Assembly: GCA_002687175.1 (NCBI GenBank) | Contig: NYZP01000001.1 | Coordinates: 149,607 to 213,606, forward strand | Reading direction: 5' to 3' | DNA: 64,000 nt | From: Parcubacteria group bacterium | Lineage (GTDB): Bacteria; Patescibacteriota; Patescibacteriia; Buchananbacterales; UBA6539 | Shown here: piece by piece, positions 1 through 64,000 of the stretch | Layout of the letters: each line of letters begins with the position of its first letter | Position numbering within the stretch: the stretch's first letter is position 1 | Notes under the pieces: model-generated | The model's input: the letters and a program-made list of their open reading frames with translations, nothing else | What the model was told of the DNA's origin: nothing | Databases searched by the model: none | Program-made: the position numbers and the translations under genes

Positions 1-531
1 CATCTTTGGCGCCACTCAAATCTAGACCAGCGAAAACTTTATATTCATTGGTTTGCTTATAATCTTCAATTAGGTTAGCCACGGTTTCTCTTAATCGATG
101 CCTTAAAGTAATATTAGTATAATCAGTAGACTTGTAGTTACGAATATCTTGATAGGTCAATTTATGAATGTAGTTAATAATTGTCTCAGCTGATAAAGCT
201 AAGCCGTTGCTATTGGTAATCTCTCCTTCGTCACGAATCATATCAATCAACTGATGGTAATCTTTGGCTTGACTAAAATCAACAACTTTACCTTCTTTAT
301 TTAAAAAGTCTTCCTTTTTCAGTTCTGGTGGCGCATTTTTCCCAACTTCTGCGGCTGGCTTTTTTTTCTTTCTCTCGGCTTCCTCGATATGCGCACTGAG
401 ATCTGGAACACCCCACTTTTGATCAAGTTCTGCTTGAACTTCTTCAAGATTTAATAATTCTTCTTCTGTTGGCTGAGCCTTTTCTGGTTCTTGTTCAGCT
501 AATGCTTGTCCTCCCTCAATGCTTTTTTGCA
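1..531 (-). CDS. Hypothetical protein, N-terminal part; the gene runs off the window start
   Basis: Open minus-strand frame with ATG at 529-531 (plus CAT). Translation begins MQKSIEGGQALAEQEPEKAQ..., acidic and Lys-rich. It is absent from the ORF track because it is truncated by the window edge. No recognisable motif. Confidence 0.3.
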
Positions 532-620
532 TATAGTTAAATTTTATTAAGTAAAACTAATTAAAAAATAACACAAAATTAGTCTTTTTTCAAGACTAAA
601 AATTATAAGAATTATCTCTA

Positions 621-1844
621 TTAATCTAATTGCTGTCTTAAATCAGTGATAGCACCAAAATAAGTTTCTTTATTTTCTTCAGCAATTCCTTTACTTGGAG
701 GGAATACCTCGCGTAACGGATTTATTTTGGTGCCATACTTGACCATCTCATAATGTAAATGGGGTCCAGTAGAAAGTCCAGTTGAACCAACATAACCAAT
801 GGTTTGACCTTGAGAAACTTTTTGACCGTAACTAACAGCTAAACGTGACATATGGGCATAATTTGTTGAGTAAGTGCCATTATGATGAACACTGACTTTA
901 TTTCCATAAGATCCATCCCAACCAGCAAAAGATATAGTGCCATCACCAACTGATCTGACCGGCGTACCATAAGTAGCAGCATAGTCAATGGCTCGATGAC
1001 CAGTAGAAATATTAAAGGCGGAAATGTATCGACTGCCAGTGGTAAACCCCGAGGTAATGTATTTAAAAGCGACCGGTGCCTTTAAGAATATTTTTTGAGC
1101 TGAATCACCGTTTTGGTCAAAAAAGCCTAAATTGTCTTCTGACTCTTGGTAGTAAAAAGCATAAAGTTCATCACCGTCATTAACAAATTTACCCGCTAAT
1201 ACCTGACCCGGCATAATATATTCACCATCAAGATATCGCTCTTCATATATAAATTTAAAAGTATCACCTTGACGAACTTGCCAAACAAAATCAACTGTCC
1301 ACTGAAAAGCTTCGGCAAAGGCAATCACCGCTCGCTCATCAATACCCTTAGCTAAAGCCGCTTCATACATTGAACTGTCAATTACTCCCTCGGCCGTAGC
1401 TATTTTAATTTCATAAGGTATGGCAATTCTGGCAGCCGACCAAATTGGGTCTGAAGAAGTTGCTGTTGTGCTTGTCCTAACTGTTTGACTGACGTATAAT
1501 TTTTCTTCACTGTCAATCTGATAAACTAATTGTTCAAGTTCATCGCTTTGCTTATTGTAAATTAAGTCAATGGTTCGGCCCAATCTCACTTTGCTTAAAT
1601 CATAAACGTCTTCAGCTGCCGTAAAAATTAACTGCCTAGTGCTAGTGGGAACTCGCGCCTCTTGCATTAAAATACCATAGGTTGACCCATCGGTAATTTC
1701 TATTTTTTTAGTATAGGTTAATTCTGGCTCTGGCTCTTTATCAGTAATACTTGAATCAGCTCCGGTGGTATTTGACTGCCAAATAAAAAATGCCAGGGCT
1801 CCCCCGACAATCAATAATATTATATTTAGCTTAGAAAACTTCAT
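621..1844 (-). CDS. M23 family metallopeptidase (LytM-like) with N-terminal transmembrane anchor
   Basis: C-terminal HRAIDYAA...GDG...HHNGTYSTNYAHM...GYVGSTGLSTGPHLHYE, the HxxxD plus HxH pattern of M23/LytM peptidases. N-terminal hydrophobic helix. Confidence 0.8.
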   Translation of the reverse strand: MKFSKLNIILLIVGGALAFFIWQSNTTGADSSITDKEPEPELTYTKKIEITDGSTYGILMQEARVPTSTRQLIFTAAEDVYDLSKVRLGRTIDLIYNKQSDELEQLVYQIDSEEKLYVSQTVRTSTTATSSDPIWSAARIAIPYEIKIATAEGVIDSSMYEAALAKGIDERAVIAFAEAFQWTVDFVWQVRQGDTFKFIYEERYLDGEYIMPGQVLAGKFVNDGDELYAFYYQESEDNLGFFDQNGDSAQKIFLKAPVAFKYITSGFTTGSRYISAFNISTGHRAIDYAATYGTPVRSVGDGTISFAGWDGSYGNKVSVHHNGTYSTNYAHMSRLAVSYGQKVSQGQTIGYVGSTGLSTGPHLHYEMVKYGTKINPLREVFPPSKGIAEENKETYFGAITDLRQQLD

Positions 1845-1903
1845 AGATCCTCATTATATCAACATTTCAAAAAACCGTCTACAACCTTTAATTAAATGAG
1901 AAA

Positions 1904-2815
1904 CTATTTTCTGGCTAACTGATTAACTGGAAAAGTAACTGTTACTTGAGTACCGGTACCTCTAATACTTTCTACCGTAATACTACCATTCATTAACTCA
2001 ACCAACTGTTTTGTGATCCAAAGTCCTAAGCCAGTGCCTTGAATAAACTTTGTTTTAATACTTTTTACCCTAAAAAATTTCTCAAATAATTTCTGCTGAT
2101 TTTCTGGAGACATACCGATGCCGGTATCTTTTACCTCAATGGCTACTTTGTTATTAACAACCTGAAGACTTACATCAACCGAACCTTTCTCGGTATACTT
2201 GATAGCATTACCAACAATGTTAATTAATATTTGTTTTAATTTATCAACATCAATATTAATTTTAGGAATACTGTCTTTAGCGCTAAAGTTTAATTTTAAC
2301 TTTTTGTTGTGGGCAGTTAATGATAGTTCATCAACGACGTCCTGAACTATCGCCGTAGGTACAACATTTTTAGAATTAAGTTGAATACGTCTTTGCTCAA
2401 TACGAGAAACATCCAATAAATTTTCTACCAAGTCACCTAAACGATTAGCCGAGGCCATAACTTTTTGGATTGCTGGTTTCATTTTGCTACTGACTTTACC
2501 TAAACTACCTTCCAGAATCAATGATAAATAGCCTTTGACCGCCGTAATTGGCGTTCGGAGTTCATGGGAAGCCATAGAAATAAATTCATCTTTCATTTGA
2601 TCAACCTCTTTAATTTTTCGATACAAGGTAGCATACCCCCAAAGCCTAGTACTAACTGCTAAAAATAAAATAGTAATCAAGATAGTCAAAGCTAACGAAT
2701 AAAGTGAAGATCTCCAAGTTAAATTAGCCAGATTATGAACTACTTGGGAAGATAAAGTGAGGCTTAACAAGGCCACTTTATTATTTTGGCTATCTACCAG
2801 TGGTAGAGAAATCAA
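1904..2815 (-). CDS. Sensor histidine kinase: TM helix, HisKA and HATPase_c (the catalytic portion)
   Basis: H-box SMASHELRTPITAVKGY and G-box GTGLGLWITKQLVELMNGSITVES. The ORF track uses a TTG start. Confidence 0.8.
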   Translation of the reverse strand: MISLPLVDSQNNKVALLSLTLSSQVVHNLANLTWRSSLYSLALTILITILFLAVSTRLWGYATLYRKIKEVDQMKDEFISMASHELRTPITAVKGYLSLILEGSLGKVSSKMKPAIQKVMASANRLGDLVENLLDVSRIEQRRIQLNSKNVVPTAIVQDVVDELSLTAHNKKLKLNFSAKDSIPKINIDVDKLKQILINIVGNAIKYTEKGSVDVSLQVVNNKVAIEVKDTGIGMSPENQQKLFEKFFRVKSIKTKFIQGTGLGLWITKQLVELMNGSITVESIRGTGTQVTVTFPVNQLARK

Positions 2816-3297
2816 CCAAAATCTCTCATCCTGCTCTAAAATTTCTGGGTTTACTTCCTCGCCGACTGAGGATAAGAGAAGCGAATTAGTTGCTAAAGCA
2901 TCATTACCTGTCTGTTGCCAGGCAAAAGTGTAATAATAAAAATTAATAACTTGGTTAATCGCTTCTGGCTTAGCACTGGCAATTACTTTAAAATCTGATC
3001 CTTGGGCACCAGGACCTGGAGATTTAAGATGTCCGGGCTAGCACCGCTAATTTCTTCAACCTTTTGTTGCAATAATACCTGATCATTAACACCATCTTTG
3101 ATAAATGTTGAAAAAATCCGGCCGACTAAAAGTCCTCGACGTTGCAAAGAAATATCAATCGTTTCGTTATAACGATTAATAATAAAAATGGCATTAAAAA
3201 TAATTACTAAAGGAATGAGTATAATTTAAAAAACTCCGTAAATAAGTTGAAACCGTTCATCACCCAGTAAAACTTTTATTTTTGAAGTGATTTTCAT
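1904..3297 (-). pseudogene. Disrupted full-length sensor histidine kinase; the N-terminal TM1 and periplasmic sensor part is broken by an in-frame TAA and a frameshift
   Basis: The minus strand from the ATG at 3295-3297 reads MKITSKIKVLLGDERFQLIYGVF, then TAA, then a TM helix IILIPLVIIFNAIFII and ~60 aa of sensor sequence. Around plus 3030-3045 the frame shifts. The shifted frame continues in-frame into the kinase ORF (..KSPGPGAQGSDFKVIASAKPEAINQV..ERFWLISLPLVD..). Confidence 0.5.
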
Positions 3298-3299
3298 GT

Positions 3300-5852
3300 T
3301 TACTCAACACCTCCATCAATTATCCCACCGGTAGTTTCATTGCTTGGACTACTTTTACGAAATTTAAGAAAATAAACAAACAACACGATGCCAGCGATAG
3401 TAAAGATAAAAGCCAATATGATGTAAATAAAAATTTGTTTACTTTGAGCACTGCTACGGGCAGATCGTTGAGCGGCAATAAATTCTTCTGGTGAAACCGC
3501 TTTAGCTTCTTCAATCAAAAAACTCAACGGATTACTCTTAGCAATAATCTTGCCTGTATTATCATTAACTGTCAGATAAATTTCGTGCTTACCGTCAACC
3601 AATGATCGTTGTAAGGTATATTCCCAGTTACCAAACTTATCTACATTGACCGTTACTACCAGAGGTAAATCACTATAAATATAAAGCGTCACGACACTAT
3701 CAGGAAAAGCTAATCCAGAAAATTTTTGGACTGTTATCCCCTCGGCGGCAAGTTTCACATCTTCAACATTTGTCACAATTAATTGACGGGAGATTGCTCC
3801 AGCTACTTTCGGCTGCTCGATGATTGCTTTATTAACTAACGCCTGCTCTGCCGGGGTTAAGTTGATTAGTAGATCACCACCGCCAGAGGGATTAAGATTT
3901 TTTCTTAATTCATCACCGTCAATAAACCCATCAGAATCAGTGTCCGCCAAAAATGGATTTGTTCCCAAACGACGTTCAATTTCATCGGATACTCCATCAC
4001 TATCACTATCAAAAATAATTACTGCCGAGGGAGTTTGCACTATTTCGTCGCGTTCGTTTAATAAAACCTGACTAACAGATGGTAGCAAAGTTATATTTGT
4101 GTCATCTTCAATAACAATTGGTACAAAATTTTCTATGCTATCTTCGGCCACTTCCTCGGTAACCTTTTGCAGGGTTACCGTTTGATTATTATTTTCTAGA
4201 ATTATTTCTTCAATAATTTGGTTCTGCTGCTGAATAATAATAAGATCATTTAAATGTCGTTCACGAAGTGCTCGGCTACATGTTTGGTCGTCCAGACCAT
4301 TGCAAGTAACGTCTGTTGCGTAGGTTTCTAAAATATGATCTTGACAAGCATCCACATCTGTTTTATCGGCCAAAGAACATTCTACATCAAGATATTGTTC
4401 ATTTAAATACTCATCACAGACACTCTGGTCAAGGATATTTGCACTCAAACATTCAGGTGATAAATAAAGTCCCGCTAAATAAATATCACAATCATCAACT
4501 GAACTAATATTTGCCTGACGACATTCATCTGGCAAAAAAGTATTTTTCAAAAACTGGTCACACTGTTCTTGATTTGTTATATTTGCTTCGATGCATTGTT
4601 GAGGAAGTAGGTTTTCTGGTGAGTCATCAATTAGTTGATTACTAATCTCAAATAAAAATCTGTTACAAGCATCGAAATCTACAATACCAGCAATAGCACA
4701 CTCTTCGGCAATCTCCGGATTAACCCTGTCCGGTTCTGGTTCTGGTTCCGGCTCTGGTTCTGTAGTTGATTCATTAAATTCCGTATCATCTTCCGGACTG
4801 TCACAATCAAAATCAACTAAATCGGTGTACCCATCACCATCGTTATCAAAACCGTCGGAACACTGTGTTGTTGTCTCTGGTTCTGGCGGTGGCGGTGGCG
4901 CTTCGGTTGGTTCATTAAACTCGTTATTATCTTCCGAATTGTCACAACCTGGATCATTAAGATCTATCAAGCCATCACCATCATTATCAATATAATCTGC
5001 ACAGGCAGTAACAAGAGTCGTAATAACATTTTGAATGTTAAAATTAATCTGGCTGCTAGCAAAATCTGGCGGATCATTAATAATCGCTTCGGCCAATAAA
5101 TTGTATGAACCGTCAGAAACACTATTAGTATCATATAAAATTTCCCAGCTTTCATCAGCTAACTGACTGGCAGAGCCAAGTGGTATATTACCAATACCAC
5201 TGACTAAAACAAAAGACAAAGAGTCAACTGGAATATTTGTTTCAGCATTAAATATTGTAATACCAGAAACTGTTGCTTCATTAACTGGTTCTTTAATTGT
5301 CACAGCAAGAGATTCCGTGATTGGGTTAGAAACTTCAACTGAAATTGGATCACTCCGGTAGGGGGATCCATCACTATCATCATAGGCAACTATAGTTATT
5401 GAGTAAGATTGATTAATCTCTCCTTCTGTCGACCAAACACCCTCCCAAAAAATATCATTCAAAGTTGTTGAAAGACGATAAACGCTTTCAGATTCTATCT
5501 CAAATTCAACATTTATCGGTTCTATCCCAAAAACTGTTGCCGAAAGTTCTTCTAGACCGGTGAGGATACTACCCTCAATTGGTGTTATAAAGGTAAATTC
5601 AACTGCGCCAGAACTAGAAAAACTACTTACATCAAACTCCTCATTATCTTCCAGGCTGACACAACCTGGATCATCTGGATAATCAATGAAACCGTTACCA
5701 TCATTATCAATGCCGTCTGTGCATTCGGTAAGTGTATTAGTACTTTGGGCAAATAAAATAGGGGTTGGTAAGACCCCAAATAAAGTAGCCAAAACAGCTA
5801 ACAAAAAAATAAAAAAAGTTGTATAAACTAGCTTAGATACAAACCTACTCAT
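3300..5852 (-). CDS. Large secreted/cell-surface protein with signal peptide, Asp-rich Ca-binding-type repeats, five tandem ~22-aa Cys repeats and a C-terminal TM anchor
   Basis: N-terminal signal MSRFVSKLVYTTFFIFLLAVLA. Three copies of C-x-DG-x-DNDG-x-G-x-x-D...PGC, a PEPEPEPEP linker, DTDSDGFIDGDE (thrombospondin-3-like) and repeats of C-x9-11-C-D-x-(F/Y)L. C-terminal hydrophobic helix plus basic tail. Confidence 0.6.
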   Translation of the reverse strand: MSRFVSKLVYTTFFIFLLAVLATLFGVLPTPILFAQSTNTLTECTDGIDNDGNGFIDYPDDPGCVSLEDNEEFDVSSFSSSGAVEFTFITPIEGSILTGLEELSATVFGIEPINVEFEIESESVYRLSTTLNDIFWEGVWSTEGEINQSYSITIVAYDDSDGSPYRSDPISVEVSNPITESLAVTIKEPVNEATVSGITIFNAETNIPVDSLSFVLVSGIGNIPLGSASQLADESWEILYDTNSVSDGSYNLLAEAIINDPPDFASSQINFNIQNVITTLVTACADYIDNDGDGLIDLNDPGCDNSEDNNEFNEPTEAPPPPPEPETTTQCSDGFDNDGDGYTDLVDFDCDSPEDDTEFNESTTEPEPEPEPEPDRVNPEIAEECAIAGIVDFDACNRFLFEISNQLIDDSPENLLPQQCIEANITNQEQCDQFLKNTFLPDECRQANISSVDDCDIYLAGLYLSPECLSANILDQSVCDEYLNEQYLDVECSLADKTDVDACQDHILETYATDVTCNGLDDQTCSRALRERHLNDLIIIQQQNQIIEEIILENNNQTVTLQKVTEEVAEDSIENFVPIVIEDDTNITLLPSVSQVLLNERDEIVQTPSAVIIFDSDSDGVSDEIERRLGTNPFLADTDSDGFIDGDELRKNLNPSGGGDLLINLTPAEQALVNKAIIEQPKVAGAISRQLIVTNVEDVKLAAEGITVQKFSGLAFPDSVVTLYIYSDLPLVVTVNVDKFGNWEYTLQRSLVDGKHEIYLTVNDNTGKIIAKSNPLSFLIEEAKAVSPEEFIAAQRSARSSAQSKQIFIYIILAFIFTIAGIVLFVYFLKFRKSSPSNETTGGIIDGGVE

Positions 5853-5898
5853 ATATTTACTTTATTATAACAAAAAACAGTAAAATTATCGACTATTA

Positions 5899-5927
5899 TT
5901 GACAAATTCCAAATATCATGATACTAT
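5899..5927 (+). promoter_or_regulatory. Sigma70-like promoter, TTGACA-N17-TACTAT
   Basis: TTGACA at 5899-5904, a 17-nt spacer, TACTAT at 5922-5927. AAGGAG at 5966-5971 lies downstream. Confidence 0.45.
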
Positions 5928-5953
5928 TGAATGTTGTTAAATAGCAACATAAA

Positions 5954-6247
5954 TTGCAACCTAAAAGAAGGAGTGATTACAATGATCCAAATTTCATGAT
6001 CGCAAATATCGTCGACTCTATCGTCGATTTCGTTGACAACTGGGTATGGATTTGGCTGATCGCTTCGGTCGCCTCGGTGTTGCTAATGCTGGCTTGTAGT
6101 AACGCGTGGGAAAAACTTGAGGACAAAAAGCATCAGCCTTTGCTGTGGGGCACTTGGACCTTCGGATTCCTTCGATTACCGTTCAGCATCTTGCTCATTG
6201 TTTCCGTTTATATCAACCTTATCAGGGCTTATGTCTATGTCGCCTAG
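5954..6247 (+). CDS. Small two-TM membrane protein of atypical (higher) G+C; the real start is probably the ATG at 5996
   Basis: Frame open from a TTG at 5954. Two hydrophobic helices (WVWIWLIASVASVLLMLA; FGFLRLPFSILLIVSVYINLI). Codon usage is GC-rich relative to its neighbours. It is preceded by a mini-ORF MIQIS whose TGA stop overlaps the ATG at 5996 (ATGA). Confidence 0.5.
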   Translation: MQPKRRSDYNDPNFMIANIVDSIVDFVDNWVWIWLIASVASVLLMLACSNAWEKLEDKKHQPLLWGTWTFGFLRLPFSILLIVSVYINLIRAYVYVA

Positions 6248-6278
6248 CGCAACCAATCGCCCTGAACAATGTTTATAG

Positions 6279-6330
6279 GCTGTCTCTAAGGAGACAAAAA
6301 CGACCCGCCTGTTAAGTGGTCGTTTTTTCT
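6279..6330. terminator. Bidirectional intrinsic terminator between convergent genes
   Basis: Hairpins GTCTC-taagg-GAGAC and AAACGACC-cgcctgttaagt-GGTCGTTT, followed by TTTTTT (6323-6328). Confidence 0.55.
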
Positions 6331-6350
6331 TTTATAATTTTCTGACTAAT

Positions 6351-7190
6351 TCAGGAATATTGACCGCGTTGATCTTCTGGTAGCATCTCGGCAATAACCT
6401 TTGCAACCTGATCAGCTTGTTTTTTTAGTTCTTGATGAACTTGGCTAAATTGTTCTCTTTCTTCTGGGCTAATTTTTTCACGATTTTTTCTTTTTTCTAA
6501 AACCTCCTCGATAATACTAACGTCAGTCTCCGGTAAATCAATAATATCTCCAACGTGATAGATAGCCTCTGCTCTCTTGGCTACACCCTTGGCCAATTCA
6601 AGTGGTCCTTCTAAATTAATTGAACCGCCTTCCAGTTCTAAGGCAGTGGGAATGATTTTAGCTCCGGTTTTGTGTGCTAAATATACTGAACCAATTTTTG
6701 GATCTTGCATTTCCTCTTCAAGGGTGAAAGGATGAATAGCCATCCAGGGGGTTTTGCCGTCTTCAATTTGTTCGGAAAGTAACTTAAAATCGTCAGGATT
6801 AAAAACTCCATGTTTCCCCTTTTTGGTTTTTTTATATTGTAAAGAAGTGAATTGATCTTTACCGGCTAGTCTAAAAAGCACTTCTTGTGGCGTTGCACCA
6901 CGCAGAACTGATTCGGTAGTAATCTGAATATCGAGTTTATCTCCTAAAGCTTTAATTGCCGCGGGGGCATCAAGGTTAGAAATATGTGAAGACGCCACTA
7001 TAAATTTCGAATCCGGTTCAACTTCCTGAATTTGTGTTAAATTTTCCTTACCATCAACCGTAAATTCCTTACAAAAAAGACCAAGAACTTTATCAACTTT
7101 ATTGCGTAAAGCCTCGTTAGTAACATTACTTTTTGCCTCTTTTGGTTGATTAGCTTCTGGAGGAATATAACTGGGAGTCTCTGGAGTCAT
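6351..7190 (-). CDS. Putative lysophospholipid/glycerolphosphate acyltransferase family protein (HX4D motif)
   Basis: VASSHISNLDAPAA contains H-x4-D. No other strong motif. TGA stop. Confidence 0.35.
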   Translation of the reverse strand: MTPETPSYIPPEANQPKEAKSNVTNEALRNKVDKVLGLFCKEFTVDGKENLTQIQEVEPDSKFIVASSHISNLDAPAAIKALGDKLDIQITTESVLRGATPQEVLFRLAGKDQFTSLQYKKTKKGKHGVFNPDDFKLLSEQIEDGKTPWMAIHPFTLEEEMQDPKIGSVYLAHKTGAKIIPTALELEGGSINLEGPLELAKGVAKRAEAIYHVGDIIDLPETDVSIIEEVLEKRKNREKISPEEREQFSQVHQELKKQADQVAKVIAEMLPEDQRGQYS

Positions 7191-7205
7191 ATTTTTCTAT
7201 ATTAA

Positions 7206-8789
7206 TTAAAAATCTTTCTTATGTCTAACTATTTTTTGATAATTAATAGCAAACCGATGAGCTTCGTCCCTGATTCGTTGCAAAAGCTTCAACGAGTCGG
7301 CTTTCTTGCTTAATCTTAACGGAAATTTACTATATAAAGTATAAATCTCCTCATTTTTCTTGGCAAGGGCAATTAGCGGAACATCTTGCAGACCTAATTC
7401 CCTTAAAGACTGCTTGGCTGCTGAAAGTTGCGGCTTACCGCCATCCACCATCACCAAATCTGGCATTTTTGATTTTTCTTTGGTGATTTTATAGTAACGA
7501 CGAAACACAACTTCTTTCATCGCATCAAAATCTGATTGACCACGAACAGTTTTAACTTTAAATTTGCGATAATTATTTTTATCGGGCTTGGCATCTTTAA
7601 AATGAACCATAGAACCAACTACTCCAGTTGGTCCAAGGTTAGAAATGTCAAAGCATTCAATTATGCGTGGCAACTTTGGTAAATTTAATTTATTTTGTAG
7701 CTCCAGTAAGCTGGAATCGCCGGCGGTTAAGTTAACTTCAATATTTTTCTTAACCATCTTTAACAATTTTAACTTGTCACCTTTCTGTGGCACAAACAAC
7801 ACCACTTTACTACCAGACAACTTTGATAAATATTTATTAATCACTTCAGCGTCAGCAAACTTAACTGGCACGATGATTTCTTGGGGAATGTCATTACTGT
7901 AATAAAACTGTTTGATAAACTCTGCTACTTCCTCGACCACACTACGTCCAGGAAGCTTTTGTAATTTAAACTCTTTACGACCAGAAATTATGCCTTTATT
8001 GATGTTAAACAGTTGTACAACAATTTTGTTCACTATTTCTAAGTAGTTGATAACGTCTTGATTATATCTTTTTTGCAGCTGAACTTTTTGACGAATAGCT
8101 AAATTTTCCAAAGCATTGATCTGATCACGACGCAGTTTGGCCAGCTCATACTTTTTCTGGGTAGAAAACTTTTTCATTTCTACTGCTAAATTTTTAACTA
8201 ACACTTTAGTATCACCTTTAAGTAGCAAGATTGCCTTGGCTAAATTATTTTGATAATCTACTTCGCTCATCTTTTGAACAAATGGTACCGAAGAGCTATG
8301 GTAATGATAAAGCTCACCCACCTTTTTTACTTTACCACCAACCCGTAACTTAAACAGTTGATTGGCTAACCGGATGGCATTTTGTCTGGCCGACCCAGAC
8401 GTATATGGTCCAAACACTTGATCACCTTTTTTTATCACTCTAGTCACCACCAAACGAGGAAAAAGTTCCGTCGTCACTTTAATATAAGCGTAGCAGACGC
8501 TGTCTTTAAGTTCAATGTTGTATTTTGGTTTATGTTGACGGATTAATCCGGCTTCAAGCAGTAAGGCTTCAACTTCATTGTCAGTTATTATAAATTCAAC
8601 GTCATTAATCTGTTTCACTAAGTCTTTAGTCTTAGCATCTTGATTTTTTGAACGAAAATAAGATGGAACACGCTTAGCTAAACTTTTTGCTTTACCAATA
8701 TAAATAACTTTACCCCCAGCATTTTTAAATAAATAACATCCTGGCTGCTTAGGTATTTTTTTTAATTTAGTTTTTAATAATTTTGTCAT
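7206..8789 (-). CDS. uvrC: Excinuclease ABC subunit C (UvrC), short form
   Basis: N-terminal GIY-YIG (GCYLFKNAGGKVIYIGKAKSLAKRVPSYF). C-terminal RDEAHRFAINY endonuclease motif. Confidence 0.85.
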   Translation of the reverse strand: MTKLLKTKLKKIPKQPGCYLFKNAGGKVIYIGKAKSLAKRVPSYFRSKNQDAKTKDLVKQINDVEFIITDNEVEALLLEAGLIRQHKPKYNIELKDSVCYAYIKVTTELFPRLVVTRVIKKGDQVFGPYTSGSARQNAIRLANQLFKLRVGGKVKKVGELYHYHSSSVPFVQKMSEVDYQNNLAKAILLLKGDTKVLVKNLAVEMKKFSTQKKYELAKLRRDQINALENLAIRQKVQLQKRYNQDVINYLEIVNKIVVQLFNINKGIISGRKEFKLQKLPGRSVVEEVAEFIKQFYYSNDIPQEIIVPVKFADAEVINKYLSKLSGSKVVLFVPQKGDKLKLLKMVKKNIEVNLTAGDSSLLELQNKLNLPKLPRIIECFDISNLGPTGVVGSMVHFKDAKPDKNNYRKFKVKTVRGQSDFDAMKEVVFRRYYKITKEKSKMPDLVMVDGGKPQLSAAKQSLRELGLQDVPLIALAKKNEEIYTLYSKFPLRLSKKADSLKLLQRIRDEAHRFAINYQKIVRHKKDF

Positions 8790-8826
8790 CAGTTTTATAT
8801 TTTTTATCTTAACACAGCAATTTTTA

Positions 8827-8855
8827 TTGACAAACCCAAATAGATATGATATACT
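8827..8855 (+). promoter_or_regulatory. Near-consensus sigma70 promoter, TTGACA-N17-TATACT
   Basis: TTGACA at 8827-8832, a 17-nt spacer, TATACT at 8850-8855. Confidence 0.45.
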
Positions 8856-8907
8856 AATGGTAGTAGATGTTCATCAATGTTTTTATATACTACTGGAGGA
8901 TTTTCTC

Positions 8908-9027
8908 ATGCATACGGACAGCTACTATCGCACATTTGGTAGGCAAAAACGCAGTCCACTCGATTTTTCCTTCGGGATTTATCACTTCTTCAGAAATTGG
9001 AGAGAAATAATTGGACTAAAGCCATAA
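8908..9027 (+). CDS. Candidate small basic/aromatic protein of 39 aa (or sRNA) with its own promoter, SD and terminator
   Basis: GGAGG at 8895-8899 is 8 nt upstream of the ATG at 8908. Product MHTDSYYRTFGRQKRSPLDFSFGIYHFFRNWREIIGLKP. Followed by the hairpin AGCGTC-tctcgaca-GACGCT plus a T-run. Confidence 0.3.
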   Translation: MHTDSYYRTFGRQKRSPLDFSFGIYHFFRNWREIIGLKP

Positions 9028-9140
9028 ATCCGAATGGATCCACTCGGCACAAAGCGTCTCTCGACAGACGCTTTTGCCATCTGTAAAATACAAGACGCCT
9101 ATTATTAAAAGGCTGTTTTTTTATTTCATTATCATTTGCT

Positions 9141-11969
9141 TTAGTATCTCAACATCCTTTTTAAGTATTTTCCAGTATAACTCCACTTGGCACACTTAGC
9201 TATTTTTTCTGGAGTACCTTCAGCAATCACCCGTCCACCTTTGTCGCCACCTTCTGGTCCCAGATCAATTACCCAGTCAGCACATTTAATGACATCTAAA
9301 TTATGCTCAATTACTACCACAGTATTACCTTTGTCGGTTAAGCGATACAAAACATTTAATAATTTATTAACATCATCAAAATGTAATCCAGTGGTTGGTT
9401 CATCTAAAATATACAGAGTATCACCACCTTTACGAGAAAGTTCGGAAGTTAATTTAATGCGCTGGGCTTCTCCTCCAGACAAAGTGGTGGCTGGCTGACC
9501 TAAAGTAATATAACCAAGCCCTACATCAAACAGTGTTTGTAATTTATTTTTGATGGCTGGAATATTTTGAAAAAATACCAGGGCTTCTTCAACCGTCATT
9601 TTTAAGACATCAGAGATGTTTTTATTTTTATATTTAATTTCCAAGGTATCTTCATTGTATCTTGTGCCTTTACATTTTTCACACTCAATGTAAACATCCG
9701 GCAGAAAATTCATCTCAATTTTTTTAACGCCATCACCTTCACACTCTTCACACCGTCCGCCATGAACATTAAATGAAAACCGCCCAGGTTTATAACCTCG
9801 AGTTTGGGCTTCTTTAGTTTTAGCAAATAATTCTCTAGTTGGTGTAAACACTCCAATATAAGTAGCTGGGTTAGATCTTGGTGTCCGGCCAATTGGTGAC
9901 TGGTCAACAATAACCGCTTTTTCTAATTTTCCAAATCCTTTAATTTCTTTATGCTTACCTGGTTTATCGTTTGTCGCCCAAAATATTTTGTATAAAGATT
10001 TATATAAAATATCGTTTATCAAACTACTTTTACCTGAACCGGAGACACCGGTAACACAGGTTAAAACTTTTAATGGAATTTTAACGTTGATGCTTTTTAA
10101 ATTATTCTCTTCAGCCTCAAAAATTTCTAAATAATCAAAAGCTCTACGTCTCTTCTCCGGAATTATAATATTTTTTTTATTACTGATGTAATCTCCGGTA
10201 ACTGAATTTTTAGCTTTAGCAATATTCTTGGGATCTCCCGAAAAAACAACTTCCCCACCGTGAATCCCTGCTCCTGGACCTAAATCAATAACATGATTGG
10301 CGGCATGGATAGTTTCTTCATCGTGTTCGACTACCACTACCGTATTTCCTAGGTCACGTAATTTTTTTAAGGTACTTATTAACTTTTCATTGTCTTTTTG
10401 GTGTAAACCAATTGATGGTTCATCTAAAATATAGAGTACTCCGCGAAGTTCTGAACCAATTTGAGTAGCTAAACGTATTCTTTGGGCTTCACCACCAGAT
10501 AAAGTCCGAGCACTACGAGCTAAGTTCAAATAATCTAGGCCAACATTAATTAAAAACTGCAACCGACTATAAATTTCTCGTAAAATTAGCGTGGCAATGA
10601 TCGTTTCTTGTTTATTGAGCTTTAAATCCTTAAAAAATTTTAATAACTTATCAATTGATAGCTCACTGATTTGCCAAATATTTTTGTCACCGACAGTGAC
10701 CGCTAAAATTTCTGGCTTTAATCTTTTACCGTCACAGGTTTGACAAGGTCCAGTACGCATATACTTTTCAATTTCCCGACGACGATACTCTGACTCCGTT
10801 TGATTATATAATCTTTTCAGTTGAGGAATAACACCTTCAAACTTACCGTACCAGTTATAGCTTGATCCTGTTTTGCTGGAGCTTAGATTAAATCTCATTT
10901 CTTCATCTGACCCATTTAAAATGATGTTCTGGACTTTTTTAGATATATCTTTCCAGGGAGTGAACATATCAAAACCATGTTTATCGGCCAAACCATCCAG
11001 CAACTGTTTGCGCCAACCCTCGCCATGGGTTTGCCATGGTCTAACAGCACCTTCAGATAATGATAAATTTTCATTGGGTATTACTAATTCTTGATCAACA
11101 CTTTGTAAGAAGCCGAGACCGTGACACTGTTCACAGGCACCAAATGGTGAGTTAAAAGAAAATGACCGCGGTTGAAATTCTTCCATCGAAATACCACAGT
11201 CCAAGCAGGCATTGTGTTGGGAAAATAATTTTTCTTTCTTGCCCACTATAGCCAAAATCAAACCATCGGCTTCGTGCAACGAAGTTTCTACCGCTTCCGA
11301 CAACCTATTGTTTATTCCTTTTTTTAAAGCCAAACGATCAACAATTATTTCAATATCATGTTTGACCTGTTTGTTAAGTTTAATTTTATCGCCATCAGAT
11401 AATTCATAAACTTTATTATCAACACGTACCCGACTAAAACCACGTTCCTCGAAATCTTTAAATAACTGTTCATATGTCCCTTTTTTGCTTCTGATAACCG
11501 GTGCTAAAATCTGTACCTTTGATCCTATTTTTTCTTGCAACAAAATTTTGGTAATAGTTTCCGCTGATTGTGAGTAAATTCTTTTCCCACACTTTGGGCA
11601 GTGCGGTACTCCCACTCGAGCATAAAGTAAACGCAGATAATCAGAAACTTCAGTAATGGTACCAACCGTTGATCGCGGATTCTTGGAAATTGATTTTTGT
11701 TCAATCGAAATGGCTGGAGATAAACCCTGAATCTTGTCAACGTCGGGTTTATTCATTAAGCCCAAAAACTGCCTGGCATAAGCTGACAATGATTCAACAT
11801 AGCGACGCTGACCCTCTGCATATAAAGTGTCAAATGCTAAAGTTGATTTGCCTGAACCAGACAAACCAGTAATTACGGTTAATTCATCGATTGGAATTTC
11901 AACGTTAATATTCTTAAGATTATGCTCTCTGGCACCTTTTATAGATATTTTATTACTGTTCTTGGACAT
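9141..11969 (-). CDS. uvrA: Excinuclease ABC subunit A (UvrA)
   Basis: [35 protein letters not shown]. Two ABC modules with LSGGE signatures and zinc-finger Cys pairs. 942 aa. Confidence 0.95.
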
Positions 11970-11983
11970 AATTTAACTTTTCA

Positions 11984-12012
11984 TTGACAATTTAATTAAT
12001 TTATGATATAGT
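11984..12012 (+). promoter_or_regulatory. Near-consensus sigma70 promoter, TTGACA-N17-TATAGT
   Basis: TTGACA at 11984-11989, a 17-nt spacer, TATAGT at 12007-12012. AAGGAG lies 9 nt before the ATG at 12060. Confidence 0.5.
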
Positions 12013-12059
12013 GCGTAGTTAAAATAGAAACTAAAACGTTCTTCAAGGAGATCTTTAAC

Positions 12060-12533
12060 ATGATTACGTTCATGGAGAAGCCCGCTACACAAGAGGTAAT
12101 TACTCCTACTCAAGCCAGAGACAGGATCTCAAACAGGGAAACGCTCAGCGGTTTTAAGATCAACGGTGATCTGGACCTACGAGGTCTTAGAACTCCTGGA
12201 CATCTGAACATTCGTGGAGTCACCATCGATGGCGATCTCCTGCTTACTGGGGCAAACATTGGCCAAGGCCTAGATATTGGCGATGCCGATGTTTGGGGTC
12301 TAGTCAATCTTTCTCGGATCAATGTCGGCGGAAAACTTTTCCTACTTGGTACTAAAGTTGGCACATCGTTGAGCTTGTTTCGAGCCACCATCGTTGATGA
12401 CATCAATCTGCATAAAGCAGAAGTGGCTGGCATGATCGACCTAACCGGTACAAACATCGTATCTGGAAAATTAATCACCGGCAATATGCAAGTTGGTCGT
12501 GTCCACGGAGGTGTTGCTCTCTTGGCTTCTTAG
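12060..12533 (+). CDS. Pentapeptide-repeat-like protein of atypical (higher) G+C
   Basis: Continuous 5-residue periodicity (GDLDL RGLRT PGHLN IRGVT IDGDL LLTGA NIGQG LDIGD ADVWG LVNLS RINVG ...). GC-rich codons (ctg, ggc, atc), unlike the flanking uvr genes. Confidence 0.55.
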   Translation: MITFMEKPATQEVITPTQARDRISNRETLSGFKINGDLDLRGLRTPGHLNIRGVTIDGDLLLTGANIGQGLDIGDADVWGLVNLSRINVGGKLFLLGTKVGTSLSLFRATIVDDINLHKAEVAGMIDLTGTNIVSGKLITGNMQVGRVHGGVALLAS

Positions 12534-12560
12534 TCATCTGGCAAAAACACGCCACATACC

Positions 12561-12600
12561 CCCTCAATGAATTTTATTCGTTGAGGGTTTTTATTTTTAT
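12561..12600 (+). terminator. Intrinsic terminator
   Basis: CCCTCAA-tgaattttattcg-TTGAGGG followed by TTTTTATTTTTAT. Confidence 0.55.
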
Positions 12601-12602
12601 AA

Positions 12603-12690
12603 TTTTTCTTTCAACTTTTCAACCTTATCTCTTAACTCAATAGCCTTTTCAAAATCTAACTCTTCAGCGGCAGCGGTTCTCCGGTAGCAG
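12603..12690 (-). repeat. Diverged duplicate of the uvrB 3' end (UVR-domain remnant) just downstream of the uvrB stop
   Basis: The minus strand in the +1 frame reads ..AAAEELDFEKAIELRDKVEKLKEKL*. The authentic UvrB C-terminus (12697-12790) reads ..AAEELDFEKAIDLRDKIDSLKNKLK*. By eye the DNA is about 70-75% identical. Confidence 0.6.
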
Positions 12691-12696
12691 ACTTCG

Positions 12697-14673
12697 CTAC
12701 TTTAATTTATTTTTTAAACTATCAATCTTATCTCTAAGGTCTATGGCTTTTTCAAAGTCTAATTCTTCCGCCGCCACTCGCATCCGCCCTTCCAGATCTA
12801 AGATCACTTTATCAAGTTCCAGCTCTTTTCCTTTCTCTCCTGGCTCAATCACCACTTCTTCTTCAGCAATAGCTTTAACTATTGATTTTGGAGTAATACC
12901 GTGTTTTTTATTATAATCTGCTTGAACTTTACGACGACGGTTAGTTTCATTGATCGCATCTCTGATTGAACCAGTCTGACGGTCAGCATACATGATAACC
13001 CGGGAATGAACATTTCTGGCCGCCCGACCACTGGTTTGAATCAAACTCCTGGTATTACGTAAAAAACCTTCTTTGTCAGCATCCAAAATTGCCACCAGGG
13101 CCACTTCCGGAATATCCAAGCCTTCTCGTAACAAATTAATTCCCACTAAAACATCATACTTGCCAACTCTAAAATCTCTAATTATTTTAATTCGTTCCAT
13201 TGATCCAATATCAGAATGCATATAAACCGCTTTAATGTCATTATCAATCAAATGATAACTTAAATCCTCGGCCATTCTTTTGGTTAAGGTAGTTACTAGG
13301 GTACGGTGACCCTTCCTGATTACTTTTTTAATTTCTGTCATCACATCATTAATTTGTCCATCAACCGGTTTAATGGTAATTGGTGGATCAATTAGGCCAG
13401 TTGGTCGTACTACTTGCTCAACAATTTTTTTACTATTTTCAATCTCGTAATCTCCGGGGGTGGCAGAGGTGTAAATTACATGATGTAAATATTTCTCAAA
13501 CTCCTTAAACTTTAACGGTCTATTATCTAATGCACTGGGTAAGCGAAACCCGTAATCAACTAAATTTTCCTTTCGGGCTCGATCACCATTATACATTCCA
13601 TGAACTTGGGGAACACTTTGATGACTTTCATCAATGACAAACAACCAATCTTTTTTAAAACGATAATTAAAAAAATCTAGCAATGTGTAAGGTGGTTCTC
13701 CAGGCTGACGATTGTCAAAATGACGAGAATAATTTTCAATCCCTTTACAATAACCAAGCTGTTCAATCATCTCTAAATCATAATTTGTTCGTTGTTTTAA
13801 ACGATGAGACTCAACCGTATCAAGTTTTGGTAAACGCTGCTTTAACTCTTTTCTAATTGATGATAAGGCCTTAGGAATTCGTTCACTGGGTACGACAAAT
13901 GGTCTAGCCGGATATATCCAAACATCTTTTAAATCTTCTAGCTTTTGTTTGGTCATGGCCTGAATTTTAGTCAGCTTATCAACTTTGTCACCTAGTAAAT
14001 TAATCCTGATTAAATAGTTACTGGCATAACCGGGGAATAGATCGATCGTGTCACCTTTAGCTCGAAATAATCCTGGTTTAACTTCCATATCATTTCGCTC
14101 ATACTGAATTGAGATTAATCTACTTAGTAATTCTTGGCGATCTATTTTTTGACCTTTTTTTAAATAGAAACTTTCATTTTCAAAATCTTGTGGTTGACCA
14201 AAGCCATAAATGCACGAAATAGACGAGACAATAATAACATCATCTTGCGACAGCAATGAAGTGGCTGCTTCTAGCCTAAGCTGCTCAATCTTTTCATTAA
14301 TATCGGCATCTTTTTCAATATAAGTGTCCGAAGCTGGCAAATAACTTTCTGGTTGATAATAATCATAATAAGAAATAAAATAATTAACTTTATTGTCTGG
14401 AAAAAATGTTTGAAATTCTTGATAAAGTTGAGCCGCTAAAGTTTTGTTATGAGATAGTACTAGAGTCGGCTTTTGAATTTTATCAATAACATTAGCAATA
14501 GTATAAGTTTTACCAGATCCGGTCACACCTAAAAGCGTCTGATTACTATTTTTATTATAACCAGACACCAATTGTCTTATCGCCTTAGGTTGATCTCCTC
14601 TAGGGGGGTTAGCTTTGTTTAACTGAAACTTAGACATATTAAGCTTAGAGGACCGCAAGCGAGTCCCCTTCAA
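12697..14673 (-). CDS. uvrB: Excinuclease ABC subunit B (UvrB)
   Basis: LLGVTGSGKTYTIANVI Walker A, helicase motifs and a C-terminal UVR domain. 658 aa. Confidence 0.95.
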   Translation of the reverse strand: MKGTRLRSSKLNMSKFQLNKANPPRGDQPKAIRQLVSGYNKNSNQTLLGVTGSGKTYTIANVIDKIQKPTLVLSHNKTLAAQLYQEFQTFFPDNKVNYFISYYDYYQPESYLPASDTYIEKDADINEKIEQLRLEAATSLLSQDDVIIVSSISCIYGFGQPQDFENESFYLKKGQKIDRQELLSRLISIQYERNDMEVKPGLFRAKGDTIDLFPGYASNYLIRINLLGDKVDKLTKIQAMTKQKLEDLKDVWIYPARPFVVPSERIPKALSSIRKELKQRLPKLDTVESHRLKQRTNYDLEMIEQLGYCKGIENYSRHFDNRQPGEPPYTLLDFFNYRFKKDWLFVIDESHQSVPQVHGMYNGDRARKENLVDYGFRLPSALDNRPLKFKEFEKYLHHVIYTSATPGDYEIENSKKIVEQVVRPTGLIDPPITIKPVDGQINDVMTEIKKVIRKGHRTLVTTLTKRMAEDLSYHLIDNDIKAVYMHSDIGSMERIKIIRDFRVGKYDVLVGINLLREGLDIPEVALVAILDADKEGFLRNTRSLIQTSGRAARNVHSRVIMYADRQTGSIRDAINETNRRRKVQADYNKKHGITPKSIVKAIAEEEVVIEPGEKGKELELDKVILDLEGRMRVAAEELDFEKAIDLRDKIDSLKNKLK

Positions 14674-14730
14674 AAAATCAGTAATAAATTTGTTACTTTA
14701 TTATAACAGAGCTTAAAATAAAGTCAAAAT

Positions 14731-14964
14731 CTATAGACCGAGAGCTTCCGTCAGTCCTTTTTGATCAAAACCAACCATAATTTTACCATCAATATCAATG
14801 ACCGGTACTCCCATTTGGCCTGATTTATCAATCATCTCTTGAGCCTTTTTTTGATCTAAGGATACATCAATCTCAGTATACTCAACATTATTTTCCTTAA
14901 AAAATGCTTTAGTTTTTTTACAGTAAACACAAGTTGGTGTTGAATAAATAGTTACATTCTTCAT
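14731..14964 (-). CDS. Glutaredoxin-like protein (NrdH/Grx-like)
   Basis: 77 aa with a TCVYCKK CxxC motif in a thioredoxin fold. Confidence 0.7.
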   Translation of the reverse strand: MKNVTIYSTPTCVYCKKTKAFFKENNVEYTEIDVSLDQKKAQEMIDKSGQMGVPVIDIDGKIMVGFDQKGLTEALGL

Positions 14965-15423
14965 AATTTTATCTTTAATAATTTCAACTTATTTAAAGCT
15001 TTCAGTTGTGATGTTTCAATATGAATTTCTGGTCTTTTTTTTCTAATTTTGGCAACTGCTTGTTTAACAGTTAAACCTTGACTGACAAAATAGGTGGCTA
15101 ACATTGTTGGCGCCCGACCATGACCATTCTTACAATGCATGTAAGTCTTGATTTTATTTTTTACTAAATAATCAATTTGTCGAATACCCAACAACAACTG
15201 ATGTTTTTTTGGTGGGTTGTGGTCTTTTGTAGGCAACCACAAAAAATAATCCACCCCCCCCCCAAGCAGCATCAATTCTTTTTTCTTCTAAACTAATATC
15301 AGCCCGAATGCCTTTTTCTAATAACTCTTTTTTGAAATGCATTTGACAGCAAGAATTACTGCCAACATAAATCATTGGGGTAATTTGATTATATTCCATT
15401 TTAACACCATGTTTTTTTGCCAT
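14961..15423 (-). pseudogene. Dual-specificity protein phosphatase (CX5R) split by a frameshift inside a G10 homopolymer; candidate phase-variable gene
   Basis: ORFs 15172..15423 and 14961..15275 overlap in different frames. The downstream one carries HCKNGHGRAPT (HCx5R). The two frames meet at C10 on the plus strand (15254-15263), which is G10 on the coding strand and encodes a Gly run. G9 or G12 would give one ~165-aa ORF. Confidence 0.6.
15254..15263. repeat. Homopolymeric C10/G10 tract inside a coding sequence
   Basis: Plus strand reads ccaCCCCCCCCCCaag. Confidence 0.9.
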
Positions 15424-15428
15424 ATCAT

Positions 15429-16394
15429 TTAGCCCTCAGCCGGACTTCCTTTCTTTAGATCTAAAATATAAGAATAAGCTGCTAAAGCGGCTCTAACACC
15501 GTCGCCAACCGAAATATTATTCTGTTTATAGGGATCATTGGAAACATCGCCAGCCGCAAAAATTCCTGGATGTGAAGTTTTGGCATGCATTGCATCAATT
15601 TTAACTTGTCCCCAATCGTCAATATCAACAACCCCTTTAACAATCTCTGAATTTGGTACCGAGCCAATTTCGACAAAAACTCCACCAACTTTTAACTCTT
15701 TTTCCTCCCCGCTTTTAGTGTCTTTATACTTCAAACCAGTTACCATTTTATCACCTAAAATCTCGACGGTCTCCGCGTTGGTAATAATTTCTACTTTAGA
15801 ATTTTTTTTGATTTGCGCTTGGGTTACTGGATCGCCGCTCAATTTATCACCACGTTGCAATAGATAAACTTTAGTGGCGTAGGCAGATAAATCAACGACT
15901 GCCTCCAAACCTGAATTACCACCACCAACCACCACCACATCCTTGTCTTTAAAAAGCGGGGCATCACAGGTTGAGCAGTATGATACTCCTTTACCGTTAT
16001 ACTCATCTTCGCCGGGTACTTTCAACTTTCGATGTCTGGCACCAGATGCTAAGATAATTGCTTTACCCATGTATTTACCTTCTCCAGTCTCAACTTCAAA
16101 ATCACATTCCCGATGATGGTCAAGACATTTATTATCAGAAATTTTTGTGACTTTTTCCGGCGACTTGATTGTTACCATATCAGGAAAACTTCTGGCATGT
16201 TCTTCTAATTTTTTGGCCAGATCAATACCGGAAATATTTTTTTCACCAATCCAATTGCCAATATCATCAGACACAATTGATTGACCACCAAACTGATCAG
16301 TAATTAATAAAGTTTTAAGTTGTTTCCTAGCAGTGTAAACCGTCGCCGCCACTCCGGCCGGTCCACCACCAATAATAATGACATCATACAGCAT
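15429..16394 (-). CDS. trxB: Thioredoxin-disulfide reductase
   Basis: N-terminal GGGPAG FAD motif, redox-active CSTCD and a second NAD(P) Rossmann motif (VVVVGGGNSG). Confidence 0.85.
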   Translation of the reverse strand: MLYDVIIIGGGPAGVAATVYTARKQLKTLLITDQFGGQSIVSDDIGNWIGEKNISGIDLAKKLEEHARSFPDMVTIKSPEKVTKISDNKCLDHHRECDFEVETGEGKYMGKAIILASGARHRKLKVPGEDEYNGKGVSYCSTCDAPLFKDKDVVVVGGGNSGLEAVVDLSAYATKVYLLQRGDKLSGDPVTQAQIKKNSKVEIITNAETVEILGDKMVTGLKYKDTKSGEEKELKVGGVFVEIGSVPNSEIVKGVVDIDDWGQVKIDAMHAKTSHPGIFAAGDVSNDPYKQNNISVGDGVRAALAAYSYILDLKKGSPAEG

Positions 16395-16404
16395 AATTTT
16401 ATAT

Positions 16405-16917
16405 TTATTCTTCTAGCAAGTAAGCTAATTCTTCGCCAAATTCAAGAGCCGCCTCTGGTCCTTTGGCGGTCACAATTTTACCATCCACTTCAACTGGCAT
16501 CCCGGTATAATCAGCCCCTTTGTCACGTAAATTTTGTTCTTGACTGGGAAATGACGTAGCTGTTTTACTGATCAGCAGTCCAGCATTGGCTAAGATTGAT
16601 GGCGCAATACAAATTGCCCCAACAATCTTTCCCGCTTGTTTAAAATCTTTAGCTAAGTTTAACACTGTTTCATTGTTGAAATAGTCAACTGCTCCGGCCC
16701 CACCAACAAATGCGACAGCATCAAAATCTTTTACCAAAATTTCGGGAATAGCTAAGTCTGGACTAATTTCCGTCCCCAGCTTTCCTTTGGCTTTATTCCT
16801 GGTTTTTGTTGCCACTTTAACCTCAATCTTTCTTTTGATTAGAACTTCTTTAGGCTTTAAAAGTTCTTCATCTCTAAAATTATTTTGGGCCACAATAAAT
16901 ACCACCTTTTTTGACAT
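16405..16917 (-). CDS. DJ-1/PfpI family protein
   Basis: AICIAP nucleophile elbow and FVGGAGA motif. 170 aa. Confidence 0.7.
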   Translation of the reverse strand: MSKKVVFIVAQNNFRDEELLKPKEVLIKRKIEVKVATKTRNKAKGKLGTEISPDLAIPEILVKDFDAVAFVGGAGAVDYFNNETVLNLAKDFKQAGKIVGAICIAPSILANAGLLISKTATSFPSQEQNLRDKGADYTGMPVEVDGKIVTAKGPEAALEFGEELAYLLEE

Positions 16918-17018
16918 AGCTTGAAAATTATTTAAATATCAAAAATATTATAGCATAATAAAAGAGGACAAGCCAATATTATTGAGTTGTCCTCTTTATA
17001 TTATACAATAAATATTAT

Positions 17019-17516
17019 TTAACGACTGACTGTAATAGCCGGTCTTTCACCAGCAATATCCTCTTCGTTACATGACCCAACGGTAATTCGGCCACTGGCC
17101 GAACGATAAACAAAATAATCAGTGTCTGCAGCATCAGGTGTTAAAGGGTCTTCAGGAATTTTAGAAAGATAGGTTGGTACTAAATCACTACTGAGATCAA
17201 TACAGGCGACCGGGGTGGTAGTGGCAACACCAGCAAGTCCATAAGTGCAATCATCACAATCAAGAGTACCGGTACCAAGTTTGTATGTTCCGGTGAATTC
17301 ATTTGTTAAAGCAGTTGGTAAAACTCCTTTATTATCAACCGTATATTTCAAAATACCATTTAAGATAGCGTTAGTTGAGCTCCACCTTTCGGCGTTTCTG
17401 GCTTCAGATAATCGCCTAGCTGGATCAACAACCACATATATAATAGCGGCTAAGATGGCGATGATGCCAATAACTATTAAAAGTTCGATCAGAGTAAAAC
17501 CTTTATATTTTTTCAT
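17019..17516 (-). CDS. Type IV pilin-like protein (prepilin N-terminal methylation motif)
   Basis: KGFTLIELLIVIGIIAILAAI. Confidence 0.7.
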   Translation of the reverse strand: MKKYKGFTLIELLIVIGIIAILAAIIYVVVDPARRLSEARNAERWSSTNAILNGILKYTVDNKGVLPTALTNEFTGTYKLGTGTLDCDDCTYGLAGVATTTPVACIDLSSDLVPTYLSKIPEDPLTPDAADTDYFVYRSASGRITVGSCNEEDIAGERPAITVSR

Positions 17517-17593
17517 AAATTCACCCCCTTCTTTAATTAAATTATTTTTATATTAATTTACTAACTAAATTATAACATAAAACTGTTTAATTG

Positions 17594-19444
17594 TTATTCC
17601 ACCTTATCCACATAAACTGAAGAAATCCAGCCTTTTGTACCTTCCTCAAACTCAATCTGATACCAACCTTGTGATTCATCAAGTACTGCAAACTCCTCAT
17701 CAGGCAAAACTTCACCAATTTTAGCATTGCCTGTTCCCGGACCCTCTCTGACATTTAAATACCCTAAGCTGGTATCGTTTATTATTATGCTTATCTTAGG
17801 CACTGGCTCAGGTTCAACAACTTCTTCCGCTTCTTCTTGAACCTCTCCGTCTTCAGTTGACTCATCTTCAATTAACTCTGGCTCAATAAGTTCGGCAAAA
17901 TTAGAAGATACCCATCCAACCGTTTCTTGATCTAACTCTATTTGATACCAATCATCTTCTTCGGCAATAAACAAATACTCTTCGCCGGGCAAGGCTTGAC
18001 CAATTTTTGGATTATTAGTCCCTGGCCCTTCTCTAACATTCAAAAATCCGGTGCCAGTATTAATAATCTGAACTTTAATTTCTGGTTCAATAGCTTCGGT
18101 CTCTTCCTCATCAATTTCCTCTTCTTCAGAATCGATAAACTGCTGACGTAATTGGTCTAAGGAATCAAAATTAATGTTTTCAAAATTAGCCTGAAAAGTT
18201 GGCTGGGGAAATAATTTTCGGTAAAAGTCCTGACCTTGTTTTTGGGCAAATAATAATCCACCAAATATTACAACCAGAATAACAAAAATTGCTAAACGAA
18301 TATATATAGATTTCCAAGCCTTTTTTTCTTCTTTCGGCGGTGCTAAAGCAAACTTCATCTTGCTACTAGGCAATAGGTTAATGTCGCTACTTACTGGATC
18401 TTTACTGATCCCTCGTAAAGCTAAGCCAGTAACATTGGAAAATAAAACTGACTTACCTTTTAGTTTAGCTAAATCATTAGGATCAGAAATTTTGGTAAAT
18501 GGTTTACCAACAGTTGTTTCAATATTAAAATTATCTGCCAGATACTGATCGATTGCGGGCAGTAATGATGATCCACCGGCTAAAATTACTTTGTCAATTT
18601 GTCCTTGTTGCTCCGTCTGAAAATAATCAATTAATTTCTTAGCTTCCTCAATAATTCTCTTGAATTCGTTCTGTAAAACTAACAACACTTTACCTTGTTC
18701 TTGTTTTGGATTAAAACCACTTTTCATTTTTAGCTCATTTGCTTTTTGAGGCGTAACCTTTAACTTGCTGGAAATTGCTTTGGTAAACCGATCACCAGCA
18801 ACATTGATTGATACACTTTGCCGAATACCACCATGACTAAAAATATTTAAATTAGTTGTTCGGTCTCCAATATCCATTATTAATTTAGCACCGGCAGATT
18901 TTTTATTACTATCTACTACGGCTCGAGCTAAGCTGATTGATTCTAAATCAAAGGCTAAAGGATTTAGTCCGATACCTTCTAAAACTGCTAAATAGCTATC
19001 GACCACTTTAATTGGCACGGCCACATAAAAAACTTCTTGGGTTTCACCTTCTTGAGCAATTGGTTTAAAGTCAAAATAAATTTCTGAGGTCTTAAAAGGA
19101 ATTACCTCTTCGGCCTTGAAGGGAATAGTATTTTTTATTTCATCTCGCTTTAAACCAGATGGTAGCTTAAAAATTGTGGTAAAAACCTGTGACTCTGGCA
19201 GTGATATTACGCAATAAGGTGTACGAATTGGTTTAGGCACCCCTGATTCCAAAAGTTTGAATATACTGTCGGCTAACTTTTCTGGTTTTTTAATAATGCC
19301 ATTTTTTATAATTTCTCCACGTAAAATTGTTCTGGCGTAAGAGGTAATCTTTGGTTTACCAAAAAAAGGCTTAGTTAAAACTAAAGCCTCTATTGAATGA
19401 TCAGAAATATCAAGCCCAAAAATTTGTTTTTTTATTATTTTCAT
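17594..19444 (-). CDS. PilM-like actin-fold protein fused to a PilN-like TM segment and two C-terminal SH3b-like domains
   Basis: N-terminal FGLDISDHSIEALVL..GGS (PilM/FtsA-like). Mid-protein TM helix AIFVILVVIFGGLLFA. Two repeats of LNVREGPGT(N/G)..KIG..LP.EE....E...WYQIE......GW.SS. Confidence 0.6.
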   Translation of the reverse strand: MKIIKKQIFGLDISDHSIEALVLTKPFFGKPKITSYARTILRGEIIKNGIIKKPEKLADSIFKLLESGVPKPIRTPYCVISLPESQVFTTIFKLPSGLKRDEIKNTIPFKAEEVIPFKTSEIYFDFKPIAQEGETQEVFYVAVPIKVVDSYLAVLEGIGLNPLAFDLESISLARAVVDSNKKSAGAKLIMDIGDRTTNLNIFSHGGIRQSVSINVAGDRFTKAISSKLKVTPQKANELKMKSGFNPKQEQGKVLLVLQNEFKRIIEEAKKLIDYFQTEQQGQIDKVILAGGSSLLPAIDQYLADNFNIETTVGKPFTKISDPNDLAKLKGKSVLFSNVTGLALRGISKDPVSSDINLLPSSKMKFALAPPKEEKKAWKSIYIRLAIFVILVVIFGGLLFAQKQGQDFYRKLFPQPTFQANFENINFDSLDQLRQQFIDSEEEEIDEEETEAIEPEIKVQIINTGTGFLNVREGPGTNNPKIGQALPGEEYLFIAEEDDWYQIELDQETVGWVSSNFAELIEPELIEDESTEDGEVQEEAEEVVEPEPVPKISIIINDTSLGYLNVREGPGTGNAKIGEVLPDEEFAVLDESQGWYQIEFEEGTKGWISSVYVDKVE

Positions 19445-19447
19445 TTT

Positions 19448-19822
19448 TTACTCTTCCCAAGATGTTACCTCTAAAGTATCATCAACTTGGATTTTTATTT
19501 TTTGTTTAAATATATCAACAGTTCCCGTGGCTGCTAAAGTAGCATTGCTACCATTAACAACTATATCTATTATACACGAATCTTGATCAATTGCCAAAGA
19601 ACCGGAGTAATTAGACCAATTAACTCGTAATCTTTCAAGTCCATCCTCAATACAACTATTTGTTATTGATTTTGCCCTGGCCGCCTGGCTAGTACCAAAA
19701 CTTAACTGTACTTCTTCAATCCCTCCTAAACTTAAAGCAATGCCGATGGTCAGTCCAGTGGCTGACACAAGCAACAATGCGATCAATGCAATATATCCTT
19801 GTTGATTATTATTATAATACAT
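19448..19822 (-). CDS. Hypothetical pilus-associated protein with N-terminal hydrophobic segment
   Basis: YIALIALLLVSATGLTIGIALSLGG. It sits inside the pilin cluster. Confidence 0.3.
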   Translation of the reverse strand: MYYNNNQQGYIALIALLLVSATGLTIGIALSLGGIEEVQLSFGTSQAARAKSITNSCIEDGLERLRVNWSNYSGSLAIDQDSCIIDIVVNGSNATLAATGTVDIFKQKIKIQVDDTLEVTSWEE

Positions 19823-19835
19823 AAATTAGTGATAA

Positions 19836-20402
19836 TTAACGGTAGCCCCTTAATTCGACTGAAAAATTTGCCGTGGTACTGGCATTATAATCCGGTAAAT
19901 TACTAGGATTTTTGTAAGACACAATAAGTTCAATATTGATATTTTTTGTTCGAGTTAAATAAGATAAGTCAGTAAAGTTACCAGTAATATTTACTCGCGT
20001 ACTGTTTAAATCCTCGGCCGTGGCTACCCCCAACTGTCTGGTTATTTTATTATCTAGTGAATCAAAATTATAAGTTATATCATCTCCCGGCATAGTTAAA
20101 ACTAAGGTGTCGGCGGCTAAACTACCAATCGCCTGAGCCGATTTTATGTCTTTGGTTAAGGTATTAGAAATAAATCTTATATTTTGATTAACGTCGCTAC
20201 TGGCATAACCACGAATTTGACCACTAATTAAATCTAAAATTAAATAGGAGATACTAACCAAAATAATACCAACAATTAAAATATAAATTATCATTTCAAT
20301 TAATGTAAACCCACCACCTTTTTTAATAGTTGAGTATATCTTTTCTCTCTTTCCCCATAAAAGGTGGGGGGTGAACCCAGATTTTAAGTTAGATTTATTC
20401 AT
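19836..20402 (-). CDS. Pseudopilin with prepilin-type N-terminal domain
   Basis: GGFTLIEMIIYILIVGIIL. Confidence 0.6.
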   Translation of the reverse strand: MNKSNLKSGFTPHLLWGKREKIYSTIKKGGGFTLIEMIIYILIVGIILVSISYLILDLISGQIRGYASSDVNQNIRFISNTLTKDIKSAQAIGSLAADTLVLTMPGDDITYNFDSLDNKITRQLGVATAEDLNSTRVNITGNFTDLSYLTRTKNINIELIVSYKNPSNLPDYNASTTANFSVELRGYR

Positions 20403-20909
20403 GGTGTGTAATTAATTTTAATTTCTTGAAATATTGGCGTGTCTAATCCGTCACCACTCAAAAAAAGTTTATACTTTAGCCATTGATCATCATTATGACC
20501 ATTGGTTAAAGGAATTAAAATCTCGGCTCCATCATCATAAAAACTTCCCGCCCCAGTCGGCCCCATCCAGGCTGACCAAGTACCAGGTGAACCACCGTCG
20601 TCAGGAGCTGTGGCAAGTTGTACTTGGATATCTTCAGCCCCTGAAGGCAGGGTCTCTAGTCAAAATAAAAAATTAAATGATGCGACATTAGTAGTATCAA
20701 AAGCTGATGATTCTAAAATACCGTTAGTGGCATAACCCGAACCTGAATCTTCTCCCCAGCCAATCCGTACATTGTCAAGCTGAACTTGTTGACTACCATC
20801 GCCAGTTAAAAAAGCCTGAAACGTAATCTCATGAAATAAAACGACGATACTGCTACTTAGTAATATCGTTGATGTTTTTTACACTCTTATATTGTGATTA
20901 ATCGAGAGA

Positions 20910-21698
20910 CTATACTTCCGGATGAACCGTTTTAACCAATAGCCTTAGAGCTTCAACTAGCCTAGGGCCTGGTCGATTTAGCAAGGAATCATTAAAGACA
21001 AAAATATTGTTATTTTTAACAGCCGTTAATTTATCATAACCAGGACGTTTTTTCACTGTTTCAATGCTGGCTTGATCGGCAAAACCGCACCAACTTAAAA
21101 TAATGTACTCTGGATCAAACTCAATTAACTGCTCCGTGGTAACCGCTGTGCTGTAAACCCCTGATTTTATCAAAGGGTAATCAGTTTGGGCCATGGCTAC
21201 AATATCCGGTACCCAATTACCAGAAACCGTTGGTGGCTTATGCCATTCTTCAATATATAACCGTGGTTTAGTTGTTGCATACTGCAAACTGTCTTGAATC
21301 TCGTCAAATTGGTTAACCATTTTTTCAATCAATATTGTAGCCTGATCTTCTCTGCCAGTTAACTGACCAATTTGAAAAATACTGTCATACACTTCGTCTA
21401 AAGTTTTAGGCCGAACAGCCACAATATTTAAATCTGAATCTTGATAACGTTTAGTTATATCATCCTGAACAAAAGTGGAAGTTAAAATCAAATCTGGGTG
21501 TAAGGAATTGACTAGATCATCATTAACATCAATCCAGCCACCAACCATTTTTTTTGAGTTAGCGTCATTAGGAAAATCGCAAAACCGGGTTACCCCCACA
21601 ATACTTTCTTCTAAGCCTAAAGCGTACAAAATTTCAGTATTGCTTGGTGCCAAACTGATGATCCGACGATATTTTGTTCTGATCATATTAAGTAACAT
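20910..21698 (-). CDS. ABC transporter substrate-binding protein, TroA/BtuF/FecB-like
   Basis: SLAPSNTEILYALGLEE..VGVTRFCDFP...LHPDLIL is typical of cobalamin/Fe3+-siderophore binding proteins. Confidence 0.5.
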   Translation of the reverse strand: MLLNMIRTKYRRIISLAPSNTEILYALGLEESIVGVTRFCDFPNDANSKKMVGGWIDVNDDLVNSLHPDLILTSTFVQDDITKRYQDSDLNIVAVRPKTLDEVYDSIFQIGQLTGREDQATILIEKMVNQFDEIQDSLQYATTKPRLYIEEWHKPPTVSGNWVPDIVAMAQTDYPLIKSGVYSTAVTTEQLIEFDPEYIILSWCGFADQASIETVKKRPGYDKLTAVKNNNIFVFNDSLLNRPGPRLVEALRLLVKTVHPEV

Positions 21699-22069
21699 TA
21701 TAATCCAAAAAATTTCTTAGCATCTTTAATATCTTTTTTAATTTGTTTTTGTAATTCCGCTATACTGGGAAATCTTTCCACTTCCCGGAATCTAAAAATT
21801 AATTTTTTTTCAACAGTTTTATTATATAAGTCTTGTCTTAAAGTTAATAAATGTGTTTCACAGGTAGCTCCTTTTAAACTAAAAGTTTTGGTCGGTCCTA
21901 AATGGGTGATCCCGGGATAAAATTTTTCTTTAATTTTAATTAAAGAAAAATATACTCCCCACTGCTTCTTCTTTATACTGTTAGGAACTGCAATATTAAT
22001 AGTTGGAAAACCTAACTTTTTTCCCTGACGCTTACCTTTTTTTACCTTGCCTGATAAAGTAAGAAACAT
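21698..22069 (-). CDS. Riboflavin kinase (monofunctional, RibF C-terminal-domain-like)
   Basis: GKRQGKKLGFPTINI...GVYFS...GITHLGPTKTF....ETHLL. Confidence 0.6.
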   Translation of the reverse strand: MFLTLSGKVKKGKRQGKKLGFPTINIAVPNSIKKKQWGVYFSLIKIKEKFYPGITHLGPTKTFSLKGATCETHLLTLRQDLYNKTVEKKLIFRFREVERFPSIAELQKQIKKDIKDAKKFFGL

Positions 22070-22074
22070 AGAGT

Positions 22075-22809
22075 TTATTGTTTGGTGATAACTCCTAAAT
22101 TAACAACCAACAGCTCAAACACTGAAGCTAATATAGTTAATAACACCAGACCTAAAAAAGTAATGACTAATAACTGATTTTGAGCACCACCGGCCAAGCT
22201 CAATACTCCGGCAAAGAAAATTAAAATTACTAACAGTGGTAAGATAGAAATTAGTACCACAATAGATGAATTTAAAACTCGTCGTTTTTTAAAACGATCA
22301 CCTAAAATCTGACCAAAACGATACCACACAATGGCACTACTGGCGGCAAACAGAAAAACTACCAGCAGCGGGATAAAAGCGATAAAAATTCCCTCGACTT
22401 CAAATAATGAACCTAGAATTGAAAAACCAATAAAGCCGAACAGAAATGCCAAAAATAAGGCAATATTAAAACCAAAGAGTACCAGCCCATTTTTCAAAAT
22501 TTGTTCTTTAGCCTTTTCTCGATTTCTTTGCTTTACTTTTTTTATTACCCCCATAAAATTTTTTGTTATTTTTAAATTATTGATTCTTTCTCTAATTTTT
22601 AATAAACGACGGTTGACTTTTGGCGTGATTTTACTGTAATCACTTTTAATCATCAACGAATACAAGGCAACCGCAAAACCAATCAAGAAAACTCCTGGTA
22701 AAATTGGCAAAAACACGCCTAGGGCTCCCAGCAATAAAACAAGTAAGATTATAATTAATAGTACAAACTCAATGGCCAAGGCTAAAATTAAGGTGATGTT
22801 CTTAAGCAT
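22075..22809 (-). CDS. Polytopic membrane protein, hypothetical
   Basis: Multiple hydrophobic helices. No motif. Confidence 0.4.
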   Translation of the reverse strand: MLKNITLILALAIEFVLLIIILLVLLLGALGVFLPILPGVFLIGFAVALYSLMIKSDYSKITPKVNRRLLKIRERINNLKITKNFMGVIKKVKQRNREKAKEQILKNGLVLFGFNIALFLAFLFGFIGFSILGSLFEVEGIFIAFIPLLVVFLFAASSAIVWYRFGQILGDRFKKRRVLNSSIVVLISILPLLVILIFFAGVLSLAGGAQNQLLVITFLGLVLLTILASVFELLVVNLGVITKQ

Positions 22810-22852
22810 TTTATTGACATTTTTGTTTTATTGGCTACCAAATTGATATTTT

Positions 22853-23806
22853 TTATTTCTTTCCTAAAAATTTTCTAACCTTGGGAAGCTGTCCAGCACT
22901 GCCAAGTTTCTTATTTTTGTTAACAATATACTTAGCATATTCGGCCATAAAGATTTTGCCTGGACCACGTAAGTCAAAAACTTCTGGTTGATCACGAAAA
23001 ACTTCACGGTGAACTCTGGTCCAAACTAATCGACCATCGGTATCAATATTAACCTTGGTCACTCCTAACTTAGCGGCTTTTTTAAACTGATTTTCATCAA
23101 CTCCTTTAGCACCGCCTAACTTTCCTCCGGCGGCATTAATTCGCTTAACCTCATCCTGCGGTATAGAACTGGAGCCATGCATCACTAACGGAAATTTAGG
23201 TGCTAATTTTTGAATTCTTTTTAAAATATCAAAATGGATGGCCTGACTACCTGAAAACTTATAGGCTCCATGACTGGTACCAATGGCACAAGCCAAGCTG
23301 TCACAGCCAGTCTGGTTAATAAAATCTTTAGCCTCTTCCGGATCAGTCAAATGAGCATCCTTCTCATCAACGGCAATGTGCTCCTCCACTCCTCCCAATT
23401 GACCAAGCTCGGCTTCAACAGTAATTTTTTTGGCATGAGCGGCCTTTACTACCTTTTTAGTTATGGACACATTATTTTTAAAATCTTGATCTGAAGCATC
23501 TATCATCACCGAAGAGTAAAAACCACTTTTGATTGAGTCTAGGCAGCTTTCTAAATCTCCATGATCAAGATGAACGGCAAACACCGCCTTAGGAAAAATT
23601 TGTTCCGCCGATTTTATCATGCCTTCTAATAAAAGTTTATCAGTATAAGCTCTGGCACCTCTAGAGATTTGAATAATGAAAGGTGCTTGGCTGTCAATAT
23701 TACCACGGAATAATCCCATGATCTGTTCGGCATTGTTTATATTGTAAGCGCCAAGGGCATATTTACCATAAGCGTGTTGAAATAATTTTTTGGTTGAAAC
23801 AATCAT
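22853..23806 (-). CDS. fba: Class II fructose-bisphosphate aldolase
   Basis: YALGAYNINN...HLDHG...GSS..; 317 aa. Confidence 0.9.
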   Translation of the reverse strand: MIVSTKKLFQHAYGKYALGAYNINNAEQIMGLFRGNIDSQAPFIIQISRGARAYTDKLLLEGMIKSAEQIFPKAVFAVHLDHGDLESCLDSIKSGFYSSVMIDASDQDFKNNVSITKKVVKAAHAKKITVEAELGQLGGVEEHIAVDEKDAHLTDPEEAKDFINQTGCDSLACAIGTSHGAYKFSGSQAIHFDILKRIQKLAPKFPLVMHGSSSIPQDEVKRINAAGGKLGGAKGVDENQFKKAAKLGVTKVNIDTDGRLVWTRVHREVFRDQPEVFDLRGPGKIFMAEYAKYIVNKNKKLGSAGQLPKVRKFLGKK

Positions 23807-23814
23807 AATGTAAT

Positions 23815-24765
23815 TTAAATTTTATGATGAGTAGTGATATAACGGACAGTACCTGATTTTCCTCTCATTACCACTGAGTGGGTTATCAGATGATTCTCTT
23901 TATAGATTATGCCATCGATTAAAGGACCCCCCAAAATTCCAGTTGCCGTGAAGGTTAATTGATCACCTTGAGCCATGCTTTCAGCATTAAATAAATAGTT
24001 AATGTCTTTAATCTTGGCTTTAGTTAAACATTTTAAAATATCCTTTTCGTCCTCATCAGAACGTGGGTTAAACCGACAAATAATTTCACCGCCATAGATC
24101 TTCATTGGTACAGCAGCCAGAACCGCTTCAGTACTACCACCGACCCCCATTAATAAATCAATCCCTGAATCGGGCATACAAGTAGCAATCGCTCCAGCCA
24201 CATCACCATCAGTAATAAATTTTATCCTAGCACCAGCCTGTCTAATTTCCCCAACTAATTTTTTATGTCGAGGTCGATCCATAACCATTACGGTAATCTC
24301 GCTCACTTTTTTACCTAACGCTTTAGCAGTTTTTTTGATATTGTCTTTGACTGGAGCATCGAGCTCAATTACTTTAGCCGCTTGTGGCCCAGCGGCAATC
24401 TTATTCATATAAGTATCTGGGGCGTGTAAAATTTTGCCTTTAGCCCCGGTGACAATCATTGATTGGGCATTACTACGACCGTGAGCTACGCTGTCGGTTG
24501 CTTCAAGAGGATCAATTGCTAAATCCATTTTTGGGCCTTTACCAGCACCAACTTTTTCGCCGGTATACAATTTTGGGGCCTCATCTTTTTCACCTTCACC
24601 AATCACCACTTCACCTGCAAAATCAACTTGATTAAATCGATCACGCATTTCATCCACTGCCGCTTTGTCAGCCGCCTTAGGATCTTTTTTCCCCACCCAT
24701 TTAGCGGCGGCAATTGCGGCCGCTTCGGTCACTCGGACAAATTCTAAAGCTAGGTTACGGTCCAT
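23815..24765 (-). CDS. glpX: Class II fructose-1,6-bisphosphatase (GlpX)
   Basis: MDRNLALEFVRVTEAAAIAAAKWVGKKDPKAADKAAVDEMR matches the GlpX N-terminus. 316 aa. Confidence 0.85.
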   Translation of the reverse strand: MDRNLALEFVRVTEAAAIAAAKWVGKKDPKAADKAAVDEMRDRFNQVDFAGEVVIGEGEKDEAPKLYTGEKVGAGKGPKMDLAIDPLEATDSVAHGRSNAQSMIVTGAKGKILHAPDTYMNKIAAGPQAAKVIELDAPVKDNIKKTAKALGKKVSEITVMVMDRPRHKKLVGEIRQAGARIKFITDGDVAGAIATCMPDSGIDLLMGVGGSTEAVLAAVPMKIYGGEIICRFNPRSDEDEKDILKCLTKAKIKDINYLFNAESMAQGDQLTFTATGILGGPLIDGIIYKENHLITHSVVMRGKSGTVRYITTHHKI

Positions 24766-25213
24766 AAATTCATTAAATAATACTCGTTAATTATATCAAA
24801 AAACCGCCCATAAGGCGATTTTTCGTACCTCTGAAAGTTCGTTTTTTATGTCTTCATACTCTTGGTATCCCTTCGGGGAGCTACTTTTGTAACCAAAAGT
24901 AGCCAAAAGTTCCGGGGGCCTTTATTCGCCTTATGGGCGGTTTACCTATAGCTCTCTCGCCAGGGGCTCAGAACGGCCCCCGGACCCCCGCCCACAAGAA
25001 CATTACTGTGGTATTAAATCTATAGAGGCAAAATCATTAGCAAAAAACTAATAAATGGGGGTTTGGGGGCGGCGCCTTAGCGCCCCTATAGATACGGCAG
25101 AGGGTTAATCAACGTGATAGCGATTCGCCGCCCCCAAGAGTTTTCTGACCACTTTTGCGGCCAAAAGTGGTCACCGCCGTCAGGCAGAACAATACCACAC
25201 GGGTGACAAAAAT
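24766..25213. other. GC-rich, ORF-free, hairpin-dense block (candidate structured RNA or MITE-like element) of undetermined family; on the minus strand it forms the leader of glpX
   Basis: 18-bp perfect inverted repeat AAACCGCCCATAAGGCGA (24798-24815) with its complement at 24920-24937. 9-bp hairpins CTACTTTTG/CAAAAGTAG and CCACTTTTG/CAAAAGTGG. A UUCG tetraloop hairpin (cccTTCGggg). GGGGCGGCG/CGCCGCCCC long-range pair. CCCCCAAACCCCC on the minus strand. No ORF of 60 aa or more. Confidence 0.4.
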
Positions 25214-25699
25214 TTAAATCTGATCAGCAATAGCAATATCGTACTTTTCCGAAATAATCTGCTGAATTGTTTTGAGGTGCTGCTCACCAACTTCTTCAGT
25301 AATAGCGGTGGCAAAATATTCAGCTAATAGTGGATTACCATGACCTTCTAGAATTTCACCAATGCACTCACCACAAGGATGCCTGCCATCAACAATATCA
25401 ACTAAACAATGACAACTAGCTCCCTCACCATGGCCAGGAGTTTTTTCCAAACAGTAAGTACAAGGTTTCTCTAAACAACAAGCATAATCACCATGGGTCA
25501 TCATTTCTCCCATCATCGAATTCTTCATGGTAATAAAATGCTCTCGATTATGTTCCATATTACCAAAACTGATATCAGCCATCATATGATGTCGGCTACC
25601 GCTGAAACCACCAAAAAAACCAAAGCTAATAACAACTATTACCGCTAAAAGCAAAACCATACTAGAATAAAACGGAAATTTATTATTTAAGTTATTCAT
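25214..25699 (-). CDS. Cys/His/Met-rich secreted or membrane-anchored protein, putative metal binding; start probably MNNLNNK
   Basis: HHMMADISFGNMEHNREH and CCLEKPCTYCLEKTPGHGEGASCHC...CGEC. Confidence 0.35.
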   Translation of the reverse strand: MNNLNNKFPFYSSMVLLLAVIVVISFGFFGGFSGSRHHMMADISFGNMEHNREHFITMKNSMMGEMMTHGDYACCLEKPCTYCLEKTPGHGEGASCHCLVDIVDGRHPCGECIGEILEGHGNPLLAEYFATAITEEVGEQHLKTIQQIISEKYDIAIADQI

Positions 25700-25709
25700 G
25701 TTTTTGAGA

Positions 25710-26192
25710 TTAAAAATTAATTGAATTAGTAACTGCACCATCATGCAGGGCAAAGATCTTAAAATCTCCCCTCTTAATTCCTGGCATGCCTGATGAACCA
25801 GCCGGCATTCCCGGCAAAGCAACAACCTCTAAATCAGGGTTTTGCTCTCTAATCATGGTTACGGCATCCAAAGGAACATGACCTTCAATAGCCACGTCAT
25901 CCATTACCGTAGTATGACAACTTTGCATGTTGTGCGGGATATTATACTTATCTTTAATATCAGCAGTATCGTTAGTAGACACTACCGTGACATCATAACC
26001 ATTTTTCTTAAGATAAGAAATATAGTTAACGCAACAACCACATGACAGCGATTTATAGACAGTTACTTTTGGACCTGTACCGTTAGATATTGGATCGGTT
26101 GAATCACCAGAAAAGACTAGAGCAATAATAACCGCAATCATTGCACCCCCAATGAAACCATACATTAAATTTTTATTAAGAGTATTATTCAT
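25710..26192 (-). CDS. CopG-like CxCC protein (DUF411-like), copper-associated thioredoxin-like fold
   Basis: VYKSLSCGCCVNY...CHTTVMDDVAIEGHVP pattern. N-terminal TM helix. Confidence 0.45.
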   Translation of the reverse strand: MNNTLNKNLMYGFIGGAMIAVIIALVFSGDSTDPISNGTGPKVTVYKSLSCGCCVNYISYLKKNGYDVTVVSTNDTADIKDKYNIPHNMQSCHTTVMDDVAIEGHVPLDAVTMIREQNPDLEVVALPGMPAGSSGMPGIKRGDFKIFALHDGAVTNSINF

Positions 26193-26262
26193 AAAATATT
26201 TTGATTAATCATAACAAAAAAACCTACTCTTAAATTCAAAGAATAAGCTTATTAAATCTTAG

Positions 26263-26670
26263 CTAGTAAATTTTGGGATGAATACTCCCCTGACTAAATA
26301 GAGGGGTTAAATAGACAAACAGTTTAAAATCACCAAACTGTTGATGAATATTTTTAAAATAATTATTGACTGAATTTAAATTTTTATATAAATGCTTAAT
26401 CAGCAGTAAGAATAAAACGCTTACCGATAAACCTAAAATCAAGACATCAGCTGTTGCCAGAACAGTATTTTTGATTACTCCTAAATATTGGGCTTGGCAC
26501 ATGTTCTGATGACCCATCATTAAACAATGAGAATGGGATCCAAAGATTACAAAAATACTGGCATAAAGTAATATACCAACCATGCCAAAAACAAAAGCGG
26601 TCAGTATGGTGGTTCTGCCAATATTTTTTAAATTTTTAATCATATTAATTCTTATAATATTATTATACAA
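26263..26670 (-). CDS. Small polytopic membrane protein with HSHCLMMGHQNMC motif
   Basis: Three hydrophobic helices. Confidence 0.35.
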   Translation of the reverse strand: MYNNIIRINMIKNLKNIGRTTILTAFVFGMVGILLYASIFVIFGSHSHCLMMGHQNMCQAQYLGVIKNTVLATADVLILGLSVSVLFLLLIKHLYKNLNSVNNYFKNIHQQFGDFKLFVYLTPLFSQGSIHPKIY

Positions 26671-26704
26671 CTACATTTAGTAGTAGTCAAATTAAGTGAA
26701 TTTT

Positions 26705-26746
26705 TTAAATTAAAAAATCTCCCTTGTTCATCCTTGAACAAGGGAG
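26705..26746 (-). terminator. Strong intrinsic terminator
   Basis: 12-bp perfect stem CTCCCTTGTTCA-tcc-TGAACAAGGGAG with an adjacent A/T run. Confidence 0.6.
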
Positions 26747-26764
26747 GTGGTACCGCGGCAAGAC

Positions 26765-27421
26765 TTACAAATCTCTGGGTTTGAAACCACCCATGGACGT
26801 TTGTGTCATACTCATGGTTGCGTCTCTGACACCTTGTGGTGTGGCCACTACAGTTACTGCGTGCTCGTCATCCGTTGGAAAACCCATGCCTTTGGCCAGT
26901 TCCTTGGCATCAATACCAATGCCGAAAGTCAAAAGTTCCCAACCCAGTGACTGTGCCTCGGCGGCGATGGCTTGCAGCGCTTCCGGCTGCAAAGATTTAT
27001 CCGATTCATTATCATCGCCGTCGCTGAAAACACCGATCACTACTCTGGTATCATCCCGCAATTCTGTCGGAATTCGCGACCGGTAAAAATTGAGAAGATC
27101 GTTAATGGTCTTATTGACCGTTTCCCAAAGTAGGGTCATGGCATGAGGACGATAGCCCTCAAGCATACCGAAGTCTTCCACTGGCATCAAGGGAATCTTC
27201 ACCTCATTGTCACTGGCGAAAGTGATGACCGCACAAAGATATTGTCGTCCATCATCACATTTCCTTAATGCTTCGTGATGGGCGTCCATCGCTTCCGGCG
27301 GTGTATTTCCATACTCCTCCATCGAGCCTGATTCATCAAGAATCGATACAGCAATAGTGGTCGCCTTCCCAGTGGTAATCTTCGTTTGAGCTGGTACTAT
27401 CGCAAACCCATTTTCGGTCAT
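26765..27421 (-). CDS. von Willebrand factor A (vWA) domain protein of atypical (higher) G+C
   Basis: MIDAS motif ILDESGSM (DxSGS), vWA fold spacing. Likely start MTENGF, preceded by AAAGGAGGG. GC-rich codons. Confidence 0.6.
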   Translation of the reverse strand: MTENGFAIVPAQTKITTGKATTIAVSILDESGSMEEYGNTPPEAMDAHHEALRKCDDGRQYLCAVITFASDNEVKIPLMPVEDFGMLEGYRPHAMTLLWETVNKTINDLLNFYRSRIPTELRDDTRVVIGVFSDGDDNESDKSLQPEALQAIAAEAQSLGWELLTFGIGIDAKELAKGMGFPTDDEHAVTVVATPQGVRDATMSMTQTSMGGFKPRDL

Positions 27422-27587
27422 AATCCAGCCCTCCTTTCTTGTTAGTGAAACCTCCATCAAGAAGTTGACATCAGCAAAATACTGAGCAACTGTTGATGTT
27501 ATACTAATTATTAAATTTTGTCAATACTAAAAACCGCCTTTCCTTGTTAATTCGCCACACCAGTGATTTAACAAGATAAACGGTTTA

Positions 27588-28751
27588 TTACCTAAAAATA
27601 TTTGGATTAATTTTTATAATTTTATCGTCATTAAAACGCATGGTACCCCGACCATCGGTATTAGAAGTAGTTAAGTACATAAATCCGGCATTGTCTAAAA
27701 CCACTGCCCTCAACCGACCAAACTCTTGAAAAAAATGAGAACTAAGTTCACCGCTAGCTAAACTAAATTCATATAAAGCTTCGCCACGTAAACCGGCAAA
27801 AAAGATACTGTCATTCCAAAAAATTGCTCCGGCCGGGGCCCAAGTAACATCTGGACCAGAGTGAATTCGCGGGGAAATCATTTCGACTTCTTCTTCGTCC
27901 CCTTGAACAACCGGCCAACCATAATTCTTACCAGGCTCAATTAAGTTCAATTCATCTAAACCGGAAAGTGCTCCTGATCGGCCATGTTCGGTAATCCATA
28001 GTCGATCAAATCGATCCCAAACTAACCCTTGAGGATTACGGTGACCATAAGAGTAAATCTCTGTACCAAAAGGATTATCTTCAGGCACTGAACCATCAGC
28101 ATTAAGCCGTAAAATTTTACCACCTAAGTAATCTAGATCCTGAGCCTTGTCACTTTGACCGGCATCACCAGTAGTGATATATAATTTATCATCAGGGCCA
28201 AATTCAATTCGACCACCATCATGAAAACGAGCCCCGGGAATATTATCAATAATTATGGTCTTATTTTCTAAACTGTTGCCAACTAATTGATAGCGTTCAA
28301 CTCGATTGATCAAACCATCTTTGGTCTTGGTGGTTAAGTATAAATAGATTAAATTATTATTAACAAAATCAGGATGTAAGGCCAATCCCTGTAAACCACC
28401 TTCACCAACATGCTCTACCCCAGAAATTTTAATCACCGTTCTGTCTTGGCCAATTTTTAATAAATTACCTGGTCGTTCGGTAACTAATAACTCACCAGTT
28501 GGTAAAAAAGTTATCTCCCAAGGTATTTGAAGGTCACTGACAATTATTTCGATATCTTCGGTTTCTGCCATTTCCTCTGAACTGACACCAATGTTGCCAC
28601 TTGGACCAGTTGGTGTAAAAACTTCAACTACAATTTTTTGACGAAAAAAATAAGCACCTGTTAAAATAATGGCCGCCGAAATAATTATAATTAATAAAGC
28701 TTTTTTTCCGCCAGAGGCGGATCCGCCTTTGGCGGACATATTATCTTTCAT
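27588..28751 (-). CDS. Soluble glucose/sorbosone dehydrogenase-like (PQQ-type) beta-propeller protein with N-terminal TM anchor
   Basis: GLQGLALHPDF, NRVERY, HDGGRIEFGPDDKLYITTGDAG, GKILRLNADGS.P.DNPF, YSYGHRNPQGLVWD, ITEHG. Confidence 0.6.
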   Translation of the reverse strand: MKDNMSAKGGSASGGKKALLIIIISAAIILTGAYFFRQKIVVEVFTPTGPSGNIGVSSEEMAETEDIEIIVSDLQIPWEITFLPTGELLVTERPGNLLKIGQDRTVIKISGVEHVGEGGLQGLALHPDFVNNNLIYLYLTTKTKDGLINRVERYQLVGNSLENKTIIIDNIPGARFHDGGRIEFGPDDKLYITTGDAGQSDKAQDLDYLGGKILRLNADGSVPEDNPFGTEIYSYGHRNPQGLVWDRFDRLWITEHGRSGALSGLDELNLIEPGKNYGWPVVQGDEEEVEMISPRIHSGPDVTWAPAGAIFWNDSIFFAGLRGEALYEFSLASGELSSHFFQEFGRLRAVVLDNAGFMYLTTSNTDGRGTMRFNDDKIIKINPNIFR

Positions 28752-28757
28752 AGATCT

Positions 28758-29294
28758 TTATTCAAAAATTACTGGCACTTCAAGCTGATCATCAAGTTCT
28801 CTAAGATCGGAAGGATTATCTTTTTGTAAAATCAACTTTCCTTTACCGAAACCAGGAGAACTAAAGTCAAGCTCTGCCTCAAAAGACACAAAATCTTCTG
28901 TCATCCATTCGCCTTGCGCTGTGGCAATACCAACAGCAATTTGCTCGCCAGCGGCGTTCAATAATCTAACTGGAAAATCTCCTTCAAAAAACCAAACCCC
29001 ACTGGCACTTCCGATAATTTTTAAAGGACTCCTAATAACTTGACTTGGTCGTGGTGATTCAATCCTGATTAAATCCATTTTTTCCAGTTCATTACCAATA
29101 TCCTCGACGAAAATTTGATCACCGGCTCGACATTGCCTAGGGTAACTTTTCATAATAGAATTTCCAGCCGCTACACAATCTTCAAAACTTAAAATTTGGT
29201 CATTATTAGTGACAAGATCATCTTTAACATAATAAAAATAACCAACAATCAAAATTGCTAATGCTAAAATAATTAAAAGAAAATATTTTTTCAT
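28758..29294 (-). CDS. Hypothetical exported/lipoprotein-like protein
   Basis: N-terminal hydrophobic helix. No motif. Confidence 0.35.
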   Translation of the reverse strand: MKKYFLLIILALAILIVGYFYYVKDDLVTNNDQILSFEDCVAAGNSIMKSYPRQCRAGDQIFVEDIGNELEKMDLIRIESPRPSQVIRSPLKIIGSASGVWFFEGDFPVRLLNAAGEQIAVGIATAQGEWMTEDFVSFEAELDFSSPGFGKGKLILQKDNPSDLRELDDQLEVPVIFE

Positions 29295-29540
29295 CTATAA
29301 ATTAAAACCAAATACATAAAATGCTAAAAAAGTATGGATCAATACTGAAACAAAAAAAGCCCACCAATAATAACAATGATACTTATATACTTTCTTAAAC
29401 CATGAGTATCTAAACAACCAAGTTGTAATTTTTTGGCCGGCTAAACAACGGCAAGAAAAAAACACTAACAAAATAAAAATTACGTTAGCAATACCAGCCC
29501 AAAATAATATTTTTACAGCCAGAGCAGTATCAAGCATCAT
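29295..29540 (-). CDS. Small membrane protein
   Basis: 81 aa with two hydrophobic helices. Confidence 0.3.
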   Translation of the reverse strand: MMLDTALAVKILFWAGIANVIFILLVFFSCRCLAGQKITTWLFRYSWFKKVYKYHCYYWWAFFVSVLIHTFLAFYVFGFNL

Positions 29541-29553
29541 TATGATTTAATCA

Positions 29554-30120
29554 CTAGTTAACAATCAAAGTTCCTTCCATGCTACCATGGCCTGAGCCAC
29601 AAAAAACTGAACAGAAAAACCTGAAGCTACCAGATTTATCAGCCACAAACTCAATAGTGGTTATTTCACCAGGATTTAGATCTGAATTAACCCCAAATTC
29701 AGGAATGGCAATGCCGTGTTTTACATCGATACTGTTAATAATCATTTTAACGGTATCGCCTTTATTGACCGTAATAGTTGATGGTACAAAATCCCACTGT
29801 TTGGCTACCATGTCAAAGGTCTTTATGGTTGATACTGGATCATTATCACCGGCAACATCTTCGGGGTCAGGTGGCGGTGGCGGTGCTGTATCAAGATTAG
29901 CATCACCATCGGCTTCGGGATCAGGTGGCGGTGGTGGATTATCAGTTAATGGAAAATCACCGTCTGTTTCGGGATCAGGTGGCGGTGGTACATTGTCGAG
30001 ATTACCAGCTTGATCGCCCCCAGTGCCGGTAGCATCATTATTCGCCGTTCCCTGGTTTAAACAACCACTGATCACCAATCCAGTGATTAATAAGCTGAAA
30101 AGTAAGAAAAATTTTTTCAT
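29554..30120 (-). CDS. Cupredoxin-like lipoprotein with CuA-type ligand motif
   Basis: Lipobox LITGLVISGC, Pro-rich PPPPDPE repeats, C-terminal FFCSVFCGSGHGSMEG (C-x3-C-x3-H-x2-M). Confidence 0.5.
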   Translation of the reverse strand: MKKFFLLFSLLITGLVISGCLNQGTANNDATGTGGDQAGNLDNVPPPPDPETDGDFPLTDNPPPPPDPEADGDANLDTAPPPPPDPEDVAGDNDPVSTIKTFDMVAKQWDFVPSTITVNKGDTVKMIINSIDVKHGIAIPEFGVNSDLNPGEITTIEFVADKSGSFRFFCSVFCGSGHGSMEGTLIVN

Positions 30121-30148
30121 ATTTTTTTAATTAGTTATTTAATTTATA

Positions 30149-30415
30149 TTAAGGTAATGTTTGACGGTCAGCAATTTCAGCTATTACATCACTTTCCGTC
30201 TGGGCTTGCTTACGGGCCATTGTCTCCTCATTAGATAAACGCTCGTCAACAATTGACCTAATATCTTCAACAACATCTCCGTTACCACTACCAATTGCTT
30301 TAGCCAACTCATCAAATTTATCTTCTTCTAGTCTCAAAGCCCCTTTGCTTAAATATGGAAGATTCTTTTTCAAAACCGCTGTTTTGCCTTCGGCAATTAA
30401 TGTGGCCATCATCAT
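30149..30415 (-). CDS. Hypothetical protein
   Basis: 88 aa, overlaps the upstream gene by 4 bp. No motif. Confidence 0.3.
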   Translation of the reverse strand: MMMATLIAEGKTAVLKKNLPYLSKGALRLEEDKFDELAKAIGSGNGDVVEDIRSIVDERLSNEETMARKQAQTESDVIAEIADRQTLP

Positions 30416-31281
30416 AATCCGTTCCTCGGCCTTAGCTCTTTTAGCCCGACGGTCAGAATATTAATCATAAAATCTTGCAGTTTCTTTATTAAGACATCTT
30501 TATCTTTTAACATTTCAGCTTTCATCTCAGCGGGTATGGCTTTAACAAAAACCTCAGCCGCTTCTTGAATGCTGGCCACACCATAATTTAAAACGGGATC
30601 TAAATCTACCGGGACAGTTTCACCATCATCGCCTTTAATCTCAATTTTGCTATGACCAATTTGAACTTTTTTTAATAAGTCATGTACCTCCTCGTCTGGC
30701 TTTGGAGCAATGATCGCAAACTCATCCCCGCCAATACGGTAGGCAACACTTTTAAGTTTATCGTCGCTCACATCTGGTTCCTCTTCGGCAATCACCTCAG
30801 TCATATCATTGGCCATTTCTTCTAAAATTTTATCACCACCACCATGGCCACCACCGAAGTGCTTGGTAATTTCAGGATCTTCATTATACTTACTCAAAAA
30901 ACCTAGATCGATTGAAGTTACTGAAAAATCGATTTTTCCTAAATGTTCTAAATCTTCATCACTTAATGAATCCTGTTCAAGCAATTTTAATAATTTATCA
31001 TCATTATCTAAATGACCCTCTAAATTATCATATAACCTATTAAAAAAGTTACCTCTGTTTTCCAGCCCCGTTAAGGTGTCTCGTTTTAACTTCTCAATCT
31101 GTTCTTTAAGATCTAATACTTCGCCTTCCAATTCTAATTTTTTTCTTTCGGCGGCATTAACTCTTCTTTCTCTGCGTTCATTCTCTGTTTTTGATTCAGC
31201 AAGCTCTTGCTCTAAACGAGCAATCTTTTCCGCATCGCTTTCTTTGTCTGGTGATCCAGATCCACCTTCCGGAGATACCAT
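30412..31281 (-). CDS. GGDEF-domain protein (putative diguanylate cyclase) with N-terminal coiled coil
   Basis: LTGLENRGNFFNRL and RIGGDEFAII. Confidence 0.65.
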   Translation of the reverse strand: MVSPEGGSGSPDKESDAEKIARLEQELAESKTENERRERRVNAAERKKLELEGEVLDLKEQIEKLKRDTLTGLENRGNFFNRLYDNLEGHLDNDDKLLKLLEQDSLSDEDLEHLGKIDFSVTSIDLGFLSKYNEDPEITKHFGGGHGGGDKILEEMANDMTEVIAEEEPDVSDDKLKSVAYRIGGDEFAIIAPKPDEEVHDLLKKVQIGHSKIEIKGDDGETVPVDLDPVLNYGVASIQEAAEVFVKAIPAEMKAEMLKDKDVLIKKLQDFMINILTVGLKELRPRNGL

Positions 31282-31335
31282 AATTTAAGAATTATTTATA
31301 AAAAAGAATGCAAGGGCCGTATAGATCCTTGCATT
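31282..31335 (-). terminator. Intrinsic terminator
   Basis: Minus strand: TGCAAGG-atctatacggc-CCTTGCA followed by TTCTTTTTT. Confidence 0.5.
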
Positions 31336-31674
31336 TTAAGCAGAAGAGGTAGCGGTAGGTGTTTGATTTTCAGAAGTGACAGAAAAAGCAGAGCAGGTTG
31401 ATGTCCAAATTTCATCAAAGTCAATCTGTCGTCCGTCAGTAAGACGGTCTAATTCTTGTTCGTTTGTGACGCCCAGGGCTTTCATCAATAAAGACAACGC
31501 AGAATCCACACCTCGTGGAGACCACCCTCTCTTTAATCCCTCGATTTGCTCCCTTGCGGTAGCGTGTGTTGATGCCTTTTTACTTGCCATCAACCTTGAC
31601 GCCGGGTCCGCACGTGTCGGAAACAGCTCTATGGGTGTAAGTTTTTTTGTAGTATCCATAATAACTGTCTCCAT
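31336..31674 (-). CDS. Small hypothetical protein of atypical (higher) G+C; start METVIMDTTKK
   Basis: Own TTGACA-N17-TATTAT promoter and RBS. GC-rich codons. No motif. Confidence 0.4.
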   Translation of the reverse strand: METVIMDTTKKLTPIELFPTRADPASRLMASKKASTHATAREQIEGLKRGWSPRGVDSALSLLMKALGVTNEQELDRLTDGRQIDFDEIWTSTCSAFSVTSENQTPTATSSA

Positions 31675-31695
31675 TTCCTTCTTGTGCTTAAAAAT

Positions 31696-31724
31696 ATAAT
31701 ACAATGGAGACCTAAAATTGTCAA
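31696..31724 (-). promoter_or_regulatory. Consensus-like sigma70 promoter, TTGACA-N17-TATTAT
   Basis: Minus strand reads ttgacaATTTTAGGTCTCCATTGtattat. Confidence 0.5.
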
Positions 31725-31741
31725 TGAATATTTTACATAAA

Positions 31742-31785
31742 ATAAAAAGCCCCATGTTCTTAATTTTGAACATGGGGGTCGTGAT
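31742..31785 (-). terminator. Intrinsic terminator
   Basis: CCCCCATGTTC-aaaattaa-GAACATGGGG followed by CTTTTTATTTT on the minus strand. Confidence 0.55.
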
Positions 31786-31809
31786 GTTTCTCTGCAATGT
31801 CGCGGAGTG

Positions 31810-32379
31810 TTAGAGTGTGTAAGGAACAGCGCCACCAGTTACGGTGTCAATACGGATCGCCTCCGGTGGTTCAAAGCCAGTGGCTCCGGCTATTGCGACG
31901 ATCTCGTCTTGGTTAACACCGTCACCACTTACGCCAAGGCCACCGACCAATTTTCCATTAATATAGAGCGGAACGCTTCCGGGAAATTCGATGATCCCGT
32001 GCTCGCGGTTACTGTTGCCGATCTGCCACAAATCTCCGTCAGGCTGTGAAAGTAAGCCGATTGAATGGGAGGTTAAGGCATTTTCATCGCTAGAAAAAGC
32101 CATGGCGGTAAAAGCTTTAGATTTGGCAATACTTATGCTGCCAAACCAAGCACCGTCCATTGATCGGTGATCCATTGTCATTTCATCAATGCGAGAGACA
32201 CAGAGTTCCATCCTGCAAGTCTGAGGCTTGCCCTCGGCATCCACGCGCAGTAGCGAAAGAAGACCGTTTGCCGTCGATTCCGCCTGATCTAAGATCTTAT
32301 TGACCATCTGTTCCGACAGAACATTTTCCTTATCTTGACTCGAAACACTGTTGGCCAATGCTGTCAGAGGTAGCACCAC
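31810..32379 (-). CDS. GlcG/HbpS-like DUF336 protein of atypical (higher) G+C, possibly secreted
   Basis: LYINGKLVGGLGVSGDGVNQDEIVAIAG and AKSKAFTAMAFSS patterns. The in-frame upstream extension KKLLLSRKSSIIITFLVVLPLTALA looks like a signal peptide but has no ATG. Confidence 0.5.
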   Translation of the reverse strand: MVLPLTALANSVSSQDKENVLSEQMVNKILDQAESTANGLLSLLRVDAEGKPQTCRMELCVSRIDEMTMDHRSMDGAWFGSISIAKSKAFTAMAFSSDENALTSHSIGLLSQPDGDLWQIGNSNREHGIIEFPGSVPLYINGKLVGGLGVSGDGVNQDEIVAIAGATGFEPPEAIRIDTVTGGAVPYTL

Positions 32380-32620
32380 GAGAAACGTGATTATGATGCT
32401 GGACTTTCGGGAAAGTAAGAGCTTCTTTATTGGTAATCCTCCCTTGCAAAGTTTTTACACAGTTAATATTTCTGAAATATTACTCTGTTTAATTTTCCTC
32501 CCTTTTCTCCTTTCGCTAATTGGCTGAGTGCTAATTAGTTGTTGTTTTACACTATTTTTTAAAAAATGTCAATAATAAAATAAAGGACCAAATAATCAAG
32601 GTCCTCTATTTAAAAATATA

Positions 32621-33946
32621 TTAAGCTAGATAATGCTTGTGTACTGATCGAGTGTTAGCATAGCTCTGGCAATCATCAATTTCCTCCAACACAATATCAG
32701 CATATGCCTGGTGCATGGTGCCAAGTTTATCAGCCAAGCTCTGATTATTTGAGTATTCTTGATAAGCCTCCCAGAGATTACGAGGTAACATGGTAAGTTT
32801 TTGTTCTTTAATCTCCTGTGGGCTAAGTGCCGAAAAATTTATATTTACAAAACCGGGAAATGGCAATTGTTGTTCGATACCACCTAAACCAGCAGCAATA
32901 AATCCGGCTGACATTAGATAGGGATTAGTTAAGGGATCAGGAAAACGAAACTCGGCTCTTAAAGCTTTACTCTTAGTTGTGGCATCAGCGATGGCCGGAA
33001 CTCGACAAGCAGCTGATCTATTATGGGCACTAATAGAAGCTATGACTGGTGCTTCAAATCCGGGAACTAACCTGGCATATGAAACCTCGGTTGGATTAGT
33101 GATAGCGGCTAAGGCTCTGGAGCTACTTAATATCCCAGTTAAAAATTGCAGCCCCTTAACGGAAAAATTCATATCAGTGCTTTCGGCATCATAAAATAAA
33201 TTTTCTTTATCACTTTGGACTGAGACATGGCAGTGCATTCCCGAACCGTTTCGATTATGATATGGCTTTGGTAAAAAAGTTACATCGTAACCAAATTTTC
33301 TGGCTACTTTGTGTACCATTAATTTGTAGTACTGAATTCTGTCAGCATTTCTTTCCGCACGATCATATTTCCAATTAGTTTCAAACTGTTCATCTCCAAC
33401 TTCCGTATGAGCTCGTTCAATCTCAAAATTCATCTGGTTAAGGACATTTGAAATTTCAGTAATAATCAAAGTTCGAGGATCTTTGGGGTTAAAATAATTT
33501 GAATTTCCACCACCTTTAGTAAACCCCTGCTCATGAGATATAAAGTATGATTCTGGCTCACTGCCCATAAAAAGTTTACCACCGCCCCAAACCCGTTCAA
33601 GTTCTGTCTGTAAACGTACCAGTTGACTTCTGGCACAATTAGGATGTGGTTGATGATCAACCGTCTGAATATTACAAATAATCATATATTCGGCTTTCTC
33701 CGAATCGGCAAATTTTTGTGGTATTTGAACTAAGGTTTCTGGAACACCAACCAAGATAGAGTCCGAACTCTCAATGCTATTAATGCCAGAAAAGCTGGAA
33801 CCATCGTAAGCCATCCCTGAACTGACAATCTCGTTTAACCTTGAAGTATGAGATATAATCTCCTTAAAACTGCCTGATAAATCAGTAACCATTACTTTTA
33901 GAATAGCGTCCTCCTTAACTATCATGTTTATATCTAGTTGTGACAT
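32621..33946 (-). CDS. glnA: Glutamine synthetase (type I-like)
   Basis: NGSGMHCHVSV matches the GS catalytic motif (E. coli GSGMHCHMS). 441 aa. Confidence 0.8.
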   Translation of the reverse strand: MSQLDINMIVKEDAILKVMVTDLSGSFKEIISHTSRLNEIVSSGMAYDGSSFSGINSIESSDSILVGVPETLVQIPQKFADSEKAEYMIICNIQTVDHQPHPNCARSQLVRLQTELERVWGGGKLFMGSEPESYFISHEQGFTKGGGNSNYFNPKDPRTLIITEISNVLNQMNFEIERAHTEVGDEQFETNWKYDRAERNADRIQYYKLMVHKVARKFGYDVTFLPKPYHNRNGSGMHCHVSVQSDKENLFYDAESTDMNFSVKGLQFLTGILSSSRALAAITNPTEVSYARLVPGFEAPVIASISAHNRSAACRVPAIADATTKSKALRAEFRFPDPLTNPYLMSAGFIAAGLGGIEQQLPFPGFVNINFSALSPQEIKEQKLTMLPRNLWEAYQEYSNNQSLADKLGTMHQAYADIVLEEIDDCQSYANTRSVHKHYLA

Positions 33947-34060
33947 AAAAATATTTGAGTTTAATCTTTAAATAGTTTATTATCTTACACTAATTAAAGA
34001 TTCAAAGCAAATAAAAAAAATCAGCCGTCATATGTTGATTACAGCTAATTTTTAATTAAG

Positions 34061-35599
34061 CTAATTTTTAAGAGAATCTTTGATATAGGAAAAAGCCATG
34101 GATTCGGTCATAAATTCTACGGGTGCTTTATCGTCGGTCAAAGTTATCAGCTTGTCACTGTAATTTATTTTCTCGGTTTTTTCAATCATCACTAACGTTA
34201 AGTCAGATAATTCCGGATTGACTGTTTTATTACTGATCGAGTTAAAATCAAGCTCCGTCTGTGAGGCAGTTATTAAATAGTTCCAGCTATTGTCCGATAG
34301 CGAAGTTAAATAAGTATGATCGAAAACACTGGCAATAGTATTAGAAATTGAATTTAATAAATCTGACTGCCTAACGATAGAATTAACATTAATCGTAATC
34401 AAACCATTATCAGTTAGCCTGTCTTTAATTAGAGTCCAAAATTCTTGGGTGGTTAAAGTCCAGGGTATATACAATTCCTTTTGATAAGCATCAACTATTA
34501 CTAAGTCATATTTGTCTTCGCTAACAGAATTACGTAAAAACATCCGTCCATCTTGATTATAAATATTAACTTTTGAGCTATCTAATCCAAAATATTCTTC
34601 GCCAGCATTAATTACTTTTTGATCAATTTCAACTCCATCTATAATAATTTCATCTTGAAAAAAATAGTTTAACTGACTGGCAATTGTTCCACCAGCTAAA
34701 CCAATGACCAAAACTCTCTTTTGACTATTTGTTTCTATTAAATATGGCAGTAGATTAATATTATCAAAATAGTTACCGGTTAAAATACTGCCATGACGTT
34801 TAACTGACTGGACTCCGCCACCTTCATTATAAACCAAAAATCTGTCTCCCTGGTTGTTCTGAAAAACACTAATATATTGATAGGCTGATTCATCTTCAAA
34901 AATTAAATCGGCGTTATCTTTAATACCAAGCTGGGCCGAATAAAATGCCAGAAATAAAAATAGTAATATACTGCCTAAACGAAACTTTATATTAATAAAA
35001 CCTAAGCTTCCTAAAACAATTAACACCATAGCAAAAATATTAATCGTCGCCTTGGTGCCTAAAACCGGAATAAAATACAAAGTTGGTAAAAAGGTTCCTA
35101 AAATACTACCGATGGTTGAAACGGCAAAAATTGTACCGGCCATTTGTCCAATATTTTCTTTCTCTAGGAGAGAATATAATTTAATTATAAAAGGACTAAC
35201 CATTCCTAAAATAAACAAGGGGATTGCAAAAAGAATTACTGTTACAATTAACGATGAAATAAAAATTACTACAGATGCTGTTTGTAAATTAGAAATTCCT
35301 AAATCAACAAATGAGGTCAGTGGCTTTATCACCATTGGAATGACTAAAAGTAAAATTCCAGCCAGCAGAATTAATTTAAGTAAAATATTAATCTGGGGTT
35401 TTTTATCAGCTAATTTTCCACCTAGGTAATAACCCAAAGATAAAGCAATTAAAACTACGCCAATAATATTTGTCCAAACAAATAATGATGTCCCGAAGTA
35501 TGGTGCTAACAACCTGGAAGCTGATATTTCCATGGCCATAATCGCAAAGCCGGCAACAAAGCTGATAAGTAACAAAAGACGAGGTGATGATTTAATCAT
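34061..35599 (-). CDS. Spermidine-synthase-like (aminopropyltransferase fold) protein fused to an N-terminal polytopic membrane domain
   Basis: VLVIGLAGGT...DGVEID and a ~7-TM N-terminus. Confidence 0.55.
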   Translation of the reverse strand: MIKSSPRLLLLISFVAGFAIMAMEISASRLLAPYFGTSLFVWTNIIGVVLIALSLGYYLGGKLADKKPQINILLKLILLAGILLLVIPMVIKPLTSFVDLGISNLQTASVVIFISSLIVTVILFAIPLFILGMVSPFIIKLYSLLEKENIGQMAGTIFAVSTIGSILGTFLPTLYFIPVLGTKATINIFAMVLIVLGSLGFINIKFRLGSILLFLFLAFYSAQLGIKDNADLIFEDESAYQYISVFQNNQGDRFLVYNEGGGVQSVKRHGSILTGNYFDNINLLPYLIETNSQKRVLVIGLAGGTIASQLNYFFQDEIIIDGVEIDQKVINAGEEYFGLDSSKVNIYNQDGRMFLRNSVSEDKYDLVIVDAYQKELYIPWTLTTQEFWTLIKDRLTDNGLITINVNSIVRQSDLLNSISNTIASVFDHTYLTSLSDNSWNYLITASQTELDFNSISNKTVNPELSDLTLVMIEKTEKINYSDKLITLTDDKAPVEFMTESMAFSYIKDSLKN

Positions 35600-35631
35600 A
35601 AGTTAATAATATAAATCTTCATATTTTAATA

Positions 35632-36072
35632 TTAAACTAAAATATAATCAAAGTAAAAAATTTTTAATATATGACGTCGGCAAACCGCAGTCTTTGGCTC
35701 CTTGAACCACTGTTTTTCGGTACTGGTGCTAGGTAGATCAATCTTTTCCTGATTTTTTTTGAAATAAACAATTGCTTCAATCACTTTACCCTCGTTGTTT
35801 TTTATTTTGAAATTATTTCTACCATAATAACCAGGGTAGCCTTCATGAAAATCAAGAGCGTCTAAATCATTTTGACTAATATCGTAAACTCCTCCCCAAA
35901 CCACATCACCAGGAGACTTTATAATATTTGCTACTGAGCCATCCCATTTTTTAGCATAACCTTCATAAACAAATTTAAAATCTTCAAGCAAGGCCGGCAT
36001 CATAAATTTACTGTCAAGACAACGCTCTTTGATTTGCTTATGATTTAAATTTGATCCGTAGGCAAAATATAA
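35632..36072 (-). CDS. Gamma-glutamylcyclotransferase/AIG2-like protein
   Basis: MLYFAYGSNLNHKQI is typical of the GGCT/AIG2 fold. The ORF-track extension to 36129 is probably upstream read-through. Confidence 0.45.
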   Translation of the reverse strand, partial: LYFAYGSNLNHKQIKERCLDSKFMMPALLEDFKFVYEGYAKKWDGSVANIIKSPGDVVWGGVYDISQNDLDALDFHEGYPGYYGRNNFKIKNNEGKVIEAIVYFKKNQEKIDLPSTSTEKQWFKEPKTAVCRRHILKIFYFDYILV

Positions 36073-36476
36073 CATAAAAAATATAAAAAAAGAAGAACTA
36101 AGCTCCCAACTACGGTCTAGTCCACCCACATCGGCGTTTTTGGGAGGTTTTTGGGGTATAAATTCGGAGTGAAATAACGCAGTACGGTCGGGGTAAATGA
36201 GACAAATGAGACAGTATAAAAAGGAACAAAATATAAATCAAAAATGTAATACAACAAAAAGCCCCAAATAAGCGTAATTTGACAGTATTTAAAAAGTGGT
36301 AGATAATTAATACAACGGTAGCGATGTCCTCTTTTACGAAAGAGGATCAACATCAAAAGCCATTCTGATAAGTCAGAGAAATTTCTCGACTTTTTAGTTT
36401 GGCTTTTTTTCGTGGAGTTTTTTCTTCTCATTAATTAAGTCATCTAAAAAGACTAATTAATAACTTTTTCAAAGAT

Positions 36477-37802
36477 ATGAAAGAGAAAAAACTTAAGGTG
36501 GTGCAGGTATCCACCAACCAACTAAAACCTGCGACTTATAATCCAAGGAAATGGAATCAAAGTGCAATTGATCAGTTAACCGAAAGCGTTAAGCGATTCG
36601 GATTAGTTGATCCAATCATCTGTAATTCCTCTCCTAAACGCCATAACATTGTTATTGGCGGACATTTTCGTTTAAAGGTCGTCAAAGATTTAAAAATCAA
36701 AGAAGTTCCAGTTGTCTATTTAGACATCCCCGACATTAAAAAAGAAAAGGAACTTAACCTCCGTCTTAATAAAAATGTCGGGGAGTTTGATATGGATTTG
36801 TTAGCCAAATTTGATGAGAACTTCCTATCCGACCTTGGTTTCAACAGTGAAGATTTAGATGAGATATTTGAGATTGAAGATAATCCGGAAAAATTTGATC
36901 TCAAAAAAGAGCTAGAAAAACTAGACATCAAAAAAATTGAGATTAAAAAGCAAGATATTTGGAAACTTGGTAATTCAAAATTAATGTGTGGTGATAGCAC
37001 CATAGAAGCTGATGTGTTAAAGCTCATGGCTGGCGAAAAAGCGGTTATGTGCTTTACGGATCCGCCTTATATTTTAGATTATCTTCGTGGGAAAAAGAAA
37101 AATGGTAAGGTGACGGAAGGATTTGGCCTAAAACGAGATCGAAAGTATCTTGAAACTGATGTCCTGCCCGACAATTTCACTGAACTTTGGATGAATAGTA
37201 TTTCTAAAATTCAGAAAAAAGATTTCTCAATTATTATTTTTGAAAATCCTAAAAATCTCCGTACTATTTGGAACGAAATGGAAAAACACTGGAAGTATCG
37301 CAATACTATTGTTTGGCATTTACCAAATCGTGTTCAGGGATTTGCCGCAAAGTATAAATTCTTCAATAAGCACGACATCGCTCTTGTTGGCACCAAAGGC
37401 AAGACGCCAATAAATATTGAACCCGAAGATCCTTTATTTCAAGAAGAATATGAGAATGCATTATTTGCCACCTCGGGTACTCCTACATGGGAATCATATA
37501 AAAAAGGAAAGAAATATTGCCCAACTGATTTCATTGACTATAAAGCCAGCGATGAAAAAAGCTCCGGCCAAGGAATTATCTTTGGTACTAAGCCAATAGA
37601 AATATTAATTCCCTATATCAAAGTTCTCACTAAGAGAGATGATTTAATTGTGGAACCTTTCGGCGGAAGTGGATCAACTCTTATTGCGGCCACAAAAATG
37701 AAACGGAGATGCTATATCATGGAGAAATCCCCTGTCTATGCTGAGGTAATTAAAAAACGTTGGGAAAAACTAACTGGTCAAAAAGCAAGGAGGGTTAAAT
37801 AA
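36477..37802 (+). CDS. ParB-like nuclease domain fused to an N6-adenine/N4-cytosine DNA methyltransferase
   Basis: N-terminal ParB-like domain (..NQLKPATYNPRKW..FGLVDPIIC..IVIGGHFRLKV). MTase motif IV TDPPY and motif I VEPFGGSGST. Confidence 0.75.
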   Translation: MKEKKLKVVQVSTNQLKPATYNPRKWNQSAIDQLTESVKRFGLVDPIICNSSPKRHNIVIGGHFRLKVVKDLKIKEVPVVYLDIPDIKKEKELNLRLNKNVGEFDMDLLAKFDENFLSDLGFNSEDLDEIFEIEDNPEKFDLKKELEKLDIKKIEIKKQDIWKLGNSKLMCGDSTIEADVLKLMAGEKAVMCFTDPPYILDYLRGKKKNGKVTEGFGLKRDRKYLETDVLPDNFTELWMNSISKIQKKDFSIIIFENPKNLRTIWNEMEKHWKYRNTIVWHLPNRVQGFAAKYKFFNKHDIALVGTKGKTPINIEPEDPLFQEEYENALFATSGTPTWESYKKGKKYCPTDFIDYKASDEKSSGQGIIFGTKPIEILIPYIKVLTKRDDLIVEPFGGSGSTLIAATKMKRRCYIMEKSPVYAEVIKKRWEKLTGQKARRVK

Positions 37803-37803
37803 T

Positions 37804-38256
37804 ATGGAAAAAGAAATAAATCCTACAATTCAAAAACGACAGGATAAAAATAAGGGTTTAATTATTGAGCAGTTAAAGAAAACTCCAGTGATTGAAATTG
37901 CTTGTAAAAAAGTTGGTATTGGTCGAGCCACCTATTACAGATGGAAAAAGGATGATATAGATTTCGCCGAAAAAGCAGGGATATCCCTTGAAGATGGACT
38001 GGGCATGATTTCCGATTTGGCTGAATCAAAACTTATTAGCGCTATTCAAGATGAAAATATGACAGCGATAATTTTCTGGCTTAAATCACATCGCAATGCT
38101 TATAGGAACAGGGTTGAACTAAGTACTTCTGAAAAACCAAAAGAAGAACTAACTCCCGAGCAACAACAAGCAGTAGAAAAAGCTCTTACCCTAGGTCAAT
38201 TGACCGACGATCATAAAGAAAATCAAGATGACAAAGATAATATCCCCAACAAATAA
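37804..38256 (+). CDS. Phage terminase small-subunit-like HTH protein
   Basis: IEIACKKVGIGRATYYRWKKDD HTH. It sits immediately upstream of the large-terminase gene, with a 29-bp overlap. Confidence 0.45.
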   Translation: MEKEINPTIQKRQDKNKGLIIEQLKKTPVIEIACKKVGIGRATYYRWKKDDIDFAEKAGISLEDGLGMISDLAESKLISAIQDENMTAIIFWLKSHRNAYRNRVELSTSEKPKEELTPEQQQAVEKALTLGQLTDDHKENQDDKDNIPNK

Positions 38257-39673
38257 TATCCTAGAAAAAATATATAAGGATAGATTAATTAGGTCATCAG
38301 TAACTGAAAAAAGTCATCAGTGGTTTTTTCATATTTATTTTGGCAATTATGTTAAATATCAGACTGCTCCATTCCAGCAAGAGATATTAAAATTAACTGA
38401 GGATCAAACTTTACCCTTGGTAGCTATAATGGCATTTCGTGGATCAGGTAAATCAACAATTGTTACCTGCTCCACGGCCATTTGGTCTGTGCTTGGATCA
38501 CCAAATAAAAAATATGTGGTCATCCTAACTAAAACCCAGCAACAAGCTCGACAACATTTAGCTAATATAAGGTACGAGTTTGAAAATAATGAGTTACTAA
38601 GAAATGATTTTGGCCCATTTGAAGACAAAAATTCTGAGTGGACTTCTTCATCTTTAACTCTGCCAAAATACGGAGCTAAAATCATTGCTGTTAGTGCTGA
38701 GCAAGGAATTCGTGGATTAAGACATAGAGAGTACCGACCAGATCTACTATTGGTGGATGATGTTGAAGATGATCAAAGTGTTAGAAACAAAGACAGCAGA
38801 GACAAAACTTATGATTGGTTTGTGCGAGAAGTAATACCTATTGGCGATGAAAATACCAAAATTATAGTTGTGGGAAATTTACTTCACCGAGATTCACTGA
38901 TGATGAGAATTAAAAATGATATTAGTAAAAAAAATAGAGAAGGAATATTTAAATCCTACCCAATTATAAATGATGATAAATTAATTAGTTGGCCAGCAAA
39001 ATTTCCATCATCAAAAGAAGTGGAAGATCTTAGATTAAAGATTGGTGATGAAAAAGCTTGGAAACAAGAATATGTTTTAAAAATTGTCTATGATGATAGT
39101 AGAGTAATACGACCAGAATGGATTCAGTATTATAATGAAATAAAAGAACATGAAGATAGTCTAAGATACAATGCTATCGGTGTTGATCCAGCTATATCTG
39201 AATCCACTTATGCTGATTACACCGGCATCGTATCAGCTAAGGTTTATGGCAATAGAGAAAATCTGAGGATATATATCCTACCCAATCTAATAAACCAAAA
39301 GATGAATTTCCCAAAATCAGTGGAAACCATAAAAAGCTTATACAAAACCATGAGCCATTGTGAAACCACTAAAGTTTTTGTTGAAAGTGTAGCTATGCAG
39401 GGAGCTGTTGCTCAAGCACTTAATCACGAGGGTATCCCCGCGGAAGAAATTAGAATCAAGGGTGATAAGAGAGCTAGACTAAGTGTATTGGGTGGAAATA
39501 TCCAAAAAGGCCAAATTCTATTTCCCAAAATTGGAGCTGAAGAATTAATAAATCAAATGATTGATTTGGGAACACATGGCCATGATGATTTGGCAGATGC
39601 ATTTAGTTTGTTGTGTAATAAGCTAATAGAAGAAGATGAGAATTTCACTATGCCAGATTTATATATTCTTTGA
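38228..39673 (+). CDS. Phage terminase large subunit
   Basis: Walker A AFRGSGKST, Walker B LLLVDDVED and a C-terminal RNaseH-like nuclease region. Confidence 0.75.
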   Translation: MTKIISPTNNILEKIYKDRLIRSSVTEKSHQWFFHIYFGNYVKYQTAPFQQEILKLTEDQTLPLVAIMAFRGSGKSTIVTCSTAIWSVLGSPNKKYVVILTKTQQQARQHLANIRYEFENNELLRNDFGPFEDKNSEWTSSSLTLPKYGAKIIAVSAEQGIRGLRHREYRPDLLLVDDVEDDQSVRNKDSRDKTYDWFVREVIPIGDENTKIIVVGNLLHRDSLMMRIKNDISKKNREGIFKSYPIINDDKLISWPAKFPSSKEVEDLRLKIGDEKAWKQEYVLKIVYDDSRVIRPEWIQYYNEIKEHEDSLRYNAIGVDPAISESTYADYTGIVSAKVYGNRENLRIYILPNLINQKMNFPKSVETIKSLYKTMSHCETTKVFVESVAMQGAVAQALNHEGIPAEEIRIKGDKRARLSVLGGNIQKGQILFPKIGAEELINQMIDLGTHGHDDLADAFSLLCNKLIEEDENFTMPDLYIL

Positions 39674-39683
39674 TTACTTATAA

Positions 39684-40070
39684 TCATAAAGACTTTTTTA
39701 TATCTTCATCAGACCAACCAGCATTTACTAGATTCTCTTTGATTTCTTTTCTCTTCATTCCAGAGGCCTGTGCCTTGCTAACATAATCTTGAAGTGCGCT
39801 TGAAATATTTTCCTCTCTATTTAAAAAAGTTGACCCGGATTGATTATCATCCTTAAACTTATCAATAATACTAAAAAATATTGAGCCAATAGCATATGAA
39901 ATAAAAATAATAACTACCCCTCCTATACCAACAGTACAAACAGTAGCTATAAATAGAAAACCAAAAACACTTTGAATATTACCAAGAAATATTAATAAAA
40001 TAACAACGAGAATTAAAAATCCAACAAGGGTTTTTAATAACTTACTCTTTGGCTTATTTATGGAATTCAT
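39684..40070 (-). CDS. Small membrane protein
   Basis: Two hydrophobic helices. No motif. Confidence 0.3.
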   Translation of the reverse strand: MNSINKPKSKLLKTLVGFLILVVILLIFLGNIQSVFGFLFIATVCTVGIGGVVIIFISYAIGSIFFSIIDKFKDDNQSGSTFLNREENISSALQDYVSKAQASGMKRKEIKENLVNAGWSDEDIKKSL

Positions 40071-40080
40071 ATTTTATATA

Positions 40081-40890
40081 TTAATTTTTATTATCTAATA
40101 TAATTTCCCAATACCTAACGAAAGTAATTACTAGTGCCAAATACAAAGGAATGGCAAATAAAACCTCAAATGCCAATACGGTCCCCGGAACCATAAAACC
40201 CATAAAATTATTTGTTAAACTTTCACCATATTGCCTAACTCCAGTTGCAACTAAAAAATTTTCAATTGGTATAGTAATAACAGTTAATAGAACAAGGTAT
40301 GCTATAAATCTTTTAACTAAATTTTCCTTAATCATAAAATAATCAACAATAGAAGTTGAAACATAAATCAAAAACACCCAACCAAGTGTGATTATAAAGC
40401 TAATATCATGATAGATATATGACCAATTTGGTAGATTGGCATTAATCACCATTGGTTCTATCATAACCTCATATAACAACACACCAATTATTGCAATAAT
40501 TAAATTTCTAATCCACTTATTTTTATTGATTGGTAAAATTATTTTTTTCGATAAATGTAAATCCCAATACTTATAAAACGCAATTATTAGACTCATAAAT
40601 ACTGGAATATAATAAAGTGACTCAATTGGAAGTTTTAAAAGTGGAATGTTAATATTAATTAGAATATTAGCCACTTCTGGGGCATAAGTTCTAATCCCAA
40701 TACCAACAACCCATGCCTCACCCAATAAACCCAAAATTGTCGCAATTACTAAATAAACAAAAAATCTAGTTCTTTCTTTAATAGTCTTGAAAAAATAATC
40801 ACCAGCAATTACTGCCAAAGATATCAAACCAGTCCATCCTAAAGTTAAAATCCAACTAACATCATAATAAACATAAGCAAAACGACCCAT
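40081..40890 (-). CDS. Polytopic membrane protein
   Basis: About eight hydrophobic helices. Confidence 0.35.
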   Translation of the reverse strand: MGRFAYVYYDVSWILTLGWTGLISLAVIAGDYFFKTIKERTRFFVYLVIATILGLLGEAWVVGIGIRTYAPEVANILININIPLLKLPIESLYYIPVFMSLIIAFYKYWDLHLSKKIILPINKNKWIRNLIIAIIGVLLYEVMIEPMVINANLPNWSYIYHDISFIITLGWVFLIYVSTSIVDYFMIKENLVKRFIAYLVLLTVITIPIENFLVATGVRQYGESLTNNFMGFMVPGTVLAFEVLFAIPLYLALVITFVRYWEIILDNKN

Positions 40891-41546
40891 ATTATAACTA
40901 TAACCATGACATTAGCGGCAATGTCGACTGGAACTAAATTAACATACCCACTGAGCTTAGGGAAACGCACTACATCATTAGTGGAGTTTAACGCTTTAAT
41001 AAAGGCTCCTAAAGCAAGATAAAAGCCGCTAAAATTAATAATTTCACCAGTCCTGCTGTGCCCGGTTAAAATTGATGGTCTAAAAATTGTACTCGAAACT
41101 TTAGAATTTATGAGAATCTCTTCGGCCTTACTTTTATCTTCCTCATACTGGTTGCTAAAAGGCTCTTGATTTGGTTTATAAAGATACGCTGTACTAGCAT
41201 AGGATAATTGTATGTCGGAATTATTAATGTGCTTAATAAGATTCATCATCATTCTTTGATTAGAATCTTTGGCGTCATGAAAATGAACGATACCAGCGCA
41301 GTGAATAATTGCGCTGGCATTTTTTATCACAAAAGAGGGCAGCGGGTCTTTTACAAGGTCACAAAAGACAACTTCTTTAAAACTGGATAAATTATTAAAA
41401 CTAGTCTTTAACTTGCCTAAGCTCTCCTGAGAGCTTAACACGGGAACTACTCCATAGTTTTTAGATAGTAGCTTTCTTCCAATCTCCGCTCCAAGGTTGC
41501 CCGTCACTCCTGTAAGAATTATATTCATATCTGTATATTTTACCAA
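40845..41546 (-). CDS. NAD(P)-binding Rossmann-fold protein (short epimerase/SDR-like)
   Basis: ILTGVTGNLGAEIGRKL glycine-rich motif. Confidence 0.4.
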   Translation of the reverse strand: MVKYTDMNIILTGVTGNLGAEIGRKLLSKNYGVVPVLSSQESLGKLKTSFNNLSSFKEVVFCDLVKDPLPSFVIKNASAIIHCAGIVHFHDAKDSNQRMMMNLIKHINNSDIQLSYASTAYLYKPNQEPFSNQYEEDKSKAEEILINSKVSSTIFRPSILTGHSRTGEIINFSGFYLALGAFIKALNSTNDVVRFPKLSGYVNLVPVDIAANVMVIVIIWVVLLMFIMMLVGF

Positions 41547-41591
41547 AAAATCGCCTTATTGGCGACTTATCTGGCATTTTTAGATGTCGGG

Positions 41592-42434
41592 TTAATCAAA
41601 CTCGCGAATTCTTTTTGAGAACTCCTTACCCACAACTTCATTGCCCAGTGCACGTGCGCGGTCATTAACATAGTAGTAATCTCTAATTTTCTTCCACTCT
41701 AGGTCACTATCAATCATGTCTAAATTGTACGCCAAGTGATCGGAGTACCCAGGAAAAATTGTTCCAACATGCCATTTAGGAACTCTACTCGGCAGCAAAT
41801 CATTAACGTGTTGAATTAAAGTGCTAGTGCAGTTATGAGTCAGCGTATTATAAAATTCTGGTTTTTGCCTTAATTCATTTGTGCGTTCCAACATGGCAAC
41901 GAATACATGACGCATTCTCTCCGGAGTAGTTTTGATTGGATAAAGATGAACAGCTTCATTTTCTCGATAATTTGTACGAACTTTAATAATATCATTTTCA
42001 TCACCAATTTGGTAAATAATTTCATAGGCGTTAGCCAAACCAGTCAACGGTGAGTACTCTTCTCCTTCTTCCATTCTGGTCTCAACTGAAACGGAGATAT
42101 ATTCATCATCAGTAAATCCAAAACTAACAAAAGTGTGAGCAATACCTCTCCATGACTTAAAAGGATTTACTCCGAGCCAAGCTGATTCAATGTTACTTAA
42201 ATCAAAAGTCTTATCGTAGTAATCGGGAGTAATATCTAAATGATCTTTGCCATACTTAAAATTACGAATATTGTGGATTGTCACCAAATCTCCGTCAAAA
42301 GTAGTGTAAGGCATTATTGAATCTTCAATCGCCCAATTGCGATCATTGGATGGTCGCCTTAGAGAAATAAAAAAAGATCCTACAATGACTCCTACTACCA
42401 AAATTAACATAATGGAAACAATTGTTTTCTTCAT
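41592..42434 (-). CDS. Membrane-anchored hypothetical protein (DUF4105-like?)
   Basis: N-terminal TM helix. No catalytic motif recognised. Confidence 0.3.
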   Translation of the reverse strand: MKKTIVSIMLILVVGVIVGSFFISLRRPSNDRNWAIEDSIMPYTTFDGDLVTIHNIRNFKYGKDHLDITPDYYDKTFDLSNIESAWLGVNPFKSWRGIAHTFVSFGFTDDEYISVSVETRMEEGEEYSPLTGLANAYEIIYQIGDENDIIKVRTNYRENEAVHLYPIKTTPERMRHVFVAMLERTNELRQKPEFYNTLTHNCTSTLIQHVNDLLPSRVPKWHVGTIFPGYSDHLAYNLDMIDSDLEWKKIRDYYYVNDRARALGNEVVGKEFSKRIREFD

Positions 42435-42469
42435 AATTCTATTTTACCAAAAAACCCATGATTAAGCGA

Positions 42470-42497
42470 TTTGACCGTTGATTGGACTCGAACCAAA
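42470..42497 (-). other. Orphan tRNA 3'-end-like fragment (T-arm plus acceptor 3' strand), possible att-site remnant
   Basis: The minus strand reads TTGGTTCGAGTCCAATCAACGGTCA (GGTTCGAGTCC T-loop motif) with no matching 5' half nearby. Confidence 0.35.
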
Positions 42498-42522
42498 AAT
42501 TTTTACTAAAATAAGCCATCCG

Positions 42523-42594
42523 CTCCGAGGGCCGGATTCGAACCGGCAACCAATTGATTAACAGTCAACTGCTCTACCATTGAGCTACCTCGGA
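42523..42594 (-). tRNA. tRNA-Asn(GTT), copy A
   Basis: Minus strand reads TCCGAGGTAGCTCAATGGTAGAGCAGTTGACTGTTAATCAATTGGTTGCCGGTTCGAATCCGGCCCTCGGAG. Anticodon loop is CUGUUAA. Confidence 0.85.
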
Positions 42595-42683
42595 GCACAT
42601 GGCTCATTTTTTACTCTATTGCGCTATATTCTAATTTTAAAGTCTTTGACGGAAACCGGTCGGTCAGAAACGCTTCCGGTCTC

Positions 42684-42755
42684 CTCCGGGGGTCGGATTC
42701 GAACCGACAACCAATTGATTAACAGTCAACTGCTCTACCGTTGAGCTACCCCGGA
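42684..42755 (-). tRNA. tRNA-Asn(GTT), copy B (variant stems)
   Basis: Same fold with compensatory changes (CCCCGGA..GTCGG/CCGAC). Confidence 0.8.
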
Positions 42756-42845
42756 GCACATGGCTCATTTTTTTGCTCTACAAACTATATTTTAAATTTT
42801 CAAGCCCCTGACAGGAACCGGTCGCTTTGGAAAGCGTCCGATCTC

Positions 42846-42917
42846 CTCCGAGGGCCGGATTCGAACCGGCAACCAATTGATTAACAGTCAACTGCTCTAC
42901 CATTGAGCTACCTCGGA
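42846..42917 (-). tRNA. tRNA-Asn(GTT), copy C
   Basis: Identical to copy A. Confidence 0.85.
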
Positions 42918-42957
42918 ACTTAATTCTCCTTAATTACTTTTACCTTCTAAACCTTGA

Positions 42958-44220
42958 TTAATAATCTTTTAATTTACCAATCAAGTGATGTTTTTCAATC
43001 TTTTCTAGAGCCTTGGCCTCAATTTGTCTAATTCTTTCGCGAGTAACATCAAATTCTTGACCGACTTCTTCAAGGGTATGAGCGATTCCATCTTTCAAAC
43101 CAAAACGCATTTCTAAAATCTTTTGTTCTCGGGGAGTTAAGTCTTGGATAACATCAGTGACATAATCACGTAAAAGTTGTAAGGCCGCTACCCGGTCAGG
43201 AGTAATTGTTTTAACATCTTCGATGAAATCTTCAAGCGTGCTGTCTTCATCGTCTTCACCAACAGAAGTTTCAATTGAAATAGTATCCTGACTAATTTTA
43301 ATAATATGTAAAATTTTATCAAGTGGCTGGCTCATCTCAGCGGCAATTTCTTCTGGCAAAGGTTCCCGACCAAGATCTTGAATCAACTGTCGTTCTGCTT
43401 GCTTGAATTTATTAATCGTTTCCACCATATGCACTGGAATCCGAATTGTTCTTGATTGATCAGCCAAGGCTCTAGTGATCGCCTGGCGAATCCACCAGGT
43501 AGCATAAGTGGAAAATTTATATCCACGCCGGTAATCAAATTTTTCTACCGCTCGAAAAAGACCAATGTTACCTTCTTGAATCAAATCTAGCAATGATAAG
43601 CTTTTCCCGGTAAAACGTTTAGCAATAGAAACTACTAATCGTAAATTTGCTTCTATTAATTTTTTCTTAGCTTCCTTATCACCATGCTCAGATTTTTTAG
43701 CTAAATTAATTTCTTCATCTGCTTTAAGTAAAGACACTTTACCGATTTCTCGTAAATACATCTGGATTGAGTCAGCCGAGATATCTGATATATCAATTCT
43801 TTTTTTACCCTTTTTAGCAAGCCCAATTTTTTCTAATGCCTCAGATCTTTTTTCTTCAGTTTCTAAAAGTCCAGCTTCCGTTTCTACAACGCTTAAACCA
43901 AGTTTATCAATAGTAAATAAAAAATCCTCATACTGGTCAACATACTCCTCAATTTCGGGAAAAGCATGTAAGACCTCTACTTCAGTAATAAATCCTCTGG
44001 TGTTACCTTTTTTAATCAGTTTGTCAATATCTTCTTGATTAGAAGAAACTTTAACTTTAGTTCTTTTAGTAGAATCAGGCTTCTTTTTTTTAGCTGTGGT
44101 TTTTTTAGCTGTGGTTTTTTTGGTAGCTTTTTTTACCTTGCTTTTTGTAGTCTTTTTCAAAACTTTCTTCTTTTTAGTTACCTTTTTTGCCACTTTCTTG
44201 GTTGTATTTTTAGCAGGCAT
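42958..44220 (-). CDS. rpoD: RNA polymerase sigma factor RpoD (sigma-70) with a Lys/Thr-rich N-terminus
   Basis: Regions 2 to 4 including [14 protein letters not shown] and the region 4 HTH. Confidence 0.9.
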
Positions 44221-44227
44221 AAATATA

Positions 44228-46015
44228 TTATTCTAAAACATTTAACTGAGCAATGACTTGATTAAATTGCTCAATTAATTTTTTTACTTCTTCACTCTCT
44301 CCTTTGTTTTCCGCCGTTTTTATCTGTCCTTCAATTTCTTTAAGTTGAAAATTATAATGATTTTCTTTACAAAACTTAGTTGCTTTAATCAACTCATCTC
44401 TAATTATTTCTGAATCGAAATCAAAAAAATCCTTCTCTGCCAAGAGAACGAGTTTATCAGCAATGACATCGAGGCTGTCGGCTTTAAGTTTATTATGAAA
44501 TTCTTGATAATCAAAATTATCTATATTATTATCAATGTCTTCAGTATAGTAAATAATGAGCTTTTTGTAAAGGTCATTTAAACTATCATCAATAAATATT
44601 TCTGGTTCTAGGTTATCAATTAGATAAGGCAGATTTATCGGATATTTTAAAACCATGGCTAAAACCTGCTCCAACAACATTGTATTACGACTTTTAGTTA
44701 CCTGAACAGTGGCTTCAGTTTTTTCAGGAGATTTTTCTGGTTCTGATTTTGGTAAAGACTCACGTAAGATTGATTCAGTAACATTTAATAAGCTGGATAA
44801 TTTTTGTAGCCAATGGGTCTGTTCTATTTTGTTACTTATTTTGTTGATGATTGGCAACAATATTTTGGCGGCTTCTTTTTTACCCTCAACATTACCTAAA
44901 TTAATACGGTCTAAAGTTTGATCAAAGTAATAATCCATGATTGACTTAGCATTTTTATTAGCTTCTTCCCAAACCTTTTTATCAGCTTTAATAACATCGT
45001 CTGGATCTTTACCGTCAGGCAACACAATAATTTTAACATTTAGATCTTCAGATAAAGCTAAAGCAATGCCCCGCTTAGCGGCTGATTCACCGGCAACATC
45101 AGTGTCAAAAGCAATTTTAATATTTTTAGTATATCTTTTCAATAATTTAAGTTGATCTAAAGTAAAAGCCGTTCCTGATGCTGCAATAACGTTCTTTGTT
45201 CCAGCCTGCCAAGCAGCTAAAACATCCATTTGACCTTCAACCACAATGGCGTAATCATTTTTTTTAATATACTCCTTGGCTTTATCTAAATTATAAATAA
45301 CTAAACTTTTATTATAGACTAAAGTTTGTGGCGTGTTGATATATTTACCACCTTTTTCATCAGTTTTTAAAGCTCGGGCAGAAAAACCAACTGGACTACC
45401 ATGAGCATCATTGATCGGAAACATTAAACGACCACGGAACCGATCATAAAATCCTTGACCTCGTTCTTTCTTAACCGTTAAACCAGCTAAAAATATTTCT
45501 TGCTCATTGAAACCTTTACTCTTCAGATGGTTAAACATGTTACCCCAAGAATCATGAGCATAACCTAATTTAAATTCTTCCGTTGTTTCTTTATTAAGTT
45601 GACGATCATTAATTAAATATTCATTAATTTTCTTTGCCGATTCTGGCTTTAAATTCTCAGACCAAAATCTGGATGCCTCTTGGCAAATATCTAAAATCTT
45701 ATTCTTCTGACTGGCTAGCTTTGGATCTTGCGCTACCAACTTGACTCCAGCTTTTTGGGCTAACAGTCTTAAAGCCTCTGGAAAATCCATCCCTTCCATC
45801 TTCTGGACAAACGTAAAAATATCACCGCCTTCACTACAGCCAAAACAATGAAAAATTTGTTTGTCTTTAGAAACAACAAAAGATGGAGTTTTTTCATTAT
45901 GAAAAGGACATAGCGCTTTCCAGCTATTTGTTCCCGCTTGTTTTAGCCTAATATATTCTGAAACTAACTCAACTATATCAAGTCTATTTTTTATCTCTTC
46001 ACTTTGATTCGCCAT
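44228..46015 (-). CDS. dnaG: DNA primase
   Basis: Zinc finger [25 protein letters not shown] and a TOPRIM domain. Confidence 0.9.
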
Positions 46016-46123
46016 AAAAGTATTGTCATTGTACTCTAATTATCGTTATTTAGGCAAGAAGACTTTGACTAATTAGTGATTTTCTGCTTTAATAGTATAG
46101 TATTAAAAACTTTTCATAATAGA

Positions 46124-46185
46124 GTGGAGGGGTGCCCCCGGCAGCTTGCCCCGTTGAAGAACGGGGCCGGGGCAGGCTCCGTGGT
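46124..46185 (+). other. Degenerate GC-enriched tRNA-Ser-like fragment
   Basis: GGAGGGGTGCC...CTTG...GGGGCAGGCTCCGTGGTC shares its start and the CTCCGTGG block with the tRNA-Ser at 46544 but lacks a T-loop. Confidence 0.35.
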
Positions 46186-46208
46186 CTATAAATATTTATT
46201 AAGAACAA

Positions 46209-46247
46209 AGCGGAGGGGTGCCAGAGTGGTCGAATGGGACAGTCTTG
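46209..46247 (+). repeat. Exact 39-nt duplicate of the 5' half of tRNA-Ser(TGA), truncated inside the anticodon loop
   Basis: AGCGGAGGGGTGCCAGAGTGGTCGAATGGGACAGTCTTG is identical to 46541-46579. The copy ends after CTTG of the anticodon loop and is followed by two GC hairpins (CCCGCC-agag-GCGGG and TCCGCC-ttcg-GCGGA). Confidence 0.85.
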
Positions 46248-46295
46248 CCCGCCAGAGGCGGGTCCGCCTTCGGCGGAAAAACAACTACCTTGAGT

Positions 46296-46580
46296 ATGCC
46301 TTGCACTTATATTTTATATAGTAGGTCAACCAACAAATTTTATACTGGATCAAGCAGAGAAAAAGCCGCTAATAATCGTTTAAAATCACATAACGCCGGA
46401 AAAACTAAATCGACAAAAGCTGGCCGTCCCTGGATAATTATTCATCAAGAAAAATACCAAAATTATACTGATGCCAGAAAAAGAGAAATTTTTTTAAAAT
46501 CAGGTCAAGGACGCAAATATATTAAAACTTTAAACAGCAGAGCGGAGGGGTGCCAGAGTGGTCGAATGGGACAGTCTTGA
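46296..46580 (+). CDS. GIY-YIG nuclease family protein (~94 aa); its 3' end overlaps the 5' half of tRNA-Ser
   Basis: MPCTYILYSRSTNKFYTGSSREKAANNRLKSHNAGK...RPWIIIHQEKYQNYTDARKREIFLKSGQGRKYI gives the GIY...YIG...R...E...N pattern. Confidence 0.55.
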   Translation: MPCTYILYSRSTNKFYTGSSREKAANNRLKSHNAGKTKSTKAGRPWIIIHQEKYQNYTDARKREIFLKSGQGRKYIKTLNSRAEGCQSGRMGQS

Positions 46581-46630
46581 AAACTGTTGAGGCAGCAATG
46601 TCTCCGTGGGTTCGAATCCCACTCCCTCCG
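46544..46630 (+). tRNA. tRNA-Ser(TGA)
   Basis: GGAGGGG-TG-CCAGAGTGGTCGAATGGG-ACAGTC-TTGAAAA-..., long variable arm, GTGGGTTCGAATCCCAC T-arm. No encoded CCA. Confidence 0.85.
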
Positions 46631-46656
46631 CTCTGCTGTTTATTTAACTTATAAGA

Positions 46657-46748
<92 letters not shown>

Positions 46749-46766
46749 TTTTACATTCAGCGAAAT

Positions 46767-48119
46767 ATGGTAGACTCAGCAATAGAACGCGCGCAAAACG
46801 AAAACGAAAACTACGATCGCCTTATTGGCGAGAAAAAAATATTAGAATACCTCAATACTGTATTGAAAGGAGAAAAACCTGAATCGTTTATTGCGCGGCC
46901 AATGAGCCAAGATTGCAAAGTAGCTGTAATGATTCCTGCCTATAATGAAAGTGCGTCAAATATCTTGCGTTCTTTGTCATCTTTAGCAGAACAAGAAGAA
47001 GTCGACCCTAATTTATTTGAGGTTGATTTGGTTGTAAACAATCGCAGAATTGATGCCGAGCAAAACACTCCTGCGTTTTTAGCAAATCAAGAATCAATAA
47101 GATTAATAAAATACATAAATGGCGAATCTCAAGAAATACCAGAAGGTTTAACTACTGAACAAGCTGAACAGATAGAAAAAATAAGAAAGGCGGAAATAAA
47201 AATCAACGTCATTGATAAATCTTCAGTAAATACATCAGATGAAGAAAATAATGTTGGCGTCGCAAGAGATAGGGCTGGGGCTGAAATCCTTGATAGGTTT
47301 ATGAAATCGTCTGGCAACACAGAGGGCGCTCTTGCAATCACTGATTGCGACTGCACATTTTCCCGCAATTTTATAAAGTCGTTAATTCAGTCATTTGAAC
47401 AACATAAAATCAACGGGGTTTCTGGTAATTTAGAGTTTGAAATTGATTCCTCATTGCCCAACCAAGAGTTGATTAAAAAAGCTTTTGATATTTATATGGG
47501 TAAGAACGGGCCCAAACAAGATTATTCAGGTGAGCCTAATTTCAAAATTCAAAAAGAAGGTGCCCTGCAAGCCGGTGCGAATATGGCTGTAACCGCAAAG
47601 GCGTGGGCAATGGTTAATGGAATGCCTAGAATCGCTGGCGGTGAAGATATTCGCTTTGGCAAAAATATTGAAGATTTACGGGGACAAGTAGCAAAAAATT
47701 ACGACTACACTATTACATCCCTTATACGCGTTTCAGAGCGTACCGGCTTGCAGGGCAATGGAAGAATAGTTAAAAAAATAAAAGAATCCGTGGACGATTT
47801 TGTTGCGGGTAAAACAGATAGAATCGTTGTTGAAGATAGAGAAATGGTTGATAAATTTTTTAATGGAGTTTTACGAGCAAATGAAAGTAAGGCGTTAAAA
47901 GGAAAATTATTTTTAGATTTAATGAAAGAATGCAATTTTAAACAAAATAATATTCCTGAGGCAGAATACGATGAACTGGCAAGTGAAATTAATACAGAAT
48001 TGGAAAAACCAAGGTCGGAGCAAGAATTGAAAAAGATTGAAAGATTGATTTTAGAGAAAATTTATCCTTACTATCCAGAAAGAGATGTAACTGATAAAAT
48101 AGTAAAGAAAGAATCTTAG
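46767..48119 (+). CDS. Glycosyltransferase family 2-like protein
   Basis: VAVMIPAYNESASNILRSLSSL GT2 N-terminal motif and ITDCDC. Start taken at the first ATG after the tRNA, since the ORF-track start at 46689 overlaps the tRNA. Confidence 0.5.
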   Translation: MVDSAIERAQNENENYDRLIGEKKILEYLNTVLKGEKPESFIARPMSQDCKVAVMIPAYNESASNILRSLSSLAEQEEVDPNLFEVDLVVNNRRIDAEQNTPAFLANQESIRLIKYINGESQEIPEGLTTEQAEQIEKIRKAEIKINVIDKSSVNTSDEENNVGVARDRAGAEILDRFMKSSGNTEGALAITDCDCTFSRNFIKSLIQSFEQHKINGVSGNLEFEIDSSLPNQELIKKAFDIYMGKNGPKQDYSGEPNFKIQKEGALQAGANMAVTAKAWAMVNGMPRIAGGEDIRFGKNIEDLRGQVAKNYDYTITSLIRVSERTGLQGNGRIVKKIKESVDDFVAGKTDRIVVEDREMVDKFFNGVLRANESKALKGKLFLDLMKECNFKQNNIPEAEYDELASEINTELEKPRSEQELKKIERLILEKIYPYYPERDVTDKIVKKES

Positions 48120-48469
48120 GCGGCGCGCCAACTTCGTTGGCACGAAATTCGGCGACGGCGGAAAGCGAGGGCGGGCAAAAATTCCTTCCCCCCCCCAACC
48201 CCCTTCCTTTTTGCCCGCCCGAGCGTTGGGGTGGGAAGCGGCTCGTCTCTGCGTCAGCAGAGAAGCAAAGCTCGCAAAAATTGTTTCCTTAATTAAAATT
48301 TGCGCGCGCCCATTAAAAGAAAAAGAAATTTTTGCGAGCTTTGCTGGCCGCCGTCAGGCGGCGAGCCGATGGGCGGGTTCACTCAGCGAAATCCGTAGGA
48401 TTTTGCTCAAACATTGTTCGAACTTCGTCCAAAAAACACCGCCACTATTAAAAATCTAAAAAATTATTT
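48120..48469. other. GC-rich, ORF-free, hairpin-dense block of undetermined family between convergent genes
   Basis: UUCG hairpin GCCAAC-ttcg-GTTGGC. Long stem GCGAGGGCGGGCAAAAA...TTTTTGCCCGCCCGAGCG enclosing a C9 run (..TTCCCCCCCCCAACCCCC..). CTCTGC-gtca-GCAGAG and GCCGCC-gtca-GGCGGC hairpins. A ~20-bp long-range pair GAAGCAAAGCTCGCAAAAATT / AATTTTTGCGAGCTTTGC. Shares CCGCCGTCAGGC and the CCCCCAA(A)CCCCC motif with block 24766-25213. Confidence 0.4.
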
Positions 48470-48520
48470 TTAATTAAAAAAATACCCGCTAGATCAATTC
48501 TAGCGGGTATTTAAAATTAA
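48470..48520. terminator. Bidirectional intrinsic terminator
   Basis: ACCCGCTAG-atcaattc-CTAGCGGGT flanked by A-run and T-run. Confidence 0.55.
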
Positions 48521-48524
48521 ATTT

Positions 48525-49268
48525 TTAGTTTAACAAACCATCAATAATTGTAGTAAAGGTGGCCAGAGGATAAGCTCCTTTTACTAATTCACTGTTAACG
48601 AAAGTTCCCGGGGTTCCAGTGATTCCAGCTGCTTGAGCTTCGGCTGCTTGACCATTAACTTTACTGGCATACTTATCTGAATCAAGACAGCTATCAAACT
48701 GACTTTGATTTAAACCAAGATTACCAGCGTATGATTTAAGATTAGTGATTTGTAAAGCAGTTTGATTTTCAAACAAGGTATCATGATATTCCCAAAATTG
48801 GCCCTGTTCACCAGCACATTCAGAGGCCTCGGCCGCTTTTTGAGCTTGAGGGTGAATTGAGTTTAAAGGAAAGTGTCGGTAAACCAATCGAACGTCACCT
48901 TCATACTGTTCTAATACTTGTTCAAGGGTTGGGATGTGTCTTTGACAAAATGGACACTGAAAATCAGAGTACTCTATTAACGTTACCGAAGCATCTACAT
49001 TACCTCTAATGTGATCAGCGTCAGTCACTTCAGCCACCTTGGAACTATCTCCAGTAGAAGGCGGGGATGGAGGTGTTGGTGAAGGCGTTGGAGCAGTGTT
49101 AGTACCGGCTACTGAATCACTGGTAGTTCCTGGTTGATTATCGGTTAACATAACTGCTAGAGCAATAACACTAACAATGGCAATACCTCCTACCAAACCC
49201 ATTACCAAACTTTGCTTGGACGACATGTCAAAAAAATCTCGTTCAGACATAAATTTCAAATTAATCAA
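48525..49268 (-). CDS. DsbA-like thiol:disulfide oxidoreductase with N-terminal TM anchor
   Basis: YSDFQCPFCQRH CxxC motif. Confidence 0.65.
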   Translation of the reverse strand: MINLKFMSERDFFDMSSKQSLVMGLVGGIAIVSVIALAVMLTDNQPGTTSDSVAGTNTAPTPSPTPPSPPSTGDSSKVAEVTDADHIRGNVDASVTLIEYSDFQCPFCQRHIPTLEQVLEQYEGDVRLVYRHFPLNSIHPQAQKAAEASECAGEQGQFWEYHDTLFENQTALQITNLKSYAGNLGLNQSQFDSCLDSDKYASKVNGQAAEAQAAGITGTPGTFVNSELVKGAYPLATFTTIIDGLLN

Positions 49269-49306
49269 TAATTAAATCTTTTTTATTATATGATAACTAT
49301 GTTATT

Positions 49307-50779
49307 TTAGTCAACATTGGGCTTTTTGGTGTGCCAATCAGTTGCCTGCTGATATTGATGCCCAACTCTTAAAATAGTTCCTTCGTCAAACTGCTTTCCA
49401 ATAATTTGCAGACCCACGGGTAGCTCTTTTTCGCCATCTTTTGGTTTAGCCATGCCACACGGCAGAGAAACTCCAGGCAGCCCAGCAATATTAGCTGTTA
49501 CTGTAAAAACATCATTTAAATACATAGTGATAGGATCTTCAATTTTTTCACCTAATTTAAAAGCTGGCGTAGGAGTTGTGGGGGTTACCAAACAATCAAC
49601 CTGTTTAAAAACATTTTCAAAATCTTTTTTAATTAGAGTTCTAACTTTTTGAGCTTTTAGATAGTAAGCATCATAGTAACCAGCAGATAATGAATAGGTT
49701 CCAACCATTATGCGTCTCCGTACTTCATCTCCAAAACCAGTTGCCTTAGTTTTTAAATATTGATCTAAAAGATTTTCTGCTGGTTCAACACTACCATACC
49801 TAATACCATCATAACGTGCTAAATTTGAACTTAATTCGGATGGCATAATAATATAGTAAACCGGTAAACCATATTTAGTATGAGGTAAGCTAACATCAAC
49901 AATTTCTGCTCCTAAATCTTTTAATTGATCAATTGCTTGTTTAACAACTTTTTCAACTTCTGGATCAATACCTTCAATAAAATATTCTTTTGGTATTCCA
50001 ATTTTTAATCCTTTAATGTCTTTATTAATTTCGTTAACATAGTCAGGAACATCTTTATTTACTATAGTGGAATCTTTTTTATCCAAGCTGGCAATTTGTT
50101 TTAAAACAATAGCTGCGTCTTCTACCGTTTTCGTTACTGGACCAACTTGATCTAAAGATGATGCCATGGCAATTACTCCATAACGGGAAACTCGTCCATA
50201 AGTTGGCTTTAGTCCTACCACGCCTGTCAGAGAAGCTGGCTGTCTAATTGAGCCTCCAGTGTCAGTACCAAGAGCATAAATACATTGATCAGCTGACACC
50301 GAAGCGGTTGAACCTCCAGAGCTGCCACCAGGAACCCTCTCTAAATCCCAGGGATTTTTGGTCTGGCCAAAGTAAGAAGTTTCAGTTGATGATCCACAAG
50401 CAAATTCATCCATATTAGTTTTACCAACAATAACTGCATCATCCCCTAAATTTTTAACCGCTGTTGAAGAGTACGGTGGGGTATAATTTTCTAAAATTTT
50501 TGAAGCGGCCGTGGTTTTAATATCCTTAGTACAAAAAATATCTTTTATGCCGACAGGAATACCGGACAAGGGATTTTCAAAATTTTCTGCATCATCAACC
50601 TTCTTGGCCTTAGCCAGGGCTTCATCTTTAGTAACCGTAATAAAAGCTTTTAGCTTTTCGTCTGTCTTTTCAATATTATCTAAACAAACTTGGGTTAACT
50701 CAACTGAAGAAAATTCTTTTTTCTTCAAACCTTCATTGGCCTGTTTGATTGTCAGTTCGTTTAAATTCATACTATTCAA
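49307..50779 (-). CDS. gatA: Glu-tRNA(Gln) amidotransferase subunit A
   Basis: Amidase signature [11 protein letters not shown]...[12 protein letters not shown]. 490 aa. Confidence 0.9.
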
Positions 50780-51065
50780 ACACTGCTTTGGTCTTAATTA
50801 AATCATCTTCGGTTTTGGGTGCTTGCTTAAGTAATTTATCACGGACTTCCTTGTCAGTTTCTTCAACTGAGTCTTCACGCATCACATTTTCCAACCCAGT
50901 CACTTGAGCACTTGGCTCAACACCATCAGTCTTAACTTCTTTTAACTGTTCAACATAATCTAAAATAGAGGAAAGCTGAGTAGTAAACTTCTCTTTTTCC
51001 TCTTCAGTTAAGCCCAGACGGGCTAATATGGCTATTTTTTCGACTTCTTCTTTAGATAAAGACAT
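50772..51065 (-). CDS. gatC: Glu-tRNA(Gln) amidotransferase subunit C
   Basis: 97 aa, [21 protein letters not shown], overlaps gatA by 8 bp. Confidence 0.8.
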
Positions 51066-51168
51066 AAATAATACCTATATAGTATAGCCACAATTTATCC
51101 ATTTGACAACCTAAAACAGTAATGATATCATTTTTATTATTCCAATAAACTATTTTGTTTTATTGGTA

Positions 51169-51293
51169 GGGCTTGTAGCTCAGGGGTAGAGCGTCTGAGA
51201 CCAACATTTTAATCAATCAGTGAGGGTACCCGATCTGTGCGATGATGTTGGAAAATCAGAAAGTCAGGGGTTCAAATCCCTTCAGGCCCACCA
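51169..51293 (+). tRNA. tRNA (Ile-like acceptor and T-arm) with a ~50-nt intervening sequence in the anticodon loop; anticodon unresolved
   Basis: GGGCTTG-TA-GCTCAGGGGTAGAGC-G-TCTGA-[57 nt: GACCAACAT...ATGTTGGAAAA]-TCAGA-AAGTC-AGGGGTTCAAATCCCTT-CAGGCCC-A-CCA. The insert has a 7-bp stem CCAACAT/ATGTTGG. Followed by TTTTTT. Confidence 0.55.
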
Positions 51294-51310
51294 TTTTTTG
51301 TTCTTAAAGA

Positions 51311-51390
51311 GCTGGGGTAGCTCAGTGGTAGAGCTGTTGACTTCTTCGGATAGTTGATGGTCGGGGGTTCAAATCCCTCCTCCAGCTCCA
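51311..51390 (+). tRNA. Atypical tRNA, candidate tRNA-Arg(UCG) with an apparently extended (8-bp, G:U-rich) anticodon stem
   Basis: GCTGGGG-TA-GCTC-AGTGGTA-GAGC, anticodon loop CUUCGGA, GGGGG-TTCAAAT-CCCTC T-arm, CTCCAGC-T-CCA. There are 28 nt between the D and T stems where 22-23 are expected. Direct repeat GTTGA...GTTGA. Confidence 0.45.
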
Positions 51391-51394
51391 ATTA

Positions 51395-51953
51395 CTTTTG
51401 ATCCGGTCCCCGCTGAAAAGTGGCGATACGTCTATTTGACAGAACCGAGGGGTTCTCCAAACAGAGAAGACAGGGTAATGTCACCGGATCTTGGAACGGA
51501 TGTCCTCGGACATAGTGTTCTCCCCCTATCTAGGGCGAACTAATGCGCAAGCATTATTACTTCAGACTTTGGTCTGACCGTTCCGCCAATGTTTCAACTT
51601 TGTCTCGAATTCGCAAGAGGCGAGACGAGTTGACCCCGGACACTCAGACTGCACCCCCAGCCTGAGTGTCCACTCTACATTTTTTCCAGCCTGAATCCCT
51701 TGCGGCCAGGCTGTCACCTGGGGTCACCTGGATAACCCGAGTCTGGGTGACCCCTCTATTACAATGTCCCGCGCTCAAGCGCTTGGCATAGGCACATCTT
51801 TATCTTCAAAAGCCCAAACAAACTCGACGAGACCATGATTTGGTGCAACCCTTCAAAAGAGGATCCCGGGATTCTCTGGCGCTAGGCGTTCAATCCTTTC
51901 ATGTCTTTCGAAAAAAAATCGCTCTTAGCTGTGAGCGGCGTAACGGGCTCCTA
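51395..51953 (+). other. GC-rich, ORF-free, hairpin-dense block ending in a plus-strand terminator; candidate structured RNA of undetermined family
   Basis: Perfect 10-bp hairpin GGACACTCAG-actgcacccccagc-CTGAGTGTCC, GGGTCACC...GGTGACCC, GTCTCG-aattcgcaagag-GCGAGAC, GAACC-gagg-GGTTC. No RNase P (GGAAAGTCCGGGC / ACAGAA..GCTTA in the right order), tmRNA or SRP (GGAAGGAAGCAGC) hallmark was found by eye. Confidence 0.4.
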
Positions 51954-51979
51954 GAAGGTGATGTGCCTTCTTTTTTTAC
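51954..51979 (+). terminator. Intrinsic terminator
   Basis: AGAAGG-tgatgtg-CCTTCT followed by TTTTTT. Overlaps the ligA stop on the opposite strand. Confidence 0.5.
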
Positions 51980-53997
51980 TTTAATAATTTTAAAAACTCT
52001 TTCTCCTCAATAACCTTAACTCCCAAGTCCTTGGCTTTTTGTAACTTTGATCCAGGGTTTTCACCAACTACCAGGTAATCAGTATTCTTAGAAACCGAAG
52101 ATACCCAGTCCCCTCCAACTTGTCGGATTTTCTGTTTAGCTTCATCGCGAGATAAAGAAGAGAGTGAACCAGTAACCACAATTTTTCTACCAGTTAATGG
52201 TCCAGATTTAATTGAAACTTTTTGATTCTGGACATCAACTCCAACACTTGCTAAATCATCAAGTAACTTTAAATTATTTTTATCACTAAACCAATCGGCG
52301 ATACTTTGTGCCACAATCGGACCAATATCTTCCACTGATTCTAAGTCACTGTCTGATAATTTTTTAATCTTGGCTAAACTGCCAAATTTATTTGCCAAAG
52401 CAATCGCCGTTTCTTCACCAACGTTAGCTATTCCTAAAGAATATAAAAATTTAGGTAAAGTTATTGTCTTAACCTGGTTAATTGAGTCAAGCAAGTTGTC
52501 AGCAGATTTTTCAGCAAAGCGTTCTAAGCCAACCAGGTCATCTTTTTCTAATCTAAAAATATCGGCCGGAGTTTTTAGTAAACCTTCCTCCATTAATTGA
52601 ACCACAATTTTTTCTCCCAACCCGTCAATATTAAAAGCCTTCTTGGATACAAAATGAATTACTCCTCGTTGTTGTTGAGCAAAACACTGTTTATTGGTAC
52701 AAAACAGATCAACGCTATCACTACCTTTCTCAGCGCGTTTTTGAGTTATTGCCGAACCGCAAGCCGGACACTTATGAGGCATAACAAACTTCTTTTCTTT
52801 ACCTGTTCGTAGCTTTGTTAAGACAGACACCACTTCGGGAATAATTTCTCCAGCCTTACGAATGACTACAGTATCACCAATTTTCACTCCCAAGCGTTTA
52901 ATCTGGTCTTCATTATGTAACGTTGCACGCTTGACCGTTGTTCCGGCCAGTTTAACCGGGCGGAGGTGGGCCACTGGCGTGAGGGTGCCAAGCCGACCGA
53001 CTTGAACCGTAATATTTTCAATGACCGTTGTAACTTTTTCAGCGGCAAATTTGAAAGCAATGGTTGATCGAGGCGCTTTGCCAACAAACCCTAAACGATC
53101 TCGATAATCAACACTATTAATTTTAACCACCACCCCATCAATCCAATATGGTTCTGACTTCCGTTTTTTATCCCAAGTTTTCCAGAAACTGATCACTTCC
53201 TCTAAATTTTTACACACCTGGTAATGCTGATTAACTTTAAAACCTAATTTTTTTAGCTCTTCAAGTTTTGCCAACTGATTAGTTGGTATTTTATCGGTAC
53301 CGCCAGACCAGGAATAAATAAAACAGTCCAGTTTTCTTTTAGCCGCTACTTTAGGGTCTAATTGTCTAATGGTACCGGCCGCAGCGTTACGAGGATTAGC
53401 GAATTCTGGTTGGCCATCTTTCTTTCTTTGTTTATTAATCAAATTAAGCTGTTTTTCTGACAACCAAACTTCTCCTTCAACGATAATGTTAGCTGGTTTT
53501 TTTAATTTTAATGGAACGCTTTGAATAGTTTTTATATTTTTGGTAACATCTTCGCCAATCTGGCCATCACCACGTGTAGCCGCCGTCACTAAAACTCCAT
53601 TTTCATAAGTGAAAACAATGTGCAAGCCGTCAATTTTAATTTCACAGACATATTCTAGCTTTGGCTTATGCCCTAAATTTTTAATTAATAATTTTTCAAT
53701 TCTTTCTTGCCAATCAAAAAGTTCCGCTTCCGAAAAAGCATCATTAAAAGACCACTGACGTACTTGATGTTTTACTTTTACAAATTTATCAAGCGGTTCT
53801 CCGCCAATTCTTTCCAATGGAGAATCAGCACGTTTTAAATCCGGAAATTCTTTTTCTAACTTAGCTAATTCTTGCTGCAAAGAATCATAAACCTCATCAC
53901 TCACTGCCGGATCATCCAAAACATGATAGCGCTTCCGCAAATCATCAATTTGTACAACCAGTTTGTCTATTCTGTTTTTAGCTGACTTTTTATCCAT
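51976..53997 (-). CDS. ligA: NAD-dependent DNA ligase
   Basis: KIDGL adenylation motif, Zn-finger cysteines, HhH and C-terminal BRCT. 673 aa. Confidence 0.95.
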   Translation of the reverse strand: MDKKSAKNRIDKLVVQIDDLRKRYHVLDDPAVSDEVYDSLQQELAKLEKEFPDLKRADSPLERIGGEPLDKFVKVKHQVRQWSFNDAFSEAELFDWQERIEKLLIKNLGHKPKLEYVCEIKIDGLHIVFTYENGVLVTAATRGDGQIGEDVTKNIKTIQSVPLKLKKPANIIVEGEVWLSEKQLNLINKQRKKDGQPEFANPRNAAAGTIRQLDPKVAAKRKLDCFIYSWSGGTDKIPTNQLAKLEELKKLGFKVNQHYQVCKNLEEVISFWKTWDKKRKSEPYWIDGVVVKINSVDYRDRLGFVGKAPRSTIAFKFAAEKVTTVIENITVQVGRLGTLTPVAHLRPVKLAGTTVKRATLHNEDQIKRLGVKIGDTVVIRKAGEIIPEVVSVLTKLRTGKEKKFVMPHKCPACGSAITQKRAEKGSDSVDLFCTNKQCFAQQQRGVIHFVSKKAFNIDGLGEKIVVQLMEEGLLKTPADIFRLEKDDLVGLERFAEKSADNLLDSINQVKTITLPKFLYSLGIANVGEETAIALANKFGSLAKIKKLSDSDLESVEDIGPIVAQSIADWFSDKNNLKLLDDLASVGVDVQNQKVSIKSGPLTGRKIVVTGSLSSLSRDEAKQKIRQVGGDWVSSVSKNTDYLVVGENPGSKLQKAKDLGVKVIEEKEFLKLLK

Positions 53998-54006
53998 AAA
54001 AACTAA

Positions 54007-54924
54007 TTAATTTTTTTCAATTTTTTCTTCGGAGAATAATACAAAATCATAAAGGCCAGAAAGTGACGGACGAACTGGAGCTCTGACTTTTACTCGCTGA
54101 AATGAGTTACCAAAAATTGACTCCGAATCAATTAGCAGTCGGCCGGGAATTGGTAGCTGAGCACCTGAAGTTTTATTAAATACATTTAATACAAGCGAGA
54201 CAGGCCCATCATATTCATCTATAGGATAACCAAACTTAAATGTATAAGAGCACTGTTCTAAAATACTTATCCTATCAACTGAAGTAATTGGAAAAGGAGA
54301 GAAAGATATTGGTGTTATTTCTTTTAAAACAGGCGGTTTAGTTAAACAATCGGAAGCTTGAGGATTTGTAACATTTAAAATCTTAGTTAAGTTAATCAAC
54401 TCAGTATTCCAATATATTTGAAGATTATCGATTACTAATTCTAGGCGGCCAATGTCAGATTTGAATGATTGGAATGGATTAAATAAATCAATTTGAAACG
54501 AATCACCCTTTTTTAAAACAATAGAAAAATCAAAAGTGTTAGTGGCATTAACCGACCAGTCACCCCGGGCACTTAAACCACTATCATCTATATTAACACA
54601 GGGAGCTGTTGGTTCATTAGTACAAAATCCCGTATTTTGACAAGCACAAAGTGCCGGAGGGTTACAAGCAATATCGGGAAACTCTTCAATAATTCGACAG
54701 TCCCTAACTGCTTCACGGTGTCTAATCTGTTGCAGTGCTCGCTCTACGCCACTTTCTGCTAAGTAGCGAGATTGGATTGACTGATCTATTAAGCGTGATT
54801 GCAAGATATCCCTAATAATCAAATTAGAAAATAAAACCGCTCCGCCAATGGCAACCGCAATCAAAATAACGGCTAAGATTAAAATCATTCCCGATTGATT
54901 TTTTGGTTGAGACTTTATTTTCAT
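54007..54924 (-). CDS. Pseudopilin/minor pilin-like protein
   Basis: N-terminal hydrophobic helix GMILILAVILIAVAIGGAVLF. Cys-rich middle. Confidence 0.45.
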   Translation of the reverse strand: MKIKSQPKNQSGMILILAVILIAVAIGGAVLFSNLIIRDILQSRLIDQSIQSRYLAESGVERALQQIRHREAVRDCRIIEEFPDIACNPPALCACQNTGFCTNEPTAPCVNIDDSGLSARGDWSVNATNTFDFSIVLKKGDSFQIDLFNPFQSFKSDIGRLELVIDNLQIYWNTELINLTKILNVTNPQASDCLTKPPVLKEITPISFSPFPITSVDRISILEQCSYTFKFGYPIDEYDGPVSLVLNVFNKTSGAQLPIPGRLLIDSESIFGNSFQRVKVRAPVRPSLSGLYDFVLFSEEKIEKN

Positions 54925-54927
54925 AAA

Positions 54928-55731
54928 TTATCTTTTATAAATTCGGCTTAAAACCGTAGTTTGCAAAAAAACTATTTTTCTGTCTTCTGGTCTAACGGTT
55001 ACTGACTCAAACCCTACGACAATAGTTACTCGAGGTTGATTATCAAAAGGTAGACAAATTCCAACACCGCCAGGATCCGGACAATTGTTAGTGGAACACT
55101 CTGAATCTTGACTACATTGACAAAATCCAATTTCGGCAACATCAGAACATTTTCCACCTGGACATTGAATATCGCTGGTACAAACATTACCGGCATTACT
55201 ACCACCTTCACAAACTCTTTTTAAAGTACATGAATTACTTAGGCAATCGGTATCTTCATTACATCGATCGGCTGTGGAAAATGGGTTAGTTGTCGGGTCA
55301 ATATAAAATAAAAGTTTAACGACATTTATTTCACTTGGATCCGTAAATGAAGAAACTTGTTCCTTAACTTTTATTTTCACCACACCTTTACCACTACCGC
55401 TGTCAGTTTCTAGAAAATAACTAAACTCATTATTACTTTCATCGACAAGATGTAATTCTTTTTCATCATCCTGGATTCCGGCAACAGTATCCAAGTCATA
55501 AGACTTAGTATAATCAATCTCTGATATTCTAATTTGTTGTGCCATACTTTCCATAGTAAAGCGTAAGTTATCAATTGATGTTTGCCTGAAAGAGGCTTGA
55601 CGTTGAGATTGCAAAGATAAAATAAAAACTGTAATAATTACGGTCACCAGAACAACAAAAATACCCATGGCAACAATAATTTCCATTAAGGTGAACCCCT
55701 GTTTATTATTATTCAAATTATTTCCAAGCAT
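54928..55731 (-). CDS. Type IV pilin-like protein with a Cys-rich C-terminal domain
   Basis: QGFTLMEIIVAMGIFVVLV prepilin motif and more than 14 cysteines C-terminally. Confidence 0.6.
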   Translation of the reverse strand: MLGNNLNNNKQGFTLMEIIVAMGIFVVLVTVIITVFILSLQSQRQASFRQTSIDNLRFTMESMAQQIRISEIDYTKSYDLDTVAGIQDDEKELHLVDESNNEFSYFLETDSGSGKGVVKIKVKEQVSSFTDPSEINVVKLLFYIDPTTNPFSTADRCNEDTDCLSNSCTLKRVCEGGSNAGNVCTSDIQCPGGKCSDVAEIGFCQCSQDSECSTNNCPDPGGVGICLPFDNQPRVTIVVGFESVTVRPEDRKIVFLQTTVLSRIYKR

Positions 55732-56287
55732 AAAGAAAACTTTCTAAAGTAACTTGTCGATCTCGGCCCCGCTCCAGCCAGCTTACTTCCGAGGTAACCT
55801 TAACACCAATTTTCTGTCCTGTGCTACATGGCGGTGAAACTTCAATGGTTTCACCATCATCTAAACAAATATCGTCTAGAGTTAAAATACGACGAAACTC
55901 TGATGGCTGACCACTGCCATCATGACTATAAAGACCTCGGCTAAGACCACTGGATATATACAGCAGATCATCGGTAAAATCAAAATTTAAACTCCAAGTA
56001 TTAGTAACAATATCAAATTCGGCCGTAGCGACATTTTTAGTCGCGTCAGTCAGACCTTCATCCCAAGCTACTCCGGCCAGCCAATTACTGTCACGAATAC
56101 TACGAACAACTTCAATACCTTCACGCGCCAAATTATTAGCCACTATCTGAAACTCACTTTCTTTCTGCCCAACAATGTTAGATGTTGTCAGTGCTAAAAC
56201 AGCCGAGAGTGCCATAACTAAAATTGTAAGAGCAATAACTACCTCTAATAAACTTTGGCCTGATTGTGACTCTTTCAAATTTTTCAT
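55718..56287 (-). CDS. Prepilin-type N-terminal domain protein
   Basis: GQSLLEVVIALTILVMALSAV. Confidence 0.55.
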   Translation of the reverse strand: MKNLKESQSGQSLLEVVIALTILVMALSAVLALTTSNIVGQKESEFQIVANNLAREGIEVVRSIRDSNWLAGVAWDEGLTDATKNVATAEFDIVTNTWSLNFDFTDDLLYISSGLSRGLYSHDGSGQPSEFRRILTLDDICLDDGETIEVSPPCSTGQKIGVKVTSEVSWLERGRDRQVTLESFLYAWK

Positions 56288-56928
56288 AAACTAAAATCAC
56301 TAACCACTAATCCAGAGAGAACCGACACATAGAAATAAGCCTCTTGGCCAGTTTCCGTATGTCTAATTTTTCCACCAACAAAAATAAATTTAGTACTAAA
56401 ATTATCTTCAGACGGAACAGCCGTAATCTCACCTGGTGCCGAAAAAATTATTTCTAGCGGATTGATTGATTGACTTAAGGTGTCCCAGTTTCCCTCACAG
56501 GGAAGTCCGCTAGCAACTGTATCATCTGTCAATCCACAAAATTCTATAAACTCAATCTTGTCTAATTCAAACTTATCAATTTCGATTTCACCGGTAGTAT
56601 CAACGGCAAATAAAGTTACTTCATCGGGTGTGGGGCTTGGTAAAATTTCAAAACGAATACCATAGCCACCATCAGGAAAAATTTCATTCGGTGGTGGCAC
56701 TGGATTATCGATCAATTGCCCACCTAAATTCATATTACGCACAGTGGTCACTCCATTTACAATTTTTTTTACAATACCTTCAAAATTAACAATATTTTCA
56801 GCGGTGTTAAAATTGACCAACACAAAACTAAATAAAATTATAATAATTGATATTGACACAATCAAATCAATAACCGTGAATCCTTTATTATTTTTTAAAA
56901 AGTTATAAGACCGTCTAAATTTAAACAT
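56284..56928 (-). CDS. Prepilin-type N-terminal domain protein
   Basis: KGFTVIDLIVSISIIIILF. Confidence 0.55.
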   Translation of the reverse strand: MFKFRRSYNFLKNNKGFTVIDLIVSISIIIILFSFVLVNFNTAENIVNFEGIVKKIVNGVTTVRNMNLGGQLIDNPVPPPNEIFPDGGYGIRFEILPSPTPDEVTLFAVDTTGEIEIDKFELDKIEFIEFCGLTDDTVASGLPCEGNWDTLSQSINPLEIIFSAPGEITAVPSEDNFSTKFIFVGGKIRHTETGQEAYFYVSVLSGLVVSDFSL

Positions 56929-57670
56929 AGAGCAAACGTAGATACCAATTTAATATAACCTGACCATAAATAAGGCTAACTAAAGTTGCCACAGTTAGAA
57001 ATGGACCAAACGGAACTTGGGATGACATCTTTTTTTTATTAAGAGCAATTAAACTTAGGCCAAAAATTGCACCAATTAAATAGGCCAAAAATAAAGCCAC
57101 TAACAAGAGCTGCCAACCAAGTATTAAACCCATTAGTATTCCTAAGCGAATGTCGCCACCACCAACCCACTTACCTTTAGAGATAAAATACTGAGCTGCA
57201 AAAAAACCTCCCCCAATTAAAGCACCAATAATCAAATTAAATAAACTCAACCCAAGGATTAAATTTGCAACAAATGCCACTACCATCGCCGGCAGCGAAA
57301 CCTTGTCCAGAATTAAATAGTGTTTAAGATCATAAACAAAGATGATAATCAGAAAACTGACAAAGACTACATAACTAAAAAATTTAAAAGACAATCCAAA
57401 ATTAAAATAGAGTAAGACAAAAATTAAGGCCGTAGCTATTTCAATAACTAAATATTGCCACGATATTTTTTTATCACACTGGCGACATCGAGCTTTTAAA
57501 ATTAAGAAACTTAAAACCGGAATATTATCGTACCAACTAATTATTTTTTTGCAATTTGGGCAGTGTGATCTGCCTCCTAAAAATGATTTTTTTGTTCCTA
57601 AACGTAAAATAACTACATTTAAAAAACTTCCGCTGGCTAAGCCAAAAAGAAAAATAATTAAAAATATCAT
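56921..57670 (-). CDS. pilD: Prepilin peptidase (A24 family)
   Basis: CPNC...C..C zinc-binding N-terminus, polytopic, ~250 aa. Confidence 0.8.
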   Translation of the reverse strand: MIFLIIFLFGLASGSFLNVVILRLGTKKSFLGGRSHCPNCKKIISWYDNIPVLSFLILKARCRQCDKKISWQYLVIEIATALIFVLLYFNFGLSFKFFSYVVFVSFLIIIFVYDLKHYLILDKVSLPAMVVAFVANLILGLSLFNLIIGALIGGGFFAAQYFISKGKWVGGGDIRLGILMGLILGWQLLLVALFLAYLIGAIFGLSLIALNKKKMSSQVPFGPFLTVATLVSLIYGQVILNWYLRLLYV

Positions 57671-57825
57671 GCCTTAATTTTACCTTGAGGCATTAAATAA
57701 GGCAAACTTAAATTTATCTTAAACTAAACCAAAAACCCTGCAAAAAAAGCAGGGTTTTTAATTGAATTTATTTGTGAAATTCTGAATCTTCTGTAAATTT
57801 ATGACCAGAATAATAACGTTAGCTA

Positions 57826-58401
57826 CTACGGGCAAACACCGTCTGAGATACCTGAAGGTGTCGCACATTTATCACCACCACTTAAATCACCCGCTCCACC
57901 TTCTAAGTAAAAGTCTATTGTATAGGTGACACATTCCCCAAAATCTTCACAAGCTATAGGTACCTCATCACCAGTCTCGGCCGCGTAAACAAAATCATAA
58001 GTTGGTGATTGTGGATCATCTGGTACTAAACCAATATATATCGGATCACTGCAACTTGTATCAAATCCACCACCATCAAGACAATCTACATCTACTCCTA
58101 AGGTATAGCTGCTACTAGCACCGAGATCTGGATAGCTGGTGTTAGAATTAAAAAATAGCTCAAGGGCTGTCTGAATATTTTTAACGTCAGCGACCCTTTT
58201 GGCATCTCGTGATTTCTCGCGAGCTGAGTCTAAAGCAATAGCGGCAAAAGTTGCTAACAGGCCAATAATAGCAATAACCACTAAGAGTTCTATTAAAGTA
58301 AACCCAGCACCTTTTTTAGATGTTAAGTGGTTAGATTGTTTATGTCCCAGCAAAAGGTGCTGGGTAAAACCTTTTTTCTTCATGTTTCCACCTCCTTTCA
58401 A
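57826..58401 (-). CDS. Type IV pilin
   Basis: KKGAGFTLIELLVVIAIIGLLATFA. Confidence 0.65.
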   Translation of the reverse strand: MKGGGNMKKKGFTQHLLLGHKQSNHLTSKKGAGFTLIELLVVIAIIGLLATFAAIALDSAREKSRDAKRVADVKNIQTALELFFNSNTSYPDLGASSSYTLGVDVDCLDGGGFDTSCSDPIYIGLVPDDPQSPTYDFVYAAETGDEVPIACEDFGECVTYTIDFYLEGGAGDLSGGDKCATPSGISDGVCP

Positions 58402-58483
58402 GCCTTTAATATAAATAAAGGCTTTATTTTGATGTTAATTTATATACTTAATTATACTAATTTTTCACAATTTTAACAATAAG

Positions 58484-60301
58484 TTATTCACTATCTTCTA
58501 GCCAGTCCCCTCGATAGTCAATATACCTACGATACTCATGATTAAATGGTAAAGGATCAAAAGCGATTGCTTTAACTAAAAACTCTTGAGATTTTTCTAT
58601 TTGTCCATCATTTAAATAAAAGGTGGCTAAGTTGTAATAATAATGAGAAGCCAAACCAGTGTCCGGATAACTACTAAACTCATCAATTTCATCTATATTT
58701 CTTAAGGTCACATTATAGCCATCCAAATCCCCTTTTTTGGCCTCAGCAAAATTAGAATAAATCTTATGAACATAACCATTAGATCGACTAAAAATATCCA
58801 GAGCAAAATCATCATTAGTTACTGAAAAATTTGTATATATCGGTCTGTCTTCAACCTCCTGCAAAAGACCAATAATCTCATTTCTTTTTTCATCAAACGT
58901 AAGAGCATAGTGATCCTTAGGTACGCGCATCGCCACATCTTTATAAAAAAAGTTATGCTCAGAAATAATATCAATGTCTGACCTTAGATTTTCCACCATT
59001 TTGAAATAAATTATACTAAATATTTCTGAATCCCCCTGTAAAGTTTCGTCATATGCAAAATAATATAGACTATCTGGTTCCATACTATTTAGTAGGTTTT
59101 TACCATAATCATAGGCCAACCAATAATTACTTAGATCGGATCTTTTATAATTCATTATTAAAAAACTTATTGGTAGCGAGAACAAAACTATAAAAAAAAC
59201 TATTTGAAAAAATTTAAAGGATAAGACAGAACTTTTTTTCAAGGCTTTAACGAAAAAAGTATAAAGATACTCTGCGGTATGAGCAAACCAAAAAATAATA
59301 ATCATGAATACTGGCAAGTAATAAACTCGGTAGGTGTACTCAATACCAATAGTCCAACCAAATTTTCTTAAATATATGATGGCCACACCATTAAGTAAAA
59401 AAATACCGATAGTTAATACCGCCAAAGCCCTGGACTTTTTTAGTAAATAAACTGCTCCACCAAAGGCTAGCAATAAAGTTGGCAGAAAAAATTGCTGATA
59501 AATTTCAAAGAAAAAAGTTATGACCACACCAGTTTTACTGTAAGTGTTAACTAACGGTGAAAAATCATCATACTGAGCTCGACTAATATGATTCCAAACG
59601 TCCGGCCAAGCAGTGATAGGTCCCCAATTAAAAACTGGTGATTGGGAAGCCCTGAGTGGTAAATAAAGATAAACTGTTAAACCTAATAGAAATAAAAAGA
59701 ACATTTTAAAAATTAATTTCCAATTGGTATTAAAACTTTTGTCGCTCAGTAATATATAAAGTCCAAAAGCCGGGGCCAACAAAACTGACATTGTGTGATT
59801 TGTTAAACTCAAACCAAATAAAAAAGCAAACCACAAAAGATATTTATTTTTTTTATTTTCTTGCCAAATTAGCAAGATTAAAATCAGTAAAGCTACGAAA
59901 AAAGTGTTTAAAGTATAAACTTCCGCAATAAGACTTTGAGACCAAAATACCGGACTAAAAGCAAACATTAATGAAAAACTAAAAGCAATAATTTTATTTC
60001 TTGTTGTTTTATGAATTATTAAATACAACAAGGCAATAGTCAGGGCGCCAAAAAAAGCTGACATCAAATTAACTCTCCAGGCAATTGATCCTAAAGGAAT
60101 AAAGGTAAATAATTTACCTAAAATAACATACAAGGGGAACCCCGGGGGATGAGGAATACCTAAAGTATAGGCAGCTGCGACTAATTCACCGCTATCTTCC
60201 ATAGTGATACTAGGGGCTAAAGTAAATAAATAAACAACACCAGAAATCAAAAAGATTATTGATGATAACAAAAAATTAATATTAAACTTTTTCAAATTCA
60301 T
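58484..60301 (-). CDS. Polytopic membrane protein, DUF2723/TMEM260-like putative glycosyltransferase with a C-terminal soluble domain
   Basis: N-terminal MEDSGELVAAAYTLGIPHPPGFPLY motif and about ten TM helices. Confidence 0.45.
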   Translation of the reverse strand: MNLKKFNINFLLSSIIFLISGVVYLFTLAPSITMEDSGELVAAAYTLGIPHPPGFPLYVILGKLFTFIPLGSIAWRVNLMSAFFGALTIALLYLIIHKTTRNKIIAFSFSLMFAFSPVFWSQSLIAEVYTLNTFFVALLILILLIWQENKKNKYLLWFAFLFGLSLTNHTMSVLLAPAFGLYILLSDKSFNTNWKLIFKMFFLFLLGLTVYLYLPLRASQSPVFNWGPITAWPDVWNHISRAQYDDFSPLVNTYSKTGVVITFFFEIYQQFFLPTLLLAFGGAVYLLKKSRALAVLTIGIFLLNGVAIIYLRKFGWTIGIEYTYRVYYLPVFMIIIFWFAHTAEYLYTFFVKALKKSSVLSFKFFQIVFFIVLFSLPISFLIMNYKRSDLSNYWLAYDYGKNLLNSMEPDSLYYFAYDETLQGDSEIFSIIYFKMVENLRSDIDIISEHNFFYKDVAMRVPKDHYALTFDEKRNEIIGLLQEVEDRPIYTNFSVTNDDFALDIFSRSNGYVHKIYSNFAEAKKGDLDGYNVTLRNIDEIDEFSSYPDTGLASHYYYNLATFYLNDGQIEKSQEFLVKAIAFDPLPFNHEYRRYIDYRGDWLEDSE

Positions 60302-60981
60302 AAATTAATTTTTTTTACTCTAAATACAATTATTTTCCACATATTAAAAATAATATTTTTTTCTCCTACAATAGAAAACCCTTGATCTTCAAAAAGCTTA
60401 AAACCTTCTTTCTTAAAATCATGTACATGAATATCGTCCCAAACTTTTCCTCTTAATCTAGTCCAAAAAAACCAAGCTAATTTAAATAGAAAATTCTCAC
60501 TTGGTATACCTACTACTAGATAGCCATCTTTATTTAGCAATCTTTTAATTTCTGCTAAAACATCTGGTAAGTCTGGAACATGCTCTAAGACGTCAAAGGC
60601 TGTTACGGCCTGAAAATAGCTATCACTAAAAGGAGAATTTCGTGGAAAATCATTATAAATAAAAGTAATTTTGGAAAATCGAGATTTAGCGTAATCAATT
60701 GCTTGAGGAGAAATATCTATGCCATAGACCTGACAGTCAGTAGCTTTATTGATAACATTGGTACGATCACCGCTGTGACACCCTAAATCTAATATCTTGC
60801 CATTCAAATTCAAATTTTTAACTACTCGGCTAATGTGCTTAATACAACTGCCGTGCCAATATTTCTGAAAAATATTTGTTTTAACACCTCGCTGATAATA
60901 ATCAACTGGGACAGATTGATGCTTGTGATCCAACTCTTCTTTAGTGATCATGATTATTTTTAAGCTTAGGCAAGACATCAA
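60298..60981 (-). CDS. Class I SAM-dependent methyltransferase
   Basis: ILDLGCHSGDRT motif I. Confidence 0.65.
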   Translation of the reverse strand: MMSCLSLKIIMITKEELDHKHQSVPVDYYQRGVKTNIFQKYWHGSCIKHISRVVKNLNLNGKILDLGCHSGDRTNVINKATDCQVYGIDISPQAIDYAKSRFSKITFIYNDFPRNSPFSDSYFQAVTAFDVLEHVPDLPDVLAEIKRLLNKDGYLVVGIPSENFLFKLAWFFWTRLRGKVWDDIHVHDFKKEGFKLFEDQGFSIVGEKNIIFNMWKIIVFRVKKINL

Positions 60982-62335
60982 GTTTATAAATTTCTAAAAC
61001 AATTAGAAGAATCAAAATACCTGATATACCAAAATAATAATTAGTAAAACCTCTCTTAATTAGATAAAGGGACAGTAAAAAAATTGTCCCCGAAAAGATA
61101 ATTCCACTTAATGTTCGCTGAGTTTTAATTAATAAAAATAGCAATAAAAATATTAGAGCAATAATCATAGCAGTTAAAGGGATACCGTCATAAAAAATAA
61201 TTTTATTTAAAGAATTAAAAGACAAAGAATGAAGAGCGTCTTCATATTGTAATTGATCAAGGAACACATCATAGATAAAATCATTAAAATTCCATACCGC
61301 AAATGGTAAAACAATAATAACCAAAGTAATAAGTGTTAGAAAAAACTTTTTAAAATTTAATTCTTGAAATCTGGCCAAAAATGGTAAAAAAATTAGATAA
61401 GGTTGCTTGGAAGATAAAAATAATCCAAACACTACGTAAGGGACATACTTATAGCCACGCAATACTAAAAAAACGAATAGATAAAGTAGGAATAGCGACA
61501 ACGAATCAACCCAGGTTTGTTCTAAAACATATAAACTTAAAGGTAAATAAAGAATAAGTAAGGAGCTTAACTCGGCAATTTTTAAATTATTTGAAAATTT
61601 CTTCTTAAGTAACGAATAAATTATGGCAGCGGTACCAAAAATAGAAAAAACAAAAGTAAATCTAATATCACCAAATAAAAATTTAAAAAAAGTAGTGGCG
61701 ACCATGGTTGATGGTAAATAAGAATAATTATCATTCTTGCAATCAGGATCCTGGTACAGGGCTTCACATTCTGCCGGTGAATAAACATTATAAAAATCAC
61801 CTGAATATGGGTTATTACCAGTGATTAATGAATCACTAGCACCTTGTAAAAGCCAAAAAATATCAATTCTTGGCTGAGGTGAATAAAAAATTGTAGCCAG
61901 ACGTAAAATTAATGCTAAAGATACGAGATAAACGAATTTGTACTTTTTTAAATGGATTAAAAAAATACTAAAAAAATTTTTCTGTTTAAAACTAAAATCA
62001 ACCAAATACAAAAAAAATAAACTTATTGCAAAAAACTTCAACAAAACTGTATTATTATAAGCCTGGTTTGAGATTAAAAAAATTCCACCATCAATGAAAT
62101 AAAATAAGACAAAACTGATTAAATTTGCTGTCAGTAATAAAGTTAATGGATTTAAGTTAAAATTAAAATTCAACCAAAATTTTTTTAAAAAAATCAATAC
62201 TAAAACCAGTAAACCTAAAAATAAAAACCAAAGCTGAGCTTGATGAATAAATAAACCTTTGTTCATTGAATATCCTAATAAAATTAGAATATGAGCAATA
62301 ATGAGATATGATAAATTTTTTGATTTAATTTCCAT
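60941..62335 (-). CDS. Polytopic membrane protein, hypothetical
   Basis: About ten hydrophobic helices. Confidence 0.3.
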   Translation of the reverse strand: MEIKSKNLSYLIIAHILILLGYSMNKGLFIHQAQLWFLFLGLLVLVLIFLKKFWLNFNFNLNPLTLLLTANLISFVLFYFIDGGIFLISNQAYNNTVLLKFFAISLFFLYLVDFSFKQKNFFSIFLIHLKKYKFVYLVSLALILRLATIFYSPQPRIDIFWLLQGASDSLITGNNPYSGDFYNVYSPAECEALYQDPDCKNDNYSYLPSTMVATTFFKFLFGDIRFTFVFSIFGTAAIIYSLLKKKFSNNLKIAELSSLLILYLPLSLYVLEQTWVDSLSLFLLYLFVFLVLRGYKYVPYVVFGLFLSSKQPYLIFLPFLARFQELNFKKFFLTLITLVIIVLPFAVWNFNDFIYDVFLDQLQYEDALHSLSFNSLNKIIFYDGIPLTAMIIALIFLLLFLLIKTQRTLSGIIFSGTIFLLSLYLIKRGFTNYYFGISGILILLIVLEIYKLDVLPKLKNNHDH

Positions 62336-62337
62336 GT

Positions 62338-63918
62338 TTACTGATTAACTTGCTTCTTCTGATTAATAAAGTAATAAAGTAAATATAAAAATAAAATAAG
62401 AATAGTTAGCAAAGTTAGTAGCTTGCCAATAAAGTAGGGCATTGATTTAAATAAAAATTTTATCTCGTGCTGTCCAGCTGGAATTTTAATCGCTGTAAAA
62501 GCGTAATTAGCTCTAACAATTTCTACTTCACTATCATTAATATAGGCTTGCCATCCAGGGAAAAATGCTTGGCTTAAATAAAGATATCCTGGATCAGAAA
62601 AATTGGCTGTTAGCTTAAAACTGTTATCAGTTTGTTTAATTATTACAACCTCAGCCGTAGACTCTGAAGTCTGATCATTTAATAAAGGCTGGCCGGAAGC
62701 AATCACTGTCTGGTGTTCCGGGTCAAAATTTTCTTCAAATAATAGACCGAGTGCCTGATCGGTACTTGATGATTCTACGACATCAAATATTCCAAAGGTA
62801 AAGGGTAAAAAGTACTGATTTTCGTAAATCTTTAATGATGGTAAAAAATCTCGACGTATCTCCTTAACAAGCTCCAAATTTTCATTTTTTAAATCTTTAT
62901 ATGATAAAACATATTTAACATTTCCTAAACCAAAAACTTTTAAAGCTTGATCACTGATAGTAATTTTACCTTCGCTATCTTGATCAGACCAACTAGCAGT
63001 AACTAAACGGTTAATTAATAAATGATTTTCCCTGACTAACATCCCTCCCTCAGATGACGCCCTGTCTTGTACCGAATTGATGCCCCAAAAAACATTTAGG
63101 TTAGGGGGGATTAACTCTTTTCCCGAAACAAAAAAATCTAAATTATTTTGCCAACCGCCTGATACTTGATAAAGTGAGTGCCAAGCTCCCGGCCAGTCAA
63201 TGCTATAAATTCTAAAAATATCATTGTCTTGTTTTAAAAATTGGGCACTGTCTGATGGTGTAAAATATTTTTTGTAATCCATCGAACCAAGATAGTTAAA
63301 GGCAACAAAAAATAAATCTACAGCTACTATTAAAATTATCAAAGATGGTAATAAAGTAGAAAATAACAATTTGGATTTTAACATTCTTTTAGATCGTTTT
63401 TGCCAATCTTGAAGCTTTTGCCATAAAAAATCAAAACCAAAGCCAGCCAAGACAGTAAAACAAACAAGGGCTAACAATAAAAACCGTTGAGGAAAACGAA
63501 ACATTTGAAAACCGGGAATTACATTCCAAAAAATTATAAACAACGGACTAAAGTCACCAAAAGCAAATAAAAAGGATATAGTCAATAAAATGAATAAAAA
63601 TCTAACCACTTTATTTCTGGCGAAAAGAAAAAATATAGCAATGAGTGACAGGGCAAGTGGTGCCAACCCAAAATATATATTATTCTCCCAAAAAATGCCA
63701 AAAATATTTATTTCAAGAGGGTAAGTATTAAAGGCCGGGTTGCCCCAAAAATAGGGAGCAACAAAATTAATTATACTTGATGCTGGATAAGGAAAACTGG
63801 TTATATCCCCGTAGGTCATAGTTTGACTACGACTAGAAATTGCTGAATAAAAAAAGGTTGGTAAAAGTTGAATGGCAACTAAACCAAATAGCATTACCGC
63901 TAACAGCAGCCACGGCAA
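62338..63918 (-). CDS. Polytopic membrane protein, hypothetical (YfhO-like?)
   Basis: Hydrophobic N-terminal half, soluble C-terminal half. Confidence 0.3.
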   Translation of the reverse strand: MPWLLLAVMLFGLVAIQLLPTFFYSAISSRSQTMTYGDITSFPYPASSIINFVAPYFWGNPAFNTYPLEINIFGIFWENNIYFGLAPLALSLIAIFFLFARNKVVRFLFILLTISFLFAFGDFSPLFIIFWNVIPGFQMFRFPQRFLLLALVCFTVLAGFGFDFLWQKLQDWQKRSKRMLKSKLLFSTLLPSLIILIVAVDLFFVAFNYLGSMDYKKYFTPSDSAQFLKQDNDIFRIYSIDWPGAWHSLYQVSGGWQNNLDFFVSGKELIPPNLNVFWGINSVQDRASSEGGMLVRENHLLINRLVTASWSDQDSEGKITISDQALKVFGLGNVKYVLSYKDLKNENLELVKEIRRDFLPSLKIYENQYFLPFTFGIFDVVESSSTDQALGLLFEENFDPEHQTVIASGQPLLNDQTSESTAEVVIIKQTDNSFKLTANFSDPGYLYLSQAFFPGWQAYINDSEVEIVRANYAFTAIKIPAGQHEIKFLFKSMPYFIGKLLTLLTILILFLYLLYYFINQKKQVNQ

Positions 63919-64000
63919 AATTATTTTATGAAAAATTTTTTTTAATTTAAAATTATCTTTTCCTTCAAAAAAAACTTTTAAACAAAAATAAATAAAGGCG

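What the first reader, a model, noticed from the sequence alone, without database searches (positions are those of the whole stretch)
36130..42957. Phage packaging module island abutting a triplicated tRNA-Asn and an orphan tRNA 3' fragment
A plus-strand trio runs against the local minus-strand gene flow: a ParB-domain DNA methyltransferase, a small-terminase-like HTH protein and a large terminase. Four minus-strand membrane or hypothetical genes follow. The island ends at the 3' side of three tandem tRNA-Asn(GTT) copies (161-162 bp periodicity) and a stray tRNA T-arm/acceptor fragment at 42470-42497. Terminase genes without capsid genes, next to a tRNA array, suggest a degraded prophage or phage-satellite-like integrative element. 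The tRNA triplication could come from serial integration.
Basis: partly seen in the sequence, partly recalled or inferred. Interest (0 to 1): 0.7.

Follow-up and report, generated by a model that had tools for sequence, protein, structure and literature searches.

The report
Capsid-less terminase island beside tRNA-Asn
This is an intact, selectively maintained phage DNA-packaging module (ParB-methyltransferase, small and large terminase) from a widespread, apparently undescribed family of capsid-less islands that insert next to tRNA genes in Patescibacteria and probably spread by borrowing the capsids of other phages; this copy has lost its recombinase.

Summary
The + strand carries ParB_N+N6_N4 methyltransferase (36477-37802), a small-terminase-like HTH protein (37804-38256) and a large terminase (38228-39673). 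Four minus-strand genes follow, then three tRNA-Asn(GTT) 161-162 nt apart and a T-arm-like relic.

It is not a decaying prophage. dN/dS against a 90%-identical copy elsewhere is 0.04. The same trio recurs in about 120 loci across Patescibacteria without portal or capsid genes. It is usually followed by a large serine recombinase. An opposite-strand tRNA lies downstream with its 3' end facing the element (42 tRNAs, against 1 on the same strand and 3 upstream). Complete members are 14-17 kb, bounded by att repeats, and carry defence or metal-resistance cargo.

The window copy lacks recombinase, repressor and att repeat. It sits at the same dnaG-rpoD-tRNA-Asn locus as a complete member. It keeps the terminal DNA motif of one subfamily (36114-36221), which contains co-varying direct repeats.

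The best reading is a phage-satellite-like island with its own terminase, here unable to excise. This function is inferred, not shown. The tRNA triplication is a tandem duplication of whole genes, not integration scars. I rate it a new variant of a known kind, of moderate to high interest.

The parts
36100..36225 (+). Left terminus of the element. It is a ~120-nt terminal DNA motif (model match 36114-36221) with a repeated box TACGGTC (36111-36117 and 36183-36189) and a tandem 9-mer AAATGAGAC x2 (36195-36212).
   Evidence: Homology with the L001 copy starts sharply at ~36100. Iterated nhmmer finds the motif in over 30 loci on the trio's strand. In L098 and L043 it lies immediately inside the left att repeat. 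Both repeat pairs co-vary between elements. RNAalifold finds no conserved RNA structure (0 pairs).
36279..36307 (+). Near-consensus sigma-70-type promoter TTGACA-17-GATAAT for the trio operon.
   Evidence: It matches 11 of 12 consensus positions and is conserved in L001. This is a consensus match only.
36328..36345 (+). Hairpin in the predicted 5' leader (CCTCTTT-UACG-AAAGAGG).
   Evidence: L001 has CCTCTCT-TACG-AGGGAGG, so the pairing is kept through changes on both arms. This comparison rests on two sequences only.
36477..37802 (+). ParB_N-domain DNA methyltransferase (beta-class N6A/N4C; DPPY and FGGSG motifs).
   Evidence: Pfam, PHROG and PADLOC MTase_II hits. PDB sequence hits to ParB, Spo0J and CcrM. 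It lies directly upstream of TerS/TerL in 78 of 85 loci with enough flank. dN/dS is 0.044.
37804..38256 (+). Small-terminase-like HTH protein (150 aa).
   Evidence: PHROG TerS hits. All 46 family members hit phrog_4044. It is present in 124 of 137 loci immediately before TerL. dN/dS is 0.039. The structure could not be tested (pLDDT 53).
38228..39673 (+). Large terminase, with an ASCE ATPase (Walker A AFRGSGKST, Walker B LLLVDDVED) and an RNase-H-like nuclease.
   Evidence: phrog_38 5.7e-77. The catalytic residues are invariant in 32 homologs. The fold matches PhiV-1, T4, D6E, T7, HK97 and Sf6 terminases. dN/dS is 0.039.
39674..39680 (.). Right edge of the conserved 3.58-kb module. Homology with L001 stops 7 nt after the TerL stop codon.
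   Evidence: In the family, the position after TerL is where variable cargo or the serine recombinase follows.
39684..42434 (-). Four genes in the cargo slot between TerL and the tRNA: 128-aa TM, 269-aa TM, SDR/epimerase-like, DUF4105/Lnb_N. Whether they are cargo or host genes is unresolved.
   Evidence: Pfam. None has a homolog in any of the other loci. DUF4105 has a sparse, cross-phylum distribution. No close relative exists for an empty-site test.
42440..42522 (-). Trailer of tRNA-Asn copy 3, carrying the T-arm-like relic (42470-42497). Probable island/host junction.
   Evidence: 92% identical to the tRNA-Asn trailer of L005. Similarity ends near 42440 in both genomes. The T-arm motif is statistically unexpected by chance.
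42523..42917 (-). Three tandem tRNA-Asn(GTT) genes. Their 3' ends face the island. This is the family's attachment-site type.
   Evidence: Copies 1 and 3 are identical, and copy 2 has compensatory stem changes.

Best explanation
The window carries a recombinase-less, repressor-less derivative of a large family of capsid-less integrative islands found across Patescibacteria (CPR).

Complete members are 14-17 kb. They insert next to or into the 3' end of a tRNA gene using a large serine recombinase. Many carry an S24/LexA-type repressor. They carry variable defence or metal-resistance cargo. They always keep the operon ParB-methyltransferase, small terminase, large terminase.

The most likely function is that of a phage satellite. 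After induction the island excises. Its own TerS/TerL recognise a site on the island DNA and pump that DNA into procapsids supplied by a co-infecting helper phage. A real phage with the same terminase clade exists. The terminal repeat motif is a candidate recognition site. The methyltransferase may protect or license that DNA.

The window copy (36100 to about 42440) sits at the dnaG-rpoD-tRNA-Asn locus. It can no longer integrate or excise on its own, but its packaging operon, promoter and terminal motif are intact and under strong purifying selection.

Shown: family membership, architecture, tRNA targeting, absence of virion genes, and selection. Inferred: helper-dependent packaging, the role of the terminal motif and the role of the methyltransferase.

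I put the structural and family claim at about 0.85 and the satellite mechanism at about 0.45. The single confidence figure reflects both.
For: Identity of the three genes.

The trio recurs as a block with unrelated flanks:
-, including contigs of 361-437 kb and a complete 1.19-Mb Saccharibacteria chromosome.
- Clustering of 137 loci gives TerL 137, ParB-MTase 125, TerS 124 and large serine recombinase 85.
- Of 54 trio loci with at least 6 kb downstream, 42 have the recombinase downstream.

tRNA targeting:
- 42 downstream opposite-strand tRNAs, against 1 same-strand and 3 upstream, over about 0.7 Mb on each side.
- The recombinase lies between TerL and the tRNA in 28 of 30 loci.
- att direct repeats of 13-37 nt give elements of 14-17 kb. 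One example is a 21-nt repeat inside tRNA-Asn in L111.
- L089 is a complete element at dnaG-rpoD-tRNA-Asn.

No virion genes:
- Accessory genes are ThsB-TIR, SMODS, caspase-like, SNase, RM, RT and Cu-ATPase.
- Portal, protease and capsid profiles from control phage L046 hit nothing else among 1817 ORFs.
- A PHROG screen of 80 ORFs from five att-bounded elements shows no recurrent virion family.
- The control works: L046 has TerS, TerL (42% identical), portal, protease and HK97-type capsid.

The window copy is functional, not decaying:
- dN/dS is 0.04 at dS 0.55-0.73.
- The upstream 375 nt are about 96% identical to L001.
- There is a promoter.

The left end equals the subfamily's terminal motif. 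The motif is kept in 4 of 6 recombinase-less loci.
Against: - No experiment or read-level evidence shows packaging, excision or a helper phage. No circular contigs were found.
- No replication module was identified. The small ORFs upstream of the MTase have no annotation.
- The window copy has no recombinase, repressor or att repeat, so its right boundary is inferred.
- An empty site could not be found, because the nearest relatives are at most 66% identical and not syntenic.
- The terminal motif is found in only about one third of recombinase-bearing loci with comparable flanks.
- The protein that binds the motif could not be assigned.
- The tandem 9-mer alone is not specific to the family.
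- The family's neighbourhoods are rich in defence genes, which also fits a defence-related role for the trio.
Confidence: 0.55

Rival explanations
1. The region is a degraded prophage remnant. It is the last surviving packaging genes of a once-complete temperate phage integrated at tRNA-Asn, now decaying.
For: Terminase genes occur without virion genes next to a tRNA. The window has no recombinase or att repeat.
Against: dN/dS is about 0.04 in all three genes, and the upstream non-coding region is even better conserved. About 120 independent loci show the same capsid-less trio. These include att-bounded complete elements of only 14-17 kb filled with defence cargo. Random decay would not leave the same three genes every time.
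Confidence: 0.05
2. The trio is a defence or restriction-like module rather than a packaging module. The methyltransferase marks self DNA. The HTH protein and the ATP-dependent terminase nuclease attack or mis-package unmodified invading phage DNA. The islands are defence islands that happen to be mobile.
For: The operon layout (MTase, DNA-binding protein, ATPase-nuclease) resembles R-M logic. Neighbourhoods are dense in RM, TIR, SMODS, OLD, McrB-like and retron-type RT genes. Satellites are known to interfere with helpers through packaging proteins (established knowledge of SaPI/PICI biology).
Against: PADLOC recognises only the MTase. TerL and TerS match no defence model. TerL is a full-length terminase with a 42%-identical relative sitting next to a portal in a real phage. 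The trio is the invariant core linked to the recombinase, the att sites and a terminal motif, whereas the defence genes are the variable part.
Confidence: 0.15
3. The 3.58-kb unit (terminal motif, leader and trio) is itself an autonomous mobile cassette. It moves without the serine recombinase, for example by terminase-nuclease-initiated recombination or homing. The four minus-strand genes and the tRNAs are then simply host DNA.
For: W and L001 share exactly 36100-39680 at 90% identity, with unrelated DNA starting within 0-10 nt on the right and sharply on the left. Nine of 54 well-flanked loci lack any recombinase.
Against: The left edge coincides with the terminal motif that abuts att repeats in complete recombinase-bearing elements. 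The right edge coincides with the family's cargo insertion point just after TerL. There are no terminal inverted repeats or target duplications at the cassette ends. The window copy lies in the canonical orientation and distance from an opposite-strand tRNA, at a locus used by a complete member.
Confidence: 0.1
4. The module is a domesticated packaging module kept by the host. When a phage infects, the chromosomal TerS/TerL start headful packaging in situ from the terminal motif. This transfers adjacent host DNA (tRNA-Asn, rpoD, dnaG) in a lateral-transduction or GTA-like way.
For: There is strong purifying selection on a copy that cannot excise. The terminal motif is retained in recombinase-less copies. 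The motif and operon point towards the host genes. Lateral transduction by prophages and PICIs is documented (PMC12829572, found).
Against: There is no direct evidence. Recombinase-less copies are a minority (9 of 54). The same selection signature is expected if the copy is mobilised in trans by a sibling element's recombinase, or lost its recombinase only recently.
Confidence: 0.1

Closest known systems
Phage-inducible chromosomal islands (SaPIs / PICIs)
   Same: They are 10-17 kb site-specifically integrated islands with a repressor, an integrase, packaging gene(s) and accessory or defence cargo. They have no virion genes and are spread by hijacking helper-phage capsids.
   Different: PICIs use tyrosine integrases, encode only TerS (or Rpp/Ppi-type redirectors), and have a primase-replicase plus ori. 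Here the integrase is a large serine recombinase. Both TerS and TerL are encoded, together with a ParB-methyltransferase. No replication module was found. The hosts are Patescibacteria. Helper dependence is untested.
Capsid-forming PICIs (cf-PICIs)
   Same: They are satellites that encode their own complete terminase (TerS plus TerL).
   Different: cf-PICIs also encode portal, major capsid, protease and head-tail connector proteins and borrow only tails. None of these is present here.
Temperate phages with large serine integrases and a ParB-MTase/TerS/TerL packaging block (phrog_498 / phrog_38 contexts); control phage L046
   Same: The terminase clade is shared (42% TerL identity to L046) and the gene order TerS then TerL is the same. 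MTase genes next to terminase genes are common in phages.
   Different: In real phages, portal, protease and capsid genes follow TerL directly. In this family a recombinase or cargo follows. Cultured-phage TerLs are at most 27% identical.
Phage P1 pac site controlled by adenine methylation
   Same: In P1, a packaging site made of short repeated elements is cleaved only when methylated by a Dam-type enzyme the phage also encodes. Here an MTase is fused to the operon, and short co-varying repeats lie at the element end. This comparison rests on my own knowledge and is a lead only.
   Different: No methylation motif, cleavage or binding was tested. The protein/repeat association was inconclusive.
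tRNA-targeting genomic islands / integrative elements
   Same: Insertion is at the 3' side of tRNA genes, with short direct repeats that include the tRNA 3' end, and with variable cargo.
   Different: Classical islands use tyrosine recombinases. In the window copy the repeat and the recombinase are missing.

Membership tests
Large terminase (TerL) of tailed phages | N-terminal ASCE ATPase with Walker A and Walker B/catalytic Glu | tested here: met
   AFRGSGKST and LLLVDDVED are present. K75, S76, D177, D178 and E180 are invariant in 32 homologs.
Large terminase (TerL) of tailed phages | C-terminal RNase-H-like nuclease with conserved acidic residues | tested here: met
   Terminase_6C scores 31.1 bits against a 22.6-bit cutoff. 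D320, D454 and D457 are invariant.
Large terminase (TerL) of tailed phages | Two-domain terminase fold | tested here: met
   The AF2 model has pLDDT 86. The top 41 Foldseek PDB hits are all large terminases, best 7e-19.
Large terminase (TerL) of tailed phages | Encoded next to portal and capsid genes | tested here: not met
   No portal, protease or capsid gene occurs in the window or in about 120 related loci. These genes are present in control phage L046.
Small terminase (TerS) | Small protein with an N-terminal HTH encoded immediately upstream of TerL, matching TerS profiles | tested here: met
   It overlaps the TerL start. PHROG TerS hits. All 46 members hit phrog_4044. The Pfam HTH_Tnp_1_2 hit is 1 bit under its cutoff.
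Small terminase (TerS) | Oligomeric ring architecture and sequence-specific pac binding | not testable with these tools
   The single-sequence model has pLDDT 53. There is no PDB relative.
Prophage (intact or degraded) | Virion structural and lysis genes, or their pseudogenes | tested here: not met
Prophage (intact or degraded) | Relaxed selection or pseudogenisation in a remnant | tested here: not met
   dN/dS is 0.039-0.044 at dS 0.55-0.73.
PICI/SaPI-type phage satellite | Site-specific integrase and att sites | tested here: inconclusive
   The family meets this with a serine recombinase rather than a tyrosine one (42 of 54 loci; att repeats). The window copy does not: it has no recombinase and no att repeat.
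PICI/SaPI-type phage satellite | Master repressor | tested here: inconclusive
   An S24/LexA-like repressor lies upstream in 23 of 58 loci. It is absent from the window.
PICI/SaPI-type phage satellite | Own replication module (primase/rep plus ori) | tested here: not met
   None was recognised among recurrent genes. The small ORFs c7, c14, c18 and c28 have no annotation.
PICI/SaPI-type phage satellite | Packaging gene(s) without virion genes, at a size of about 10-17 kb | tested here: met
PICI/SaPI-type phage satellite | Induction by, and encapsidation in particles of, a helper phage | not testable with these tools
   This needs virome or experimental data. A related phage terminase clade exists.
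cf-PICI | Own capsid, portal, protease and connector genes | tested here: not met
tRNA-targeting integrative island | Inserted at the 3' side of a tRNA gene whose 3' end faces the element | tested here: met
   In the window, tRNA-Asn is on the minus strand 2.85 kb after TerL. In the family the counts are 42 against 1 against 3. L089 uses the same host locus.
tRNA-targeting integrative island | Direct repeat of the tRNA 3' region at the far end | tested here: not met
   The window has no repeat of 12 nt or more. The feature is met in L111, L078, L098, L043 and L105.
Known anti-phage defence systems (PADLOC) | All components match models of one system | tested here: not met
   Only generic MTase_II hits. 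TerL and TerS have none.

The most novel reading that the evidence does not exclude
Patescibacteria harbour a large, undescribed class of phage satellites. These carry a complete terminase holoenzyme, a ParB-methyltransferase and a terminal iteron-like recognition region, but no capsid genes. In recombinase-less copies such as this one, the module may start packaging in situ. It would then ferry neighbouring chromosomal genes (tRNA-Asn, rpoD, dnaG) into helper capsids. That would be a built-in lateral-transduction device in organisms with very little known gene-transfer machinery. A sub-hypothesis is that the co-varying 9-mer repeats are the methyltransferase's targets and gate terminase cleavage, as at the P1 pac site.
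Probability: 0.3. Interest if true: 0.8.

Novelty: new variant of a known kind. Interest (0 to 1): 0.6.

Why it matters
Few phages of CPR/Patescibacteria have been described, and little is known about their other mobile elements or how these tiny-genome epibionts exchange genes. This family is conserved across the phylum (more than 2,600 TerL homologs). It combines a serine integrase, a complete terminase and defence cargo without any capsid. If it works as inferred, it would extend the phage-satellite concept to CPR. It would explain many 'viral' calls in CPR bins, since IMG/VR lists dozens of these as viral contigs. It would also identify a route for spreading defence and metal-resistance genes.

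The finding offers concrete tests: packaging termini at the terminal motif, the methylation motif, and repeat-swap binding assays. For annotation, a lone terminase in a CPR genome should not be scored as a prophage.

Tried and rejected
1. Search for a tRNA-Asn-derived att repeat at the left boundary. None of 12 nt or more was found.

2. Rfam scan of 35000-47500 at E<=1. It returned only tRNAs and sub-threshold chance hits, such as YrlA spanning two tRNAs.

3. Structured-RNA hypothesis for the highly conserved upstream block. RNAalifold gives 0 conserved pairs for the 21-sequence motif alignment. The RNA reading is rejected in favour of DNA sites. Only a small leader hairpin shows compensation, and that rests on two sequences.

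4. Empty-site test. The nearest relatives of the host are at most 66% identical and not syntenic.

5. An assembly break at the TerL 3' end in ERZ11848503 looked like polymorphism. The two contigs simply abut with a 3-nt overlap at low coverage, so I do not use it as evidence.

6. Single-protein scan of genome contigs.

7. Which protein reads the 9-mer repeats. The result was inconclusive: 33 class-specific ParB-MTase columns for the GTGAC class (n=3), and none for the GTTAC class (n=4).

8. Reciprocal search of the bare 18-mer in viral contigs. There were 22 hits, and only two (contigs already in my set) carry the trio. Many others look like coding NET repeats. The 9-mer pair alone is therefore not diagnostic.

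9. Circular or DTR contigs. None was found.

10. AF2 model of the small protein without an alignment. It was unusable (pLDDT 53).

11. Defence-system membership through PADLOC. Only generic MTase hits.

12. Literature. Six full-text searches found no description of this island family (papers read). Absence from the held library is not proof of novelty.

Full report
OBSERVATION

The ORFs are as described. The + strand operon has three genes.
- 36477-37802 carries ParB_N (5e-10) and N6_N4_Mtase (2.2e-20), and matches phrog_498 at 6e-78.
- 37804-38256 is a 150-aa HTH protein that hits PHROG small-terminase families. Its Pfam HTH_Tnp_1_2 hit is 1 bit under the cutoff.
- 38228-39673 matches phrog_38 large terminase at 5.7e-77 and Terminase_6C above its cutoff.

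The three genes are separated by 1 nt and overlap by 29 nt, respectively. The TerL Walker A, Walker B and nuclease acidic residues are invariant across 32 homologs. An AlphaFold model (pLDDT 86) has large terminases as its top 41 PDB fold hits.

The four minus-strand genes are two TM proteins, an SDR/epimerase-like protein and a DUF4105/Lnb_N protein.

Three tRNA-Asn(GTT) genes lie at 42523-42594, 42684-42755 and 42846-42917, spaced 161 and 162 nt. Three independent assemblies confirm them.

The 'orphan' T-arm (GGTTCGAGTCC, 42484-42494) is more than chance. The pattern occurs 8 times in the window against 0.14 expected. It is not a callable tRNA.

SOURCE ORGANISM

Flanking proteins are 100% identical to a marine 'Parcubacteria group bacterium' MAG. 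The source is TARA_SAMEA2619974 scaffold_6, 242 kb. The next relatives are at most 66% identical and not syntenic. An empty-site comparison was therefore impossible.

THE TRIO IS A RECURRENT, SELF-CONTAINED MODULE

TerL has more than 2,600 homologs. A plateau near 50% identity spans many Patescibacteria lineages, including contigs of 280-437 kb.

The closest copy (L001, 95% aa) shares only window 36102-39680 at 90% nucleotide identity. Everything outside differs. More distant copies again show ParB-MTase, a ~145-aa protein and TerL with unrelated neighbours. One of these lies on a complete 1.19-Mb Saccharibacteria chromosome.

I collected 136 related loci, called ORFs and clustered them. The counts were TerL 137, ParB-MTase 125, small protein 124 and a fourth family in 85 loci. 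The fourth family is a large serine recombinase (Resolvase, Recombinase, Zn-ribbon). It usually lies downstream of TerL on the same strand.

Among non-redundant loci with enough flank:
- 78 of 85 have the trio intact.
- 42 of 54 have the recombinase downstream.
- 23 of 58 have an S24/LexA-like repressor upstream.
- 9 of 54, including the window, have no recombinase.

THE FAMILY TARGETS tRNA GENES

Across about 0.7 Mb on each side of TerL, 42 tRNAs lie downstream on the opposite strand with their 3' end facing the element. Only 1 lies downstream on the same strand, and 3 lie upstream. The first downstream tRNA is Ser (8), Gln (6), Asn (5), Trp (4) or another. The recombinase lies between TerL and the tRNA in 28 of 30 loci, often ending 95-290 nt from the tRNA.

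Direct repeats link the tRNA 3' region to a site 6-7 kb upstream of TerL:
- L043: 37 nt.
- L098: 30 nt.
- L111: 21 nt, inside tRNA-Asn.
- L105: 16 nt.
- L078: 15 nt.
- Two tRNA-Glu loci share a common core.

These repeats give element sizes of 14-17 kb.

L089 is a complete element located at dnaG-rpoD-(3 kb)-tRNA-Asn. This is the same host locus as in the window.

NO VIRION GENES

Recurrent accessory genes are:
- ThsB-type TIR, SMODS cyclase, caspase-like protease, 8xMP, SNase and an OB-fold/zinc-ribbon protein;
- type I, IIG, III and ISP R-M components, and a retron-like RT;
- Cu/heavy-metal ATPase clusters.

As a positive control, L046 (TerL 42% identical) shows TerS, TerL, portal (1e-119), protease/scaffold and HK97-type capsid (6e-90). 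Iterated profiles from those three virion proteins hit nothing else among 1,817 ORFs. A PHROG screen of all 80 ORFs of five att-bounded elements shows only MTase/ParB, TerL, serine integrase/invertase and repressor as recurrent families. That screen lists only the 25 most frequent families, so a rare singleton could have been missed.

Cultured-phage TerLs are at most 27% identical.

THE WINDOW COPY

It has no recombinase, repressor or other core gene anywhere in the 64 kb, and no att repeat.

It is not decaying. Against L001, dN/dS is 0.044, 0.039 and 0.039 for the three genes, at dS 0.55-0.73.

The 375 nt upstream of the MTase are about 96% identical, which is better conserved than the coding sequence. 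This block contains:
- a near-consensus promoter at 36279-36307;
- a leader hairpin at 36328-36345 with compensatory differences;
- at its 5' end, a ~120-nt motif (36114-36221).

Iterated nhmmer finds this motif in more than 30 loci. It is nearly always on the trio's strand and to its left. In L098 and L043 it lies immediately inside the left att repeat. Window ~36100 is therefore a genuine element terminus.

The motif has no conserved RNA structure. It has two sets of direct repeats that co-vary between elements:
- a tandem 9-mer, AAATGAGAC x2 in the window, with variants GTTAC, GTGAC and GGGAC;
- a box repeated ~72 nt apart in the window (~70-75 alignment columns across the family), TACGGTC in the window.

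This pattern is typical of cognate protein-binding DNA sites. The motif is kept in 4 of 6 recombinase-less loci, against 11 of 33 recombinase-bearing loci with comparable flanks. It therefore does not depend on the recombinase, and it marks a subfamily.

I could not assign the binding protein. The bare 18-mer is not specific to the family.

BOUNDARIES

The left boundary is ~36100. The conserved module ends at 39680, 7 nt after the TerL stop codon. In relatives, cargo or the recombinase begins at this point.

The four minus-strand genes sit in that cargo slot. None recurs in any other locus. DUF4105 has a sparse cross-phylum distribution. Whether they are cargo or host genes is unresolved.

On the tRNA side, the tRNA-Asn leader, gene and trailer are 92% identical to L005. 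Similarity ends near 42440 in both genomes, after a terminator-like hairpin. This is consistent with the variable region starting there.

tRNA ARRAY AND FRAGMENT

The repeat unit is a whole tRNA plus an 88-nt spacer. The spacer is homologous to the single-copy 5' leader in L005. Copies 1 and 3 are identical. Copy 2 has compensatory changes in the acceptor and T stems.

Integration in this family duplicates only 13-37 nt. The array is therefore a tandem gene duplication, not a set of integration scars. One low-coverage contig shows a single copy. This may be assembly collapse or real copy-number variation.

The T-arm relic lies in the trailer of copy 3, upstream of the terminator-like hairpin. 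It is shared with L005 but absent from four other tRNA-Asn-integrated loci. It is most simply a decayed tRNA 3' piece, possibly an old att scar. This is inference.

MECHANISM

Shown:
- membership of a family of tRNA-targeting, serine-recombinase islands with a ParB-MTase/TerS/TerL core and defence cargo;
- absence of virion genes;
- purifying selection on the window copy.

Inferred:
- the islands behave like phage satellites, excising and using their own terminase to load island DNA into helper procapsids;
- the terminal repeat region serves as the recognition (pac-like) site or an accessory site;
- the MTase protects or licenses the DNA.

For the window copy, self-excision is lost. It may be mobilised in trans, it may drive in-situ packaging, or it may have lost its recombinase only recently.

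The rivals are a degraded prophage, a defence module, an autonomous 3.6-kb cassette and a domesticated transduction device. They are weighed in the rival section.

COMPARISON AND NOVELTY

The closest known systems are PICIs/SaPIs and cf-PICIs.
- PICIs share the lifestyle logic, but they use tyrosine integrases, encode TerS only and have a replication module.
- cf-PICIs encode a complete terminase, but they also carry capsid genes.

Neither family's defining features are fully met. Six full-text searches and the papers read found no description of this family. This is not proof that none exists. I rate it a new variant of a known kind.

Noticed in passing
window 51169-51293 and 51311-51390: A tRNA-like gene with a 48-nt insertion in the anticodon region and an encoded CCA. 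It is missed by default ARAGORN, and intron mode calls it 'Ser(gga)', which is doubtful. It lies just upstream of an unusually long (80-nt) tRNA-Lys(CTT). It could be an intron-bearing tRNA in a CPR genome.
   Followed up: partly
window 42958-44220 (minus): The RpoD-type sigma factor has a ~60-residue lysine-rich N-terminal tail with repeated KKxTxKK units. The tail resembles histone H1, and the DNA there shows short direct repeats (family D2).
   Followed up: no
L143 (ERZ5402418) vs window 42523-42917: One low-coverage contig joins rpoD directly to a single tRNA-Asn and then the DUF4105 gene. This is either assembly collapse across identical copies 1 and 3, or real copy-number variation of the tRNA array.
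   Followed up: partly
L036/L039 and L037/L038 (same IMG/VR contigs); L092: Two TerL trios occur on a single contig, 17-28 kb apart. In L092, two serine recombinases lie in opposite orientation next to tRNA-Asn. This suggests tandem or repeated insertions of family members.
   Followed up: no
phage records MT838750, MT838538, MT838800, MT838779: Four ~5-kb unannotated 'Bacteriophage sp.' records from human faeces encode a TerL 22-26% identical to the window's. A TerL on so small a record is odd. They might be fragments or another kind of minimal terminase-bearing element.
   Followed up: no
window 35632-36129 (minus): The mechanical GGACT ORF starts at a GTG at 36129, inside the element's terminal motif. 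The conserved GGACT N-terminus (MLYFAYGSNL) suggests the real start is near 36075, so the gene does not overlap the island.
   Followed up: partly
window 36117-36431 (minus): The 104-aa ORF antisense to the conserved leader is low-complexity and is not called in L001. It is probably spurious.
   Followed up: partly
L150 (IMGVR_UViG_3300048586_000823) 1350-2126: A motif-like terminal sequence with the same tandem 9-mer lies next to a homolog of the unannotated c10 protein. c10 also lies just inside the terminal motif in L024. No trio occurs within 11 kb. It could be a related element type without a terminase.
   Followed up: no
L145/L160 (IMGVR_UViG_3300002092_002169, 15.4 kb): The 18-mer AAATGAGACAAATGAGAC, with identical flanking sequence, occurs at both ends of this contig in inverted orientation. 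This suggests terminal inverted repeats of an unrelated linear element.
   Followed up: no

What the first reader, a model, noticed from the sequence alone, without database searches (positions are those of the whole stretch)
46120..46640. GIY-YIG nuclease gene inserted at tRNA-Ser(TGA) with a partial and a degenerate upstream tRNA copy
The 39-nt 5' half of tRNA-Ser(TGA) is duplicated exactly 332 bp upstream and is cut precisely in the anticodon loop. Two GC hairpins follow, then a ~94-aa GIY-YIG nuclease ORF whose 3' end reads into the intact tRNA. Further upstream is a GC-enriched, T-loop-less relic of the same tRNA. This resembles the footprint of a homing-endonuclease or intron-like mobile element, or of repeated integrase activity at a tRNA-Ser.
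Basis: seen in the sequence. Interest (0 to 1): 0.7.

Follow-up and report, generated by a model that had tools for sequence, protein, structure and literature searches.

The report
Selfish mini-nuclease cassette invading tRNA genes
A tiny nuclease gene with a 30-base double-hairpin has inserted into the serine tRNA gene of this ultra-small bacterium, leaving dead tRNA fragments upstream and one working tRNA; the same layout recurs beside tRNA genes in many bacterial phyla and seems not to have been described.

Summary
A 39-nt exact repeat (46209-46247 = 46541-46579) ends between anticodon bases 2 and 3 of tRNA-Ser(TGA). Two GC hairpins follow it. A 94-aa GIY-YIG ORF (46296-46580) then runs into the intact tRNA and stops on its anticodon TGA. 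Three independent assemblies agree.

This is not a one-off. Of 93 homologous ORF copies in 80 genomes from about ten phyla, 77 lie directly beside a same-strand tRNA and 9 more are inner copies of tandem arrays. The far side of the ORF usually carries a partial copy of that same tRNA, interrupted in its D, anticodon or T loop by a conserved 30-nt double-hairpin module.

A syntenic relative (dnaG, same promoter) has the empty site. Others show decayed or ORF-deleted versions, with nested tRNA halves stacked like Russian dolls.

A second module copy in this window sits in-frame just after the start codon of a housekeeping gene. It is absent from that gene's 119 closest homologues.

The protein is a catalytic-domain-only nuclease, closest to UPF0213 and Slx1. 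No ribozyme or integrase is present.

Best reading: a selfish, tRNA-gene-targeting GIY-YIG cassette expressed from the tRNA promoter. The mobility mechanism is inferred, not shown. Seven searches of the open-access library found no description of it.

The parts
46065..46093 (+). Putative promoter of the tRNA-Ser operon (TTGACT, 17 nt, TTTAAT). It probably drives everything downstream, including the nuclease ORF.
   Evidence: Read from the sequence. TTGAC and CTTTAATAGTA are invariant in the four syntenic dnaG/tRNA-Ser loci WIN, L081, L082 and L086. The consensus scanner did not list it because the second hexamer has T at position 2. Function is inferred.
46101..46136 (+). Oldest fossil: the native tRNA leader plus tRNA-Ser nt 1-11 (GGAGGGGTGCC, 46126-46136), still at the original distance from the promoter.
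   Evidence: Alignment to the leader and 5' end of the intact tRNA scores 42, against a shuffle maximum of 33. It is one of three copies of repeat family D1. Its start aligns with the tRNA start of the empty-site locus L081.
46137..46186 (+). 45-nt GC-rich hairpin cluster (46137-46181) inserted in the D-arm of the fossil, followed by TGGTC (possibly tRNA nt 16-20). The fossil then stops.
   Evidence: Inverted repeat I7. The fold shows an 8-bp GCCCCGUU/AACGGGGC hairpin. Similarity to the remainder of the tRNA is not significant. D-loop hairpin inserts are common in pseudo-tRNAs of related loci.
46209..46247 (+). Pseudo-tRNA 5' half: a 39-nt exact copy of 46541-46579 (3 nt of leader plus tRNA nt 1-36), ending after anticodon base 2.
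   Evidence: The same breakpoint (nt 1-36) recurs in L002, L005, L011, L015, L047, L058, L071 and L091.
46248..46277 (+). 30-nt double-hairpin module (CCCGCC-AGA-GGCGGG, TCCGCC-TTC-GGCGGA) inserted between anticodon-loop bases CTTG and AAAAC.
   Evidence: There are 39 distinct variants in related loci, and 9 of 12 stem pairs show changes on both sides. Flanks read gtcttg^...^aaaac in 13 variants.
46278..46282 (+). AAAAC: continuation of the pseudo-tRNA anticodon loop and stem (tRNA nt 37-41). tRNA similarity then ends.
   Evidence: Comparison with the intact tRNA, which reads ...CTTGAAAACTGT. Relatives show the same continuation for 5-17 nt.
46296..46580 (+). GIY-YIG nuclease ORF, 94 aa, catalytic domain only. 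The last ~13 codons are encoded by the tRNA leader and 5' half, and the stop codon TGA is the anticodon.
   Evidence: Pfam PF01541 E 5e-11. Invariant Y5 Y16 G18 R28 H32 N33 E64 in 36 homologues. AF2 pLDDT 85 with residues 85-94 below 50. Nearest structures are UPF0213 and Slx1.
46531..46543 (+). Leader arm of a 13-bp extension of the acceptor stem. It lies inside the 3' end of the ORF.
   Evidence: Perfect 19-nt inverted repeat 46531-46549 / 46624-46642. Extensions of at least 5 bp occur in 12 of 145 tRNAs, all in invaded loci, with 10 different sequences.
46544..46631 (+). Intact, presumably functional tRNA-Ser(TGA). Acceptor stem is GGAGGGG and CCA is not encoded.
   Evidence: ARAGORN. Rfam tRNA 55.1 bits. 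Empty-site relatives carry GGAGAGG plus encoded CCA instead.
46630..46642 (+). Trailer arm of the extended acceptor stem (GCTCTGCTGTTTA).
28707..28736 (-). Second copy of the 30-nt double-hairpin module. It is inserted in-frame directly after the ATG of a glucose/sorbosone dehydrogenase gene and encodes SAKGGSASGG.
   Evidence: Pfam GSDH. None of the 119 other closest homologues (56-70% identity) has the peptide; the ones printed start MKK.... The insertion site ATG^AAAAAA resembles the tRNA site CTTG^AAAAC.

Best explanation
The locus holds an intact member of a widespread, apparently undescribed family of selfish cassettes that live inside tRNA genes.

The unit is about 330 bp. It consists of a 30-nt double-hairpin module, an 80-90-aa GIY-YIG nuclease gene (catalytic domain only, UPF0213/Slx1-like), and a replacement copy of the tRNA's leader and 5' part, possibly the whole tRNA.

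Insertion splits the resident tRNA-Ser(TGA) in its anticodon loop. The displaced 5' half stays upstream as a dead fragment carrying the hairpin module. A complete tRNA is re-formed downstream, so the host keeps an essential gene.

In this window it happened at least twice. The older event left only the leader, 11 nt of tRNA and a GC hairpin.

Inferred steps:
- The cassette has no recognised promoter of its own and is transcribed from the tRNA promoter.
- The ORF reads into the tRNA. RNase P cleavage of the co-transcript would therefore remove its stop codon and keep nuclease levels low.
- The nuclease cuts tRNA genes, or the hairpin or cruciform DNA they form, at loop positions. The cassette is then copied into the break by recombinational repair, helped by the high conservation of tRNA sequences.
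- The 30-nt module is a companion mini-element that also inserts on its own at TG^AAA-like sites.
For: Anatomy in the window.

Family-wide association:
- There are 93 ORF copies in 80 GTDB genomes, including Patescibacteria, Omnitrophota, Planctomycetota, Elusimicrobia, Bacteroidota, Ignavibacteria/Chlorobi, Verrucomicrobia, Gammaproteobacteria, Nitrospirae and Chloroflexota.
- 63 copies have a same-strand tRNA starting within 130 nt of the ORF end.
- 14 copies have one just upstream, and 9 are inner copies of tandem arrays.

Partial copy of the local tRNA on the far side of the ORF:
- 49 of 63 upstream-type loci and 10 of 14 downstream-type loci have one.
- A GC hairpin is present there in 53 of 63 loci, against 63 of 240 control windows.
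- Breakpoints and inserts recur in the D, anticodon and T loops.

Presence/absence at the same locus:
- L081 (DnaG 73% identical, same promoter) has promoter, leader and tRNA with nothing inserted.
- L086 and L082 carry ORF-less remnants.
- L091 carries a frameshifted ORF.

Nested fossils: in L086 and L089 the outer tRNAs are split at 36/37, with 5' halves stacked upstream and 3' halves stacked downstream. A differently sequenced inner tRNA is intact.

Tandem arrays occur in L078 (4 copies), L071, L006, L038, L058 and L075. ORF-deleted derivatives occur in L077, L086 and L089.

The module inserts independently, in-frame in a housekeeping gene, and is absent from 119 homologues. Its stems covary.

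The protein has the GIY-YIG catalytic residues and fold. It has no DNA-binding domain. Its closest relatives are UPF0213 and the Slx1 structure-specific nuclease.

The neighbours are housekeeping genes. Three assemblies are identical.
Against: No biochemical or transcript data exist. Cleavage specificity, expression from the tRNA promoter and the copying mechanism are all inferred.

The protein lacks the DNA-binding domain that gives known GIY-YIG homing endonucleases their site specificity. Sequence-specific homing is therefore doubtful, and a structure-specific mode is only a conjecture.

The restored tRNA still contains the presumed target, so it is unclear how occupied alleles avoid re-cutting. 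Tandem arrays may be the consequence.

The window lacks the downstream 3'-half fossils seen in L086, L089, L091 and L071. Its exact insertion history is therefore not reconstructed.

The 13-bp leader/trailer pairing is unexplained by a simple 'element carries only the 5' half' model.

No relatives were found in 2.9 million viral contigs, so no vector for spread between phyla is known.

ORF identity of 57-64% across phyla may reflect constraint rather than transfer.
Confidence: 0.7

Rival explanations
1. The nuclease is a host-serving, tRNA-linked factor, for example a tRNA-processing or quality-control nuclease. Alternatively it is a toxin whose upstream hairpin-blocked pseudo-tRNA acts as an RNA decoy or antitoxin. 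On this view the tRNA fragments arise from local tandem duplication rather than from mobility.
For: Tight same-strand linkage to tRNAs and probable co-transcription. Hairpins sit exactly in the loops of the pseudo-tRNA, as expected for an uncleavable substrate mimic. The UPF0213/Slx1 branch has been linked to RNA metabolism through a TrmH fusion (PMC1564403). The catalytic residues are conserved.
Against: Close syntenic relatives lack it (L081), have lost the ORF (L082, L086, L089) or carry a frameshifted copy (L091). It sits beside many different tRNAs in different lineages, in tandem arrays of up to four, with nested fossils. Most pseudo-tRNAs lack a 3' half and could not fold as tRNA mimics.
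Confidence: 0.12
2. The mobile agent is the 30-nt palindromic module, a REP/RPE/MITE-like element moved by some other enzyme. The GIY-YIG gene is then a passenger, or merely sits where pseudo-tRNAs accumulate.
For: The module occurs without the ORF in a protein-coding gene of this window. Modules nest inside other modules in L012 and L006. Insertion leaves no target duplication and uses a short TG^AAA / TTC^GAA-like site. This is reminiscent of hairpin elements moved by HUH transposases (own knowledge).
Against: The module alone does not explain the duplicated tRNA halves, the ORF's constant position and orientation next to tRNAs, or the tandem ORF arrays. No HUH or other transposase is present in the 64-kb window's neighbourhood. 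The whole genome was not searched.
Confidence: 0.1
3. The upstream 5' half, the inserted segment and the downstream 3' half together form one intron-containing or split tRNA gene, with the insert (group I-like or protein-spliced) removed at the RNA level.
For: The break is in the anticodon loop at canonical position 35/36. That is the position where group I introns are enriched in Patescibacteria tRNAs (PMC13011429). In L086 and L089 the two arms of hairpin 1 flank the cargo, as complementary sequences flank archaeal split tRNA halves.
Against: Rfam finds no ribozyme at E<=10. The non-ORF insert is only about 50 nt. ARAGORN in intron mode predicts none. A complete uninterrupted tRNA is present, so splicing is unnecessary. 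Outer copies accumulate further D- and T-loop inserts and mutations, as expected of dead genes.
Confidence: 0.03
4. These are remnants of repeated site-specific integration and excision by a tyrosine or serine integrase element using tRNA-Ser as its attachment site.
For: tRNA genes are classical integration sites and partial tRNA repeats flank integrated islands (own knowledge). The repeat here is exact.
Against: No integrase lies nearby. The 'island' is 332 bp. The 5' rather than the 3' part of the tRNA is duplicated. The same structure in about 80 genomes always contains the GIY-YIG ORF and no recombinase.
Confidence: 0.03
5. Assembly duplication or a chimeric contig.
For: Short repeats can be mis-assembled in metagenomes.
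Against: Three independent assemblies are identical across both repeat copies. The architecture recurs in unrelated genomes.
Confidence: 0.01

Closest known systems
Free-standing GIY-YIG homing endonucleases of phage T4, especially SegB in the tRNA gene cluster (PMC2330249)
   Same: A GIY-YIG nuclease gene that is not inside an intron. It sits among tRNA genes and is inherited preferentially, together with flanking tRNA sequence, through cleavage and repair.
   Different: Seg proteins are longer and carry DNA-binding domains, whereas this protein is the bare ~80-aa catalytic domain. SegB lies between tRNA genes and does not split one or leave tRNA halves. Seg proteins are phage-borne, while this family is chromosomal and was not found in IMG/VR. 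By sequence the protein is closer to UPF0213 and Slx1 than to I-TevI.
Mobile GIY-YIG ORF with duplicated gene end and GC-rich double-hairpin elements in Allomyces mitochondrial DNA (Paquin, Laforest and Lang; own knowledge, cited in papers found)
   Same: The endonuclease ORF arrives together with a replacement piece of the host gene. This creates a hybrid functional gene and a displaced pseudo-fragment. Short GC-rich double hairpins accompany the element and are themselves mobile.
   Different: That case is mitochondrial and involves the protein-coding gene atp6, whose 3' end is replaced. Here the host is bacterial, the target is a tRNA gene, and either the 5' or the 3' part is replaced. Sequence homology of the hairpins was not tested.
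UPF0213 (YhbQ/EF2693/BH0048) and the Slx1 nuclease domain
   Same: Best sequence and fold matches: 1YWL E 8e-9, 1ZG2 E 2e-7, and Slx1 at rmsd 2.3-2.5 A over 71-74 columns. The bacterial members share the domain-only architecture.
   Different: No tRNA-gene linkage or mobility was found reported for UPF0213. Slx1 needs Slx4 and a RING domain. No NCBIfam model names this subfamily.
Palindromic mini-elements that insert in-frame or at hairpins: Rickettsia palindromic elements, and REP elements with RAYT transposases (own knowledge)
   Same: Short GC-rich palindromes spread within a genome. They can sit in-frame in protein genes (28707-28736 in this window) and leave no target duplication.
   Different: The module is only 30 nt, built as two 15-nt hairpins. 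It is linked to a GIY-YIG gene rather than an HUH transposase. It prefers loops of tRNA-gene copies.
Integrative elements and Dada-type transposons that target tRNA genes and carry a tRNA piece to restore them (own knowledge)
   Same: The strategy is the same: land in a conserved, essential small-RNA gene and bring the missing part so the gene stays functional.
   Different: Those elements use integrases or DDE transposases and usually duplicate the 3' part. They are kilobases long.

Membership tests
GIY-YIG nuclease superfamily | Match to Pfam PF01541 above the curated cutoff | tested here: met
   43.2 bits against a cutoff of 22.6, E 5e-11, residues 2-73.
GIY-YIG nuclease superfamily | Conserved catalytic residues (Tyr of GIY, Tyr of YIG, Arg, His/Asn, Glu) | tested here: met
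   Y5, Y16, G18, R28, H32, N33 and E64 are invariant in 36 homologues.
GIY-YIG nuclease superfamily | Three-stranded sheet flanked by helices (GIY-YIG fold) | tested here: met
   AF2 model with pLDDT 85. Top Foldseek hits are BH0048, Slx1, the I-TevI catalytic domain and the UvrC N-domain.
UPF0213 / Slx1-like branch | Closer in sequence to UPF0213 and Slx1 than to intron-encoded enzymes, with a stand-alone domain | tested here: met
   1YWL 7.7e-9, 1ZG2 1.9e-7, Slx1 homologue 1.8e-3, I-TevI 0.38. No extra domain.
UPF0213 / Slx1-like branch | Structure-specific cleavage of branched or hairpin DNA | not testable with these tools
   Requires biochemistry.
Homing endonuclease gene (free-standing) | Presence/absence polymorphism at the same genomic site in relatives | tested here: met
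   Empty site in L081. Occupied, decayed or ORF-less alleles in WIN, L091, L082, L086 and L089.
Homing endonuclease gene (free-standing) | Separate DNA-binding domain giving a long specific target (as in I-TevI and the Seg proteins) | tested here: not met
   Only the ~75-aa catalytic domain is present. The C-terminal residues are translated tRNA with pLDDT below 50.
Homing endonuclease gene (free-standing) | Cleavage of the empty allele, and copying with co-conversion of flanks | tested here: inconclusive
   Cleavage is not testable here. There is a hint of co-conversion: tRNAs at occupied sites share GGAGGGG, no CCA and an extended stem, whereas empty sites have GGAGAGG plus CCA. In L089 the dead outer tRNA is of the resident type and the live inner tRNA of the other type.
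Group I (or other self-splicing) intron in a tRNA | Ribozyme core detectable; the tRNA is complete only after splicing | tested here: not met
   No intron family at E<=10. ARAGORN intron mode finds none. An uninterrupted tRNA is present.
Integrase-mediated island at a tRNA | Recombinase gene in the element; direct repeat of the tRNA 3' part | tested here: not met
   Neighbours are housekeeping genes. The repeat is the 5' part.
REP/RAYT or IS200/IS605-like hairpin elements | Hairpin-bearing element inserted at a short specific site without target duplication | tested here: met
   The module's flanks are continuous with the uninterrupted tRNA or gene sequence. Sites read TG^AAA, TTG^AAG and TTC^GAA.
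REP/RAYT or IS200/IS605-like hairpin elements | HUH (Y1) transposase partner | not tested
   None was seen near the locus. The rest of the genome is not available.

The most novel reading that the evidence does not exclude
This would be a previously unrecognised class of minimal bacterial mobile element. An ~80-aa Slx1-like, structure-specific GIY-YIG nuclease and a 30-nt double-hairpin would together invade the loops of tRNA genes, as cruciform or hairpin DNA.

The element brings a replacement tRNA, so the host becomes dependent on it. It leaves nested tRNA halves as a fossil record of serial invasions. The 30-nt hairpin is its non-autonomous derivative and also lands in-frame in protein genes.

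In L091 and L071 the whole module-bearing anticodon arm is duplicated on both sides of the cargo. That is what cutting at the base of an extruded cruciform would produce.
Probability: 0.35. Interest if true: 0.85.

Novelty: new variant of a known kind. Interest (0 to 1): 0.75.

Why it matters
If correct, tRNA genes in many bacterial phyla host a very small selfish element that standard annotation reports only as 'GIY-YIG nuclease family protein' plus an ordinary tRNA.

It would explain several things:
- stray tRNA halves and GC hairpins next to tRNA genes;
- peptide strings such as GGSASGGK or ADPPLAE at the ends of predicted proteins;
- some tRNA gene replacements between lineages.

A nuclease of about 80 residues that finds tRNA genes without a DNA-binding domain would be a new way for a homing-type element to choose its target. 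It could interest enzymologists. The nested halves also give a datable record of invasions in genomes that cannot be cultured.

Tried and rejected
Searches that found nothing:
- Rfam at E<=10 on 45900-46900 gave only the two tRNAs and chance hits.
- ARAGORN allowing introns up to 400 nt called no split tRNA.
- NCBIfam and PHROGs had no family for the protein.
- IMG/VR viral contigs held no relatives, so phage carriage was dropped.
- Pfam on eight neighbouring genes found no integrase or transposase.

Readings tested and dropped:
That stretch was reclassified as a hairpin insert.
- The extended leader/trailer stem was tested as a universal feature and is not. Only 12 of 145 tRNAs have it, mostly in Patescibacteria relatives.
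- The consensus promoter scan listed three sites inside the ORF, against 1.7 +/- 1.5 expected, which is not significant. It missed the conserved TTGACT-17-TTTAAT.

Literature: seven full-text searches and two papers read gave no description of a bacterial tRNA-splitting GIY-YIG cassette. The UPF0213/YhbQ search was uninformative.

Not attempted:
- a single generative model covering all topologies (W-ORF-T, W-ORF-T-X, T-ORF-X, and nested forms);
- family size in the 1.84-billion-protein library;
- a host-versus-ORF phylogeny.
Full report
**What is in the window**

ARAGORN and Rfam place tRNA-Ser(TGA) at 46544-46631 and tRNA-Ser(GGA) at 46657-46746, both on the + strand. They lie downstream of a divergently transcribed dnaG (44228-46015, minus strand; Pfam primase domains).

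A 39-nt stretch, 46209-46247, is identical to 46541-46579. It comprises 3 nt of leader and tRNA nt 1-36. It stops between the second and third anticodon bases (CTTG|A).

Directly after it come two perfect hairpins of 6 bp with 3-nt loops: CCCGCC-AGA-GGCGGG and TCCGCC-TTC-GGCGGA, at 46248-46277. Next comes AAAAC, which is exactly how the tRNA anticodon loop continues. The hairpins are therefore an insertion inside a partial tRNA copy, not simply 'followed by' it.

An ORF (ATG 46296 to TGA 46580, 94 aa) matches Pfam GIY-YIG at E 5e-11. It runs through the tRNA leader and 5' half and stops on the anticodon.

Further upstream, 46101-46136 repeats the leader and the first 11-13 nt of the tRNA (score 42; shuffle mean 19, maximum 33). 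The GC-rich 46137-46181 that follows is not significantly similar to the rest of the tRNA (72 of 500 shuffles). It is best read as a hairpin insert in the D-arm.

Two other assemblies of the same organism are 100% identical over 46029-46714 and 46032-46622. The structure is therefore not an assembly artefact.

**The protein**

Thirty-six homologues share invariant Y5, Y16, G18, R28, H32, N33 and E64.

A profile built from them finds the structural-genomics proteins EF2693 and BH0048 (UPF0213; E 8e-9 and 2e-7), then an Slx1 homologue (2e-3). I-TevI scores only 0.38.

The AF2 model (pLDDT 85) is a bare GIY-YIG core. The last ten residues, which are translated tRNA, fall below pLDDT 50. Foldseek puts BH0048, the Slx1 nuclease domain (rmsd 2.3-2.5 A) and the I-TevI catalytic domain on top.

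There is no DNA-binding domain. No NCBIfam or PHROGs family matches.

**The pattern is family-wide**

A scan of one genome per GTDB species found at least 570 relatives. I examined the best 80 loci. By record title they come from Patescibacteria, Omnitrophota, Planctomycetota, Elusimicrobia, Bacteroidota, Ignavibacteria/Chlorobi, Verrucomicrobia, Gammaproteobacteria, Nitrospirae, Chloroflexota and others.

Position of the 93 ORF copies relative to tRNA genes:

| Position | Copies |
|---|---|
| Same-strand tRNA starting within 130 nt of the ORF end | 63 |
| Same-strand tRNA just upstream only | 14 |
| Inner copy of a tandem array | 9 |
| Other (tRNA slightly further away, or none detected) | 7 |

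Serine tRNAs dominate, with 48 copies. Arg, Met, Thr, Tyr, Gln, Asn, Lys, Ala and Glu tRNAs also occur.

On the far side of the ORF there is usually a fragment of that same local tRNA: 49 of 63 upstream-type loci and 10 of 14 downstream-type loci. A GC hairpin is present there in 53 of 63 loci, against 63 of 240 control windows.

About a third of the homologous proteins end in translated tRNA (…CQSG…, …WPSG…). Some begin with translated hairpins (…ARGGSAxGGK…).

**The hairpin module**

The insert is a 30-nt unit of two 15-nt hairpins. I collected 39 distinct variants. Nine of the 12 stem pairs show changes on both sides: 54 cells, against 12.6 +/- 2.5 in shuffles. The set was selected for pairing, so the percentage paired is circular. 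The matched variation is not.

The flanks place it in tRNA loops:

| Site | Flanks | Distinct variants |
|---|---|---|
| Anticodon loop, canonical 35/36 | gtcttg^aaaac | 13 |
| D loop | ggttg^aagg | 10 |
| T loop | ggttc^gaatcc | 9 |
| Start of the D loop | — | 3 |

Bacteroidota mostly use a 20-nt perfect palindrome, CCTGCCTGCCGGCAGGCAGG, in the D loop instead.

The sequence on both sides of the module always matches the local tRNA. Modules can be nested in the loops of other modules, as in L012 and L006.

The window holds a second copy at 28707-28736 on the minus strand. It is inserted in-frame right after the ATG of a glucose/sorbosone dehydrogenase gene, giving M-SAKGGSASGG-KKALL… None of the 119 other closest homologues has these ten residues; the ones printed begin MKK…. 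The site, ATG^AAAAAA, resembles the anticodon-loop site CTTG^AAAAC.

**Evidence for insertion and decay**

A metagenome scan with the window's own tRNA sequence returned 13 loci. Three of them share the dnaG/tRNA-Ser synteny (DnaG 66-75% identical) and the same promoter region, with TTGAC and CTTTAATAGTA invariant.

- **L081 is the empty site.** It has promoter, about 30 nt of leader, and an intact tRNA with acceptor GGAGAGG and encoded CCA. In the alignment, the window's oldest fossil starts where the L081 tRNA starts. Everything from 46137 to 46543 is therefore inserted material.
- **L086 has no ORF** but has two stacked 5' halves, each ending …GTCTTG. An intact tRNA follows, then stacked 3' halves each starting AAAACTGTT….
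- **L089 shows a resident-type tRNA (GGAGAGG…CCA) split at 36/37.** Between its halves lie one arm of hairpin 1, an ORF remnant, a different intact tRNA (GGAGGGG, no CCA), the other arm of hairpin 1, and hairpin 2. The dead outer copy has gained further D- and T-loop inserts.
- **L091, the closest occupied relative,** has a frameshifted ORF. The module-bearing anticodon arm is repeated on both sides of the ORF-plus-tRNA cargo. L071 shows the same with two tandem units.
- **L078 has four identical units** with a 300-nt period. L077 has ORF-deleted units.

These are the usual marks of a selfish element: patchy presence, internal deletions, pseudogenes, arrays and nesting.

**A further feature**

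In the window, 13 nt of leader (inside the ORF's 3' end) pair perfectly with 13 nt of trailer. This extends the acceptor stem to about 20 bp.

Extensions of at least 5 bp occur in 12 of 145 tRNAs surveyed. All are in invaded loci. They have ten different sequences, and L086 and L089 differ by a compensatory change. Empty-site tRNAs lack the extension.

It may be an RNase III-type processing helix that frees the tRNA from the mRNA. Alternatively it may be a trace of fold-back repair. I cannot tell which.

**How it probably works**

Shown here:
- the anatomy of the locus;
- the linkage to tRNA genes;
- the empty site;
- the fossils;
- the independent insertion of the module;
- the nuclease fold.

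Inferred:
- The cassette is transcribed from the tRNA promoter.
- The ORF's overlap with the tRNA means RNase P processing competes with complete translation.
- The nuclease cuts tRNA genes, or the hairpins they and the module form, at loop positions.
- The cassette is copied into the break by recombination, using the conserved tRNA sequence as homology.
- The incoming unit supplies the part of the tRNA, or the whole tRNA, that keeps the host viable.

The absence of a DNA-binding domain, the kinship to Slx1, and the use of all three cloverleaf loops point to recognition of structure rather than of a long sequence. This is conjecture.

**Rivals considered**

- **A host-serving or toxin/decoy system (0.12).** This fits the linkage but not the patchiness, arrays and decay.
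- **The module as the real mobile agent, with the ORF a passenger (0.10).** This does not explain the duplicated tRNA halves or the ORF arrays.
- **An intron or split tRNA (0.03).** There is no ribozyme, no predicted intron, and no need for splicing.
- **An integrase footprint (0.03).** There is no recombinase, and the wrong half of the tRNA is duplicated.
- **Assembly error (0.01).** Excluded.

**Comparison with what is known**

- **T4 SegB** is a free-standing GIY-YIG homing endonuclease in a tRNA cluster (PMC2330249). It is larger, phage-borne, and does not split a tRNA.
- **The Allomyces mitochondrial GIY-YIG ORF** brings a replacement atp6 end and is accompanied by mobile GC-rich double-hairpin elements. 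This is the closest analogue in logic (own knowledge; literature located).
- **Group I introns in Patescibacteria tRNAs** cluster at the same 35/36 position. The paper reporting this mentions neither GIY-YIG genes, hairpins nor tRNA fragments (PMC13011429).
- **The GIY-YIG superfamily survey** notes only a TrmH fusion for the Slx1 cluster (PMC1564403).

Seven full-text searches found no description of this arrangement. The library covers only open-access papers and preprints, so an existing description cannot be excluded.

**Verdict**

The feature is an intact member of a widespread tRNA-gene-invading GIY-YIG cassette with a companion double-hairpin module. I class it as a new variant of a known kind: free-standing homing-type nuclease elements that restore their target gene. 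There is a fair chance that it represents a new class.

Interest is 0.75.

Noticed in passing
window 28707-28736 (- strand), in ORF 27588-28751: A second copy of the 30-nt double-hairpin module is inserted in-frame directly after the start codon of a glucose/sorbosone dehydrogenase gene. It adds SAKGGSASGG. All 119 other closest homologues lack it.
   Followed up: yes
window 51169-51290 (+): A tRNA-like gene (Rfam tRNA 53.7 bits) carries about 50 extra nt in place of the anticodon loop. Default ARAGORN misses it. In intron mode ARAGORN calls it tRNA-Ser(gga) with a 48-nt insert at 31/32. It is too short for a group I intron.
   Followed up: partly
window 51311-51390 (+): 'tRNA-Lys(ctt)' is 80 nt long, with six extra bases forming a CTTCGG tetraloop-like extension of the anticodon arm. 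A weak YrlA (Y RNA-like) hit, E 0.011, spans 51239-51367.
   Followed up: partly
window 51400-51960 and 48120-48400: Non-coding blocks of 50-57% GC sit in a ~35-40% GC genome. No Rfam match at E<=0.1 for the first, and only chance-level hits for the second. They may be unrecognised structured RNAs or further element debris.
   Followed up: partly
window 42522-42918 (- strand): Three tandem tRNA-Asn(gtt) genes with a ~161-nt period. The spacers share sequence, and none has an intron or module.
   Followed up: no
window 46531-46549 / 46624-46642; also L091, L082, L086, L089, L072, L079, L022: Perfect 8-13-bp pairing of tRNA leader with trailer extends the acceptor stem to about 20 bp. The sequences differ from locus to locus, and it occurs only at invaded tRNAs. 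It may be a processing helix or a trace of fold-back repair.
   Followed up: partly
L089 ~4240-4270 and window 46747-46770: The 20-nt flank AGTTTTACATTCAGCGAAAT follows the dead outer tRNA-Ser(TGA) in L089 and the live tRNA-Ser(GGA) in the window. This suggests recombination between 3' ends of different serine tRNA genes.
   Followed up: no
L012 2227-2500; L006 1964-2088: Double-hairpin modules are nested inside the loops of other modules, several deep. Hairpin loops in general may therefore be insertion targets.
   Followed up: partly

What the first reader, a model, noticed from the sequence alone, without database searches (positions are those of the whole stretch)
48120..48480. Second GC-rich hairpin-dense block between convergent genes, sharing motifs with the glpX leader block
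There is no promoter requirement here because the position is 3' to 3'. The block holds a UUCG hairpin, two GUCA-loop hairpins, a ~20-bp long-range stem and a C9 homopolymer. It shares CCGCCGTCAGGC and a CCCCCAA(A)CCCCC motif with 24766-25213, hinting at a dispersed family of structured elements or MITEs. The C9 tract is another potential slippage site.
Basis: seen in the sequence. Interest (0 to 1): 0.55.

Follow-up and report, generated by a model that had tools for sequence, protein, structure and literature searches.

The report
End repeat of recombinase gene cassettes
The hairpin-rich block is one copy of a widespread, apparently undescribed structured repeat of Parcubacteria-type bacteria that marks the end of serine-recombinase-linked gene cassettes inserted next to tRNA genes; the copy here is a leftover of a decayed cassette.

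Summary
The hairpins, the 19-bp stem and the C9 run are all present (fold z = -9.2). The link to the glpX-leader block is not supported: only a 12-mer and a 13-mer are shared, and family profiles hit the window once, at 48118-48444.

The block belongs to a large modular repeat family, here called "E" (median 193 nt). At least 120 metagenome contigs carry its exact 26-nt 5' motif, and two related genomes carry it after the same GT2 gene.

- **Position:** E starts 0-10 nt after the stop codon of a co-oriented gene.
- **Structure:** its helices show compensatory changes and G·U wobbles on that strand.
- **No match:** there is no Rfam, phage, plasmid or viral-contig hit.
- **Complete units:** an inverted second copy lies 1.4-5.7 kb upstream. 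Between the copies are an XRE regulator gene and varied cargo (DNA methylases, GmrSD, serpin, glycosidases; GT2 here).
- **Recombinase link:** the inner copy directly precedes a large serine recombinase (LSR) gene whose far end abuts a tRNA gene.
- **Junctions:** in four loci the E 3' tip (…CCGCCA or …CACCA) and the tRNA 3' end are followed by the same sequence.

I read E as the recombination-site-bearing end repeat of tRNA-targeting cassettes. The window holds a solo relic beside tRNA-Ser(GGA). The RNA-level role is unresolved.

The parts
48118..48444 (+). Element E, solo right-end copy. At 327 nt it is the longest of 49 full copies (median 193 nt).
   Evidence: nhmmer with family profiles: 5' domain 48119-48225 E = 2.4e-32, 3' domain 48387-48443 E = 3.9e-8, 5' module 48118-48163 E = 1.8e-15. 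No other hit in the window. Length statistics.
48121..48157 (+). 5' module. Helix P1' pairs 48121-48126 with 48152-48157 and encloses hairpin P2 (48127-48132 / 48136-48141, loop UUC). The first two conserved bases, AG at 48118-48119, overlap the GT2 stop codon.
   Evidence: The consensus structure is 98% paired in 28 sequences. Two P2 pairs have 13 double compensatory changes each. One-sided changes in P1' are G·U. Boundary consensus.
48165..48224 (+). Hairpin P4. The 13-bp stem pairs 48169-48181 with 48208-48220. A GC clamp and a tandem G·A sit at its base. The C-rich loop spans 48182-48207 (C9 at 48188-48196, AA, C5).
   Evidence: The stem is replaced by different complementary sequences in other subfamilies. 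C-run statistics.
48240..48368 (+). Window-specific inserted three-way module. It has an outer stem, two GUCA-loop hairpins, and the 19-bp stem 48264-48282 / 48327-48345 around an AT-rich segment containing GCGCGCGC.
   Evidence: Absent from L001/L002 and from the commonest family form. Folding. No sequence match in the other loci. A module of similar architecture occurs in L001 at about 95-215 (by eye).
48369..48444 (+). 3' domain ending in the tip GTTCGAAC…CACCGCCA (tip 48437-48444).
   Evidence: Conserved with L001/L002 and the family. The same kind of tip is interchangeable with a tRNA 3' end at junctions in L002, L028, L050 and L063.
46767..48119 (+). GT2 glycosyltransferase gene, the cargo gene of the cassette. 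It is 5'-truncated relative to its orthologues.
   Evidence: Pfam Glycos_transf_2 E = 5.5e-8. 85% amino-acid identity to L001/L002. DNA homology to both starts at 46755, inside their longer ORFs.
46657..46746 (+). tRNA-Ser(GGA), the probable integration target. It ends …CTCTCCGCCA.
   Evidence: ARAGORN and Rfam. In L002 the complete cassette with the same cargo abuts a tRNA-Ser(GGA).
46747..46766 (+). A 20-nt remnant, AGTTTTACATTCAGCGAAAT, between the tRNA-Ser 3' end and the GT2 start codon.
   Evidence: The identical 20-mer follows the E tip …CACCGCCA in L003. I infer it is the start of the lost recombinase-side segment.
48480..48512 (-). Intrinsic terminator of the DsbA-like gene. It is not part of E.
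   Evidence: 14-bp stem followed by a T-run on the - strand.

Best explanation
The block is a solo copy of 'E', a modular, hairpin-rich repeat of about 170-330 nt. E forms the ends of a family of small gene cassettes in Parcubacteria-type (candidate phyla radiation, CPR) bacteria.

**Shown: the complete unit.** Its order is tRNA gene | X (a 120-135-nt segment found on both sides of the recombinase gene) | large serine recombinase (LSR) gene, antisense to the tRNA | X inverted | E (inner copy, same sense as the recombinase) | face-to-face promoters | XRE/HTH_3 regulator gene | 1-6 cargo genes | E (outer copy, starting 0-10 nt after the last stop codon) | flank.

**Shown: the junctions.** The last 5-6 nt of E (…CCGCCA or …CACCA) match the discriminator base plus CCA end of the partner tRNA. 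In four loci the same X sequence follows both the tRNA end and the E tip.

**Inferred: the mechanism.** The E tip is the element-side half of the recombinase's crossover site. A circular form would carry E|X as attP. Recombination with a tRNA 3' end would give tRNA|X on one side and E|flank on the other.

**Inferred: the window locus.** The window holds the E|flank side of a GT2-carrying cassette integrated at tRNA-Ser(GGA). A deletion from 20 nt inside the recombinase-side segment to about codon 50 of GT2 removed the recombinase, the inner E and the regulator.

**Inferred and weaker: an RNA role.** E is transcribed in the sense direction in both positions, as the 3' end of the cargo operon and as the leader of the recombinase mRNA. 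Its helices are kept by compensatory and G·U changes on that strand. The bulk of E therefore probably also acts as an RNA structure. Possible roles are 3'-end protection or processing of the cargo mRNA and control of recombinase expression, but the sequence does not identify which.
For: - Family membership: profile hits with E = 2e-32. Homologous elements follow the orthologous GT2 gene in L001 and L002, with different downstream genes.
- Spread: at least 120 contigs carry the exact 5' motif.
- Orientation: 99 of 117 copies follow a co-oriented ORF, mostly 0-10 nt after its stop.
- Structure: 98.1% of cells are paired against 37-51% when partners are slid, and 0 of 500 shuffles reach the covariation score. 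There are 21 G·U cells against 7 A·C cells.
- Architecture: there are 44 inverted pairs, 39 of them with an XRE gene next to the inner copy (HTH_3 E = 1e-16).
- Pairing frequency: of 29 outer-type copies with at least 4 kb of upstream sequence, 16 have an inverted partner and 18 have an XRE gene.
- Recombinase link: 10 of 13 inner-type copies with enough downstream sequence are followed within 700 nt by the recombinase start, against 2 of 59 outer-type copies.
- Recombinase identity: Resolvase + Recombinase + Zn_ribbon_recom, found in 45 of 122 loci.
- Cargo: diverse, and includes restriction-modification and other defence genes.
- tRNA overlap: a tRNA gene, or in L050 a tRNA 3' fragment, overlaps or adjoins the recombinase 3' end in 5 of 5 loci where that end is present.
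- Junction identity: tRNA|X equals E|X in L002, L028, L050 and L063, and the tip matches the tRNA's discriminator plus CCA.
- Window relic: tRNA-Ser(GGA) plus a 20-mer that follows an E tip in L003. Homology to the complete units starts inside GT2. The window has no XRE or recombinase gene.
- Leader transcription: a promoter-like TTGTCA-17-TAGTAT site points into the inner copy in L063 and L001.
Against: - No excised circle, empty site or transcript was observed, so mobility and the crossover position are inferred from junction comparisons in four loci.
- Large serine recombinases normally need only about 40-50-bp sites. That does not explain 170-330 nt of conserved structure or the inverted second copy.
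- The same junction data fit an alternative in which X-recombinase-X is a separate IS-like unit inserted between a tRNA end and an E end.
- About 40% of outer copies with long flanks have no partner or regulator, and some copies are only the 42-nt 5' module.
- Loci were selected by one 5' motif and include near-identical strains, so counts are not independent.
- Contigs that break or turn at repeats (L047, L051) may be chimeric.
- The search for an empty site through DsbA homologues failed.
Confidence: 0.6

Rival explanations
1. E is primarily a functional RNA. It would be a family of 3'-UTR or leader elements (a stabiliser, a processing signal, a C-rich protein- or Rho-binding platform, or a trans-acting small RNA). 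Its link to recombinase cassettes would be secondary.
For: - Strict sense orientation directly after stop codons.
- Compensatory and G·U changes on the transcribed strand.
- The two C-tract loop is kept while the stem sequence is replaced in other subfamilies.
- The 42-nt 5' module occurs alone between tandem genes.
- A promoter-like site points into the inner copy.
Against: - No Rfam family matches.
- One copy has the loop flipped to G-rich (L001 1-100), which fits DNA-level palindrome behaviour better than a fixed RNA ligand.
- Many stems are perfectly complementary.
- The recombinase/tRNA junction pattern is not explained.
- No expression data exist.
Confidence: 0.15
2. The pair of E copies are the long terminal inverted repeats of a transposase-less cassette of the MIC type (mobile insertion cassette) or foldback type. 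X-recombinase-X would be a separate IS-like element with 120-135-bp inverted ends. It would insert into the quasi-palindromic site made by a tRNA 3' end facing an E 3' end.
For: - The recombinase gene is bracketed by inverted X copies.
- L001 has the E pair, the XRE gene and cargo but no recombinase, with two E copies tail to tail.
- The sequence joints on both sides of the recombinase are symmetric: …CCGCCA|AAATTG… and its inverse.
Against: - It requires a tRNA and an inverted E to lie tail to tail beforehand at several different tRNAs (Ser, Arg, Leu, and an Ile-adjacent fragment).
- In L002 the outer E flank (AAAATAAAAT…) resembles the start of X (AAAATTGAAAAT…), as expected if E|X and tRNA|flank were the two parental sites.
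- Single E copies have no target-site duplication.
Confidence: 0.13
3. The inverted E copies are sites for recombinase-driven inversion of the regulator-cargo segment, a flip-flop switch. Because the likely recombinase promoter lies inside that segment, inversion would switch recombinase expression.
For: - A serine recombinase lies next to a segment flanked by inverted repeats.
- Both relative orientations exist in different loci. The recombinase is divergent from the XRE gene in at least 11 loci. It follows cargo and E in the same direction in L028 and L052.
- Contigs L047 and L051 carry the recombinase on both sides.
- The promoter-like site toward the recombinase lies inside the segment.
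Against: - Symmetric contigs can be repeat-induced assembly errors.
- Known invertases are small serine recombinases with short sites.
- Inner and outer copies differ systematically in hairpin P2, which frequent exchange across the whole repeat would erase.
- No read-level evidence is available.
Confidence: 0.08
4. The block is a chance cluster of GC-rich hairpins or an ordinary transcription terminator region with no family identity.
For: It sits between convergent genes, where terminators are expected, and a true terminator lies next to it.
Against: The fold z-score is -9.2. E lacks a U-tract. It has highly significant profile matches and hundreds of relatives.
Confidence: 0.01

Closest known systems
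Integrative elements that use a large serine recombinase (phage-type serine integrases, attP x attB)
   Same: - The recombinase has Resolvase, Recombinase and zinc-ribbon domains and sits at one end of the unit.
- The joints share only a short core with the target.
- A Cro/CI-type regulator is transcribed from facing promoters.
   Different: - The target is the extreme 3' end of tRNA genes.
- The element-side arm is a 170-330-nt conserved, structured repeat rather than a site of about 50 bp.
- That repeat is present twice in inverted orientation, and the recombinase gene is bracketed by inverted X copies.
- No recombination directionality factor or phage genes were seen.
- No match was found in phage, plasmid or viral-contig collections.
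Tycheposons of Prochlorococcus (Hackl et al., bioRxiv 10.1101/2020.12.28.424599)
   Same: They are small cargo-carrying elements that integrate at tRNA genes in streamlined genomes. They leave tRNA-like remnants and decayed, integrase-less cargo islands, and a minority use large serine recombinases.
   Different: - 910 of 937 of the elements described in that paper (tycheposons and related cryptic elements) use tyrosine recombinases. Many carry replication modules, and their flanking repeats are partial tRNAs.
- Here no replication genes were seen. The flanking repeat is not a recognisable tRNA (ARAGORN and the Rfam tRNA model are negative). It is inverted and structured, and an XRE gene leads the cargo.
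Integron attC sites and the integron platform (from my own knowledge)
   Same: - A structured, imperfectly palindromic site of variable length with conserved, mutually complementary ends.
- It lies directly after, and sometimes overlaps, the stop codon of a promoter-less cargo ORF in a fixed orientation.
- The recombinase gene is divergent from the cargo, with a site copy and a promoter between them.
- Cargo is very diverse.
   Different: - The recombinase is serine-type, not the tyrosine IntI.
- There is usually one E per operon of 1-6 genes rather than one per ORF.
- The inner and outer sites are homologous and inverted.
- An XRE gene always leads the cargo.
- Folding of one DNA strand as the substrate was not tested.
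Mosaic extragenic repeats (REP/BIME of enterobacteria, BOX of pneumococci, Correia/ERIC elements; from my own knowledge)
   Same: - GC-rich palindromic modules are combined in variable order at gene 3' ends.
- They are co-transcribed with the upstream gene.
- Orthologous sites carry different module combinations (L003 against L046, L013 against L069).
   Different: - E has a fixed 5' and 3' module and is linked to a recombinase/regulator architecture.
- The single 64-kb window examined holds only one copy. No whole genome could be scanned.
- No RAYT-type transposase was seen.
Mobile insertion cassettes (MICs: IS-type inverted repeats flanking passenger genes; from my own knowledge)
   Same: Inverted repeats bracket passenger genes with no transposase between them (for example L001).
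   Different: The repeats are 170-330 nt and structured, not 20-50-bp IS ends. No target-site duplication was tested for pairs and none was found for single copies. The associated enzyme is a site-specific serine recombinase.

Membership tests
Any Rfam family (4227 models) | Covariance-model score at or above the gathering threshold | tested here: not met
   The window and 20 related loci give only tRNAs at the gathering threshold. In the block, the best sub-threshold hits (E >= 0.03) are generic hairpin or terminator look-alikes.
tRNA / tRNA-like gene | Cloverleaf recognised by ARAGORN or the Rfam tRNA model | tested here: not met
   E is not called in the window or in the loci scanned. Only the tip (GTTCGAAY…NCCA) resembles a tRNA 3' end.
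MITE | Target-site duplication flanking the element | tested here: not met
   38 distinct full copies show 3-6-nt flank matches no more often than shuffled pairings.
MITE | Terminal inverted repeats | tested here: inconclusive
   5' GGCGGCG and 3' CACCGCC are complementary at 6 of 7 positions in one subfamily. Other 3' types (…CGCACCA, …GCGACCA) fit less well.
MITE | Many copies per genome, inserted in either orientation | tested here: not met
   There is one copy in the 64-kb window. Orientation is strongly tied to the upstream gene, 99 of 117. Whole genomes could not be scanned.
Same family as the glpX-leader block 24766-25213 | Alignable sequence or a shared profile | tested here: not met
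   Only a 12-mer and a 13-mer are shared. No HMM hit. No match of block B to 122 loci.
Intrinsic terminator | GC-rich hairpin followed by a U-run | tested here: not met
   The scan finds only the separate hairpin 48480-48512 on the - strand. E ends in …AAAAAACACCGCCA.
Att-site arm of a large-serine-recombinase integrative element | Large serine recombinase gene adjacent to the site | tested here: met
   Met in related loci: 10 of 13 inner copies are followed by the gene, and the Pfam triad is present. Not met in the window itself, which has no recombinase.
Att-site arm of a large-serine-recombinase integrative element | Hybrid junctions sharing a short core with the target site | tested here: met
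   tRNA|X and E|X junctions are identical from …C(G/A)CCA onward in L002, L028, L050 and L063.
Att-site arm of a large-serine-recombinase integrative element | Excision or integration demonstrated (circle junction, empty site) | not testable with these tools
   There is no read-level access. The empty-site search through DsbA homologues found only relatives at 70% identity or less with different neighbours.
Integron attC | Tyrosine recombinase IntI with an attI site and Pc promoter next to the array | tested here: not met
   The associated recombinase is serine-type.
Integron attC | Site directly 3' of each cassette ORF, in fixed orientation | tested here: inconclusive
   E abuts the last ORF of each unit. 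Usually one E serves 1-6 genes. Only a few loci show ORF-E-ORF-E (L075, L089).
Tycheposon | tRNA-targeting integrase plus replication module, flanked by partial tRNAs | tested here: not met
   No primase, helicase or polymerase was found among the cargo sampled, and the largest recurrent protein clusters show none (most clusters were not scanned against Pfam). The flanking repeat is E, not a partial tRNA. Features taken.
Invertible segment (serine invertase type) | Both orientations present in one population | not testable with these tools
   Both arrangements are seen only across different loci. The symmetric contigs are ambiguous.

The most novel reading that the evidence does not exclude
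E is not just a passive end. It would be the folded recognition element of a serine-recombinase cassette platform, in one of two forms. In the first, the folded DNA or RNA of E, which sits in the recombinase leader and after each cargo operon, is the actual substrate that lets the enzyme capture and exchange cargo, as attC does in integrons. In the second, E acts as an RNA cofactor that directs the enzyme to tRNA 3' ends. The fit between the E tip and the partner tRNA end, and in L002 a loop sequence CCCCUCC identical to the tRNA-Ser acceptor strand, would then reflect target matching.
Probability: 0.1. Interest if true: 0.9.

Novelty: new variant of a known kind. Interest (0 to 1): 0.66.

Why it matters
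Mobile DNA in candidate phyla radiation (CPR, Patescibacteria) bacteria is poorly charted. I found no paper in the searchable library that links serine recombinases or structured repeats to these organisms.

If the reading is right, a single conserved motif of about 190 nt flags a whole class of cassettes that move defence genes, surface-modification genes and secreted-enzyme genes between these tiny genomes. It would also explain some of the GC-rich, hairpin-dense intergenic blocks that stand out in their AT-rich DNA.

The family gives three practical handles:
- a search handle for cargo islands in metagenomes;
- natural recombinase/site pairs that target tRNA 3' ends;
- a test case for why a serine recombinase system keeps a large structured repeat, which could be an RNA or folded-DNA function not known for this enzyme class.

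It also matters for assembly, because contigs break or turn at these repeats.

Tried and rejected
- **Rfam.** Gathering and permissive scans of the window, both blocks and 20 related loci gave nothing but tRNAs.
- **Homology with the glpX-leader block.** Rejected.
- **Guide-RNA idea (TnpB/IscB omega-RNA at a gene 3' end).** Dropped because the upstream protein is a GT2 glycosyltransferase.
- **Small ORFs inside the block** (48211-48459 +, 47989-48198 -). No Pfam hit, and family copies differ by indels that are not multiples of three.
- **Terminator.** Only the neighbouring hairpin qualifies.
- **Common transposase after truncated copies.** The ORFs that follow truncated copies are unrelated ordinary genes.
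- **Viral or plasmid origin.** No hit in IMG/VR contigs, GenBank phages or PLSDB plasmids.
- **MITE-type target duplications.** None found.
- **Empty-site test through DsbA homologues.** gatC-gatA-dsbA synteny holds, but the downstream neighbours differ and no close relative was available.
- **Consensus fold for the 3' domain.** RNAalifold gave none across subfamilies. Single-sequence folds suggest two mutually exclusive pairings, GAGCG with CGYUC against the P4 base, so that part is left unresolved.
- **Single-sequence fold of the commonest 178-nt form.** It is only weakly better than shuffles (z = -1.9). The structural support therefore rests on the comparative data.
Full report
**What is in the window.** The block lies between the stop codon of a GT2 glycosyltransferase gene and a convergent DsbA-like gene.
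- The GT2 gene spans 46767-48119 on the + strand, with TAG at 48117-48119.
- The DsbA-like gene spans 48525-49268 on the - strand. It has its own terminator hairpin at 48480-48512.
- A further perfect 13-bp stem presents the C-rich loop.
- The region 48110-48520 folds far better than shuffled sequence: z = -9.2 on the + strand and -7.8 on the - strand.

**The proposed sister block.** The glpX-leader block 24766-25213 shares only an exact 12-mer and a 13-mer with one mismatch. The pairwise E-value is 0.015, and it is 2.2 against the whole window. Profiles built from the family described below hit the window once, at 48118-48444, and do not touch block B at E < 10. Block B also matches none of the 122 related loci. 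The two blocks are not members of one family.

**Known RNA families.** Rfam finds only tRNAs in the window. Nothing credible appears in either block even at E <= 10.

**A large family elsewhere.** A genome scan with the GT2 protein returned two loci with 85% identical proteins: L001 (Parcubacteria group bacterium Licking1014_17) and L002. Both carry a homologous structured element starting at the GT2 stop codon, followed by different genes.

No match exists in IMG/VR viral contigs, GenBank phages or PLSDB plasmids.

I call the element E. Full copies have a median length of 193 nt, and the window copy is the longest at 327 nt. E is modular:
- a constant 5' module, GGCGGCGC-[hairpin P2]-ACGAAATTCGGCGGCGG;
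- a hairpin P4 whose loop carries two C-tracts;
- optional inserted hairpins at several positions;
- a 3' domain ending in GTTCGRAY…CCA.

The extra 130 nt in the window (48240-48368) form a three-way insert with no sequence match in the other loci. The first C-tract is C6 in 75 of 86 loops and ranges from C4 to C9, so the window's C9 is an expanded variant.

**Structure and strand.** I tested a consensus of three helices (P1', P2, P4) on 28 diverse copies.
- 98.1% of cells are paired, against 37-51% when partners are slid.
- No shuffle out of 500 reaches the covariation score.
- Two P2 pairs each show 13 double compensatory changes.
- One-sided changes are mostly G·U on the + strand (21 cells), against 7 A·C cells that would be wobbles on the other strand.
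- In other subfamilies the P4 stem is replaced by different complementary sequences, while the two-C-tract loop is kept.

This favours folding of the strand that runs in the same sense as the upstream gene. One copy has the loop flipped to G-rich (L001 1-100) and many stems are perfect, so DNA-level palindrome dynamics also act. The 3' domain gave no single consensus fold.

**Position rule.** In 99 of 117 copies the nearest upstream ORF is co-oriented and ends within 150 nt of E, in most cases 0-10 nt before it. The conserved 5' border is A-G-G-C before GGCGCGCC, so the AG often forms part of a TAG stop codon, as it does here. Single copies have no target-site duplication.

**The wider architecture.** Profile searches of the 122 loci (628 kb) found 170 copies.
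- In 44 cases a second copy lies 1.4-5.7 kb upstream in inverted orientation.
- This inner copy has a different P2 hairpin, ATTTCGC-AAA-GCGAAAT.
- In 39 of the 44 pairs, a 62-114-aa XRE/HTH_3 gene lies next to the inner copy and reads away from it. It is followed by 1-6 co-directional genes, the last of which ends at the outer copy.
- Cargo is diverse: three kinds of DNA methylase, GmrSD-HNH, a serpin, a GH5 cellulase, GH130, Ppx/GppA and a TrpRS-like protein. In the window, L001 and L002 the cargo is GT2.
- The commonest protein in the loci is a large serine recombinase with Resolvase, Recombinase and zinc-ribbon domains, present in 45 loci.
- It starts within 700 nt downstream of 10 of 13 inner copies, in the same orientation. 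Only 2 of 59 outer-type copies have this.
- Of 29 outer copies with at least 4 kb of upstream sequence, 16 have the inverted partner and 18 have the XRE gene.
- A promoter-like TTGTCA-17-TAGTAT site points into the inner copy in L063 and L001. E would therefore be transcribed in the sense direction both as the recombinase leader and as the cargo 3' end.

**Junctions with tRNA genes.** Where the recombinase 3' end lies inside the locus (5 of 5 loci), it overlaps or adjoins a tRNA gene on the other strand, or in L050 a tRNA 3' fragment.

In L002, L028, L050 and L063 the tRNA 3' end and the E tip are followed by the same 120-135-nt sequence X. Identity begins at …CCGCCA (tRNA-Ser) or …CACCA (tRNA-Leu, tRNA-Arg, and a tRNA 3' fragment). 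The E tip therefore matches the discriminator base and CCA of its partner tRNA.

In L002 the outer E is followed by AAAATAAAAT and a terminator. This resembles the start of X, as expected for the two products of one exchange.

**Reconstruction of the window locus.**
- GT2 is immediately preceded by tRNA-Ser(GGA) at 46657-46746. The complete L002 unit also abuts a tRNA-Ser(GGA).
- A 20-nt piece, AGTTTTACATTCAGCGAAAT, follows the tRNA. The same 20-mer follows an E tip in L003.
- DNA homology to L001 and L002 begins at 46755, inside their longer GT2 ORFs.
- The window has no XRE gene, no recombinase and no inner E.
- The last 12 nt of the 20-mer resemble the GT2 sequence at the breakpoint in L002 (ATTCATCAAAAT). 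This suggests a microhomology deletion, which is an inference.

The finding is therefore the surviving outer end of a decayed cassette.

**How it most likely works.** The architecture and the junction identities are shown. The rest is inferred.

I infer that the E tip is the element-side half of the recombinase crossover site at tRNA 3' ends. E|X would be attP, tRNA|X one integrated junction, and E|flank the other.

The size and conserved folding of E, and its duplication in inverted orientation, are not explained by what serine integrases are known to need. An added RNA role is likely but undefined. It could be 3'-end protection or processing of the cargo mRNA, or control of the recombinase leader.

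Three rivals remain:
- E is mainly a functional RNA family.
- X-recombinase-X is a separate IS-like unit inserted between a tRNA end and an E end.
- The recombinase inverts the cargo segment. Both orientations occur across loci (L028 and L052 against at least 11 others), and two symmetric contigs exist, although those may be assembly errors.

**Comparison with known systems.** The unit works like a serine-integrase integrative element. Ecologically it resembles the tRNA-targeting, cargo-carrying tycheposons of Prochlorococcus. It differs in enzyme class, in lacking replication genes, and in having the structured inverted repeat. In placement and form E resembles integron attC sites and mosaic repeats such as BIME or BOX, but defining features of those families are not met (see the membership table). 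My literature searches found no description of this family or of serine-recombinase cassettes in CPR bacteria. That library is incomplete.

**Caveats.**
- Near-identical strains inflate the counts.
- Metagenome contigs tend to break or misjoin at such repeats.
- No reads, transcripts or complete genomes could be examined.
- An empty-site test through DsbA homologues failed for lack of close relatives.

Noticed in passing
window 46101-46631: Two 5' fragments of tRNA-Ser are present: 46114-46136, and 46207-46247, which is 94% identical to the start of the intact gene. They lie beside a GIY-YIG nuclease ORF (46296-46580, Pfam E = 5e-11) that runs into the intact tRNA-Ser(TGA) at 46544-46631. This looks like a selfish nuclease gene inserted next to a partly duplicated tRNA. 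GIY-YIG genes or fragments also lie just downstream of E in L001, L098 and L116.
   Followed up: partly
window 51169-51290: The Rfam tRNA model matches a 122-nt stretch. It is a tRNA with an insert of about 50 nt after the anticodon stem, which ARAGORN did not call. The neighbouring tRNA-Lys (51311-51390) is also long, at 80 nt.
   Followed up: no
window 24766-25213: The glpX-leader block is itself GC-rich and full of inverted repeats, for example 24801-24818 with 24926-24943 and 25146-25173. It has no Rfam match and no relative among the 122 loci, and it remains unexplained.
   Followed up: partly
window 42472-42918: Three tandem tRNA-Asn(GTT) genes lie in a repeat of about 161 nt.
   Followed up: no
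window 15255-15264: This is a C10 homopolymer, longer than the C9 in the finding. Its context was not examined.
   Followed up: no
L001 1-443: Two E copies lie tail to tail with no recombinase between them. The first has the P4 hairpin with a G-rich loop (GGGGGGTGTGGGGGG), the flipped form of the usual C-rich loop. It also has a three-way insert that resembles the window's insert in architecture.
   Followed up: partly
L051 and L047 (whole contigs): These contigs are symmetric, with the recombinase gene on both outer sides of the E pair. This is either inversion polymorphism of the cargo segment or an assembly chimera through the repeat.
   Followed up: no
L001 562-765 and L002 4512-4715: The XRE genes that lead the same GT2 cargo (85% identical) are only 45% identical to each other. 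Each is 86-93% identical to XRE genes of units with other cargo, so regulator and cargo modules are shuffled.
   Followed up: partly
L009, L050, L061 and others, between the inner E and the XRE gene: A conserved hairpin, GTTGTGT-GCGCACGGGTGGGCGGGGCAA-ACACAAC, has a compensatory stem variant GTTGCCC…GGGCAAC. It has no Rfam match and its role is unknown.
   Followed up: no
L045, L075, L076, L089, L119, L120: In these loci only the 42-nt 5' module of E is present. It ends after GGCGGCGG and is followed by an ordinary promoter and gene. In L075 and L089 the next gene is again followed by an E copy, giving ORF-E-ORF-E arrays.
   Followed up: partly
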